Positions 1 through 64,000 of a stretch of 64,000 nucleotides of DNA are shown one piece after another. Source of the stretch: Camelus dromedarius (Eukaryota). The notes beneath the pieces were generated by a model, which did no database searches, was not told where the DNA came from, and worked only from the letters and a program-made list of their open reading frames with translations. Both the position numbers and the translations under genes were made by a program. Position 1 is the stretch's first letter. Each line of letters starts with the position of its first letter. The stretch is from the NCBI RefSeq assembly GCF_036321535.1, contig NC_087449.1, positions 23,188,001-23,252,000 of the forward strand. The letters run 5' to 3'.

Positions 1-1303
1 TGAAGAAAGAAAGATACCCCGGACTGTGCGGAGCTCAGCCTGGCAGGGAGGCAGACATAAGACAGTGAGTGTCATGAGCATGGAGGAGATGTGCTGTGAT
101 ATCCAGATGTCAGCTGAGGTCAGACTGTCCTTGGAGACTTAAATAAAATTGGTTTGGAGCTTTCGTCCCAGGTCCTGTGGAAGTCCAATGACCTTCCCAA
201 AGTTTCTGTGAATTCCTCAGGGCTTTTGTTGCTTCTGGCTCTGAGTTTTCGCTTCACTCAGCTCTTTTGCTTGTCTCTGACCCCTGTCAGAACTTGGTCC
301 CTTCTCCTTGATTTCCCCTAAAGTCACTCACTCAAGGCTTGTGTTTATGAAACTCCAGTGAAGTGGTGGGGAGATGCGAGCATCCATGTGATGGACAAAT
401 GGAAACCCAACACTCTTTCAGCCTCCTCACCACCCAGTGCCTAGTGTATCTTTCACTGGTCACCTTTCTCTGTGGCTCCCAGAGCCTTTGGGTTTGGTGT
501 CCTTTTTCTGCCCCAAGTCTCTCCATACATCTCCCACCTTCTTGCTTTCCAATCCCTTCAGAAGCTTCATTCACGGTTTATTATGCAGAGCAATTTCACA
601 CAATCGACTCATCCTTTTGCAGAAAAACTGGCAAGGGATTCAGAGTTTTGGTCTTTTTTTCCCCTCTCTGTTAAGTGGAAGGGCCAGCATAAAAACGATT
701 TGCCCATTGATAAGGAATGGGCCACGTGGACTTTATGGGATGCTTCTGCCATCAAGTCCTCCTTCTGGGTGTGATGGAGCCAATCAGTCCTTGTATGGGC
801 TTTTCCGGTTGCTATCATGGCTAATGAGGCTCAATGTCCACTGGAAGTCAAATCCTCCACCATCTCAGCATTGGTGAGTTCTAACCAGTTTTTGTTCCTT
901 CTCTGCAGCTGTCTCCTGGAGACTTAGATAAGAGTAATTGGTTTCTAGTTGAGGGAGGGGCAGGGGTATGATCCCAGGAGCAACAGCCTTGGTAACAGAG
1001 AGGAATGTTGCTTTTAATTAGAATGCCTTCCTTCTAGTGGAACTGGCATCCTCCCCAAAAAACCATCCCAAAGATTATGTTCAGCCATGAAAGTTTAAAG
1101 GGAAATGAAGGAATAATCTCAGCTAATCACTGAGATAGGAGGTTGGAGTCGTTGCCATCCTCCAATGCCTGCAGGCTTGTCCTAATCAACGGCTTGAGCC
1201 TGCTCTTCTGTGACTCGGGGAGGCCTGGGGGACGTCAGATTTTCTATAAACAAAAGGCAGGGGCTAGGGGACGGGTAGCCCACAGGGTCCTGTTCCCTTT
1301 TGA

Positions 1304-1985
1304 GATGGCCCTAATCAAAAAGAAAAAGGGAAAATAAATGTTGGCAAGGAAGTAGAGAGGTTGGAACTCTTGCACACTGCTGGCGGGGATGTAAAATGAA
1401 GCAGTCACTCTAGAAAACAGTCTGGCAGTTCCTCAAAATGTTAAACATAAAATTACCATGTGACTAAGTGATTCAACTCCCGTGTTTAAATCCAAAGGAA
1501 TTGAAAACCAGTACTCAGATACTTGTACACAAATGCTCAAAGAGGCACTATCCAGGATTGTCAAGAAATGGAAACAACCCAAATGTCCATCACATGCTGA
1601 ATGAATAAACAAAATGTGGTAACTCCATACAACGCAACAGGTATTTTTCAGCCACAAAAAGGAGTCAAGTACAGATACATGCTACAACACGAGTGAACAT
1701 TGTACTCAGTGAAAGAAGCCAGATACAAAAGGTCACATTGTATTTAGTTGAAATGTTCAGATGAGGAAAGTCCATAAAGACAGAAAGATTGGTGGTTTCT
1801 AGGGGATAAGGAATCCGGAAAAGGGAGTGAGGGCTTGATGGGTACAGAGTTTCCCTTTGGGGTTGCAAAAGTTTTGGAACTAGATGGAGGTGATGACCAC
1901 GTAACATTTTGAATGTAATAAATGCCACTAAATTATATACTTCAAAATGGTTACTCTTATGGTACATGAAATTTAATAAAAATAA
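1304..1985 (+). mobile_element. L1 3' fragment (L1MB-like, old eutherian)
   Basis: Typical ORF2-end/3'UTR motifs (gttggcaagga, ctagaaaacagtctggcagttcctcaaaatgttaaacat, ggaaacaacccaaatgtccatca, atgctacaaca, aatgccactaaatt) ending aataaaaataa; subfamily from memory. Confidence 0.85.
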
Positions 1986-3769
1986 GGTTACTCAGACCTC
2001 CAGGTAGAGAACTAGTTGGAAGGGGCAAGGGTGGCGATGGGAGATGAGGAGGGAAGCTGCTGCAGGTCCGGGTGAGGAAGGAGAGCAACTCGGAGTGGGG
2101 ACCATGGGATCTCCGGTGCTGGGACTGCCTGGGACACATCCAGGTGGTGAATCCCAGGCAACCGGACAGGGGATCAGGATTTCAGGGCAGAGAGAGGGAG
2201 GACTGAGGGTCTGGGTGCCGCTTTGGGAGGAGGGGGTGTTTCTACCATTTTTAGTGAAGTCACAGCAAAGTATGATCTCATTGCGGGAGGGGAGCCAGCA
2301 AGGAGAAAGCATGGGGAGGCCAGGGTGAGATATTGAATAAACGCTACAATTTCGAAATACTGGTCCAGACAGACAGAGGACCACCAAACAGTAAGCTGAG
2401 GGGAAAGCAGGGTTAGGGTTGGTTTGCATTTGAAGGATAAGGGGGCACTGACTGGGGAAGTGGCGCTGAGGATGTGCGTACTTGATGAACTAGTTAAACC
2501 ACGGAAGGCTTAGCTCTGGGCAGGAGCAGGAGCACTCCTTCCTCTGAGAACAGAGAAAGAGGATGAGGTCCGGGAGCAATTTTGATGTGAAAGGTGTACA
2601 AGTTGTGGGGCTTCTACCCCAACAAGAGGGCAGGATGCACGGCAGCTGCAGGGTGGCTGTGGCAGGACAGAGCACAGGGCTGCAGAGCATGGAAACATCT
2701 AGGAACGGATTTGCAGGAGGTTTTTACTGGAGAGTAAACTGGGCCTGGATAAACGATTGCCAAGGAGCCCTGAAAGTCAAGAACATACCTCTGTCAGGGA
2801 GCCAAACTTTGTTATGTAATTTTTTTTTTTCTAAAAGCACTAGGGCCAAAGTAAGAACTAAGGCATAATCCTGGTGGGTATATTGTTACAGAAAACACTT
2901 TAATCGAGCAGCACCCAGAAATAGAATGGGAATAGTGAGAAAGAAACACAAGAAGTCTTATGAGAAGGAGGATTTGAAAACCTTCCATATGTAAGCTCTT
3001 TCTTCAAAAGAAATGCTATTTAAAACCATATTGCATATTGGATAAGTAATGATACCTATAAACTAGCCAACAGGAATCATTTTTGCTCTTACATGTGTAT
3101 GGATGTCAAAAAACTGTTATAGTAATACATAGGTGGCATTTTAAAGGCCTATGTACTGAAACTGTGTTTTAGGAAGTTGTTGAGGATTTTTATGTCAAAG
3201 GTAACATTAAAAAACCCCCAAACATGTAGCATTGTACTCATTGTCAATACAGCATAGTAAAAAAAACTATTCTATTAGTTGATTAAGCAAATACTGGGGA
3301 GAAATCAATTTGCTTCATCTACTACTTTAAATACTATATGTACTATTGTAGGTTGTAGCTAATTAATTACAGCTTCAATTGTTACCCTAGAAATTTAATT
3401 TTTTTCAACGAACATTTAAGGCCCTGCAAAGTACCAGGCTTGAGCACGAGAGAGGAATAAGAAATAGTCCTTGCTCTTAGAAAGCTGAAGTCCAGCTGAG
3501 GCTACGGAAGAGTTCATACAAAGATGCAGCTGACGTCCAAGCCCGGATGAGCTAGAAGCTCACGACAGGCGCAGAAGAAAGAGCTTTAGAAGATTAGAAT
3601 GACTGGAGCTCACTTTTTATCAGCCGTGGGAGTGGGTAAGTGGGGTTGTTAAGGCCCCTGGTCACGGTGCCTTGAACTGGGACTTGCCGTGGGTGAGAGG
3701 AGCAGTTATTTCCCTTAAAAGTGGAAGAGAACATACAAGTAGATCAAAAACCATGAACATTCAGACACA

Positions 3770-4262
3770 AGAAAGAAGGAAATCCCACCATTTGTGACAA
3801 CATGGATGGACCTTGAGGGCACGATGCTAGGTGAAATGTCAAACAGAGCAAGACAAATACTGCCTGGTATCATTTATATGTGGAAGTTTTTAAAAGTCAC
3901 ACTCATAGAAATAGAGAGTAGAAAGATGGTTGCCGTGGGCTGGGGGTAAGGGAAGTAGGGAGAGGTTGGGAAAGGGAACCAAAGTTCAGCTATAAGATGA
4001 GTAACGCCTGAGGACCTAATGTGGAACACGGTGACGACCCCTGACCACACTGTATTGTACAAGTGAAATTTGCTAAGGGAGAATTTAACTGTTCTCACTC
4101 CCACCCCTCCCCCAACAAGACAAATACATGAGGTGACGGATGTGTTAGCTAAGGGGAAATCCTTTCACAATGATACGTGTATCAAATCACCACGATGTTC
4201 CCTTTAAATATCTCACAATTTTATATCTCAGTTATACCTCAGTAAAGCTGAAAAAAAATAAA
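3770..4262 (+). mobile_element. L1 3' fragment (L1MA/L1MB-like)
   Basis: aagaaggaaatcccaccatttgtgacaacatggatggaccttgagggc...ctcagtaaagctgaaaaaaaataaaa. Confidence 0.85.
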
Positions 4263-5199
4263 AACCACACAGGCACACAAAGCACGAACAAAGGCAAGAC
4301 GTATGTCCCATCAGTAAAGTCAGGTGTTCAGCCAGTAGACCAGTTGGCTGGAACACTGCGGTAGTGTACAAGGGGGGAGCAGGCTATGAACTGGGGAGCA
4401 TGCCGATAAGAGGATTAGGGAGAGGTAAGACTGAAAGCTTTTATATGGTGTTGACTGATTGGAGCTAAACCATGTGAAGTGAGTCAGCACACGAGAACAC
4501 CTTCCCACAACGCCTGTCACTGAGCAAATGCTCCGTACCAGTCAGTCATCGGTAGTTACTAAGCGGAAGTGTGCAGGGTGAGCTTGCCGTCTCTAGCCGC
4601 CTCACACCCAGCATTTAGAACATTCCTTACTCTCCCCCCAAAACAGTTCCTGCTCCAGTCTCCCCAGCACAGAAAGCGACACCACTGTTGGTGTAACTGT
4701 CCAAGTCAGGAACAAGTCAGGAGCTGTCTGGCTCCTCCCCATTCTTCAGCAGAGGCTTCAACATCGCCCTCTTAGAGGCTCTCCATGAGCATCTAATCTA
4801 AAGGAGATTTTCTCTTTGTCCACACTCTCCCCCATGGGTTATTTTGTCTATCACCCTTCTTTTGCCTTCACAGCAAATAGCCCTGTTTGAAATTATATTT
4901 TTGTACTTGCTTGTTTAATATTTACATTGGGTGCTTTCAGGCGCAGGTATTAAAAAGGCAACTCAAATAAGGACCCAGAGGTAGACTGGGATTCAGGTCA
5001 CATGCCTTCCCTTATGCTGGAAGAATGCCTTATGCTGGTTGCTTTAAGTCTAAGCTTATGACCAAACAACCAGGATGACTTTGTTATGATTGTAATAGGA
5101 TTAAAAAGAAATCCAATCCTAGGACTGAGGTCAATTCTTGGAGTCACATTCATTATTACACAGTGGGGGAAAAGATCATTCTGTTTAATTTATTCCTGT

Positions 5200-5268
5200 A
5201 CACTCGGCTCCTAGGGCAGTGCCTGACATGTAGTAGGGGCCCAGGGAATATTTGGTGAATGAATGAAA
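5200..5268 (+). mobile_element. L2 3' end
   Basis: cagtgcctgacatgtagtagg...aatatttggtgaatgaatgaa. Confidence 0.55.
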
Positions 5269-5557
5269 AATTGGAGCAGAGAGTCTGGGAACCAGTTTAG
5301 AGCCCGCTGATTCAGTGGAGATATACAAATGGCTTACAAATCAGTCACAAAAAAGGAAAGGGATGGATGAATGCAAGTGATCTTGTTTGCTCAGACTTTG
5401 GACTGGGCGACTGACCAGATGTGAAATAGGAGGGAGATAAAGAGGTGCAAGACAGTTCTGAGCCTGGGATCAGAGCCCCAGGCCTCCTTGCTTTCATTTC
5501 GGTGCTCTGCCATCCCAAGCAAGTACTGAAAAGGGGGCTGAGGGCAGAACTTTAGGG

Positions 5558-5787
5558 CAGACATTCTCAAATGGGGTAGATGGTGCCCACGAAGGAGTGA
5601 AAACTGATTCTAGGGGAATGAAAAGAAATCATTGTAGAAATACTACAATGGTTTGTAGCCCTCCAAAGCTACAGCAGATCTTACCCTCTAGTACTTAACT
5701 TCTCTTGTAAGGGTAAATTTTAATTAAATCAAAATTTTCTTTTTATGAGGAGGGTAATATTTAATTTTTAAAAAGAGACAAACACTG
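5558..5787 (+). mobile_element. hAT-Charlie relic (Charlie4z-like, tentative)
   Basis: cagacattctcaaatgggg start, tacaatggtttgtagccctccaaag internal, gagacaaacactg end. Confidence 0.45.
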
Positions 5788-7374
5788 AATTATGGGATGA
5801 AGAGGCCCTAATGAGCAGTTTAGGACTGAAGAAGGTTGGAGGAAATCAAGAAAAATCTCAGATGTGTATATATCTCTGTGTATCCTGATACACACACACA
5901 CACCCCTTGGTTATTAAACAGATCATCTTATACAGTTGTAAGTAATAGCTCTAGAAATATATCTTTCAACTTGAGATCCTTCTTTACTGAAAAATTGAAA
6001 AAATTCTAAATATGGCATTGTATTTCAGACAGGAAAAATGCCACTCCTCTGTTCACAGAGGACACAGATGAGCCCAGGCTGGTCTGTTTGATTATTCTAC
6101 CAGATATACATTAAAAAATGTAATCATTAGAACAGTCCACTGCCACAGAGAAATGAGCTTAAGTGACCTTCCAGGACTTCTTTCCACATACCAGTCACCC
6201 TAGCAGGCAAAATAAACCAGAGTAAATCTGACAAATCTGACAAAATAAAAATATTAATGAGGTTTAGTTGAACATTCACATTAAATCAAGCAGAGGAAGA
6301 AAAACTAGAACACATTTTCCAAAATGTCTAAAATAAATGTATCCAAAAAAGCAGATGAACACCTGACAGAAGAACGAGTATGAGTTTGAAGCCTGTTTCG
6401 TTGGGGCCACGAATAGGAAATTTCCTTGTCTAGCTGTAAAAAGCGACCTGGAACATCCTCAGCTCTTGAGAACTGTCATCATTGATAAGCAATAATGGTC
6501 ACAGGTGTGAAGAGACTTTAGGGAATGAGAAGGCATTGATGGGGCCCTCCTCCAGGATGTCACAAAAAAATGGTGTATTTAACAAGCAATGGTATCCGCG
6601 GAGCAAGCAAAGACAATATTGGTTGCCATGATCAAGTTTCCAAAACCGCATTTTCCCCTTTCAATGACAATAAGAACACAAACAACAAATTACATGCAAT
6701 GCTTGGGGAAGAAGACAAAGGGTAACCTAGAAGATCAAAACTCCAGCCCAAACTTCACAAAACCGCACGTCATCTTCCACAGGAATTGCAGAACTCAGTG
6801 ATGTTTCTTATTTAGGTATAAGCATCTGACTGCTTTCCCCTGAAGTTCAGGAGACCGGAGAGATTCTTATCACAAGAGACACAAAAAACACTTCTCTTTT
6901 TGTCTTTGAGTAGGCTGCCCATATTTTATTTATTAAGCTCTACATTTTGTGATTCTTTTCTTGAAAACACCAAGTTCCCCTCCATCAAGAAGCTAGTGCC
7001 CTAACACAAAGGTTCTCAACTTTCGAAAAAAAAACCCGGTGTTACATGGAGAGGTTTAATATCCTGGGAGGACAGGAAAGTCATTCACTCCCTTCAGGAG
7101 TTAGAGAATAGCCACTTACTTACTATTAAAGACACGAATTTAGATGCTCAGAAGGCAGGAGCTGTGTTCCACACAATTTATTTGCTTTTAATTTTATCCC
7201 ATTATATTCTTAAATTTCTTTGCATATTCAAGATGGTCAGGAAACCTGTGAAGCTGACGTAGCACTGGAAGGCGGCCTCCTTTCAGTTTGGCAACTGCTC
7301 TGCTGGGCTACAGAGTGAACGTAAAGTCGCCTTGAGGCACGAGAAGTGGTGCATTCACAAACCACTAAAGCCAC

Positions 7375-8896
7375 TAAGATGTCTGTTCATACGGTTTATT
7401 TCACTAGACTGCAATTTTATACACAGTATGAAGAGGTTTCCTGATAGCACACATATAGTTTACTTTCTGTACTGCTGAAGAACCAATTTTTTTTCTTACA
7501 TTAGAGTGTAACATCCTATCATTAAAACATTATTCAGTGAATTTTTTCCAACTACATATAAACGGAAATTTACCACACACACGGTGCAACAATGTCTTTG
7601 TAACATATTTGGATCACAACATGTGAATCTAAAGTACATCACTGTAATTAGAACACTACTCTGAAATCACAATGCCCCATGTTGTAGTAGCCAGATTTGA
7701 TTGACCGCTGTATACATCACAAAGCACGTTGGTGGGTATCTTCCTGGGTAACTGGCAGCAGCTTTTAACTATGATTTCAAAAGAAATCTTTAATTAATAA
7801 CCAACATTTTGAATTTTAAAAACTTCTTCCTTTAGGTGTTCAACATTCTTGGAATCAAAATGGGACATTTTAAAATGTAGAGTCTCTAACACAGGGAGAA
7901 TAAATCCAACCCTCTCTTAGCTGAAAGTATGGGGTTGTAATATTAGGTTTCGTAGAAACCTAAAGAAAGCACTGTATGGGAAGTGGAAATGAGTAAAAAG
8001 AAACATCAACTTTCTTTAAAAGCTTCTTGGATTCCTCTGCCCCTCCCCACCTCTGTCAAATGCTGAGAAAGAATACTGCATTGCAAGTCAAGATGCATTT
8101 TTGTGAAATGATGTTCTAAAGGAAATGTATGTGAACAAGTCAGAGAGAAAGATTTCTTCGTTTCCCCATTTTGTGGAGTGAGGCAGTGGGATGGTATCAG
8201 TTAAATAAGAAATAGAACTCCTTAATCAAAGAACCACTTCATTACACACAGAACAGCTAGGGATAACTGCTGACAATTTCTCACGTGTTTCCTCTTCTTT
8301 CCCCAAAGTTTGAGAATGTTTGAAAGTTCAATAAATAGTAGAAAAATAATCCTTTACTTAGAAATTTTGAGATGCATCATTTAGAGCTTAACATGAGTTC
8401 CACACAGCAACTGTGGTAGCCAGGTACCGCTGAGAAACCAGGTGAAATCTTCAAAGCGCACATTTCTCTCTGGATGTGCTGGGTTCCCATCTCCGAGAAT
8501 GCAGATTTTGCTCTCTTCCAGTTAAAGAGAGCCCAGTGTTTCTGGCTCCTGGGAACACTCCTCTGGCTCAGCTTAACGAAGGTTCCCAATGTTTCATGTG
8601 TAGGTTTCCCCTCTGCTGAGAGGTCTACCTCCTGTTCATTCTGTTGGTATCATGGCGGGTTCACTCATCGGACTTACTTCCCCTCCACCTCACAGCCAGC
8701 CTCACATCTTCACGAATGCGATTCTCCTGTTGTTTCTCTGGTGGTGAAGGATGCTGACGGGCAGGAAATGAGTTAAACAACTCTGGGCAGAGCACAGACA
8801 CAGGGGGTCTCTTGCTGTGGATTTTACGCTGGCTCTGGTTCCCTCCAGAACATTCTGTATCTCCCCGTCCCGTCTTCTGATGGAGGTGAGGGGCCG
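7375..8896 (-). other. CACHD1: CACHD1 3'UTR (about 1.5 kb, no recognisable repeats)
   Basis: Runs from the stop codon to the first minus-strand AATAAA that has a downstream GT-rich element; cleavage position approximate. Confidence 0.7.
7395..7400 (-). terminator. Poly(A) signal AATAAA (probable main site)
   Basis: Plus-strand tttatt; in the transcript it has an upstream TGTA (tgtgtataaa) and a downstream tagtggctttagtggtttgtg GU-rich element. Confidence 0.7.
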
Positions 8897-9135
8897 TTAG
8901 CATTCCGCGTCGACAGTGTGTACGGTCACGGCCGCCTGCAGGTGGTGGCTGTGATGGAGCGTGGGGTGGTGCAGGCGGTAGTGGTGGAACTTGTGACTTA
9001 AGAGGGCAGCAGTCTGAGGCGGGGTGTCCAGCTCCAAGTCCTCATCGTGGTTCCCCACGTCCACCCCGGCCGACAAGGGGTCGCTGGTGCACGGGGGGTT
9101 TTCACTGTCTTCCTGGGGGCTCATGGTGCTGTAAC
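8897..9135 (-). CDS. CACHD1: CACHD1 exon 27 coding part: (G)YSTMSPQEDSENPP...HHSHHLQAAVTVHTVDAEC*
   Basis: ttgtag| acceptor; TAA stop at 8897-8899; 239 nt; ORF 8897..9124. Confidence 0.97.
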
Positions 9136-9287
9136 CTACAAAAGGAATGGAACAAACAAGCAGCTGAGAGCGTCCAGATGCAGGGAGGAGATGGCACTTC
9201 TGATTTCTGAGGCATTGGGAGGTGTTCCTACCTTTGTACGGCGTAAGTGCCCACGTTTCAGGCTGCCATCTGATGCTGAAATGACTT

Positions 9288-9453
9288 TTTTTTTTCTTTT
9301 CGAAGGAGTGAGGGGGTGGGGGAGGGAAAGGGTGAGGTGGTAATTTAGGTTTATTTTTAATTAATTTTTTTTAATGGAGGTACTGGGGAATTGAACCCAG
9401 GACCTCGTGCATGCTAAGCATGTGCTCTACCACTCAGCTATACCCTCCCCACT
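9288..9453 (-). mobile_element. tRNA-Ala(AGC)-derived SINE (camelid Vic-1-like)
   Basis: Head ggggagggtatagctgagtggtagagcacatgcttagcatgcacgaggtcctgggttcaattccccagtacctcca, then A-rich/aaacctaaattacc tail and polyA; TSD tgaaatgactt (9277-9287) / tgaagtgactt (9454-9464). Confidence 0.85.
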
Positions 9454-10384
9454 TGAAGTGACTTAATTTTAAAGAGATCTTTCCTTTACTGTTTTCTTAA
9501 AGCAGTTACACAATAAACACATAATCATTTTAGACAATATAAACAAGGACCATTTCCCCAAATCCCCAAACCAAGAAAATAGAACCTCCAGTCCTGTCTG
9601 ATCCGTAGATAACAACTGACATTTGGGGAAATATCCTCCTACACTTCTCCCTGAAATAAGATTAAGATTTTTTTTAAAAAAAATTTTAGAGAGAGAAAAA
9701 AAAAAAGCTTCCAGAAAAAGGTCCTAACAGGACTCAGATCAGTCAGGGGCTGACGGGGGAAGCTGACCTTCCAAAAGCCTGAATGTGATGTCACAGTAAG
9801 GACACAGCTGCCACCATCATCTGCACACCTGCTGTGCGGCAGGCACTGATGTCACGTAATCCCTACGCAGCAAAAAGGCATGGACCGTAGCAGCCATTCT
9901 GCAGGTGAGGGAAACGATGATCAGATAAGCTCCAGTCCCTAACGAAACACCAACTCTACACACATCCATAACAGCTAGCAAAGGAATCAACTATTCTCTG
10001 TGTAAGCTGTTCACTGTATTTAAAGATTAATTTTTTTTAGTATTCTAAGTAATACATGTTTCAAAAGAAAATGCCCTTGCTGATCAAAGGATTCCATTCC
10101 AAGAACCTTGGCTTGTTTTTAAATATTGCAAAAAAAAAGATCCCCTTTAAGAATTTTGAAAAGTGACAGCTCATTAACATTTCTGCTGCATCTGCAGTCA
10201 GCATCAGTCAGCACTCACCCGTGGGCAGTGCTAGTCACAGTCATGGCTGCAAAACTGACGTGCTTGCATGCAGCCAAGCAGGAATAGTTTGTGGGTGAAA
10301 ATGCATGCTTCATGCAAAAATAAGAAAGGCGATTCTCTGTCCTCAATGAAGTGTGGCTCAAATGGCAGTCCAACTCCACAAATC

Positions 10385-11110
10385 TTTATGGGGCACCTAC
10401 TAGATACAAGACACTGTATTGGGCACTGCAGGAGATGCCAAGATGAAAACCTGATCCCTGTACTAGGACCTCATAAGCCAGTGCTCAAGAAATAAAACAA
10501 GCACAAGCACAGTTCAATGCAATTATTCATTATTGAAGACCATCATGAGGCTAAAAGGCGAGACTACAAAACATGAATAAAGGATGTCTCTCTTCCTTAA
10601 GGATCCCACCACTGAGTAAAAGACACATATTTACAAAGTTAGGCTTAGCCAAGTGCAGATAATGGTTAAGAGCTATAATTGAGGTATAAATGAAATGCAG
10701 AACAGGAATAACTAGTTCTGGCTGGGAGAAATGGGAAAGCTTCACAGAAGAACTCATACTGCTGTTGGGCTTAAGTGGATGAGTAGGAGTTTGGTTAAGC
10801 GGATCTGAGCAAGGGAACAGATGAGCATGGCCAAGAGGTGTAGAAATACCAGGGCACTCCTATGCCAGGTGGCTGGGATAAGTGCTAGCAGGTGGCCAGA
10901 GAGGGCAGGTGGAAGGCAGAAAGATGAGTTAAAGGCAGATCATACAGGCCATAGCAACACGTGGAAAATTAGGAGACGATACAAGATTTTGAGCAGACCA
11001 AAAAAAAAAAAGGCATGATTATTTGAGTATTTTAAAAAGAGTTCTGATAGCAGTTTGGAAGTTACTACAACAGCCCATTTGAGGGATGCTGTTGAAACTA
11101 TGGGGTTGGA
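10385..11110 (-). mobile_element. L2 fragments
   Basis: ttatggggcacctactagatacaagacactgtattgggcactgcaggaga; ggcttaagtggatgagtaggagttt; gcagatcatacaggcc. Confidence 0.55.
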
Positions 11111-11496
11111 AAGACATCTCTAGGGTAAAAACAGAAGTTAGTAAGTAATTTGATATAGGGGGCTAGGGGTCAGGGGTGGTTAAAGAGGACTGCAACTTAC
11201 AGTCAGAATGATGAGAGGAGACTCGGAAACCCTGGGTCTCAGGGAAGGAAGTGAGTTTTATTTTTGCACACCTTGATTTTGAGAGTTTGTGAGTTAACAT
11301 ACGTGCAGATATCCAGCCAGAGCCACAGGCATGCCGGCCATAAGTCAGGGCAGAAGAGGGAGAGCTCACTGCTGCGTGTCTGCCATGACTGAGTGCCCTG
11401 CTGGTGCCAGATGCCAGGCTGGGGGCTCAACAGAAAAAGGGGTGAGGTGGGGCCCCAGCTCCTGAGAAGCCCACAGTCAAGAAGGGGGAACACAGT

Positions 11497-11626
11497 AGGG
11501 AGGGTATAGTTCACTGGTTGAGTGCGTGCTTGGCATGCATGAGGTCCTGGGTTCAATCCCCAGTACCTCCGTTAAAAAAAATTTTAAAATAGATCTAATC
11601 CCCCTCCCCACCCAAATTTTTAAAAA
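11497..11626 (+). mobile_element. tRNA-Ala-derived SINE (camelid Vic-1-like)
   Basis: gggagggtatagttcactggttgagtgcgtgcttggcatgcatgaggtcctgggttcaatccccagtacctcc plus A-rich tail; imperfect TSD gggaacacag / gggaaacacag. Confidence 0.85.
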
Positions 11627-13254
11627 AGGCGGCGGGAAACACAGGCGCTGACCCAGAGACATACCAAAGGAATTCCAAAGCCAACGAACTTGGCTTAGGA
11701 TCCCAGAGGAGGTGACACTTAAGATGGCCCTCGTGGGAGAGAAGGGGTTCACGAGGAAAAGGGGTGGAAGGTACTACAGGCAGGGAGACCGGCGTATGCA
11801 AAGATGCAGCCGACACGAAGGTTCTGAGGACCTGAGGAAATGGTGAAGAGCTCCGTGGGTGGGAGAAAGAGCAAGGGGTGAGGCTGGACCGGCAGGCTAA
11901 GACCGGGTCAGGAAGGCTGGTCCAAGCTGTGAGTTAGGACTCGGCAACGGGCTCGGAGGGGTGGGAGGATGGCAGTGACACAACGTGTGCACAGAGACGA
12001 TCCTTGTGGCAGTGAGGGGGCTGGACAGACCAGAGGACGGGGCTCTGCAGCACCGGCCCGAGGAAATGGCAAAGCCCTGCAGCGGGACATGCAGCTGTTC
12101 CAGTGCAGAGAGTGCTGGCTTCGGTGATCAGACCGACTTCCTGGTGAAGACGCCAGAGGGGTTAACACCCTTGAGGTTTCTCGGAGCGCAGGTAAAAGTG
12201 GTGCTTTTACCCAAGAGCGCGAGATCAGGAGCCAGAATGAGCTTCTCAGCTTCCACAGCGCTAAGTCTGGAATGTAACGCAGGCTCTAAAACCTCACTTA
12301 CAAATGCTCTACACATAAGGGACTAAAGCACTAGAAAACACGTTTTAGCAAAATCTCAGTGTCTGTGTGTCGATTATTTTTGGCCAACCTTTCTAGTGCT
12401 GGGCTGTCTTCATCTGGCCTCCGGTTGCCTCCTGGAGGTCTTCCTGTCTCTGCTCATTTACAGGCTCCCACTGTGACAGACAGTTCATTTTCACAGCCCC
12501 GGTGTAAAATTTACAGGGGTCCTGCTGCCTGGCTCACCCCCACCACCTTCCCTCATCTTGCTCTTGTGCTTCATGCTCAGTGTGAAGGTCTTTTCTGGGA
12601 AGCCTTCCCAACCAACACCCACCCTGCCCAGCCACGTCAGCCCACGGGGTTCTGGCGTCCCTTCTGCGAGTTTAAACAGCATTCTGTGCACAGCCCAATC
12701 TTAGATTTCACTGCTTCACAATAAGGTATAGGGCTGTCCTGTCTGTTAGCAAACTCCTTCTTAACAAGGACTTATGCCTCACACAAAGCAGGCACTTAAT
12801 TAAAAAGAAATCACATACTATTTCCTTAAGCAATGGCATAAATAAGTTTCTCAGGGATCTGAGGTTTCTGTCTGGTGTGACAATTACCAGTCTCATCTAG
12901 TAATGAAGACCTTCTAGGATTCACTAGGCCCCATCTGGGGCTGTGACTTAAGAGTCCAGGGATGCTCTCAGTCTGGCTGGTCCCAGGCCCAGGGTGTTCG
13001 TGATGGTGCAGCTGTCCCCGAGGCAACGTGGGGGCACCCCCATTTCCCCTGATGCTTTCTGATGAGAGCAGAGACCCTTCCACAGTGAACCCTTCACTCT
13101 GGGGCAACTGTGCTTTATTTCCTCCGTGGGACACTATTGCTCAACCCCTCTGCCACTTACTCAGGCTTCCTCTTATCTCAGTAATTAATGGGAATCTGGA
13201 GGGAGTAGGACGTTGTGGAGAGGCAGGAGAAAGCCAAACCCATGCTCTCACTTA

Positions 13255-13510
13255 GCAAATTAATTGAGTGTTTCCTGAGTGCCAGGCCATTCTGTGGGGT
13301 GCTGGGGACAGTGATGCATCAGACAGACATGGTCCCTGACTCATGGAGGAGGAAGCACTATTTACAACACAGAGGATATTTACAAATACTTCTCAAGAAG
13401 AACTTTACTATCCAAAAGAACATGCAGAAAAGTTCCTGCCAAGACAATGTTAAGGGAGAAATAGGTTTCAGGAGGGAGGCCAGGCATCCATTAGGAAGAG
13501 AAGAGTTAAA
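13255..13510 (-). mobile_element. L2 3' fragment
   Basis: caaattaattgagtgtttcctgagtgccaggccattctgtggggtgctggggacagtgatg...agacatggtccctgactcatggag. Confidence 0.6.
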
Positions 13511-14155
13511 TTAGGCTTCTGCTCTTTGGCATTCTGCTCATTTACTTATCGGATGGTTCTTAAGAAACCTCTCTTGATGGCAAGGGATGTTAGGGCTCTC
13601 TGGGGCCTCACCACCTTGTGGTCACAGAGCGTAACTGCAGGAGAGTACCTGCACCTCTAGAAACTGGTTTTGCTGTGGACTTTTTGACCAGATTTTCCAG
13701 TTCAGCATTTGCCTTTAAGTCTTTTGGAATTTACTTCACTAGGGGAAAATTTCTCTATTTTATAAAGAAAAAATGTTGCTTAATATACATGGGCTTAAAG
13801 TTTCTAATGAGATGGTAACTAAAACATACATTCACAAGGAACAAATACATACTGGCAGTTTTTAACTTAAAAATAAGCCAGTAGATGATTTCACAGAACA
13901 TGATACTTTCAAGAGAAATAATGGCCAGAGTGGAACAGTTAATAGCCGAGTGCTGAAAAACAATCATTCTGTGTGGTGTTAGAATACTGACCAAAATGAC
14001 GGTACTTTTCAAAAGCCATTCTTATTTTGAGTTTTAAGATATAAGAATTAAAACTGGATTCCTTTAAAATACAAAACTCTGTCGGCCACATGAAATATCT
14101 CTAATTAAAAATGCAACCCAAAGTCTCCAAGTTTAGCTTGGTAACATTCAGTTTT

Positions 14156-14326
14156 TTGGGTTTTTTTTAGTTTCTTTTTTCTTTTTAAAAAAATTTTGTC
14201 AGGGGAATAAGGTAACTAGGTGTATTGATTTACTTATTTTTTTAATGGAAGTACTGTGGATTGAACCCAGGACCTCATGCATGCCAAGCATGCACTCTAC
14301 CACTGAGCTATACCCTCCCCTCCAAC
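14156..14326 (-). mobile_element. tRNA-Ala-derived SINE (camelid Vic-1-like) with perfect 13-bp TSD
   Basis: Same head reversed at about 14245-14320; TSD aacattcagtttt at 14143-14155 and 14327-14339; TT/AAAA L1-endonuclease site on the minus strand. Confidence 0.9.
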
Positions 14327-15481
14327 AACATTCAGTTTTAATTCTAGGAATTTCACCCCTCTGAACTACACTGTGAAAGTCTAGTTAGTCTGTTCAGGTA
14401 CTTACATATTTACATATTTTATTCTTTTGAGGTTTTCTTTTGTGTCAGACCCAAGGACTCATGTGGAAATGTGCTCACTGGGTGCCAAAGAACCATGGTG
14501 CCACCAGTTCAAGGGCCAGCACCAATGCCTACCCCCTCCCCCGAGGGTCTTCCATGCTTTTCTTGCAGATAAAAGTGAACTATCTCTCCGTCTTCTTCTT
14601 TCTTCCACTTCTTTAAGGAAGCTGTTGTTTTCAGCTGTTTATCAGTCTTGTGACTACATGCATTCATTTATAGTTTTCTGCTGGACTGACAATTCCTTAA
14701 GGGCAGAGCGGGGATGGGGTGAGGAGGTCAGCCCTGAGTTCACGCCTGCCATAATTATCTCACTGAATCCTCACAACCACTTTACCAGGGAGGAGTTTCT
14801 AATCCCACTTTAATTATTAAGGAACTGAAGTCCAAGTCGCTTCATTAAGGTCTCCCAACTCGGAAAGGAGGAGGGAGGTGGGATTCCAAGTGAGCTCTTC
14901 TGTGTCACACTGCCTGGCAAAAATAAGCGCCCCCACCTTCCCCAACTCCGCCTGCCGTGCCAAGCAAACAGCAGACGCGCAACATGTCCACCAAAGACGA
15001 GAACACATGCATGAGCAAGTCCCGTGCCACAAAACCACAAGATCAGATTTCTGTGTTTTAACGCATACCTATCGCTTACCCTCTGGGTATCACAGGGACA
15101 TTAACTTGATGCCACCACTTTTGGTGACCCACCATACAGGTTCAGGGATATGACAACATGCGGTTAAATGCTGTGTGTTTTGCGGTGCAGTTGGAATTAC
15201 GTGGAATGTCACCGTCTTTCACTTCTTTTGGTGTTGCATTCTGCCTGTGTGGGAAACTATTTTTCATTCCTTGGGGATAACAGGGATCCAATTATTGTGA
15301 AAAATGAAAGCAAGCAAGCCCTTAGCTAGACTCCTTGGCTTTCAGATCCTGACACCACACTATTCCTTTTGTCTCAGCTGTTGCTTCATATGCCATTTTA
15401 CTAAGACAATGGGAGAGGCTAATGGAACATTGGAGATGTCACTCAGAATTCCAATTTTGTACCGAAGCCATTTCCATCAGG

Positions 15482-15509
15482 GGAGAGAGAGAGAGAGAGA
15501 GAGAGAGAG
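15482..15509 (+). repeat. (GA)n microsatellite
   Basis: Uninterrupted GA run. Confidence 0.9.
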
Positions 15510-16660
15510 GGAAAGGACTCAGTATTTCTGCTGAATAAGGAATTATTTCTGTTGAACTTTAGTAGCCTCAAACCTGTTTTATTATTCAAAGGAGAGGAGG
15601 CACAGAACTGCCTGGCAGAATGAATTTATGCAGGTTCAAAGGTTTTTCTGGAAAAAAGGCAGCAAGTCAAAGGAACTGAGAAATTTAAGTCCTGCTTTGA
15701 CTCTCCATAGAAACCTGAAGTTTCTATTTACTTGATGCAAAACAATGTCACTCAGAGCCCAGATTAAGAGTCTCCAATTTATAAACCAGAGCTCTGGCGT
15801 CTCCTGTTTCCCAAACGGAGCTTGAATGCCTGGCCGCTGTGTAGAAGGCGACATTGGTTGCTTTGACGAGTACCCACTCCTGTATTTTTTAGCACAGGTG
15901 TGGGAGCCCACTGCTTGAAGACATTTTTCCCCCCCAGGGTAGATGTGGAGAGAGCAGAATAAAAAAAAGCATAAATGCATTATTCATGCTGTTAAAAAAG
16001 ACCTGATTCTGGGAAGAAAAGGAAGATTTCTGGAAAATTAAATAGCTATATGAAAAACAGAAAAGATTTGACCATTACAGGCAAGGATCTACACGCCTGT
16101 TGTATCTGTGTGGAATGGTGGCGGGGATGCCTGAAGAGCAGGACACATCTGCTGGTCTCCGAGTCGACAAGCTGCGCAGACGCTGGGAAGGTGAGAAGGC
16201 ACGTGGTGGCCACGCCTTTGGTACAGCACGTGGACTTGACAATGGCCGGCTCACCGAGCACTCAGTGTCTCTTCACAGCTCAGCCCTGGCCCTTCCTGAG
16301 CAGCTTCCAGGCACTTCACACACCTCCATGACTCTGTACACACTAGTCCCTTTACCTCTAATACCCTTTGCCCCTCACTTCCCTTCAGTCATCCTGGAGG
16401 GCCCAGGGTAAGTGTCGTCTCTTTGGTGAAGCCTTCCCTGAGGCTCCAGGCCAGGCAGGAGGTCAGGGCAGGGGTGCCAGATGACAGCGCAGACTCTTGC
16501 CAGGCCCCGAGAGTCCGTGGCTGAGAGAGCCCTTGATGATGCTGGTGTTTGCCAGCCAGCACCACTGGGCAGTAGGACTTATGAGGATGCCAGTTCACTG
16601 AGAACCAATCAGGGCAGTAGGCAGGTTCCGTTACACAATCTGCATCCTTATTCAGGGAGA

Positions 16661-16676
16661 AACCCCAGGGGGCGCT
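16661..16676 (+). promoter_or_regulatory. Candidate CTCF site in the last intron
   Basis: aaccccagggggcgct has the CCAGGGGGCGC core of CCASYAGRKGGCRS; motif match only. Confidence 0.35.
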
Positions 16677-16908
16677 CTGGGTGCCCAGAGGTCATCTCAC
16701 ATATGCCTGGGAGTACAGAGCCATAAGCAAAACTCCCTTGTGGCTCTTAAAAAAGTGTCATGTTGGGATGTGTCTTTTTGGAAAAGTATGTCAACATCAT
16801 TGACTTGAGCACCAAACAGGCAGGATAGAGAAGGGTGGGTGTGGGCACCACCCCATGGGGGTGGCACCAGGGCCCTCAGGCCCACACGCGCAGGGAGCTA
16901 GGCCTTAC

Positions 16909-17010
16909 CATGATCGCTTTCTGTTCCCGAGCGGCCCCAGTAGCGACGCCTCCTCTCTGGACTGTGTGCGTGCCGCTCGATGACTGCGGCTATGAATCGA
17001 GTGTTGCTGA
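16909..17010 (-). CDS. CACHD1: CACHD1 exon 26: (I)SNTRFIAAVIERHAHSPERRRRYWGRSGTESDH(G)
   Basis: ccacag| acceptor, G|gtaagg donor, 102 nt. Confidence 0.95.
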
Positions 17011-17214
17011 CTGTGGGGAGGCAAGGATGGTGAGTCACTCCTCTGCCAGTGTCTTTACTGCATCAAGTGTGTTTGCTGTGGGCAGCCTCATTCACATGGT
17101 GGGGGAGTTACTTCTAGGGGAGCTAGAGTGAGTCATTTAAAAAAAAATTCTGAGGATCTAGGGGAGTGGGTTCTAGCGCTGGGGCAGCAAGAGGTCCCTA
17201 ATTACAAATCTCCA

Positions 17215-17295
17215 ACATGCATCAAGACTATATATACTCTCGCCCACCAGAAATGAACACAACGTTGTACATCAACTATATTTCAATTAAAAAAG
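17215..17295 (+). mobile_element. Short 5'-truncated L1 3' end
   Basis: ccagaaatgaacacaacgttgtacatcaactatatttcaattaaaaaa. Confidence 0.6.
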
Positions 17296-17716
17296 CATAT
17301 ATACTGTACGTAGTATCTTAACACAAAGGGAACTCTCTTTTCATACAGAAATGCTCTTTTTTTTCCCCCGAGTTGTATATACTATTTAAGGGATTAAAAA
17401 AAAAAAAAAACGCATACCTGATGGCTCCCTTCCTAAATTACTGTGCTAGGAAGTGACAGGGAGGAAGGGTAAGATGTGAGGTGCTTTAGGTCAAAGCATT
17501 TGATGCGACAAAGAACATCACGAAATCTTTTGAGGTTTTCTAAAACAAAGCAAATTCCTATACGTATTCCTCATGAAAACGGGGGACTGAGGGAAGAACC
17601 CCATCCTGTCAAAGCATCTTAAATTTTCATACAAGCCAAAGGATCTAAGAGGGAATATTTACTCTGGATCATCCTCCCGCTGACACCGCCGGCGACGGGG
17701 CCACCTGAGTACTCAC

Positions 17717-17794
17717 TGATGCCTCTGTCCTCGTGGCTGTCGTCGTCCCTTTCATCTCGGTCGTTCTCCAGGTTGGACATACGCACTGACATTT
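17717..17794 (-). CDS. CACHD1: CACHD1 exon 25: (E)MSVRMSNLENDRDERDDDSHEDRGI(I)
   Basis: gggtag| acceptor, A|gtgagt donor, 78 nt. Confidence 0.94.
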
Positions 17795-19045
17795 CTACCC
17801 ATCATTAGAAAGAGAGAAACATGACTATTTAATCAAACAAAACCACCCCCTTTAATACCCTGCAGAGTGCTCGTTTGATGGCTGGGTGACAGCATTCCAT
17901 CAAGAATGAACTGATGCCCCGTCTAATTTTTTTCTTTCTTTTTCTTTTTTTTAGAGGAGGAGGGAGCAGGGGTCAGAAGAGGAAGGACAAGAGGTGAATC
18001 ATCAAGAGGGGCCCTGAGGTTGACTTCTCAAGACAGGAAAAAAGAAGTTGACTGAGGCCAACAGATCTCCCATCCTCTCCTGAAGTAGCGGAAACAGGAG
18101 GAAGGGGTCTAAAGCCATGGCTGACAGTGCTGGGAAAATGGACTTGCAGGGTCCTGTATAAGACCAGGCCCTAAGGTAACACTGGAGGGCAGTCATCCTT
18201 ATCCTCTAACCAGATCTCACCCAGAGGAAAGGGGGTTTGTGGTCAGCTCTGTTACTAAATCAGACAACGTGACCCCGTGGTCCCCTGAGGACTGTAACCA
18301 CCGTGAAACATTCCAACATCAACTTATCATGCCTGCTGCCAGGCCCCGAAAACGTCCAGGAAAAATGATGAGTGAGCCTTATCTCCGTAAAGGTCAGGGT
18401 AACACCCCTGGGGGCTTTTAGAGAGGACGAGGATGGTCATTAAATGGTTTTGTCTCTTGCAAACGAGCACAGATACCACATTTAACTCTTGGTATGGAAG
18501 CCATGACTACCAATTCATCATTCTGTGTCTGACTTCAGGCACTTATCCTGTTTTCAGAGAAGTGATCGTTCCTTTGAGTGTGTGTTCATTCACTCTGTAT
18601 AGTAACAGCTGCGGTAAAAACACAGAGTCTGTTCTTACCAGTAGTGACCTGGGGTATCTCTGCTCTGCCTGTCTTTTGGGGAAAGCAAAGGTAGTGTTTC
18701 TGAGCTTAGCGAAGAACAAAATTCCCCACTCCCCTGACCGGCTTACTCCAGAGGCAGGCTGTGGTGGGCTAAAGCTGCATAAGGAGAGACAGGATGTAGG
18801 GGTTTTCTGGGGGCTCAGCCCCAGGCTTGCAGGGTTAGGCCCTGAAGAGCGAGCTGTGAGCGGTGAGCTGAAGGAGGAGAGTGGGCTGTGAGCACTCCCA
18901 AACCTCCCCCAGGGAAGCAGAAAACGCAGCGCTGTTCTGACTGTCGCTTAAAGGCTAACAACTGGTCTCTGTCCTCCTAGCCCGGGAACAACCCGAGGAA
19001 GCCTGCCGCCTCCTGGAGGGGCCCCGGGATCCACTCTGAGCTCAC

Positions 19046-19207
19046 CTTGGGCAGCAAGAGGAGACATGTGCTGGTGACTCCGGCGGTGAATCTGGTGGCG
19101 GTAGGCGTACACAGCCAGGACCAGGACCATGATGCAGCCCATGATGCCTCCGGCCACGGGACCCACAGGGGCGCTTTTAATCATGTTCAGCGTCACCACC
19201 TCATCAC
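19046..19207 (-). CDS. CACHD1: CACHD1 exon 24, transmembrane exon: (G)DEVVTLNMIKSAPVGPVAGGIMGCIMVLVLAVYAYRHQIHRRSHQHMSPLAAQ(E)
   Basis: acaaag| acceptor, G|gtgagc donor, 162 nt; hydrophobic stretch followed by basic stop-transfer residues; ORF 18948..19322. Confidence 0.96.
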
Positions 19208-20518
19208 CTTTGTTAAAGTCAACAAACACACGTCCCTGGTAAAGACTTCCTGAGTGTGGTGGGAGGTGGGGCCTGGGGCGAGACGGGAAGGAATCCAGTG
19301 GGGAGGGCTCTAGTGAAGACACATAAGAGCAGCTGCCTGAAGCTTTGAATTCCTCGAAGAGGACCCATCAGGACGTGGGAATAGTGGCTTTCTTTAATTC
19401 CTAGTTCTCAAATGAAATGTTGGTTGCTTGGCAGAGCGAGAACATGACTGGCAAGGGCTGGTAAAATAAGCGAGTGGGCGAGAAGCACATAAACACGCAG
19501 GGCCCGGTCTAGGAGCCCGGCTGCGGCGTGTGGGCTACTCAGTGCAGAGGTGAGGGCCCTGGGGGCCTCTCTGCACACAGCTACTGTACCTGGTGCCATT
19601 TATTCCAGTCGATCAGTCACATGACCTCCCCGAAGGACCACCTTTCAAAGCTTATGCATTCCCTTTAAAATGCTTTTTGTGCTTTTCAGATCAGACACTG
19701 CAGGTGGGCGTATAAAGTGACTTCTTAGAGCAAGGTCCCCTCGACCCTGTCCTGACCTGGGCCAGGAGTCCTATGTGAGCTCAGAACCCTTCCTCACATA
19801 GGAAGAGCTTTTCTTCTACAGGCAGGCTAACGTGGGGAGATGTTAAAAATCAAGGCACTAACTAAAGGTTTAAATGTCTTATCCACCTGCCAACTAAGCT
19901 TTAGGCGCTTGTGCTAACTCCAGAAGGACACTGAGAAAACCTCAGGGGAGGTAATGCAGGTAGCAGTTTTGAGGTCTTGGGGCCTGATCCCAGTGGTGTT
20001 TCTTCCAGCAGTGACCCCTGTTAGCAACCCTCCCCATTCTCGGCTGCCCCGCTGCACTGGATAGCACTGACTTCTGTTGACCCCAAGGCTGTAAATAAGG
20101 ATTTGCAGCCATAAGGCTTCTGCTTTCAAAAGTGGCGAGGGAAGGCAGCAGCAGTCAACTGGTGTGCGGTGGTCACTCCGCCCGTCACCGCCTCTGCGCT
20201 TCTGACAGCTGGGATTCACATTCAAACAAACGGCACAGTTCAGCCGTGCGGAAATCAGGCCTGATAGTTCTCAGAACAAGCTTTATGGGAATGAATTCCA
20301 GGCCTGCAAAATTTGGCAGGAAAGATGGCTGCTCACTCTGCACAGACGATCTAGCCAGCTTTGAAAGTAATTATCTGGCTTGGTTTGGTGACGAAAAACT
20401 CCTGGCCAAGGAATCAGGAAAGTAGGGGAGAGAATCTTTTTGAGATTTTTGTCCTAGTATTGAAGCAAGAAGAAATGTATTCAGGGATCAAATTATTCTG
20501 GGTTCCCAACGAACATAC

Positions 20519-20670
20519 CTATCGCTCCCATGTCATCAACATAGGGGCTTTTGGCTCCGACAATGCCCCCGAAGCATTCTTTCTGGGGTGCACAGTACGA
20601 TTTGTCCAGGTGCGTCTTGCCATCGCTGTCCACCATGCACCATTCACAATCCAGCACACCAAAGCAGTCC
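20519..20670 (-). CDS. CACHD1: CACHD1 exon 23: (G)DCFGVLDCEWCMVDSDGK...PYVDDMGAI(G)
   Basis: tggcag| acceptor, G|gtatgt donor, 152 nt; ORF 20493..20735. Confidence 0.96.
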
Positions 20671-21570
20671 CTGCCAGAAAGACGATGCTGAAGGTTCCAG
20701 AAAGCGGTGTCAGGCAGGGGAGAGGACGTGGACATGGGCCTCAGACAGCCCCCAGGAGGTTCCGAGACTCACTAGTGCTCTAACTCCTTGAGCTTTAGTT
20801 CCTTTCCTTATAAAAGGAGAAGAGCAAGTGTCTGCCAGGGGAGAGCTGTCTTATGTCCCTCAACACCCTGGAGATGAGAGAAATGCAACTGCTCTCTGTG
20901 AATCCCACCATGAAATCCACAGGTCAAGGAGTAGTGCAGGATTACTCAAAATCATCTTAAAAGAACAAATGGCCCCAGGTTTGTTAGACTTTGGCCCAAT
21001 ATTCCCCAGGTTACTGTCATTAAAAGGAAAAAAAAAAAAAAAGAGGCAAGGCAGGAAGGAAAAATTGATCAAACAAGTTTGGGAAATACTGGGTAAGATA
21101 AACAGATGTCCTTGCTAGCAACTTCTTAGAACTTTTGACACGTTACGTGCATTATGACACTCTGAGGGAATAGATGCAGTGTTTCTCAAGCTTAATTGGC
21201 TTTGGGTAACTGCATAACATATCAAATTAATCTTCCTGATGCCCTACCATTCCTTTGATGAAATGTATCACTGGAAGTAGAACTGGCTGCTGCCCCCTTT
21301 ACCCGCTGACTATTTAATCAAATGTCAACCTGCAGCTGCCTAGTCCCAAATGCCTTGCAGGGAGAAGGAGGGAGCAGGGCACACACAGTTTTTAGTTCTC
21401 AAAACCAGCGGAAGCACATCTGCTTTCTAAGAAAGAAGAGCTGATGAGCTTCAGTGTGTCACACACAGAGCTGGGTTCCATTTCTAGAACCCATGAGTTC
21501 CGGCTCCCTTGCCTTTGTCTCTTCATGCCACTTCTCTCTCACTCCTCTTATTTCAAGAGTAACTCTCCTG

Positions 21571-21727
21571 GGGGGAGGGTGCAGCTCAGTGGTAAAGTGC
21601 ATGCTTAGCATGCTGAAGGTCCTGGGTTCAATCAGTACCTCCTCTAAAAATAAATAAACCTAATTACCTCCCTCTGCCAAAGCAAAATAATTAAATACTA
21701 CAAAAACAAAAACAAAAACAAAAAACA
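21571..21727 (+). mobile_element. tRNA-Ala-derived SINE (camelid Vic-1-like)
   Basis: ggggagggtgcagctcagtggtaaagtgcatgcttagcatgctgaaggtcctgggttcaatc...agtacctcc, aaataaataaacctaattacctcc tail, then (caaaaa)n. Confidence 0.85.
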
Positions 21728-22001
21728 ACTTCCCCATCCACAGAGGACGCTACTAACATATGGTACTTGTACCAAGTAGCTGTAACAAGGGGAAACTGGA
21801 TGACATTAAGCGTGGTGGATAAAACACTTCTAAAAATCAGTTTTAGATCTGAAAAACTGGTAGATCTTTCTAAATCCTCAAGGATAGGAATGCTAAGTAA
21901 CAGTTGGAAAAGCCCCATGAGGCTGCTGGTCCCTCCTGTTTCCTAGGTTCTGCTCCCGCAGCTATGATACTGACGTGAACTCAGCACCGGGCACCGCTTA
22001 C

Positions 22002-22118
22002 CCACTCTCCATCCTTTGACTGCACCTGCTGTTGACGCACTGGTGAAGAGCATCCTGCAGGCCAGGGTCAATAGCTGTGTACGTCACCGGCTCCTGGTGG
22101 ACCTCACAGCTCGGGTTT
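22002..22118 (-). CDS. CACHD1: CACHD1 exon 22: (R)NPSCEVHQEPVTYTAIDPGLQDALHQCVNSRCSQRMES(G)
   Basis: gcatag| acceptor, GG|gtaagc donor, 117 nt. Confidence 0.95.
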
Positions 22119-22204
22119 CTATGCAGGAGCAAGTCTAGAGGTTAGGATCAATACCACCCACATTCCAAACTCACCATGCCCTTGACCCCTGACCATGTCA
22201 AATA

Positions 22205-22425
22205 GATGTGGGTTTGAACCCTAGCTTTGCTACTCAGCTATATGAAACTTTGGGCCAATTATTTAACTACTGGTCTTAAAATCTGTCACTAATATAGATA
22301 ATGCTATCTTATGTGTGATAATGTGTGTGAAAGGTTTCTACATGTTTATCAAAGGGTTAATTTGAAAACTGACTTATTGGGCATAAAGTATCTGACACAT
22401 GTTAGGCACTTAGTTAATGCCTGTA
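22205..22425 (+). mobile_element. MIR
   Basis: tgggtttgaaccctagctttgctact...tgggccaattatttaac...tctgacacatgttaggcact. Confidence 0.5.
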
Positions 22426-22672
22426 ACAGTCTCATATTTTTTGTTAAGTATCATGTATACTCTTAGCAATTTTGTAACATTTATATTTAAACCTGAAAGT
22501 GGATTTCATTCTAAGGCACTACAGAGTTTGAAAATTGGCTCACTGGAACAGTTCCATCATTAGAATGAATCACCTTCTTATATTCCCAACCCAAAACAAA
22601 TCTGTAAACAAGACTCCCAGTGTATTTCTACTGCCAGGGTAAATATGCATGTCCATATATATTTTTATTTAC

Positions 22673-22759
22673 CTGTTCTCTGCATTGGTGAGGTTGCCAG
22701 TGCACTCATTGACCTCTAGAGGGCACTCACAGGGGCATTCACATTCATTTTGTTCCATT
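22673..22759 (-). CDS. CACHD1: CACHD1 exon 21: (R)MEQNECECPCECPLEVNECTGNLTNAEN(R)
   Basis: tttcag| acceptor, AG|gtaaat donor, 87 nt. Confidence 0.95.
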
Positions 22760-23107
22760 CTGAAAAGCAAAAAGGAAGTTACTATGTAAAGGGCTGATAA
22801 CAAACTGTATGTTTTATACACACTGAGGGAAGCAAAATAAAGACACCATGAGCTAATTAAAAGGGACGGTAAAAGGAAGTTATCACCAAATGTTTAAATA
22901 CTCAGTTGACCTTAACCTATTGCTCTTTGGACAAGGATGCTGCAAACAACACAGCGTTAAGTGCTTCTGTAACCAGGACTTTCCTTTCCTCTAGGACACA
23001 CCTAAGAACTGTATGTTTATTTTGCAGATGACACTTCAAAATGACTGGCATCAGTTGAAATATTTAACGGTATGGTAAAATGAAAATACGACCCATCCCA
23101 TTTTTAC

Positions 23108-23268
23108 CGGTGACAGTTGAGACAGAGCCGGTCCACCATGCTGCAGGCACAGAAGGCAAGAGAGTCGCACGTTTCGTTGACGATGCCAACAAAAGCATTG
23201 GTTCCTGGGATCCTCGCCAGTCTGTATTTAGAGCAGTGACTGCCGTGCACAAGGTTCGTCAAATCCCC
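23108..23268 (-). CDS. CACHD1: CACHD1 exon 20: GDLTNLVHGSHCSKYRLARIPGTNAFVGIVNETCDSLAFCACSMVDRLCLNCH(R)
   Basis: ctgtag| acceptor, CG|gtaaaa donor, 161 nt. Confidence 0.95.
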
Positions 23269-24194
23269 CTACAGACAGCCGACGTGTCAGCAGTGACAGA
23301 AACAATGCAAAGCTTCAGCTCTCCTATCCTGAAAACACACCTTCAACCAACTGCGGAAAACAGCTTACCACAGAACGTTGTTTCTGATTACAATGGTAGT
23401 ATATAGTCTTTGTTAAAAATTTGGAAAACAGAAATTTTTCATAATTACCATCAGTCAGAGACAGTTCTCATTTAACAGTGTTAAGTGTATTATTCACGTT
23501 CTTTATCTACACTTATATAGATAACATTTTTATAGCTGTTTTTGTAATCTTTTAACACATAACAATATATTATAAAATGAAAATAATTTCAAGAAGCAAT
23601 GAAAGACAACTTTCAGGTAAGGATTAGTTTAAAATGTATTCAAGGGAAAACCTAATCAATCAGAAAACATGCACTCCCCCCTGCCCTCCCTTAGATAACA
23701 AACCTCTCTTTTTCTAGAATAACAAAATTATTTAGAAACCAAAGACTCTTTAAGAGGCCAGTCTCCTGCTTCGTGAATATTTAAACAATCCAATTAAAGC
23801 CAGTATCCTTCTCTTCATTCTGTAACAAGAAACTGTGATAGCCAGCTTCATGAAATGTCAGATGCATCTACAACATTAGAAAGCCAAAGATGCGAAAGCA
23901 GCATTGTAGAGTCGAGGATGGTCATTTTTTCTGCACGTGTTGTGTGCAGCAGGCCAATTACCGAACCCCATGTTTGTTTCCATGCCAGTCATGCCTCATG
24001 TGTGCATGGTGGGGATAAACCTAACTCAGAATCATGACACTGAATGGGTTCTCCGAGGTCTAGATGATTTCCCCACTGCCTAGAAGACGCCTACCTTTAC
24101 TATATGAGCAATAACATAGACTTACCCGCCTGTTAGCACCAATAACCAGGAATGCAACTTACTCCACTTGGGAATAACTTGGGCTGTTAAGAAT

Positions 24195-24325
24195 TTATTC
24201 TTTATCCAGTCACCTGTTGATGCACATTTAGGCTGCTTCCATGTCTTGGCTATTGTAAATAGTGCTGCTATGAACATTGGGGTGCAGGTGTCATTCTGAA
24301 GTAGGGTTCCTTCTGGATATATGCA
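24195..24325 (-). mobile_element. L1 3'-region fragment
   Basis: ttccatgtcttggctattgtaaatagtgctgctatgaacattggggtgcaggtgtc. Confidence 0.75.
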
Positions 24326-25357
24326 CAGTTACTAATTCATATTCCATTAAAATCCGCATTTCTAAAAAATTTCTACTGGAGTATCCCGGCCTGTCTGCTG
24401 AAGACTCAGGAAATCACTGCACAAGTGATAGGAGTACGGCAGACTTTCATATGACAGCCTTACTGGGCGGCCTCTGTCCGATCACATGCATGTTTGTCAG
24501 TGTCTCCTCTAAAGAAAGTGTTCCTCAGAACGGGTACGGGGCTTGAACAGAGTCTGATTTCCCCTGCTCTGAACACACTATCCTATTAATGTATTCATTT
24601 AAAAAACTCTTCCATTTCCTCAGACAATTGTTTTTGCAATTGCTTTTTCTGAGACTAAGTTAAGGATTTTCATTTAACCCAATACATCTTTCCGATTATT
24701 ATTAAAATGATACAAGTAATGATTTGTGAACACATTTACTTCTTGTGAATAACTTTTTGAATGTTGGTTCAGTCACTACCCATTTTAGTGCTCTCTCAGC
24801 TAGGATTATTTACAAATTAAAAAGAACATCCTTAAGATCTTTAACCATTTCTAGATAAATCTGCAGCACCTCAAGTCATAAGAGTATTCTAAGGCTAAAA
24901 AAAAATTATTTTTGGATGATCTGCGTAAGAGCTTTCATCTAACAGGGTGGATGACCAAGAACTAACCCAATTTGGCTTTAGGAATTTAAGGAGACTGATC
25001 TCTAAAAGACAGGAAGACAGGACCACATGGTGCCACATATATTTATACAAGAGTGTGGGAAGAGACTTCAGCAGACATTTCAAAGGGCTGAAATTGGGTG
25101 GGACTTTAAACAAACAAAACCAAAACAAAATACCAAGTGTGAGACCTTAAAACATTCGCGTCTCCACTGTGGTCTTTATGTCCCAGAACTGTCCAACTGC
25201 GGAGCAGGACTAAGGTCCTGGCAGGTCCTATCACCCTAATCCCCCTGGCAACGAAACAGCCAGGAGTAACTAACATTCAGACATAAATAAAGCATGATTC
25301 CACTGCACATCCCGCAGCAGGATGGAGGGAGAGGAGAGGATTGAGGAATCAACCTAC

Positions 25358-25474
25358 CACGAGGCTCGTGTTGAATTTATAAAATCTCTGCACCGTCCTG
25401 TCACTGAAGCTGTTGCACAAGTTCTTCTTCACAAAGTTGGGATGGTTCAGGATGTCATTGGCTACCAGGGGCTC
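25358..25474 (-). CDS. CACHD1: CACHD1 exon 19: [39 protein letters not shown]
   Basis: ttgtag| acceptor, GTG|gtaggt donor, 117 nt. Confidence 0.95.
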
Positions 25475-25564
25475 CTACAAGGCCAAGCAGAAAGAAGACA
25501 GACGCCACGTGATGAGCGAGCCGCAGCCTGTTGGCGAACTGGGCTCCAGCCTCACGGCAGTTAC

Positions 25565-25664
25565 CTTGTGGGTGATGTGCTGCTGCTCCACGGGTGCGTG
25601 TCCCTTGGGGTCAATGAGGGTTGGATGTGCCACCAGGTAACCCCTGTCCTCCATGATGAAGCAC
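25565..25664 (-). CDS. CACHD1: CACHD1 exon 18: (R)CFIMEDRGYLVAHPTLIDPKGHAPVEQQHITHK
   Basis: gcacag| acceptor, AAG|gtaact donor, 100 nt; ORF 25475..25690. Confidence 0.95.
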
Positions 25665-26806
25665 CTGTGCCAAGACAAGGGCATCTTCATTTATAGAAGC
25701 TGCTTTTCTGTGCTTTCAGAGGGCGTTTATCCGTCTAGCTCTGAAACAAACTGCACTGCTCTCAGGTTCTCAATAAATATTCATGGCCAGGAGGCAGGCA
25801 GGCTGGCTGTCAGGTGACAGACACGTTATTCCTGAAGTGCTGGATCACCAGGCATGCGGTCTAAGGTGAGAGAGTCAGACCTGACTCTGGGGTCCCCTGC
25901 GTGCTTCATATCAGGTGCGACCACCCCATCTAAGTCAGAGGGGCTCAAAGATCTTTTGCAGGAATGTATAAAGTGGGAAGTTTCTTCCTGGGGGAGGGAG
26001 ATTCTGAAAGCAGCGGCCTTGAGTACGTGTGGACCCCAACCTGAAGTAAACCATACCATTTTTTTCTTTCAGTGATAAACCTACAGAAAATACAACATTC
26101 AGTGTTTCCACACAACAGCACTGATGGAAACCCTGACGAAGTGAAGCTAGAACGGCTCTAGTCGGGATTATATTCTGCTCTATTTTACTCTGTGTTGGTC
26201 ATTACAGTTTGCCGTGGATCTTGCATTTCCCCATTAAGGGCCAGCATGAAATTGAGCAGTGACATGAAGCATGGGCCATGAGATTGAAATAAGAAAGCTA
26301 TTTTTAAAAAGTGGCCTGTATTAAATCAAGGGAAAGCCCTTGCTTTGATCAGACATGTTCTTTTGAAATTCAGGCAGCAAAGACGTTTAGTTCCATGAAC
26401 CTCTTTCTGGGGAAACGTACAAAGGAACAGTCTAAGCGCCTAAAAATCTCACAAAGACTTTGGTTTAATAACTAAGTTAACATCAAAAGTACTACCCAAG
26501 GGTACCCTCTGGTCTTTCTAGCACCCAAGGTATGGGAAACCTCTAATTACTGACTCCTAGAGAAACAAGAGCTTTTGGAGAATTCTGTGCCCCCGCTACT
26601 CTCCTTGTTACAAGCCAGATCTGTTAGTCTAAGTCACAAATGGCATGCGCCTTAGAAAAATGAGAACAAAACCTCCCTAGTACAACACCCAGGCCATGGG
26701 CTCATGCTGACTATGACAATGTGGCTGGCATTCAACTAGAGACACTTGCCATCCTTTTCTTTGTATTTTGCAGCTAGATAGGATATGGTGTCCCTGAAGG
26801 ACTTAC

Positions 26807-26929
26807 CTTATTTTGTTGCCACCATCTTGGTTACAAACTGGCAGTAAGTCCATCAGAACCTTGTAGAAATATCTAAGCGTGAAGTCAATGCCCATCACAG
26901 CCACAGTATGCCCGGAAGACAGCTGTGTA
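26807..26929 (-). CDS. CACHD1: CACHD1 exon 17: (S)TQLSSGHTVAVMGIDFTLRYFYKVLMDLLPVCNQDGGNKI(R)
   Basis: catgaag| acceptor, AG|gtaagt donor, 123 nt; translated by hand. Confidence 0.93.
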
Positions 26930-27569
26930 CTTCATGTGAAAGAGATCAGAGAGAATAAGAGGCAGGTCTTATTTAAAGTTCAGAGCTACGTGCAACCATA
27001 AGGACATCGGACGGCATCAGAAACACATGCCCACTGTTCCTCCCTACTTTCCGCACCTGCAGAAACAATCAACTAAATAAGTAATTCAGCATAACATGGA
27101 GATCTGATGAGAGAAAAACTCAGGATTAAAGGTAGGACTTTCTAATAAGACTAGCCCCAAACATTGGCAGCTGTAGAACGTGGCTGGTCCTGACAACAGG
27201 TGCTCAGACAACAGCTGGATTTTCCCTTGGCAAGAATATGTGGGTGGGGTGAGAGGATGGACGTGTGGCTACTATGGTTCCTTCCATCAAGGAACCTTTA
27301 GACAAAGAACCTGAGTTAATCATTTCTTTCATTTTTATGGATAATGAAACTGAGATCTCATAAAGATTACCTAACTAGTGTTAGATCCCACAAAACTTAG
27401 TAAAAACAATGTTTGGCTTTCTTTCTGTTAACACTACGGTTGATTCTACTCAAAACACAGCTCATGTTCTCGAATAAGACTCTCCTGGTTCATAGGCCAG
27501 TTCTGTCTCCATTCTCAATCCCTACTCTCAAAACAGGAGCCAAGGAGGATACAGTTGGGCAATACTACA

Positions 27570-27805
27570 CAGTGCTTGTTACCCTTTTAGCTCTGGAATC
27601 AAGCAGACCTGGGGTCAAATCCTGGCCTGTTGATTTCCATCTGTGTGGTTCCTGGGATGGTATCTAATCTTTCTAAGCCCAGTTTTCTCACCTGAAAATG
27701 GGGTTAATAATAGTATCTATGTCAAAAGGCTGTTAACTGGGATTAAATGAGTCTGTTTACAATGCTTAGCAAGCTGCCTAGTATACTGAAAACACCCAAT
27801 AAAAA
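27570..27805 (+). mobile_element. MIR
   Basis: ctctggaatcaagcagacctggggtcaaatcctggc...cagttttctcacctgaaaatgggg...gggattaaatgag...caataaaaa. Confidence 0.75.
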
Positions 27806-28506
27806 GTTACACTAAAGAAAACTAAACAGGGCTTAAAGCTCAGTCCTGCAGAGTAAACTTTTTATTCTTTCAGAGAAATTGCTAGATATATCAGAAACAT
27901 AAACTCCTTACTTGGAACCTAGTTTCTTTTTCATTTATGTTCATGGGTAGTTGGAGGGGTTAGGGTTGGTGTAATCAACAAACTCCTATACTTTTGTGGC
28001 TGAAAATTGGCAGGGTTTACTCAACATGACATGTTCCAAGAGCTCATCATTACCATCTTCTACCCACCTGATTTCTTCATAAAGAAAATCCCAAAAGAAA
28101 ACTAGTGCCATTATTGACAGAAATCTTAAAAATAGTCATTGGAAACTTCAGAAGAAATTTTTGAAAGTAAAATCTTCTTTTGGAAACTCAAAACTTGGGA
28201 GTGAAATTAGCTTTGCCATGCAGACAACTGGTTACTGTCAACATTGATACTAACTTATATCAACCCAACCCTCACTCCTTCTGCCCCTGACAAAAGCATT
28301 GGAAAATGGGACCATGACCCATAATGTAATCTCTATCAGAACTTTGCTGTCAAAACTGTGTTTGGCATGGGATGGGGGAAGACCATGTTATGGGGTTGTC
28401 TTTGAGAGGTTACTGCCTCAATAAGAGCCCCTATTATTACCTTGGTAACTTAAATTCGACCATGGAAGAAATCCAAGATGCAGTTACCTTATGAGGTCAG
28501 GTGCAC

Positions 28507-28560
28507 TGCAGCAGATAATGCATTGCAGCAGATAATGTATTGCTACAGATAATGTATTGC
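28507..28560 (+). repeat. 17-bp minisatellite, 3 units (tgcagcagataatgcat variants)
   Basis: tgcagcagataatgcat / tgcagcagataatgtat / tgctacagataatgtat. Confidence 0.9.
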
Positions 28561-29679
28561 TGAAGTATTAGTCAAAAAAAGATTAAACTTCTCTTGCTTG
28601 TTCAGGGAAAAGTGATGGGTCTAAAAAACAGCCATCATTATGGTAACAGTGATGGCTTCCATATACTGAATGTTCACAATCTATAGGCACTCTGGTCGGC
28701 ATGTGAATACATCATTGCAACTACTTCTCACAGAAAACTTATGAGGCATTATCATTTCCAGAAAACTGAAGCTTAGGGAGATTAAGTATTTGGCTGTCAC
28801 ACAGTGAATAACTAGTGGAAGCAGTAGTGCCTTCAACTCCAAAGCATGTGTTCCTAACCAACAGGATACACTGCCTCCTTAGATCTGCCTGGTACTCACG
28901 AGTTTCCAAGCAGTTTTATATCACCTATTTAATTTCCTGTGAAGACATCAGAAAGGAGGTGCAGTTCCCACTCTATAAATGAAAAATTAAGCTTAGATAG
29001 TTAAAAGACTTAAAGAAGATAGATCATGTATTGTTGATGCTTTAGAGACTGGTATGAAATCTGGTTCTTTCTACAATACTATAGCTGCCTCAGTGAAAAA
29101 TACAACTCAGGTTTTTGGGGACAACTTGATTTTGTTTCTAAACTTCCCCTGTGCAACTGCCGTCTGCTCCAATATGATCAACATGCTGAAGTAAAGGCAT
29201 ATATATTGCCCACGGAAGTCTAGCATTCATATTTTCACCTGCATTTTAAAAATGCACATGGTTACCATAGCAACTCATGAAGAATACCATGGAAAAATCA
29301 AACCAAGCCTACATTTCTCAGCACAGCGGTCCCATGCTGCTTGCAGCACTTTGGTGAGGTTTTCACTGCCAAAGATCCGCCTGAACAGTCCCCCTGCTCA
29401 CTGACTGTACTCCACCATCTCTACCGCATCATCGCATTACCATCCTCCAAAGAATGCGCACCTAGGTTCTCGGGCCACTAATAATGCTGATGAAAGAATC
29501 ACAGCACAGTTACTACAAGTAACTGATAAGTGAGCACTGAAAAGCCCACAGCCCAACTGCTTCTGAAAACCAAGGGAGAGTGAGATTGCTTCATGACAAG
29601 TTGAACATGAGCTTAAGCTCTCTCTTCTGAGCTATTAAAATGCCAGGAATTTAAAGCACGAATAGCATGGCAACAAGAA

Positions 29680-30040
29680 TAACTACCATTTATTTGGGAC
29701 TTGACATTGGCAAGTACAGTGCTAAGCGTTTCACAGGCATCACCTCTAATTTTCATTGTATCAGTTCAAATGAGGCATTAGTAACTGTTTTACATACGTG
29801 GCTCAGAGAGTCATAGACCATCATCATCACCATCATAAAAAAGTATTTAACATTTGTTGAGCCCTTACCATGTGCTAGACACTGTTCTAAGAGCCTCACA
29901 TATATTATTTAATGTAACCCTTAAACGATCATTTGAGACAGGCCCTAGTATCTCTCTTTCACAGGTGAGGAGTCCAAGGCAGAAAGGAATTTGTTTACAG
30001 TCATACGAATAGTAAATGGCAAATCTGCTTTTTCAGAATG
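29680..30040 (-). mobile_element. Two adjacent MIR fragments
   Basis: tacagtgctaagcgtttcacaggc and tactgttgagcccttaccatgtgctagacactgttctaag...tttcacaggtgaggagtccaaggc. Confidence 0.55.
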
Positions 30041-32037
30041 GAATCACATCTCAGGAGGGTGGGTTCTCAAGTTGGCACATGAGGCCAAAATCACCGGTAA
30101 TCATTTGAAAGAAGGACCTCTGCAGAGCTCATCTATGAATGCATCTGTTAAGGCTACAGTTGCTTTGGTTGAAATCCAGAAGTGGTCATAGATTTGGATT
30201 CTAAACTATGTTGAATGACATACATGGCTCTAATTAATAACATTCTCAGCTAAGGAAAATGTTCAAATGATCAAGTCCATGGGACTGCATATAGGTCAAG
30301 GCAAGAACAGATCCTTATTCCTGGAATACACTCTCACCAAGTGACTGATGGACAGGATTGAGGATTTAAAGGGCCATTTAACTCTTGTTAAACTCAAATA
30401 GCTGAACTTCTGTAGGCTAAGCGCACTGTAAACAGTAACCAAAATAAGGGACTTGAACCCAGGTCTTTTCCTAACTTGAATGCCCATATTTCCATCAGGC
30501 TTCATTTGGACTGACACCATACATATTTATGAACAAACTAAATGAAAATTCTTCCACTCATTCAAATTCTAACAAAAACATGGATACGAGCACAAAAAGT
30601 CTACACTTCTCTGTGACCCCCTCCCCTTCCCCCCAACAAAAATTTTGTGTAGAAGGAAAAATTAACAGCTCTCGATAACGAGTGGCAGGTGAGAGGAGCT
30701 GGATGGAAGGCCAGACGGAGACAGACAGACACACAGGCAGGCAATTCTCTGCCTGCTCCCTCAACAACACCTTTAGGAGCCCAATCATCATCACCCATGT
30801 CAGTGTCATCAAAGACCAAGGTGACTTCTATTCCCTCAAAGAAACCACCTTTGTTTACGTTTTCTCAATTGATTAGAATATACAGGAGAGATGACAAGTG
30901 TTCCTCTTCAGACAGTAGTAGGCATATACCTTACAGATGGTCTGTTAATGAAAACACTGAAAAGATCTGTTCTAAATGAATGTTTACTTGTTTATATGTG
31001 ACAGGGCTGAACAGATACCATGTCCTGGAAATAATAAATCAGTATCTGGGTGGCGGGAGGGCCCTGCTTGCTGTGAAGACACAGGTCATGTTGAAATTCC
31101 ACACAGTACTGCTTCCCGATTCGTGCTCCCGATGAACTTGGCATTAGAAGAATTCTACTGAATGTCAATCATTTGATACATAATGAGCACCAGCGAAAAG
31201 CATAAAGTTAAGCAAGAAAATCTGTCTCCCCATAAATGTTAAGGCATCATTACAGATACCAGTCAAAATATGGCCTTTCTTGGTTGCTAGGGAAAAAATA
31301 GCTATTTGTATAAAGAAGAGATTAAAACAATGTGTTTGACTTGCCTCTCCACCCAACATTTCACTTCTATTTCAACATTTCATTTGTAGTTGAGACACTG
31401 AAACCTTAAAAGCCTGAAATATAAAGCACGCTAAATATATTTACAGTGATCCTGACATTTTACCGCATTCTTGGAAAATTAGTTTTCAAAATGCCTTTTC
31501 ATTTTTCAAGCACAAAGCAAAACCAGCAACAAAACCACCACCGCCAATGACAACAACGGTAACAACAAACTCCTACATAATTTTAAACAAACTCAGATAC
31601 AAGGGGTAACAGTTACACGTCTCGATACCTTTTTTCCTTCATTAAAACTACTCTTCGCTTGGGAAAACACTCTCTGGTAGTAATAGTTCTCAGGCTCTCA
31701 GTGCTGTTTCTTTGACTGGTTTAGGACCAGCACTTCTAGGAACTGCTCTACTGAATCTAACATCTTGTTCTTCTTCACAAACACTATCGTGGCCAAGTAC
31801 TGGGCTAATGTTTGACGGACTCAGTCACGTGATAGCCTTGTGAGGTATTATCCCCATTTTACAGACATCAGGAGGAAGCTCAGGAAATCTGAGATGACAT
31901 AGCTAGAGAGGATATTCAAACCCAAGCCTGCCTCACATCAAAGGCCATACTAAACCTTGGTGTCTACTATTCCATTTAAATTTTCAAAATACCCTTATGT
32001 GCTTAAGAAACGAGTAAAAAATGAATTGAAATATTAC

Positions 32038-32148
32038 CTGGATGAATGAATGGTATGACTGATGGTCACCACATAGCCAGCTCCTCCAACGTCTAAGTAA
32101 GGGCCAGTCAAAGAAATCAAACCCGGATTAGCTACAGCATGGAGATAC
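32038..32148 (-). CDS. CACHD1: CACHD1 exon 16: (W)[36 protein letters not shown](S)
   Basis: cgttag| acceptor, AG|gtaata donor, 111 nt; translated by hand. Confidence 0.94.
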
Positions 32149-33012
32149 CTAACGGAGAACAAAGGAAGTCATGTCATCTTAGGGTACGGACAACAACAAC
32201 TGCAAATTTTGAAGAAAAGTGAGCTTGTAACCCTAAAAAATATTATAAGTTATAAATCTCGCCTATTTTAACATTCAAATTCAAGAGGATTCCTATGCTC
32301 TATGACTGACTGCAGCATCAACACACGAGGTCAAGGAAATCTGAAGTTCTCTTTTTAAAAAAGATGCTGAACTCAGTACACACATCAGATTTTAAAATTA
32401 TCTATAGTACAGATGCTCTAGAGGCTAAAAGAAAAATTAGTGAAGCATAAACTAATACAATTTGGCACATAAAAATGCACCCTGGATTGGGGGATAAGGG
32501 TGGGGGAACGGGCAGTAAAAACAGTAACTGACTCATGAGTGACTCAGATACTAAGCAGCATGTACCTAGAAATCCTGTTTTTTATGCCCAGGTTGTCCCC
32601 CTGCTGTACCACCTGGCTAGCTTTTGCTTTTGAAAATCAGAATAAAAATAAAGCCCAGAAGTAAAACACTGTTTTTTGGTTTTCATTTTCCATGGGTCAC
32701 ACATGCCCTTAAGTGTATCCACTGTGGACACACTGCCTACAAAGTGGGAGTCAAACTCCAGTAGGAATTGAAATGCCCAAATATAAAGCATTTCAGTCAC
32801 AAAATTTCAATGAAGAGATAAAAACACTGTAAGCAGAGGAAACTCACAAAGCTGTTGTTGATACTACATTAAAAAAACAAAACAAAACCCAAACTATTCA
32901 AAACCATATTTTCACTGCCACGAAAGTATCTTCTTTTAATATGACTGCTTCAAGTCGCTTTATTGTATGTATTTATCATGGCTCTCCAGGATTGAGGAGG
33001 TGGCTGGAACTT

Positions 33013-33272
33013 NNNNNNNNNNNNNNNNNNNNNNNNNNNNNNNNNNNNNNNNNNNNNNNNNNNNNNNNNNNNNNNNNNNNNNNNNNNNNNNNNNNNNNNN
33101 NNNNNNNNNNNNNNNNNNNNNNNNNNNNNNNNNNNNNNNNNNNNNNNNNNNNNNNNNNNNNNNNNNNNNNNNNNNNNNNNNNNNNNNNNNNNNNNNNNNN
33201 NNNNNNNNNNNNNNNNNNNNNNNNNNNNNNNNNNNNNNNNNNNNNNNNNNNNNNNNNNNNNNNNNNNNNNNN
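33013..33272. other. N-gap (260 N), expected to contain CACHD1 exon 15
   Basis: Run of N between exons 14 and 16; the expected exon-15 peptide (FSVRNEVM...DPTRRQW) is not encoded in either flank. Confidence 0.9.
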
Positions 33273-33906
33273 GAGAGTGGCCTGCTGGCAGAGCTTCCCG
33301 AAGCTCTCTTGCAGAGAAGCCAAGCCCAATTACTTCTCAAAAATCTTTCCACAGCAGATGGATACAGCCAAACTTGGGGAAAACAAAAGCTTACTGAAAT
33401 ATAGCCAGTGGACGTGTGATTTACTCAGTTGTTCATCTTTGCTAGGCTTTCTGCGTTTAAGAGGAAAACGACCTGAGAGTGAAGCATCACTAAACACACA
33501 CACACGCACACATACAAACATGCGCGCACACGCACCTGCTAAATGTCTGCTTCTTAAACTTCGTCATATTTACCTCAACGGGCAGTAGGGGCACTTTACT
33601 TCTTCCCCTGGGAAAAATGGGGCTGGGAAAGCTTCCCTGGTCTCCGACTCACACCCCCTACCTAGACAACCCCTGGTGCATCTAAGGCTTGAAAGAGCTT
33701 CTTCATCTGGCCCACAGGGCTTCTTAATCCATCTGAAGGGTCATTGCCGACGAGCCTGCTTTGGGCCACACGCTGCCGCACCAGCCCTCCAGCTGAGAAA
33801 GAGACACAGACCCAGGGCCGGGCTTCCCACTTCAAAGGTTCGTGGCCAGCACCCACCCTGGGCCTGCAGAGGGCGCACCAGAGACGTGGCCCCGGCCAGA
33901 ACTCAC

Positions 33907-34049
33907 TTTGAGCCCCGGGTTAGCAATGAGGCGGGTGTTGTCACTGAGATAGGCCGTGTAGTGTTCCACCATGCGTTTGGTCTCCGGCTGGCTGAGGTGT
34001 TCATAGGGGGAGGAAAAGCTGCCTGCAGACAGCATGACGGTGGGACTTT
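33907..34049 (-). CDS. CACHD1: CACHD1 exon 14: (E)SPTVMLSAGSFSSPYEHL...RLIANPGLK
   Basis: tttcag| acceptor, AAA|gtgagt donor, 143 nt; ORF 33832..34068. Confidence 0.96.
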
Positions 34050-34329
34050 CTGAAAGAGAAGCAAACAAAGCAGGCCTGAGAACACTGAGGCTTCACCTCA
34101 GGCCCAAACAAAAGCACGGTGAGGGCTCTGCCAGTCTGCCAGCTGCGGTGGCTGGAAGTCTTCCCTTTATAAGGAAAGCAAAGAACTCCAGGCTGGAAGA
34201 AAAAGTGCCAGACCTTCTCCCTGCAGGGAGCTTACAGTTGTCAGTGAACCTAGAGAGATGCTGGCAAACGCTCAGCATGCCTTAGACCTACACGTAGTAT
34301 CTTACGCTCCTTAGCATTGAGCAGGCAGC

Positions 34330-34570
34330 ATGGGACGTGGAGCTGGATGGGGATGAGCCTGAGCGCCAACATTTCCTGGCTGTGTGATGCTGGACAAGTT
34401 ATAATACACGTGATGTTTTTACCCAGCTGCAAAGTGGAGGAAACAGCAGTGCCAACCTTATAGAGGTATGATGAGAATTACAGTAGCTAATGTACACAAA
34501 GAGAACAAGTTAACAAACGCAAATCACTTACAACAGTGCTGGCACAGGTCAAGCCCTCTGTATGTTAACT
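34330..34570 (+). mobile_element. MIR
   Basis: ggctgtgtgatgctggacaagtta...ctgcaaagtggagg...gatgagaatta...agtgctggcacag. Confidence 0.55.
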
Positions 34571-35024
34571 CACTGTTCATATTAGTATCATCATCAAGGA
34601 AGAAAGAAACATGGAAGAGTGAAGTCGGTGCAAAACTTAATTAAAAAAATTATTCTCACAGAGGAGGATACCAACGTGGCATAAACAGGAGCAGTGGAAA
34701 TGAAGCAGGTGATGTACACGTATTTAATCTTTGGTTTTAGCTGAAGAGGAAAAGTCCAGTTCTTTATTTAACATAGATCCTCACAGTGAATGAATTACAT
34801 GATGAGAAAAAACACTACATCTTTGTCTTTGAAATTTCCTACTCTTCAATTGTGTATTTTTGAAAGCTTTAAAAAGCACTGTCATGCGTCCTATCATTAA
34901 ATCTGTGGTGCTCTTCTACTCCTTTTGCTTGCTCTCACTCATAGTGTCTCGTTTCCCTGTGGCCTGGCTATCTGACTGTGCTGCGCACTGTATTCAACAA
35001 CAAATTAAAAAAAGGGACAATGAA

Positions 35025-35182
35025 TCTATGCATGCTCATGTATAACTGAAAAATTGTGCTCTACACTGGAATTTGACACAACATTGTAAAATGACTGTAA
35101 GGCAATAAAAAAAATGTTAAAATAAAAACTAAAAAAAAAAAAACCCCCAAACAAAAAACCCCAAAACAAAAAACAAAAACAA
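35025..35182 (+). mobile_element. Cetartiodactyl-type L1 3' end with A-rich tail
   Basis: catgtataactgaaaaattgtgctctacactggaatttgacacaacattgtaaaatgactgtaa followed by polyA/(caaaaaa)n. Confidence 0.7.
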
Positions 35183-36397
35183 ATCTGTATGAACTGTTGA
35201 GCCCCAACAGGATAGGAATAACTTCCTCCAGAAAGGACCACTGTTTGATTCCACCAGGTGCGCCACCCCAAGATGAGGCAGCATGGTAAGGTGGAAAGAG
35301 TTCCCAACAAGGAGACTGGACACTGGCCTAAGTGCTGTCCTGTGAGGCTTTGGTATTCAGCTAGTCCATGACTAGCTAATGCTTTAGATTCTTCAGACAG
35401 CTCAGATGACAGAAATCCCAAGGCAAGGGCTGATTCAGCTCCAACCACCCTTACCCTAGTATTGCAGTCCTTTAGGACCTCAGCTAAAAGGATGCATGTG
35501 TGTAAGGGGTGAAAGGAAGTGGTTTCATTTATTCGTCTCCACCTTTTCAGGACCTTGGATTTGATTTCTGCCTCTCTCCAGCCCTAAGAAGATACCTAAA
35601 GCAGAGTTTAATTTCATGGCTGTTTCTTCTTTTGGTAAACATGTGCACTGTAAAAGCAGCTTTAAGTGTTGGCTTTCTTCTCTGGGTTCTTATGTTCTCC
35701 TAGACTTTGGTCCACTACCTTTCAGGTTAGTTCTTTGATGCTTTTCTAAAAGATTTATTGAAAAAAGATTCCACCCAGGATTTCTGGTTGAACCCAGCAG
35801 GGTGGGTCAGAATGACCTAGTCTGCCTTTACCAGAAGAAGTTGCTTCCATTAATACCATGTGTCATTTAATTCGTATCATCCTGGTATGGCCTGGGAGAT
35901 TATTATCACATTCATATCAAGGAGAAGAAAACCAGAGACTTAAAAAGGGTAGGTTGCCTGGCAGGGCGCTCTGCGTTCACATGCCTGTGCTCATGGGCCC
36001 TCTGAGCAAGGATGCGCCAGAGATGGAGGACTGGCCTGGAACTCAAAGAGCTTGAGCCAGTGGGAGAGAGAAGACTGAAGAAGAAAGAGGAAAACAACAA
36101 TAGATGAACACAGTAATGTAAGAAATGTCTCAGAGACAAAAGCGTTAGGCCAGAGGAAGGGGAAGAGAGGAGCTTGGGGAGTGGGCCTTTCTTGTAGTGA
36201 CAGAGACTGGGCATTTTAGAAATAGCTGGTGCAGCAAGATGGATTGAAGGAGAGGGAGAAACCAAGATACAAGATCCAAAGCTTTATGTCCAGGAGCGAG
36301 ACACAAAGCCCTCATCTACGTAAGACACGTAGTACTTACATGCATACTTGCGTATTTCACTGCATTGGATGACGTTCTCTTTAAAAATTCTCCTTTA

Positions 36398-36502
36398 AAT
36401 ATGAAAATGAATATACGTATGTATATGCATGACTGGGACACTGTGCTGTGCACCAGAAATTGACACATTGTAACTGACTATACTTAAATAAAAAATTTTT
36501 TT
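36398..36502 (+). mobile_element. Cetartiodactyl-type L1 3' end
   Basis: gtatatgcatgactgggacactgtgctgtgcaccagaaattgacacattgtaactgactatacttaaataaaaaa. Confidence 0.7.
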
Positions 36503-36911
36503 TAAAAATTCCCCTTTATGTACCAAGAAGACAATGTTCCTCCTTCAGCCCTTCTGACGGCAGCTCTGACATACATTTAACACCATGCCTCAAAATCCCC
36601 ATCATCAGTGAAATTAGGTGGAAACCACTTATTTGCCATTGTTTCCCTTATTTTCCTTTTTCCCCCCAATATTTCAATGATCTTGCCTCACTTCCGTTAC
36701 CAGCCGACACTAACCCCCCTGGTGACTCCTCCACACACTGTCCTGGGGGTTCCATGGCCAAGGTGAAGCTGAATGGTGGTCTGGTGGAAAGAACACCTAG
36801 TGAGAGCCAGACGCTGGCATGAGGTCTGTCCGTGTGCCTGGGACCAGCCCACCAGTCCAATGGAAGTTACTGGAGTTGAAAGCTCTACATTTTCTGGGTG
36901 TCTCTGTGAGG

Positions 36912-37186
36912 TAGCACTGTCCCACTGAAACACAATGCAATCCCCAAAGGTCATATAAAATTTTCCAGTAGCCACATGAAGAAAAAGCACAAACAGGATA
37001 AATTAATTTTGCTAGTATATTCTATGGAATCCAATCTATCCAAAACATTATCACTTTAACATGTAACCAACAGGAAAAAACTGGGTCTGTATTTTACACT
37101 TAATGGCAAGTCTCAACTTGGACTGGCCACATTGTAAGTGCTTAAGAGCCACATGTGGCTAGTGGCTACCATATTGGACAGTGTAG
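36912..37186 (+). mobile_element. hAT-Charlie MITE (MER33-like)
   Basis: TIRs tagcactgtccc / tggacagtgtag; agccacatgtggctagtggctaccatattggacag end; 8-bp TSD ctgtgagg / ctatgaag (6/8). Confidence 0.85.
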
Positions 37187-38084
37187 CTATGAAGGATTAT
37201 CCAAAGGAAATAAAAAAATATCTAAGCTTGAGCTTTTTTTCTCATCCAGAAAAACTGCTACACTTCACTGTCTCAAATGTAAAAACAGTGACCTCCTCTT
37301 CACCAGCAGCAGTGTAGGATTGTTTACCTGGTTCCCACAGTGGCTAAGAGAATCAAGCCCATCCTAGCTTTTCAGTAAGCAGTTCATAAAAATATGAATT
37401 TAGAGGGTACACATACTCCTGCATAAAATCAGAAGGCAAACCCCCCCCAAAGCTCCCTAAACGATAACAAGCAAATGTAGAATCCAAGTTGGCATCTCTG
37501 GCCCTCTCCAAGTTGTCTGCACGGCTGGAACGCGGGACAGATAAGACCGCTCTCTCGAGCTCATATCCAGGCAGAAACTCGGATAGAATTTAAAGGAGAA
37601 ACCCAAACACGAATGCTCTCATTTGGAACCTAGAGATTGGTGGCTTCCATTTTTGATCCTCTTCCCATCTGTGTCCCCTCTACTCAGTTTGCCAGTTGTC
37701 CCATGATTCTTAGTTATTCACTTTTGAACCCGAAGTATTTTCAACGGTGAAGAGAAGAATGCCTGTTTTACGGCATTGTGAGTCTACCACGGTGCATGGA
37801 CCACACACACCACTGATGCCTAGCGTGTGCCCGGCACAGGGTGGCTTGCAATAAAAGGCGACCCAGGCCTGGGAGAGGCACGAATCACATCTCAGCCTGG
37901 CTACTTTCTGTGTTACCTTGGGAAAGCTGTGGCGTTGGGATAAACCCAACGTCCTCACCTGTCATAGGTCAACCCAGATCCTGAGTGTAGAAACCTGGCA
38001 TATAACAAATGTAAATTCCATTTTGCTTCCTTTGAATTATTTGGAATTATTCCTATTTCCTCATCTCTTTTGAAGACAGGGACC

Positions 38085-38559
38085 TGTGGCAGATACGCTA
38101 TGTAGACATACAGGTGTGCTACCCTTGGACCCTTTGACCATTTTCCCATCTCCTACCCTGCAGGTCCTCGTCCCCACATCTGTGGGCCTGCCTCTCATGG
38201 ACCATACCTGTGACTCTCTTTGATGGACACTCCTTGGCCTGCTAAAACCTCTCTGCCCAGCCCTAGCAGAAGGCAGAAAATGACTAAGGAATATGAAAGT
38301 CCATCTCCCTTTCTTGAGCCCGGGCAAACTCTGCAGTGTAATTTATACTTCTAAGCCCTCCCCAACCCCCTGACCCTGCCCACAGGATTAGGTGGAGGCT
38401 GGAACTTCACCTAAAATCCAACCCTTGCTTACTTTCTCCTCCTTCCTCATCCCGTTTTCCTCACTTCCTCGATAGTTTCTCCTGAGAGTTTGTCCTTAAT
38501 AAATTACCAACCCACCAACGCTCAGCTCAGTGTCTGATGGAGAACCCAATCCAAGTCCA
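38085..38559 (+). mobile_element. ERVL solo LTR (LTR16-like)
   Basis: Starts tgtggcagat; ends ttctcctgagag...ccttaataaatta...gagaacccaatccaag. Confidence 0.65.
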
Positions 38560-38689
38560 GGACTCAAATTGTTTTTACACCTGTACCCCAACCCAGGCCC
38601 CGTAGGCATTCAACACCTTAATTAAAACTGACACTGAGGGTGAGCTGCTGTAGGAGCACAAAGCAAGCCGAGGAACGCGAGGCCTTTAC

Positions 38690-38858
38690 CTAGAGTGGCC
38701 AGCTGTTTGAAGTGCAGGCAGGCGCTAGGCTGGCCCAGGAGGTCCAGCCGGTGGTACAGCAGCTTGCTGCTGGGGACAGTGTTGAGGTTCTTCAGTTGTT
38801 TGACAGGTATTTCCGGTTGTATCACCACAATGCAGAGAATAAAAGAAGTGTCTTGTAC
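38690..38858 (-). CDS. CACHD1: CACHD1 exon 13: VQDTSFILCIVVIQPEIP...HFKQLATL(E)
   Basis: ttccag| acceptor, G|gtaaag donor, 169 nt; ORF 38622..38897. Confidence 0.96.
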
Positions 38859-41800
38859 CTGGAAAAAAATCAAGAGAATTTCTTTTACAGAAAACAAAGG
38901 CTTCTGGGGATGGAGACTTTAGCTACAGTGTTTTCTGCGGTTTCTGTCTCCCCCGACCCCATAGGAAAATATTTGGTGATTGAATGAAAGGCAGGAAGAT
39001 GGGGTAATAGGAATGGTTCTGACAAAGGATAACACTGTCTACTTTCTATTTTCCCTTCTGACCGAGGGAAATCAATTTCAGTAACAGAAAATCATGGAGC
39101 TAATGAAGGGATTAGGACACGGTCCCTTTGAAACAGCGACCCTCGTCCCCTTCTGCTTGCTTAAGCTAATGGATACAAGCTGGAACGTGGCATAAGAATA
39201 CAACACTTAATTTCTGTTTGGGTTTGAAGTGTGTTTAAAAATATATCATTAGTTTTGCAACGAGTGTTCCGAGAACTGACTATTTTAAATGCCAATGATG
39301 AATCCACACACACAGCCCGTGGAGAATCTGGTTTATTCATTCAGTTCCCCACGAGCGCTTTCTCTTCTCTTGGTTGGAGATGACAAGGACGTCAGACTCA
39401 TGAAAAGTGCAAATCCTATGGCTCCCTCACAAAGCCAGCTTGACTTGGCCTTTCAGATGGGGGATGGCAAACGTGTTGTAGCTTGGCCAAATTTAGGCTC
39501 CTGTCTAGAGAGAGACAGGAGTACTTTCAAATTCGCTTTGCTTCTAGAAATGGATGCTTGAATAAAATTTGGTGGCAAAAAATGTCTACCAAAGAATCAA
39601 AAGCCAAGGAAAGCTACTTATCTAGCTCCCTGACTTAAAAATACAAGAAAGCCACACTTCTCTAAGTCCATTATATTGGGAGGTGAACAGAAACTGTTTA
39701 AAAGATGGCTTGTAAATAAACGTAAGGAGTAATAACCGGTTAAGTCAGAACTAAAGGGTAGCCAGAACCAAAGTAGCTGAAAAGATTTACTTAATGATCA
39801 AGGAGAAAGTTTTTAACCAGGCAGGTTAGAGTTAAGTGCAATGTAGAGTTTATGAGAATGGTTGCAGAATCTTTTTAAACACAGGGGAAATTTGCATCTT
39901 CCTGGAATTGCTTTCAAGTACTGCTGCCAAGGATATTCAATTAGATTAGCAAATTTAATCCTCTTCCTCCACCCAACAAATTGGGAAGTGACAAAGTGTT
40001 CTGAAGTGGCAACGACTATTTCCTTCTTTCCATCTCACACAGGCATCCTTTGAGCCTGTTTCCTGTGTGGCATGTTCTAAGGAACCAAAAGACAAAACGT
40101 TTACCGGAATGATCAGAATATAATTTTATAATTCAGTTATTTCTTTAAGAGAGAGAAAAAAAAAATCACTCTAACCACCTAAAAGCAACACTTCATAAAT
40201 AGTTCTTAGCTGAAAAGGAAAACAGATTTCAGTACAGGTTTTTCTATCATGTCCTTAGCTGAAAAAAGAGTCTCTGCACTGAGGAGCTCTGCAATGTATC
40301 CAGGAGAGTTCTCCATGACTGGGGGTGGGGGGTGTGTTCTGTTTTTATCCACTGATTGTCCATAGGATTCGTGCGTTCACATGAACCATGCCTGTGTAAC
40401 ACAGGAATAGTGCAGTATCTTCTGAGAGTCAATATTTCCTCCTGTGTCAGCGTGCAGCTCCCCAAATCCTCAAAGATGGGCTTGAGTTACTCAGTGACAG
40501 AGCAGCAGTCTCAACACTGCTAACCTCATCTCTCGTTACATTTGATTCAGGACAATAATCCACCAGTATCTGCCATAGCTATGGATGCTAAGCTAGTTTA
40601 ACCAGTTATTATCAACATAGATAAGCTAAATCTATTTAAATTATATTTAGTGAAGGAATCCATTTCATTCCTGAGGACAAGATGAGTACCTACTTCCCCC
40701 TCTCCCCAAAGTAACTGAAGACAGCTTAAAAACACTTTCTCTTTTTGCCGGGTAACCAGGCAAGCCTTTTAGACTTCAATCTCACTATTTGCCACCTCTT
40801 TAATTTTTCACTTAACAGTGATATTCTTGACAATTTCAGAACTCTGAGAAAGCTACCACTTCTACCTGAAGTTATTTATATCCATTTGGTTAAGTAGAGT
40901 GACAAGAATTTACCAGCATCACTGAAGAAAGACTGTCTTAAGAAGATACTGCTTTCCAAAATGTTAACATTAGGTTTATTTACTATATAAAGAAGGTCGT
41001 AAAATGCCTCCATTTCCTCCTTTCTCTTTTAATGCCAACAAATATTAATGTATAGATCCTTTCCCCGGATGTAACTGAATTGCTTTCAATCAGGGTACAC
41101 TGTTGGTAAACAATCTCCAACAGCAAATATAAAAGTATTTTCCAATTCAGAATTCTGGTGTCACTCTTCCTGATGTGAAATTTAAGCAATTGGTCTTTAC
41201 TTTAAAATTGTATAATTATAAAAATAAGGGCAGATGGTGCAATCATTCTCAAAAAAAAATTCCTGAATGTGAGCTGACTCAGAGGGTTTCAAAATAGACT
41301 TTAATCTTTTCCAAAATCTGTATTATCAGTAAAATATCAATAGAATTAGGCTTGTGAATGTAAGTTTCTCAAATGGTCTCATTTGTTACTTTGTTAGTTT
41401 TCATTTCCACTTTAGAGGTTGCTGTTTCCTTATGATGACACTTCAAGAATGAAACAAGGTCAGAGGACAGTCTAAAGGCACGTCGGATACCCCTGATCCC
41501 TATCATCCTATGCAGACACAGTACGGAGCTGCTGAGTTGTCTGCACCCACTGCTAAGCTGGATACTCCATGAGGGGCAGAGAAGGTATCATCCTTCCTCA
41601 TCCTTCTCAGCTCATAGTCAGTGTTCAAGAAGCAGTTCTCAAAGGGATGAATAAACAGATGCATTTGGAGTCAACGACAGGCAAAACACCAGATATGGCT
41701 GTCCAAGGGGATCTCAAGTACGACTGCATTTTAAGTTTCATGATAAATATTTGATGATAAAAATCCAAGTCCACTCTTCTTTTGGTCAATTACAGCACTT

Positions 41801-42448
41801 AGGGCCCCATAATAGCATTGTGATGCTATGCTTAGACGAGGGAGTGGAGGACAAAGACGTAAGTAAGGTGGACAGTGTGTGTTAAGATTCTATTTCTCTA
41901 TGACTCTTCGAGGCCTAGCATCTGAACGAGGCTAGTGAAAGAAAGCAGAAGTGGGTACCACAGTTATGGTTAAACTGTCAATCTGCTTGTGATGTCGGGA
42001 CACAATCTAAATGTGTATTCATAGGGGACTGTTTAAAGAAATTTGGTCCATCTATATAATGCAATACTACAGAGCCGTTAAAGTTCTGTACACACACACA
42101 CGCACATACACACAGAGATTCATGCCTGTGTGTGAATAATAATTTTCTGGAACTTGATCAAAGTGGTTATTTCTGAGAAATGGAAGGTCCAAGTCAGGAG
42201 GGGGAAGGACACAGTTCACTTTCCACTTTATATTTTTTTATATGGTTTGATTTACTCATCATGAACAATGACTGGTTTTATAAACAAAAAAAGGAAAAAA
42301 AATAATTTCTGTGGAATTGCTTCTCTTTTTCCAATCACTTTAACACTGATTAGTATCACTGTCGGACCGAAGTTCCCCAGAATTCCCGCGTAAGGAAGAA
42401 GTCAGAGCCCCGCAGCTCTGCAGGCAAAGGAGGCTTCCTCCCGCTCAC

Positions 42449-42566
42449 CATCTTCCAGGCGTAGCTGACGTTGTAGGCCTCCTTTCCAGTTTCCCTCAGC
42501 TTGTTTATGTGCCAGGACAGGGATGAATTCACAGGGACTGCGATAATCTGGCTGCCCAGAGGGAGG
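42449..42566 (-). CDS. CACHD1: CACHD1 exon 12: (S)LPLGSQIIAVPVNSSLSWHINKLRETGKEAYNVSYAWKM
   Basis: acacag| acceptor, ATG|gtgagc donor, 118 nt; ORF 42356..42601. Confidence 0.96.
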
Positions 42567-43382
42567 CTGTGTTGGCAAACAGAATGAAATACTTCAGGCA
42601 AAAGATAAAATGAAGCCCTTAATTAAAGGCAGGGAAGATGCTCCGAGTCAGTGACCACCTCCTGATTCTGAAAAGCAATGACGCTCATCACTTTTGAAAG
42701 AGATAATGTGAGATTTTCAATTCTGTAAAAGCATTATGTCAGCTCTGCGCTGAAAACATTCCTTACTCTCTACCCTGCACCCTCCTCCCAATTCTAATTC
42801 TTTCCAGAGACTAACTTGTCTCAAATCACTCAGTCATTAATTTACAACCAATGAGCACAAAGACCTGTTTCTCCATAGGTTACCATCTGCCAAAATAATG
42901 TATCACGGTTGGAAAAAATCCAATCTGTTCCTTATTTTGAGAGAAAATGTTGTATGATTGCGCTGTCAACTTGGAATGGACACCACTTTGCCAAGTGGTT
43001 TTTCTGGCACGCTGTAGAGCTGGTCCTCGACTTAACCTTTTCTTTTGCCAACGTTTTTCAATTTGGTATAACTGGCAAATTTTTTTTTTAAAATGAGATA
43101 AGATAGATTTGATTTTTACAATTAAAGGCCATGTGAACACAAGAATTTGATTTACAAGACATTTCCCCGAAATAATAGTTTTTAAGAGAACCTTACCTAT
43201 TTCACAAAGTAAACAAAATTTTGGCTACTATTCTTGGAGAAAAATTACTGAGAATAATTTTGATAGCATTAAAATAATCTATATACTCTTGTTTTCTATT
43301 CTATTATAAACACTCATATTTGACTTAATGGGTCCTACTCTCAGAGAAAAACAAAACATGACCACCCTCACCTTTTCCTTAC

Positions 43383-43506
43383 CTTAGGATATTTTGCCGA
43401 ACCAACTCAAATTTTGGGATATTTTCATAGTGAATGATGTCAGTATGAAGGGGGGGTTCTGACAGTAAATATGGCCTGGTAAGAGATGGGTGCATAAGGG
43501 TATACC
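43383..43506 (-). CDS. CACHD1: CACHD1 exon 11: (G)YTLMHPSLTRPYLLSEPPLHTDIIHYENIPKFELVRQNIL(S)
   Basis: tttcag| acceptor, AG|gtaagg donor, 124 nt; translated by hand, not in the ORF track in this frame. Confidence 0.94.
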
Positions 43507-44179
43507 CTGAAATAAGAAAACAGAAACACATGCTATGGGAAACATGTAGGAAGTACTGATTCTAATAAAAGTGCCCATCATGGGTTTGAAATGTGGGATA
43601 CTCTGGGATGACTGCCCAACACTCAACTTCTCAGTCTGTAACTCTCCAGTCTAATAAAAATTCAGTTTGTTTTATGTGTTCTTGCATAAAACTCTGGAAG
43701 TGTAGAAAGATGTCTTAAATTATCAGACATTTGTCTAATCAAGAATATTTTGGAGGTATTGGTCATTTGGTTTTCATTTTATAAAATGTTCTAATCTATC
43801 ACGTAAACCTTAATGCCAGTAAATCTAAAGATAACAATAGAGACAAAAAAAAAAAAAAAAGACAGACCAAAACCCACCCCCCCAAACCACCAAAGAATCA
43901 CATTCGATGTGTAACTCAACTGTCAAGTCTAATTTTCTGATGTTACAAAATAACTGTTACCTACTTCTCAACACAACACAGAAACAAATGCCTGATTTTC
44001 AGGTTCATTCTGCCATCTTTACAGTGTTCTATGAGAAATGAGTAGCTCCAGTCACACTGTTTTTCTATAAAAACTCTCACTTCCCTACTTTATTTGTTAG
44101 TATCAGAATAGCTACAGATGCTTTTCTTCAGGCTGTTGAGGAAATCGTTCTTTCCTATGATTAATTTTTAGCAGGTTAC

Positions 44180-44329
44180 CTTTGTCATCTATGAGAAAAG
44201 TGTAGGAAGCCAAAGAGTCTTGGTAATACGTCACATCTTCAAGGATGTAAGCCAGGTTCACATCCACACCTACAATTCCCAGAAGGAGGTTTCCAAAATA
44301 ACAGGGTTTACTCACGGTCATTATCAGAC
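44180..44329 (-). CDS. CACHD1: CACHD1 exon 10: (G)LIMTVSKPCYFGNLLLGIVGVDV...FLIDDK(G), Cache region
   Basis: tcctag| acceptor, G|gtaacc donor, 150 nt; ORF 44112..44378. Confidence 0.96.
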
Positions 44330-45092
44330 CTAGGAGTAAAAAATAAAAACAATTCAAAAAACAAACAAAACAATTCAAAGGCTAGCAGAGAAGGCACTGA
44401 ACAAAGACTAAGCACTGTGCTGTGTGCTTGAGTGAATCCTGAAGGCCAGGATCCCCCATCTCAGTTCCGTGCTGAAGAAAGGTTTCCCTTGTGACTCTGT
44501 CACCAAGCCCCACCTTTGCAGACAGCATTAAGTGAGTCAGACTGCAAGGAACACGGAGTCCTTTGGGGATTCAGATATCTTAGTTAACGTAAATGGAAGC
44601 AAGCTGCACATTCTCCACAATTTTTTCACCTAACAGGATATGACATTCCAGATCAGTGTAAAACGTCAGTGGCACTTAATGCATCATTCTACCTCCCGAA
44701 GTGAGGAAGGCCCCGCTGCGTCTGAAAGACCGCTGGACGAGGAATCTCCAAATTCCGGGTTCTAGCCCTACTATATCCCTTGTGTATCATTTATATGACA
44801 CTAGACATAACTCTGAGCCTTGATTTTCATGTCTATTTAAAGGACACAGTAGTAACTGCCTTACTAATTTCTAGGGGTCATTCAATGAAAGAGCTTATGG
44901 ATAAAGAAAAGCTTATAAGGTATTACAGTTTATTAACGTATTAATGCATTTTATTGGAAACAGGAAGATGACGGAAAAAAAAACCACCTAGAAAGGTACA
45001 GAATCTTATTACCTGACCACTTAGAACTCTGAGTAGGTAAAGGAGTCACTAAGTTTTCAAAGGAATGTATTTCTAGTCACTTGGGCTGGGAG

Positions 45093-45240
45093 TTCGGCAT
45101 TTGTACGTAAAGGGTCAGGAAATATTTTAGGCTTTGTGAGCCAAAAAGTTTCTGTTGCATACACTTTTTTTGTTTCTTTTTTTAAACAAAGCTTTGAAAA
45201 TGTAAAAACCCTTCTGAGCTCTTAAGCCATACAACAACAA
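45093..45240 (+). mobile_element. hAT-Charlie relic (MER58-like)
   Basis: gtaaagggtcaggaaatattttaggctttgtgagcca...aaaatgtaaaaacccttctgagctc...gccatacaacaaca. Confidence 0.55.
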
Positions 45241-45729
45241 TAGGACAATTAGGGGAACGTTCAGAAGGAGAGGGCAGGAATGGTGGTCAGCGTACAGCCC
45301 AGGCATCAGAACGGCTGGGCTCTCCTGGTTCTGCTGCCACCTCTCCCAGTGCGTCTCTTCCTATATCAGAGGGGGAGCTGAGACAAAGTGATCTCTAGGA
45401 CCCTAGATTCTGCCGTCCTACGGCTCTAAGTACAACTCAAAACAAAAAGATGGATAACTTCTCTCCAGCTTGCTCTTGTACTTTCCGGTGCTTGATGACA
45501 CATTCATGCCTTAGCGGCGTATCAGAAAGCCATTCTTCTATCAACACCTAGGAAAGGAATTTGGATAATCTTGAAGAACTTCTACAGAGACACCGTGTTT
45601 GATGTAAACTCAAAGTATTACTGAGCTGCTGTGACTGCAAAGGCCAACTGAATGCATCACTGGTGCATCACTGGTGGAGGAAGAAGCGGATACAACACTG
45701 AAAAACTCTGTGAAACATTACGCCCGGTT

Positions 45730-45992
45730 ATAGGATAAGTAAGTTCTGGGGATGTAATGTGCGGTACAGGGGCTACAATTAAGAACACAGGATTGCGTAT
45801 TTGCAAGTTGCAAAAAGAGTAGATCTTAAAAGTTCTCAACACAAGAAAAAAACTTGTGAGGCGATAGGTGTTAACTAAGCTGATTGTGGTAATTATCTTG
45901 CAACATATACATGTATCAAATCATTATGTTGTACACCCACCATTAATGCCACATTGTATGTCAATTATTTCTCAGTAAGACAGGAAAAAAGG
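45730..45992 (+). mobile_element. L1 3' end (L1MA9-like)
   Basis: ataagtaagttctggggatgtaatgtgc...gagtagatcttaaaagttctcaacacaag...tcaaatcattatgttgtacacc...ctcagtaagacaggaaaaaa. Confidence 0.8.
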
Positions 45993-48319
45993 AAAGTTAT
46001 ACAATGGGTGGCTATAATCGTTTCAGAAGCATTCTTTAAGCAGTCAACATTTAGAATGCTATCTATCAGTTTTAAAGCATTTAAAGATAATAGGTTTTTA
46101 AGAAGGTTTTCAAAATGCCTCTCGGAGGAGGTTTCTGCCCAGGTGTCTCTGGACGAAGGGGTCATAAGTGGCAGCATCAGCAGTGCGAGGGCCAGCAGGG
46201 AGACAGAGGTCGTAGTCCACGCGCAGCACTCCCCTGGGCTTCAGCCTAAGATTAAAGCCATTTTCAGAGAGCAGTAAAGTACAGCAGACATACTCTAGAG
46301 ACCACACGCTCACTTCAAATTTCTATTCTCCACTGTATACAGAGAGCAAACCTGATAAAAGAAACAGTCTTACTTTTCAATTATCCTATTGTGGCAAATA
46401 AAATATGCTAAGCTCTTGCCACACTTAATGAAACCCCCAAATGCCCTCCCTACTTTAACCTAAAGCACACAGACTTGCATTGTAAAATAAATACGTACAG
46501 TAACTGATATTTTAATCTGCAGAGGTTTTGAATTAGAGTCAGGTAAACACAAGTTTCCCTAGGTGCCCCGTCCTCTTGTCATGGAGTTAAAGGGGTCGTC
46601 ACCCAATAATTCTAGGGACTGAAGATGTGAAGATGAAAATGACACACGCTAGTAGGGGAATGCGACAGACCAGTAAACCTATCTGAAATCCACTGCATAG
46701 GAGTCATAAATCGGGCCCGGAGGACTAAACTTTGGAACACATCAGCCAACAGGGAACCAAAGATTTGCACATAATTTGATTTAAAGCATTCATGGTAGCT
46801 TTCTGACTTGCAGAGTAAATTTCAGAAAGGGTTCTACTCTACCTGACACAGCTAATAGGAACAGAATTTGATGGCATAATCCTTGGTGCTTGTATAGGAC
46901 TCAGCTTCTACACCTGTCTCTGTTCCTTCCACACAGAATTATCATGATTCATTTAACCGTCTTTGTCTTATCAGACCTGAATGCTTGTTGAGGGTGGGAT
47001 ATGTGTCTCACCCAGCACTGCCTGACAGAGCTTGGCTGGCATGCAGTCATGATGGTTAAATGCATAACAGGTCACTCGCATTTAAGACTTGACATTTCCC
47101 TGTGAAAGAAAATAGCCTTATCTAAAGGTGGGACTTTTCTATTCTATACACACCTGTGGGCTCTGTCAGAAACAGGAAGGAATAAAAAAAAAAACTGAGG
47201 TGTAGCAGTAGCTACCATGTTTCTTCCTTACAGTAAGAACATGTTTACCTAATTTCTAGAAAAAGTAGTCTCTGTAAGGCTTGTTATCTTTCACACATGA
47301 CTTTTCTCTGAGTATCTATTTCTGAGAGTTCCTAGTTAATGGAACACAAAAGCAAGACCTCATACGGTGATGCTGTCTGCCTAGTAATTAGCTGCCTCTT
47401 CAATTTTTTCTATCAAGAAAGAAGAGAGGGAAGGATGTGAGGGGAAAAGATAGGCAAGATGAGGAGGAAAAAAAAAAAAAGGTTGTGTTTTTGCTGAGCA
47501 CACACTGTTGGCCAGGCGTTGTTGGAGGTGCTTTACAGACACCAGGGCATTTCATCTTCTCAACTGCTATGAGGGAAACATTCCCTCTCCCATTTAAAGA
47601 CCAAAAAAATTTAATTAGGTGAGGGTTAAACACTCTACCCACTATCATATTATGGGTAACTTGTGACATGAGGATGATGATGATAGTAACAATAACAAGG
47701 ATAAAATAATCAATAAATTAAGCAAGGGCAGTCATTATCATTGAGAGGTAGGCTGGGCTCTAATAGGTCTTATAATCCTGGTAACTGAAATATTTGTTAC
47801 ATAAAAGATGTCATTTTAACAGGTGACCAAATGTGAATTAATGAGATTAAATAAATTAGCAAGGATAACAACTTAAGTGGTAGAGCGGGATCTGAAATCC
47901 TGTCAATACCAAGCCCGTATTTGTTTGACTACATCGTATTGCTTTGCCTTCAAGGCTGAATCCTAAGCACCTTATTTATTTATTTACCACTGCTCCACAA
48001 AATTACTCTTTAGTTCCAATTCACTAACTTTTAGATATTGGGGAATCCTCACAAAGCTTCCCAAGTAGATAAACCCATTGTGTCGACCGAGGCTGGGACA
48101 ATGAGGAAGAAACAGGGCTGGGGATACAGTGCCACCAGGTAAATGACAGGGGGCTGGCTGCACCACGCTCTGACCGGGGAAAGGCATGTCCACTCCCGTG
48201 CCTGTCCAGACCCCCTTAGAGCTCACATGGCGAATAGCGAACGACATTTAAAAGTTACTGTCAGACGTATGTCCATTGCTTTTCCCCTTCCTTTAGTAGG
48301 AACTTTTCTCCAAACTTAC

Positions 48320-48553
48320 CATCCCCCATCTCGTCAGAGAAAGGGAGGCTGAAGACAGCTTCATCAATCATCCGGTTGGGCAGGTTGGTGTAGAACCTGC
48401 CGACCGTGGTCTCCAAGTTACTCAACTGGTTCAGCACCATCATGCTGCCCTTAATCACCGGCACGGCCGCCCGCTCCAGCACGCCGTACTTCCCCGAGTT
48501 CTGCTCAGCCAGGTCTCTCAGGAAAGCCAGCTCTTTCAAACCAGTCACCCCGT
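48320..48553 (-). CDS. CACHD1: CACHD1 exon 9: (D)GVTGLKELAFLRDLAEQ...FSDEMGD(G)
   Basis: tttcag| acceptor, G|gtaagt donor, 234 nt; ORF 48261..48755. Confidence 0.96.
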
Positions 48554-49967
48554 CTGAAACAGAAAGCCCAGGGAAGACAGGGTGAAACAAAATGGTGTGT
48601 GTCGATAAAATAACTTTGCCATTTAGATCCAACAAAGGTCTAGATGACGTCTTAACAATGCCAAAGGGGTCTCTGCAGAGACAACCTGGACTCGGGACGC
48701 AGATACCAGTTCCTGCTGAGGCACAAAGCCTGAGGCTCCACCTTTCCTCAGACACTCAAGAGGGGGCAAAGGGAGTCTTCAAAAGGCAATGATGAAAAAC
48801 ACATGAGTAAATATAAAAGCGCCCTATTCAGCAAGGATGCTCTTCCCTAGAAGGTTAATTATAAAATTTAAATTGCTTTTCTGCCTTTAATATTTGGAAG
48901 CAAAAGTAATGATTAACAAGCCTGCATTTAATTTAAATTAGTAGATGAAGTTGTAGGAGCTTTAAAGGACAGAGGTTTACCATTTCATTTCTTACCTCTT
49001 TGCCTATTAAATACTTGCCAAATTCTCATGCAACTAAATGAAAGAATTATGGATTGTATTTAGTGATGCCTCCAAACCCTGTTTCTTTAAGCTCATTTTA
49101 ATTACAAATGTTTTCATGCTTTATGTTGTTAGGATAATACTGGGTTTGATTTACTCAACATATATTTTTTATGTTTAGAGAGTTTAAAAATCTTTGTAAA
49201 AGATTTAGGCAGACTGGGATGTACTGTCCTACAACATCTGTAACCTATAGCACAGAAATAAATCTAATAAACCCTTTTTAAAATTTTGGTTTGCTATTGT
49301 TGGAACTCAGTCAAAAGGATTAGTAACTGATCCCATATGGGTACCACTGTAAACAAATTCAAATGATTTCAGTCACTACTGAGATTCTACTGATGAGTTT
49401 TTAAAAAGTTTTGCTTCATGTTCTTGAACTGTTTAGTCATTAAAAAAAAAAATCTGAAGAGTTCACGGATCACCTACCTTACGGGACTTTATCATTTCTA
49501 AATTGGAAGTGTACACACTTCCACCTTGGAAGTCCATTTCTAAAGTCATCCCAGGATCTAATGGATGTAATTTTTTTTCTTAACAGATTTTATTTAGATA
49601 ATTTGGAATTTGCTCCACTCAAGCAATGCTAAAAGTAACGTCAGAGCCAGATTATTGTCGCCTTTGTCTGACAGAGAGTTGAGATGAGAAGTGAGTGAGT
49701 GGTATACTCCAGAGTAAAAGACAACACAAAAGATGCGACTGATCCCTGATCTTCTACCTTAAAGAAGCTCAAAGAGGTGAGTGATAAAAGGAGACAACTC
49801 AGTGCATTAAATACATTTCCTTTCTTTGTCATGTACTGTTTGGCTCTCTCAAAACGTAAAAGAAAAGTAACAAACAGAACACCTACTAGACAAAGAAGAA
49901 CAGTGTGGGATGAAAGATATCAAAGATCCAGTATTTTACGTTATTCCATTGTGAAACGTTAAAAAGG

Positions 49968-51230
49968 GGTGGCAGACTGGATTATTCTATCATCAACATG
50001 GTGATGCTGGACACTACATTTCCCAGAATCTCACTTTTTGCAATGCTTCCAGGTCAAAGGTGGCCAAAAGTGAAGTGTTGTAAGATTTGAGAGGTTAAGT
50101 GAGAGATGTTAAGAGACAGACATGAAGGACCAGAATGTTCCAGTTCATCCCACTCTTCTGATTTGTGTTCAGTTCCCTTTCCCACCTGCTGGCTTGCTCA
50201 ACAAGGGCAACCCCAGGTCCACTCCAGATGCTTCACTGAGAATTCACAGGGTTAGCAGCCAGGAAGAGCCAACAACCTCTCACAGACTTCTGCACCAGAC
50301 CTCCTAAGTGGTCTTCAGTGTTGCCAGCTTCCAGACATCCCTGCAAGCTCCAACTTGTCTACCCAGACCATAGCTGGTTAATAAACTGAGTTGTCAACTC
50401 CTCTTTCTGCATCTTTACTCTTCCAGTTTTCCCCACAATTGTGTACATGCTTATTTTTTCTTAATTGAAATATTGTTAATTTACAATATTGCATTAGTTT
50501 CAGGTATATAGCAAAATGATCCAGTTATAGATATCTTTTTCAGATTATTTTCCATTATATTTTCCATTATGACAAGATACTGAATATAGTTTCCTGTGTT
50601 ATTATAATAAATCCTTCTTGCTTGTCTATTTTATGTATAGTAGTTTGTTAATCTCATACTAATTTATCCCTTCCCCACTTCCCCTTTGGTAACCATAAGT
50701 TTGTTTTCTATGTCTGTAAGCCTGTTTGTTTTGTATATAGTTCATTTGTCTTATTTTTTAGATTTCATATATAAGTGATATCATATAATATTTTTCTTTT
50801 CTGGTTTACTTCACTTAGTATGATATCCTCTAGGTCCATCCATATTGCTGCATATGGCAATATTTCCCTTTTTATGGCCGAGTAATATTCCACTTTGTAT
50901 ACATATGAACATACCATATCTAAGGCCAATCATCTGTAGATGGGCACCTGGGTTGTTTCCATGTGTTGGCTATTGTCAGTAGTGTTGCTATGAACACTGG
51001 GGTGCATGTGTCTGTTCAAATTAGAGTTTTTGTCTTTTCTGGATATAAGCCTAGGAGTGGGATTGCTAGATCATATGGTATGTCTATTTTTAGTTTTCAA
51101 GGGAAACTTCACACTGTTTTCGATAGTGGCTACACCAATTTTCATCCACACCATTTATTCTAATAACAAATTTGTTATACTGAAATTTTCACAATGGCTC
51201 TGCTTCCTTCTCTGAGCCCTGACTGATAGA
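49968..51230 (+). mobile_element. ERVL-class solo LTR (LTR41/LTR52-like) split by the L1 at 50451-51152
   Basis: 5' gtggcagactgg, internal gctggacactacatttcccagaatc, ccccacaattgtgta before the L1, and terminal ggctctgcttcc...ccctgactgataga after it; family from memory. Confidence 0.55.
50451..51152 (-). mobile_element. Cetartiodactyl-type L1 3' fragment inserted in an LTR
   Basis: T-rich start then ttaatttacaatattgcattagtttcagg, tccctttggtaaccataagtttgttttctatgtctgt, gttgctatgaacactggggtgcatgtgtct, cttcacactgttttcgatagtggct. Confidence 0.85.
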
Positions 51231-52136
51231 GTGAGGGAGTGTGTCAACCTCCGGGAACAATGTTCAGAGATCCCTCTTAGAGAGGAGGAGCACTTGTGGT
51301 GACGATGTGTGTCTGGCTAGATTAAGGGGAGAAAGAGAAAAGATGAGAGTGGTTAGAGAGAAGTAACCTAAAGTCTTAAAGAATGGAATTATCAGGGGCA
51401 CAGCAGGTGCACAAGATACTTGTGGAAAGACCTAGGATCACTGAAGGGATGGATGACAGCAGGAAAATTTCTTTACTCAGTATCTGCCTGGGTAGACCTT
51501 CAAATTGAACGGACAAGAAGTGATCACTTCCTTCTCTGTTTCCTTACTCCTGTCCTCTTGCATTTAATCCACTTGCCTTGTCTGTCTTCCTCAGTGGATT
51601 AAAGGCATCTTGGAGACAGAGATGTTGTATAATACAGCTCTAAAACCTCAGTGCACTATGGTGCATCTGGTAGGTGCTCAATGAATTTTATTCCACCTTT
51701 ACTGTCTCCTTCTCCCTCCCTCCCTCTCAAATGAAACAAGCTAAACTGTAAGCAGAAAGAACAACAGGTACCCAGAGAGAACAGGGTATGTATCCCAGGC
51801 AAAAACAGACCAAGTCCCCCGACCCTGGCTGTGCTTATTGCTCAGAGTAGAGAGAAAACCAAGACATGGTTCACATTAGAGAGGTTCCCATTCTCGGGGG
51901 AAGTGGTGGGAGAAGGAGGGGAGCACAGATGTGAGTGCGTCACCACGGTGTGATGCGGGATGCACAGAAGAGGAGTAAGCACAGCATGTGGGAGGGGGAC
52001 AGGGACTCTGGAACGGAGAGCTGGCCCCAGATCAGGACCAGAGCAGGAGAGAAGCACCCCCACCTCTGGGCTGTGCTGTCTGAGACGGGAAATCACACAG
52101 TCTTTCCATTCACTCCTCCCACTGGCACTGAGGACC

Positions 52137-52320
52137 TTTTATTGATCAGGTACTGTGTGAGGAACTCTCAGCACATCTTCTGTGTTTATTATCACTGCAG
52201 CTTCATGCACATTTTGTTATTTCCACTTTACAGGTAAAACTGAGGCCCTCAAGAGATTAAGCCACTTGCCATGAGCCATACAGCTAGCAAATGGAGACTG
52301 AAACAGAGAACCTCTAGGCA
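52137..52320 (-). mobile_element. MIR
   Basis: tttccactttacaggtaaaactgaggcc...aagccacttgcc...acagctagcaaatggag. Confidence 0.65.
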
Positions 52321-52385
52321 CCAGCCCCTGTGTTCTTCCACGTGTATGCAGCCCACAAAGTATCTGGAAAACGGTCATGCTGGCC

Positions 52386-52511
52386 AAAACACAGAGTCTT
52401 GGGCCCCATCTAAGAGGGTCTGAATACAAATCTGTAGACACTGCCTGGGAGTCTGCATTAAAAAATTAGTCTCCAAGTAATCTTTATCCCGTTAAAATAT
52501 GAGAACCAGTG
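52386..52511 (+). mobile_element. hAT-Charlie relic (MER5A-like 3' half)
   Basis: aaacacagagtcttgggcccca...gggagtctgcatt...tgagaaccagtg. Confidence 0.5.
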
Positions 52512-53418
52512 TCCCTAAAGCCACATGGTTCTACATGGAAGTCTGGAAGTGGGTGGGGGAAACAAAAGACCACAGGTGGGAAGGGCTGCTGGATCAAGAC
52601 ATGGTCTCTTAACAAGGGGATGAGGGCACCTTGAACACTGAGGACAGGGGCCCAGAGAGGAAGAGGACAGATTGCTGTGCATTAACAGGTGGGCAGAGGC
52701 TAGAAAACTGGGCTGTCATCAGATTGAGGATGGTTAAATTCTGGAAGGAAAACTATTGAGTCTTTTCTCAGATTTGGCAGTTTACTAAACCATCTCACAT
52801 ACTGTCTGATTTCACAGTGACAGAATCAACTTTAATGAGCACCTAGCACATGCCCGGCTTCGTCCTGGGTGTTCCCTGTATGTGGGGGCCAGTCTTCAAC
52901 AAGCCTGTCCAGTAGATCGCTCCTAGCTCCCTGACACAGCTGAGGATGGGGAGGCGGAGAGAGCGGCCAGAGAGGCTTCTGGTGGTGACTCCACAGGAAA
53001 ATGTGATAGTCATGAGCTTGTTTATACAGAGAATCTAGGTCAGTACTTTGGTTTCCTGCAGCTTAAATCCATGAGATAGGTTAATAACCTCCATGCAGGC
53101 TCAAAATCCAATAAAATAAAGGAGAACGGGGGAAAAAAGGGGGGGGAGCTGTACAGAATCCTGTGCAAGACCTCATACCTGGAGAAGGCTTGGAAATGAG
53201 TGCTTGGCTGGAGAGCAAGACGAGGGGAAAGGGACGTCCCAACACACGACCTGAGTTATCCACACAAGGGAGAGAAGACGGGCTTGGGGAGGAATCTGCG
53301 TCTTACACCCTCATCAAAGCACACTGTGATGGTTCCTTATTTATTTATTTATTTTTTGAAAGCAGCATGCACTTAGAACTTTCATCCGAAAGAAAAAGAA
53401 TCTCCAAACACTACCTAC

Positions 53419-53568
53419 CATTCATGAGGGCGTAGGTGAGAATCATTACGGAGTTGTTGAGAAAGCTATTTTCTTCATTGATGACACGGAGAGTCGCCTT
53501 TTTATCTTCCTCTGAAGAGTCCTTTGATGTGATACCGGCTGACAGGTAAATTATGACCATGTCTGTAT
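53419..53568 (-). CDS. CACHD1: CACHD1 exon 8: (N)TDMVIIYLSAG...MILTYALMN(D)
   Basis: gtttag| acceptor, G|gtaggt donor, 150 nt; ORF 53411..53737. Confidence 0.96.
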
Positions 53569-54069
53569 CTAAACAAACACATACAAACTGAACGTTGCAT
53601 CGGAGCCCGGCCAGCGGCAGCAGTTCAGCTCCTCTCCCACCTCCCCTGGACCCCACAGCCTTGAGGACCTGCCCGGTCCCCACACCTGCCCACCTGATGC
53701 CGGGGCTCTCATCTCCTTGCCTCTGCTCCTCTTCCATCCTGCCCCAGGTGGGCCCCGGGTCCTCACTGACCCAGCGTCAGGTAAGGGGATGTTCCTAATG
53801 AGTTTACTAGGTAAGAAGGTGGTTCCTTCAGCCATCCACGGCTGTGGCAGTTTAGCCATCCAAACGGACATCCCTCCTGCCTTCTGGAATGGAGGGCTCA
53901 GAACCTTGATTTATCCTTTTCTCAGTGACTCAGGGTCTTCACCAGGAACATACATTTGGGGGGTGGGGACTAGGCTGCAAAATGATGGTTCTTCCAGAGA
54001 CACGCAGGGTTATCTGTCTCTATACCAAGTAGCTCCCCAAACATTTATTTTTAAAACTCATCAATGCAG

Positions 54070-54272
54070 GAGAGCAGTAAAAACATGGACACAGGAGCCA
54101 GGCTGCCTGAGTTCATATCTCAGCTGTGCTTTCAAGCTGTGGGTGACTTTAGGTAGATTTCTTAACCCTTCTACACCTAGACTTCCTTACCTACAACAAA
54201 ACTGGGATAATGACAGCATTTATATCACAGGGGCGCTGTGAGGACTAATTGGCTAATTTAAGAGTGAAAGCA
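54070..54272 (+). mobile_element. MIR
   Basis: ggagccaggctgcctgagttcatatctcagct...gtgactttaggtagatttcttaacc...gggataatgacagc...gctgtgagga. Confidence 0.7.
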
Positions 54273-54667
54273 AAAGGGTGATGGTAAATAGATGATAAAA
54301 GAGAAAAGAAACCTCAACACAAACACAAAACAAAAACAAAACCCGTCTTGGCCTGAAGCAGCACCTATGACTCCAGAGTAAAACTATGCGCCAACTACAG
54401 CGAATGGGCAGAGCAGCTAAGTCATTTTAGCTCAGTGTGAAAAACTCCTTTCAAGAGGATTTAATAAAAAATAAAAGTGGTGCATTTCCTAACAGTAAAG
54501 ATGCAGAGGCTGAATGACAGCTTTAACGGAAGGGGGTAAGTTAGCGAGCTGGACCTTTATATTGTCTTTCTAATCTGAGGTTCTCAATCAATATACATTT
54601 TTAAGACATCCTGCACAGAAGTTTGCCTTTTTACTGAGAAATAATTATTGATATGGTATATGCTTAT

Positions 54668-55058
54668 TGTGACAGAATGCAGCAGCAGTCATGGGGAGTC
54701 AAGAGATGGATTAAATTAGAGAAACACAGTGGCTTCCACCTTGTGTGCTCTGTCTCAGGGAAGCCAGAGAGCACATGGTGAACTGGCCTATGAGAGGCAA
54801 GGATGGAGGCCCTTAGAATGGAGTCCACCACCAAGCGTGTCAGTGAACTTGGAAGCTGATCTTTCCAAGTTGAACTTTGAGATGACAGCGGCTCTGGACA
54901 ACACTTTGACTGCAACCTCGTGGGACACCTGTAGCCAGAGGCACCCAACCATGCTGTGCCCAGATTCCTGATCTACAGATACTAAAACAATAAATGTTTA
55001 TTGTCTTAAGCCACTGAGTGTTGGGTAATTTGTTATCCAGGAATAGATAACGAATACA
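54668..55058 (+). mobile_element. MaLR solo LTR (MLT1 family)
   Basis: tg...ca termini; cagattcctga...aataaatgtttattgtcttaagccactgagtgttgggtaatttgttat...atagataacgaataca; near-TSD cttat/gttat. Confidence 0.8.
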
Positions 55059-55863
55059 GTTATCCTTTTAAAAATTATCCTAACAATGATGAGGATACAA
55101 TGACTAAATTTTCTTCCATTTGTAAATTTCCATTTTAGACGCTGAAGCATCCTTTAGATGCAGCATTGAACAGTTAATTACTAAGACTTAATATACAAGC
55201 AAGTCTTAAAAGTCAATTTTGATGCTTGAATAATTCTCTAATAAATACTAACTGCAAATCTAATTTGCATATTTATTCAACAGAAATTAGGAAGTGAAAA
55301 CTGACCCAAAAAATAATCATAAGCTAGGCAATATCTCTGTCTTAAATTAGGTGTCAATCTTTTTCCAATGCTGGAAATATACTCCTGTAAATTATTTTTC
55401 TTGGCTGCTAAATAGCTCACTTTAGCTTCAGACTGGGAAAAAAACTACTACTTGACTCCCTAGTAGGTGGAATACAGATACACGATGAAGCTGATCTAAA
55501 GTATGAGACAAACCATCATCCAGGGCAAAGGCACCGGGTGTGATAAATTCCTGGATACCTGTAAGACTGACCTAAAATGAACCCTTTGAGTTTTCTTACT
55601 TAGCTTTCTGACTCTGGATTAAACACGCTGTCACTGAGAGCTGGCTTCAGGCACAGGCGCATGACTGGACAGCCAGAAGGTTTGCAGCCTGCGATTCCTT
55701 CAGCTGCTGAGTGTATTTTCTTTCCACCCCCAAAATAAGACATACACTTTGTAAGCATCCTCACCATCTCTGCCCAGCCCCCGACTCTACTCCTGTCCTA
55801 TCCTTAGGCAAAATTGAATTTTTTTTTAGTTTTTATATATCAGACCTGCCAAATTCGGTCTGA

Positions 55864-55884
55864 TTTATTATTATTATTATTATT
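55864..55884 (+). repeat. (TTA)n microsatellite
   Basis: tttattattattattattatt. Confidence 0.85.
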
Positions 55885-57074
55885 TTTACTTACTAGGCTA
55901 TTCCCTCTCTAGCCGCTCATGGGGATGTTAAGCCTTGTGATTCATAATGTTAGGGATGAGTAATTATAGGGACTTGGGGGCAGAGCAAAGACATAGCATA
56001 TACCTGGAAGAAAATACAACACTCTTCATTTCACAAGTCCCCATCTAAGCCACCAGCGTACCTTGGGGTCAATTAACAAAGAGGGAAGAACAACTCAAAT
56101 TTGGGCTTCGCCCACACCGTTAGATCCCCACTCCTAACCATCTTATTCCTTCTGCTACAAAATGACCCCTCAACCAGTTGCCCCTCCAAGCAAAGCCAGA
56201 ACAAACAACCCAAATGTGCTGATGCCATCAGTTATAGATCTACCATGGGACTGAAAGAGAGTCAGCATTGGATAGAAGTTTCAGATTTTCTGATTAGTAC
56301 AAAGCAAATCAGTACAAAGCCACCACGATTTATGCCATGTGGCTTTTATTCATATGGCCACCAGCGTGGCACAGACACTTTACTTCCATGCGCAGACTAG
56401 TCCTTACAATAACCCTACAGGGTAGGTCTTACTCGTTGGAATAATCCCCCCCTCATGGCCTTTCAAACAGCACCAGGTGCACAATAGATGCTAAATAATT
56501 GCCTGTGGCGTGAACATGAGTAATGATTTATTTAGAGTCCAAGCTCCTAAGAGGAGTACACAGGCCCTTCACAACGCTGTAGCCAAAGCCACCAACGGTC
56601 CGTGGACACCTTTGGGCTTGGAGTCAACTTAGGACATCTGGGGTGTCTGCTCCCCTCTAGCCAGAGGTAGAAGTCTTGTAGGAAACTGAATATCATAATA
56701 ACTACGGTTAATGTTTATTTAATATTCATGATGGGACCCTGCACCTTGTTATCACCCCCAGTTTGCAGATGAGGAAACGAGGCCTGGAGAAATCAAATAA
56801 TTTACACAAGTTTACAAGTTTAGAAAAATTTCAGAGTAGGAATTCGAACCCACATTGATTGAAATTCAAAACCCACACACTTAACTACTATACTACATCG
56901 AGAGCACCTCAAGCCTCTCCTTAATAAACTGGGTAATGCTAATTCCTGGAGTGTTTTCTTTTATGCAATCTAATTTGGATTCTTTTTCCTCTGATCTGCT
57001 AGTAGAAGCTGTGAAGTGGAAGCTGGTGAGTTAAACTTTAAAAGCATCTCACGCGGACTAAAAATGACTGTCCC

Positions 57075-57280
57075 GAGCATTTAAAAACCCATGCCATCAA
57101 AATTTGTCCAAGCCTCTGATGGTCACTCTTCTTGCCACATTTTCGCTCACAAACATTAAGAAAACACCCAAAAGCTAGAGAAATGTTTTCCCTCAAAGCG
57201 GCCTTCTGCGAGTGTGCAGCACAGGTGGGTTTGTAAGAAGAGGTTTAATGAGGTCTCTAGTCACAGTTTTAAAGCTGGAA
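57075..57280. repeat. Bipartite duplicated element, copy 1 (intron 7)
   Basis: Direct paralog of 60934-61140; blocks 57075-57137 and 57202-57280. Confidence 0.9.
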
Positions 57281-57767
57281 GAAATGTCAACATTTGAAAA
57301 TCAAGGGATTTCACATAAAAGTTTCTGGCTTCTCTTAAATCAGAAGATCTGGCAACACTGGACAGGTATTCCTGCAAGGCAATGAGGCTGGACAGACGAT
57401 CCGCAGCCTTCCTGACAGAGCACGCGCCCTCCAGCTCACTGCACTCCCCAAACAATCCTCATGCTCGCAGGACTGCCGCTCACTGCCTGGCCGCTGCCAG
57501 TCTAACATTTCTCTCCATTACTTAAACAGTGTAATAATCAAATTTGGACTTAATCTCTAACGATGGTTTGATGACTGAAGAATCAAGCAGAGCACATCTG
57601 GTGAGGAATGCTGACAAGCAGCTGGCAGCTGGTAAATGACCAACTAGCCAATCTGTCTGGAATACTTGAGAGGTCAGCCTTATCCTTTGGTCTTACTGAA
57701 TTGTGCACAACTTTACCCTCAGCCATCCTGGAATACCGGTTTGTGGATAGCTGATGTTTGCCGAGGC

Positions 57768-58268
57768 TGGTGGGCAAAATTCTAAGATGACCCCAGTGAC
57801 CCACACACCTCGTGAGTGTGGACATGAGCAGTAATTTGCTTCTGACCATATGAATATGGCAAAGATGATGGATATCATTCCTGGGACATATACGGCAAAG
57901 ATGAAGAGATTCTGCAGATGCAGTTAAGGTCTCTAATAAGTTAATCACAACGGCGAGTAACCTACTTAAATCAAAAGGGAGAGTGAGCCCTATTAGATCA
58001 GACGTACCCTTTAAAGAGGGTCCAAGCCTTCCCCAAAGTCAGGGGCTTGAAGAAAAGATGCTATCTCTGAGTTTTACAATTGCCAAAAATGAATTCTGCC
58101 AGCCGCTGAGCTTGGAAGAGGACTCTGAACGTCAGATGAGACCACAGACCTGGCTTATACCTAGACTGCAGCCTTGTGCGATCCTGACAGGGGAGAGGCT
58201 CAGTAATACAGGACTCCTGACCCAGGGAAACTGAGATAATAATAATAAACTGTGAGATAACAACACAC
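57768..58268 (+). mobile_element. MaLR solo LTR (MLT1D/E-like)
   Basis: tggtgggcaaaattctaagatgacccc start; tgcagatgcagttaaggtc, gaattctgcca...gagcttggaagagg, ctcctgacccagggaaactgagataat. Confidence 0.75.
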
Positions 58269-59082
58269 AGAACCATCAAACTGATTCGCCCTCCACCATC
58301 ATTAGTTGTAATAATTACAGCAGCTTCCATCTTTCAAGGGCCCACCATGTGCCAGGCACTGAGCTGTGTACTTCTCAATGTTGTCTTAGTTTTAATGCAG
58401 ACACACTAATGAGCCTGAAAATATATGCTTTAAATTTATCTCAATAGGATACATTCATTAAAAAAAACAAAACCTGCAGACAGATTTTCGAATATAAAAG
58501 AGAAAATGACATAGATTCCTTTCAGCGGTTTCAAAGCATGTGTCTTATTTCAAATTTCCTTCCCTTTACTTTAGCAGGCATCCTAATTCCAGATCTTCTT
58601 TAATACATGAAAATTAAATTAGGGTGCCTTTGTGCATTTGAAGGGCTGTGCTCATCTACACGACAGCTGGTTAGGAGGAAGAAGGATCAAGGCAAGAATT
58701 CCGGCTGCCCATTTCTGCACAGATGCGTACAAGCAGACATCCCCTCAAAGTCACTGAGGAGGCAAGGCTAACAATTAGCATTAAAAAGGATGTGGGCATT
58801 CCCCTAGGAAATAAATGGGAGTATGTTCTTAATAAAGGGCAGGAAGAAGAGGCTCTGTGAGTGAGGAAATCATGCAGATGGAGTACCTTTGATTGGAAAA
58901 GATGAGATCAAATCTGGTAAGATCCTAGTATGAGATGACCATTATGACAGCACAAGAACATTTCATCCCGTCAATTTAGAAAAAAATACCTCTAGACATA
59001 GTTGTGTGATCAATTCACAGTATTATTTCTATTGCCATCCTTTATCTATTAGTTTATGAGTCCTCTGAGCAAATGCACTTAC

Positions 59083-59299
59083 TTGCTTGGAACTTGGTGT
59101 TATTGTTTGTGCTTCGAATCAGCTGGAATGCCTTTTGGAACCCCACCGCGTGCTGGGTAGGGCTGTCCAAAGACTTGACGCTGCTAACGAAGGTGGACAT
59201 TTTCCTTTTGGTCTCACTGGTGGCTGGAGACAGGAAGGTCTTATAGCACTGGTCCAGCGAGCAGGTCCTGACGGTGTCTGCCACAGTCAGCACAGAGAT
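59083..59299 (-). CDS. CACHD1: CACHD1 exon 7: ISVLTVADTVRTCSLDQC...NNNTKFQA(N)
   Basis: ctccag| acceptor, A|gtaagt donor, 217 nt; ORF 59054..59317. Confidence 0.96.
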
Positions 59300-60161
59300 C
59301 TGGAGGGGGGAAAACAAAAAAAACTTGTTATCCTGCCAGGGAAAGGCTTTTTTACGTTTTGGAAGAGCCCAAGGAGTGAGAAGTTCTACACAACAGTTTT
59401 GGAGAGTTTAAAAACAAATGCCTGGAGGCATAAATCTATTAAATTTGAAGATGATTAGGTAAGGACTGGTAAAGGATAGGGACTCCAGAGTTTGGTTTTT
59501 GTTCCAAAATGAAGTCAGCAGTATGGTGTTCATCTAAACATTAAAAACAGTATTTCACACAGAGAAAAATTTTGGCAAGTACTAACCGTTTTGATTTTCC
59601 AACTGGAAGTGAGGGTAAAGGCATAGGGTGTATGTTTTAAGCAACTAGATTAGTGAGTAAAAAAACCTTAGGAGCTGGAAAAGTCAAAATGATGCAGCAG
59701 AAAATGTCTAAGGGCAACAGATCATTGCTAGCTGTAAACACACCTATCTCTGAGGTGTCCTGGAGATTGGTAAACCTCTAGCAGCCTTCTTGTCTCCTTT
59801 CCTTCCATCAATTTTGAGATAAAGTCCAGCCATCCACCAATGTCCAAGCCTTCGCCCTGTTCCTCCTTAATATAATTTCCACTGTGAAAGTCACAGCTAA
59901 TTAGAAGTCTTAACAGGAGCCACAAAGGAAATGCAAGACTCAATTTGGTGGGGGTGGTTTTAAGAAGAGATTTGGAACCAGTGTTGGCAGCTGTTTCCTC
60001 AAACACTAGAATAAAAACTAAACCACTCTCTTTTCTCAAAGTCATTCTTAAGGATGGACTTAAAGATATGTATCATAAAACAGAAAGTACTTTAAAAAAG
60101 GTATTCAGGAAAGACTCAAAGCCATGGGGCAGGGGGCGGGGGCCACTGGGATCATGGTCAC

Positions 60162-60306
60162 CTTATCATGTTCGTCGATGGCGCTGAGGATGACCTGGGC
60201 AGCGTCCTTGGCGATCTGAAGCTGGGTGTCTGTGACGGAAGCCCCGTGGTCCAGGATCACTACTATATGCTTTGACTGTGGCCGGACGGTAGAGACGTAG
60301 ATAGGC
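60162..60306 (-). CDS. CACHD1: CACHD1 exon 6: (R)PIYVSTVRPQSKHIVVILDHGASVTDTQLQIAKDAAQVILSAIDEHDK, start of VWA
   Basis: ttctag| acceptor, AAG|gtgacc donor, 145 nt; within ORF 60105..60479. Confidence 0.96.
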
Positions 60307-60933
60307 CTAGAAGAGGAGAAGCTCTCTGGGGTCAGTCCTGGTTTAGGTTGAAGCCTCAACCTGACACAGCTATGAGTACAGAGGGGCAGGCACGTTGGTC
60401 TCCACACGTTTCTCTGGGGATGGCACAGGATGGAGAGACCAACGCAGAAGGAGACACTATCCTGGTGCACAGAAAACACCTCAAGACAACCATATGTTTC
60501 TGCAGAACAGGGATTGGTAACTTAGGTTTTCCAAAGACAAAAACAACTGGGAGAAGGTTTTAAGAAGCCAACACTTTGCAAGGCTGGCTTTTTCAGCACA
60601 CGTGAAAGTCCAGCCTCTCAGCTGCAGGGGGTGATGCTGTTCACCATTACCCCACATTCTGCCGTAGGAAATGGAGCCGGTGGCCCCACGGGCGGCAGAG
60701 AAAGCACAGCAGGGAGAGGAAAAGTGCACTTGCCGGTGCTGGGTCCGCTTCTGCAGACTTAGAGAGAAGCTTGGCTAAAACCAAGGCAGCCTGTAATCTG
60801 TGAGCATGCTGAGCAGCTCTGAATAGCAAGTTTGGTTTCTCTCTCCACAGACAAAGGCCATTGCTACGAGGGCCTTTTTCCTTTCTGTTCTGAAGCAATT
60901 TACACAGGTCAGCCACCAAAAGGCCCCTTATCT

Positions 60934-61140
60934 GAGCATTTAAAACCATGCCATCAAATTTGTCCAAGCCTGTGATAGTCACTCTTCTTGCCAAGTTTTT
61001 GTTTGCCAACATTCAGAAAAGGGGGTGGGGTGGATGGGAGAACTCCAAAGGGGAAATGCCACCTTCTGCTAGTGTGCAGCACGGGCAGATTTGTGAGAAG
61101 AGGTTTAATGAGGTCTCTATTCACAGTTTTAAAGCTGGAA
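60934..61140. repeat. Bipartite duplicated element, copy 2 (intron 5)
   Basis: Direct paralog of 57075-57280; blocks 60934-60993 and 61062-61140. Confidence 0.9.
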
Positions 61141-61493
61141 CAAATTAGAGGGAGCTTAAGAGAGCAAATCAGCCTCGAGAGAATTCTCTCCTTTATTGAC
61201 ACCCCTAAAACACTCGATTTTTCTGTGAAATCTTAGATGCCAGTTGAGTCACAAAAGCCTGGGCACAAATTGAGAAATACAGGCAAGGTACCAAAAAACT
61301 CAAAATCGGGCCAAGTTTACACTAATTGTTCTCAAGCCAAAAGTCCTACATCAATACTAAAGTACTACTATATTTTCACCAGTCAATACCATTCAGCTAA
61401 GTAGGGAAATAAATGGGAGAAAAAGAATCTGGGAGAGGTGGCTACAGAAACGAAAGAGGGAACAGAAAAGGAAGTCTGACTACCCCAACACTG

Positions 61494-61703
61494 ACAACCA
61501 TGTCATAAAGGCAGGTGAGTAGATTTTTTTTTCCCAGTGACATACCTCCTTCTTTCCAACTCAACTCAATAAATGAAAAGCAGAATATGTGTTTACATAA
61601 ATAGTAGCATTAAATGTACAATCTGGGAGGCGCTTTTCATAGTGTGATTGCGTCCTGTCTGGTGTGCTCTGGAACCCCTCCCCACACTTCAAAGGACGTA
61701 GAG
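61494..61703 (+). repeat. 210-bp direct duplication, copy A
   Basis: 206/210 identical to 62479-62688 by manual alignment. Confidence 0.95.
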
Positions 61704-62478
61704 AGCTTGCAAAGGCCTCAGAGGAGAGCAGGACAGGTAAAGACACGCGGTGGCCATCTACAAGGAGAGGAACTCGGATGACTCAGCCAAGGAGACAGAG
61801 GCTTGAGGACTGATTTAATGCCTAGTTAGGGTAGAAATGCACAAAAACCTCCAAGTGTGGGTGAATGCTGACTTGTGACCAGGTGCTGCTTTTCCTTCTG
61901 GACTATCCCTCACAGGTGATTCATTAAAAGCAGAATGCCATGTCATCTATCTTCTTAGAAGTCGGTGAGAATTAGTTGGTTCATGGTGTCTTTGGCCTCT
62001 CCTGAGACGTGAGCTAGACTAGAACCCAAAGTCAAAGACTCTGGTACCGTCTCCAAGATGCTCAAGTATTCACCATACTGTCTGGGGAGGGAATAAAAGA
62101 AACTGTACAAATGATACAAATGTCTTTCTAGGAAAAGCACAGAAGTAGTATCTGCCTGGAATAACATTTTAGATACCATTTTTTCCTCCTTCCAGTTGTA
62201 TTGAGTGACATATGTGCAGCATAATGATTTGACTTACATACATCACTTAGTGATGATCACAACAAGTTTAGTGAATAGTTTTGCTTTCAACTAAAGATGG
62301 AGAGATGCTAAAATGGTGGATAATTTAGACTAAAAAGACGGCATGACCAGTGAGCATCTTGCACTAGGTTCCAGAAGTTCTGGCATCAAACATCTAACAC
62401 TGCAAAAAAGAAACTGGGGGGATTCAAAAGAAAAGTATCTTTGCCCAAGGGGTTCTGGACATTGATGAGCCTTGTCAT

Positions 62479-62688
62479 ACAACCATGTCATAAAGGTAGG
62501 TGAGTAGATTTTTTTTTCCCAGTGACATACCTCCTTCTTTCCAACTCAACTCAATAAATGAAAAGCAGAATATGTGTCTACATAAATAGTAGCATTAAAT
62601 GTACAATCTGGGAGGTGCTTTTCATAGTGTGATTGGGTCCTGTCTGGTGTGCTCTGGAACCCCTCCCCACACTTCAAAGGACGTAGAG
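62479..62688 (+). repeat. 210-bp direct duplication, copy B
   Basis: 206/210 identical to 61494-61703. Confidence 0.95.
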
Positions 62689-63222
62689 GGTCTCACCATT
62701 GCTGCCCTTCTGGCTAAGTGGTAACATCTCAAGTCATTTCCTGAGAAAAGCAGGATAGGATGTTAATGTACCTTAATCCAGGGTTTTCTGGACAACCTTA
62801 AAACTTCCAGTAGCGAGATTTGCATGTAAATTTCAGAAGGATGGCCAAGCACATGATCACCGAAAGGAAAGCTGAGAATCACAAACTCAATTCTGAGACA
62901 CTGTACAATTTTCTAGGGCTGCACTTTAGAGATGGTATTATCATACGTGTCTGGAGCTCAAAATAGTCCTTTATTTTGTTTAGTAAATGCCTTGTTTTAT
63001 TTGGCTTGTTAGATAGTTCTGGAATGACTCTAGGCTTCCTCATTTTTCCTTCCCTAGCATTTCCACATCCACGTATGTTAAATGGTGAAGTCATTTCAGA
63101 ACAAATTCAAGTTTCTAAAACCACGGTTTAGAGGCAGAGCCATGTCTATAAGGAAGGAGTCTCTATTTTACACAGATTACTCGTAAGCAGTCATTAAAAC
63201 TTTAGGAAGCAAGTCAACATAC

Positions 63223-63349
63223 CTANNNNNNNNNNNNNNNNNNNNNNNNNNNNNNNNNNNNNNNNNNNNNNNNNNNNNNNNNNNNNNNNNNNNNNNNNNN
63301 NNNNNNNNNNNNNNNNNNNNNNNNNNNNNNNNNNNNNNNNNNNNNNNNN
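63223..63349 (-). CDS. CACHD1: CACHD1 exon 5 (mostly hidden in N-gap; extent predicted)
   Basis: Visible minus-strand ...TAG|GTATGT donor at 63223/63222 gives phase 2, matching the G|CCT ATC start of exon 6 (S-R-P-I). Length 127 nt is taken from the recalled human exon and is not observed. Confidence 0.7.
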
Positions 63350-63365
63350 NNNNNNNNNNNNNNNN
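63226..63365. other. N-gap (140 N) covering most of CACHD1 exon 5
   Basis: Run of N starting 3 nt inside the exon, next to a visible AG|GTATGT donor. Confidence 0.9.
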
Positions 63366-64000
63366 AATGAAATATAACCAGCAAATCCACAGGTGCACAC
63401 AGACACTGCTCCTTCGGCATCTGTTTTGCATAAATGGTTTGTAGTATAAAGAAATCCCACTAGACAGAAGGCTGTAAATTTTCTACTAAACATTTTCTTT
63501 CTGTCCCTTAAAAAAAATACTCCATGAATAAAAAATGTAATAAATGTTTCAGTCCAGTGAAGCAATTATTCTTAACACTGTATGGTGACACTGTATGTCC
63601 TGGATTATTTTTCCAGCAAGAACGATTCATTTGCATTAATCTCTCTTCTCTCTGGGCTGGTCCCTGTTGGGCCAGTGTATACTTGCTGGCTTGGGGTCTG
63701 TTCTCTAACTGTGGAAAACAGTAATATTCATAGGCTTGTCCCCAGAGGGACCAGACCTGTGACCTTGACCTTGTTCACTTCACAATAAGGGAAACAGCAT
63801 TGATGGTACTTGAAAGGCCAAAACTATAATCACTTAGTAGTAACTTACAGAGTGATTCCAATGTGCTAGCACTGGAGTAGAGGCTTTGCCTTATATTATC
63901 TCATTTAATCCACAAAAGAACCCTAGGATGAAGGTGGTATTATTATTCCCTACTTTGAAGTTGATAAAGTATGCTTACAGAGCTCAAGCAATTTGTCTGA

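Follow-up and report, generated by a model that had tools for sequence, protein, structure and literature searches.

Two introns of CACHD1 share a conserved non-coding element, probably duplicated locally, with a ~50-nt constrained core

Two introns of CACHD1 each carry one copy of a non-coding element of ~230–260 nt. The copies are paralogues by duplication that predate the speciation events sampled here, and strong constraint within the element is limited to a core of ~50 nt at the right end of its block B (AGAAGAGG...GGAACAAAT). The pair is best read as a locally duplicated conserved non-coding element (CNE), probably with a cis-regulatory role. That this core has hardly changed in either copy, in DNA of camel-like, ruminant and porpoise origin, suggests that the two form a paired regulatory site.

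Results

Two related copies flank two exons of CACHD1

We analyzed a 64-kb stretch of DNA (the window) by alignment within the window and against orthologous loci, which were found via the ORF of exon 6. The two copies (57075–57285 and 60934–61145, from block A to the end of block B) both lie on the plus strand, 3.86 kb apart. The coordinates of their parts, of the adjoining conserved DNA, of the enclosed exons and of the orthologues are given in Table 1. A preliminary description, from which the exon numbers are taken, had reported same-orientation paralogues ~3.9 kb apart on either side of exons 6 and 7; alignment and exon positions bear this out.

Table 1. Features of the duplicated element and its surroundings (window coordinates unless a locus is named)
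Feature	Position	Strand	Remarks
Copy 1	57036..57287	+	intron 7 of the minus-strand gene; from within-window alignment and orthologues
Copy 1, possible left extension	57036-57074
Copy 1, block A	57075-57137
Copy 1, diverged middle	57138-57202
Copy 1, block B	57203-57285
Copy 1, constrained core	~57236-57285
Copy 1, orthologues	L003:13487-13710; L019:5102-5328; L009:3897-3952; L015:3395-3600		L009 match at contig end
Conserved flank right of copy 1	57324..57373		not common to copy 2
Host exon 7	59087..59290	-	approximate ends; encodes ISVLTVADTVRTCSLDQ...NNTKFQ
Host exon 6	60180..60335	-	approximate ends; encodes ...KHIVVILDHGASVTDTQLQIAKDAAQVILSAIDEHDK
Copy 2	60886..61147	+	intron 5; from alignments within the window and orthologues
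Copy 2, possible left extension	60886-60933
Copy 2, block A	60934-60993
Copy 2, diverged middle	60994-61062
Copy 2, block B	61063-61145
Copy 2, constrained core	61094-61145
Copy 2, orthologues	L003:9180-9420; L019:579-819; L020; L021; L023:590-828; L009:1-225; L022:2-96		L022 match at contig end
Copy 2, diverged collinear match	L001:9218-9460
Conserved non-coding stretch adjoining copy-2 core	61146..61363		absent from copy 1

The product of exon 6 matched the UniRef protein "Cache domain containing 1" and gave weak VWA_N and VWA Pfam matches, below the curated cut-offs; the ORF of exon 7, used as a homologue query, retrieved short contigs only. CACHD1 is an alpha2delta-like membrane protein. 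The exon that follows exon 7 lies at ~53430–53565. Duplication of a unit made up of element plus exon was rejected: copy 1 lies 3.5 kb from the next exon, and copy 2 lies 0.6 kb from exon 6.

Between the copies, block A matches at 58/63 positions (2 mismatches and 3 gap positions) and block B at 72/79, with 48 of its final 50 bases identical, exactly the counts given earlier. A 24-mer and a 35-mer taken from the blocks were found solely at the two copies (0 expected in 100 shuffles), and repeat finding in the window lists the blocks as families D3 and D4. An nhmmer profile search (--max) of the window and ~90 kb of related loci detected no third copy. The outer flanks had been described as non-aligning. 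This holds on the right, where similarity ends sharply, directly after ...GGAACAAAT; on the left, weak similarity continues for ~45 nt beyond the blocks, to ~57036 in copy 1 and ~60886 in copy 2.

The duplication is old

Both copies are present in orthologous flanks in L003 and L019–L021, which are ruminant-like as judged from Bov-A2-like SINE pieces, and in L009, from finless porpoise (run SRR20997935; PMC9747978). In a further ruminant, represented by L023 and L024, the flank of copy 1 is joined to copy 2, which may be an assembly artefact or a real duplication of the two exons. Copy 1 also occurs in L015, from a mammal clade further removed, and L022, from a related species and 85–88% identical to L015, has the beginning of copy 2. 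The species types of L001, L003, L015 and L022 are assigned by inference. In L001, of sauropsid type, the copy-2 profile matches twice and collinearly (E = 2.4e-4 and 0.024), 560–800 nt upstream of exon 6 of that contig; mammalian copy 2 has the same placement and orientation. A tree of the copies resolved only the ruminant copy-1 pair.

The old duplication proposed in the preliminary description is supported by both copies in the orthologous flanks of several species, while gene conversion, its other suggestion, left no sign: copy-specific states (for example CTGATGG in copy 1 versus GTGATAG in copy 2) are kept across species, and a G-rich insert is present in copy 2 only. Assuming a genome size of 2.5 Gb, a family rare enough to have no other copy in 64 kb would be expected to yield at most 0.03 chance neighbours within 4 kb, which favours local duplication.

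The spacer is homologous, and block A is near background

The two blocks had been taken for the conserved modules of a bipartite design, separated by an unrelated spacer. Viewed in the window alone, the spacers do seem impossible to align; with orthologues included, they prove homologous throughout. In L003 a single 242-column HSP with 71% identity spans both copies, which shows the homology of the middle. The middle of copy 2 has a 13-nt deletion specific to the window lineage in addition to the G-rich insert.

Across species, block A is not the strongly conserved module it appeared to be. It is invariant at 52/60 positions (p = 0.05), near background, and shows decay in the first copy of both ruminants and L015. 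The middle and the 5′ half of block B are likewise at or near intron background. Paralogue identity inside one genome can therefore mislead: block A seems selected in the window and is near-neutral across species.

Strong constraint is limited to the core

The picture at the right end of block B is different. In the alignment of the window with L003 and L019, 51 of the 52 positions of the copy-2 core are invariant, against a background of 0.773 (p = 2.5e-5); this is higher than in the exons, where 89% of columns are invariant in the same three sequences. The cores of the L003 paralogues are identical at 47/50 positions, compared with 71% over the whole element (p = 5.7e-5), and L003 shares 96% identity with porpoise L009 over the copy-1 core. 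In cross-species alignments and profile searches, copy 1 of the window was represented only up to 57227; what is said here of the copy-1 core rests on the paralogue alignment within the window or on orthologous loci. Selection on the element, as proposed earlier, is consequently borne out for the ~50-nt core, which stands far above intron background both between paralogues and between species, and is marginal for block A.

In intron 5, constraint runs on from the core into conserved DNA that has no paralogous counterpart, up to 61363. In these 218 nt, 92% of columns are invariant among the window, L003 and L019, versus 77% overall and 89% in exons (p = 4e-9). Invariant runs lie across the end of the copy-2 core or beside it (61127–61176, 50 nt; 61233–61271; 61290–61318). 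Copy 1 has a conserved flank of its own, 92% identical to L003 with an invariant run at 57341–57366, and this flank is recognisable in the distant mammal too, since the L015 flank aligns with that of L003.

The core itself has not been kept everywhere. The copy-1 core of L015 has a 14-nt deletion, with the flank retained, and the core of L001 is ~65% alike (hand count). Because of these two observations, we regard the constraint on the core as lineage-restricted.

No coding or RNA-structure signal in the element

A coding reading was rejected. Indels of 1, 6, 13 and 14 nt between copies and orthologues argue against it, in frames open in both copies the differences alter the amino acid, and the location is intronic, in a gene on the minus strand. 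A protein search with a 52-aa ORF (block A plus middle of copy 1) gave 0 matches but likewise missed the query's own ORF and so carries no information; for an ORF in the adjacent conserved patch (61237–61401), no candidate homologous proteins were found.

Paralogous structured RNAs in neighbouring introns had been offered as another explanation, and the results speak against them. The element has no Rfam match at the gathering score or at E ≤ 10, and weak Rfam matches elsewhere in 56800–61400 were rejected. Its fold energy does not differ from that of shuffles (z = −0.59 on the plus strand and −1.12 on the minus strand). Covariation in RNAalifold is about zero (−0.28 and +4.16 kcal/mol), with nearly all paired columns invariant. 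C/D and H/ACA snoRNAs were rejected, since by reading the sense strand has no correctly ordered box motifs. Intronic snoRNA or miRNA paralogues do resemble the present pair in being two related short elements of the same orientation in nearby introns of one gene; the pair differs from them in its lack of an Rfam match, of ordered boxes and of a stable or covarying structure, and in its internal indels of 13–14 nt.

Discussion

The explanation that we favour, and to which we give somewhat better than even chances, is a local duplication within CACHD1 introns whose core was kept as a cis-regulatory, protein-binding module. On this view, an intronic element of ~230–260 nt was duplicated inside CACHD1 before the sampled mammals diverged, its copies ending, in the same orientation, in the introns upstream and downstream of the two VWA exons. 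Most of the element has since drifted, copy 1 faster than copy 2, whereas genomes of cetartiodactyl type have kept the ~50-nt core of each copy almost invariant, and each core adjoins further conserved DNA specific to its own copy. Most probably, the core would be a protein-binding module of two putative intronic cis-regulatory elements, for instance enhancers or silencers, paired or redundant, that act on CACHD1 or on a neighbouring gene. The data show the duplication, its age relative to the sampled speciation events, the constraint on the core and the lack of coding or RNA-structure signal; that the element acts as DNA, and through which kind of regulation, we infer. The twin-enhancer idea of the preliminary description is plausible.

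A rather unlikely alternative traces both copies to an ancient interspersed repeat of low copy number, of the UCON, Eulor, Eutr or MER121 type; such repeats are often exapted, and the core would be an exapted part. The copies could represent two insertions, or a non-autonomous DNA transposon could have hopped locally. The element is short, with sharp ends and non-homologous flanks, and its ends are weakly TIR-like (AGCATTTAAAAC versus the reverse complement of GTTTTAAAGCT). Moreover, old conserved repeat families are known whose origin often cannot be classified, many of them still without a class (PMC5753468). UCON, Eulor, Eutr, EUTREP and MER121-type families are similar in their general properties: they, too, are short, sharp-ended non-coding paralogues conserved to an unusual degree. 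They differ in having many dispersed copies, where here two adjacent ones were seen. Against a repeat origin, the sensitive profile found no further copy in the window or the related loci, and for a rare family two independent insertions <4 kb apart are unlikely. Neither copy has a visible target-site duplication or a poly-A or simple-repeat tail, and the TIR-like match does not amount to a TIR: it spans 11–12 nt, is largely the palindrome TTTAAA and is not retained in L015. Scanning metagenomes for a 20-base pattern from block A yielded three chance bacterial matches of only 21–24 nt, and a viral scan gave no match; both scans are uninformative about dispersed copies.

Action at the RNA level is less probable again. 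The copies would then be paired splicing-regulator sites in the CACHD1 pre-mRNA that control the two enclosed exons, for example by looping them out, or would give rise to a small ncRNA. Same-orientation copies flanking two exons fit this reading, but the same orientation is also what local duplication yields by default, and skipping both exons would remove ~362 nt (approximate ends), which is not a multiple of three. The core forms a short 15-bp hairpin on the plus strand, but only there, antisense to the host gene, because the hairpin depends on G-U pairs. By reading, the sense strand of the core contains the pyrimidine-rich motifs CCUCUUCU and UGUGAAUA, and RNA-seq contigs span 70–80% of sampled words from the intronic stretch. 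The Rfam, folding and covariation results given above weigh against this reading.

Slightly less probable still, in our estimate, is a reading in which the two cores form a functional pair bracketing the VWA exons, bridged by a common factor on DNA or pre-mRNA and controlling CACHD1 expression or exon inclusion. Such a pair would explain a core that is preserved, in both copies, even more tightly than the exons.

Least probable of all, and by our judgement very improbable, is a neutral duplication leftover whose copies stayed similar because mutation is locally slow or because of gene conversion: most of the element is at or near intron background and the copy-1 core is damaged in L015, but the copy-2 core and its adjacent 218 nt are conserved well beyond background, and conservation between species, with copy-specific states retained, is beyond the reach of gene conversion.

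To return to a locally duplicated CNE, the pair has clear parallels among CNEs, duplicated CNEs and shadow enhancers. It is non-coding and intronic, its core exceeds the neighbouring exons in conservation and lies inside a larger conserved non-coding patch, and two related copies occupy one locus. Classical duplicated CNEs sit beside paralogous genes after whole-genome duplication. The copies described here depart from that arrangement, both being in one gene, 3.9 kb apart. They also depart from CNEs in that constraint is seen in the sampled mammals only and is weak in the sauropsid-type contig (general CNE properties are covered in PMC5728398). As the evidence stands, a CNE with a local paralogue is nothing out of the ordinary, and no new class is called for.

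If the cores are regulatory, CACHD1 would be a clean natural case of a regulatory module duplicated within a gene. The shared part, at 50 nt, is small enough for the bound factor to be identified and for redundancy to be tested by deletions.

Paired element in two CACHD1 introns

Alignment within the window recovered the two copies in the same orientation with a separation of 3.86 kb, as the preliminary description had them: 58/63 positions match in block A and 72/79 in block B, and 48 of the last 50 bases (the core) are identical. The block A and block B sequences match the window at these two places alone, with 0 matches expected by chance. The host gene lies on the minus strand, which makes the element antisense in the orientation given here. 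It is reasonable to assign the gene to CACHD1, since exon 6 encodes a product matching the UniRef entry Cache domain containing 1; VWA_N and VWA Pfam matches of that entry are weak, under the Pfam cut-offs.

Positions of annotated features in the window
Feature	Position	Strand	Basis or remark
Copy 1 (intron 7)	57075-57285	+	window alignment
Copy 2 (intron 5)	60934-61145	+	window alignment
Exon 6	about 60180-60335	-	between copies
Exon 7	about 59087-59290	-	between copies
Next exon	about 53430-53565	-	host gene
tRNA-like SINE copy	9375-9447	-	Rfam tRNA match (45-52 bits across three)
tRNA-like SINE copy	11500-11571	+	Rfam tRNA match (45-52 bits across three)
tRNA-like SINE copy	14246-14317	-	Rfam tRNA match (45-52 bits across three)
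tRNA-like SINE copy	21573-21633	+	repeat-family membership
N run	33013-33272		260 nt
N run	63226-63365		140 nt

All four tRNA-like SINE copies, which may resemble a camelid SINE, fall within repeat families (82-92% alike). A 210-nt direct repeat (61494-61703 and 62479-62688, 98% identity, 985 nt apart) has the second N run nearby and is single-copy in the ruminant-like loci; either a duplication specific to this lineage or an artefact of assembly could account for it. Of the words sampled from the mostly intronic region 56900-61300, 70-80% occur in four RNA-seq runs that carry the label reproductive system metagenome, which could reflect pre-mRNA or DNA carry-over.

Local duplication or repeat family

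Searching the 64-kb window and about 90 kb of related loci with a sensitive profile gave no third copy. If a 2.5-Gb genome is assumed, a chance pair within 4 kb requires a family of ~100,000 copies, which predicts several further copies in the window. At the element itself no TSD, tail or convincing TIR was seen. Together these points favour local duplication as the origin. The alternative of an ancient repeat with few copies, comparable to the UCON, Eulor or Eutr families (PMC5753468), is possible.

Orthologous loci and age of the duplication

ORFs spanning exon 6 were found for many vertebrates in the protein collection, and their exon sequences fall into mammal-type, sauropsid-type and fish-type groups. 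Among the contigs reached through them, L003, L019-L021 and L023-L027 are 92-96% identical to one another, with introns ~79% identical to the window; they are probably ruminants, judging from two pieces that resemble a Bov-A2 SINE. L009-L014 show ~85% identity to the window, and L009 derives from run SRR20997935, in which the East Asian finless porpoise was sequenced with PacBio (PMC9747978). L015 and L022 represent two related, more distant mammals (exons 84-88% identical to the window, introns partly alignable). In L001 and L002 the exon is of the sauropsid type; L004-L008 are farther off, align to the window in exons only and mostly have a fish-type exon.

In the ruminant-like and porpoise loci, both copies are found between orthologous flanking sequences. 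L015 has copy 1, and contig L022 ends within copy 2, of which it retains the start. From this orthologous placement, the duplication predates the split of all sampled mammals. In L001, the copy-2-orthologue profile has two collinear matches (E=2.4e-4 and E=0.024). Their distance from exon 6 (560-800 nt, on the upstream side) and their orientation are those of mammalian copy 2, so copy 2 is probably older than mammals. A profile search did not find copy 1 in 3.9 kb of L001 intron 7, nor did alignment and profile search find the element in L004-L008, which are fish-type or otherwise distant.

The tree of the copies was unresolved, supporting only the grouping of ruminant copy-1 sequences, and had longer copy-1 than copy-2 branches. 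Copy-specific states are common to several species, and their retention argues against gene conversion, which had been offered as one cause of the similarity.

Porpoise contig L009 has one end inside block B of copy 2 (1-225) and the other inside block B of copy 1 (3897-3952), which is what an assembly break at the core common to both copies would produce. L023 (470-880) and L024 (runs SRR35083145 and SRR34641839) join the copy-1 right flank, in intron 7, to copy 2 and then exon 6, switching within a 33-nt stretch identical in both cores. The most likely cause is that assembly with k=31 mis-joined the contigs at the repeat; unequal recombination that truly duplicated exons 6 and 7 is possible.

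Constraint along the element

The middle, previously called an unrelated spacer, proved homologous once orthologues were aligned. Window copy 2 is without 13 nt retained by every other sequence, an insert rich in G (~14 nt) marks the copy-2 lineage, and the L003 paralogues form one 242-column HSP at 71% identity. Weak similarity reaches ~45 nt farther left; this aside, no homology extends past the element ends.

We measured constraint as the fraction of columns invariant in the window, L003 and L019 over 4.2 kb. It was 0.773 for all columns, 0.89 for the two exons, 0.87 for copy-2 block A (p=0.05), 0.81 for the copy-2 middle, 0.77 for the 5' part of block B and 0.98 for the core at 61094-61145 (51/52, p=2.5e-5). 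The adjoining non-paralogous stretch 61146-61363 reached 0.92 (p=4e-9), and the longest invariant run, 61127-61176, begins in the core and continues beyond the end of paralogy. For the copy-1 core, L003 and porpoise agree at 96% identity, and this core adjoins a conserved flank of its own, 57324-57373. Between the L003 paralogues, 47/50 core positions are identical, compared with 71% identity when the element is taken in full (p=5.7e-5). Orthologous copies and core invariance above the intron background thus uphold the proposed old duplication, partly under selection. Constraint on the core is not universal among the sampled species: L015 has an internal 14-nt deletion in its copy-1 core, with the flank retained, and the L001 core is intact in its last 14 nt only. 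The two-block design, visible in the window, is partly peculiar to this genome, because copy-1 block A is eroded in L015 as well as in ruminants, where it shows several changes besides a 6-nt deletion.

Elsewhere, L001 and L002 share with the window, at 85% identity, a 53-nt piece of intron 6 (59406-59458) that lies about 115-170 nt upstream of exon 7. L015 and L022 match it too, and L008 does so weakly; a splicing element of the intron with deep conservation is one possible explanation.

Proposed role

The best-supported description is that a conserved non-coding element underwent local duplication and that the 50-nt core common to both copies is a putative binding module. Because each core sits within a larger intronic conserved patch, we infer that the copies are most likely a pair of cis-regulatory elements. 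The main functional rival would have them act in the RNA, as paired sites in the introns for a splicing regulator; its positive support is limited to orientation and sequence motifs. Paralogous structured RNAs, the other original candidate, were not supported: Rfam gave no family on the element at gathering score or E<=10, fold stability did not exceed shuffles on either strand (z = -0.59 and -1.12), and RNAalifold found almost no covariation. A 15-bp core hairpin forms on the antisense strand only, and its bases are all invariant. Indels with lengths not multiples of three exclude a coding reading.

The observation is thus confirmed, and the element is an old one on which selection acts in part. 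Its class is a familiar one, and its regulatory function is putative.
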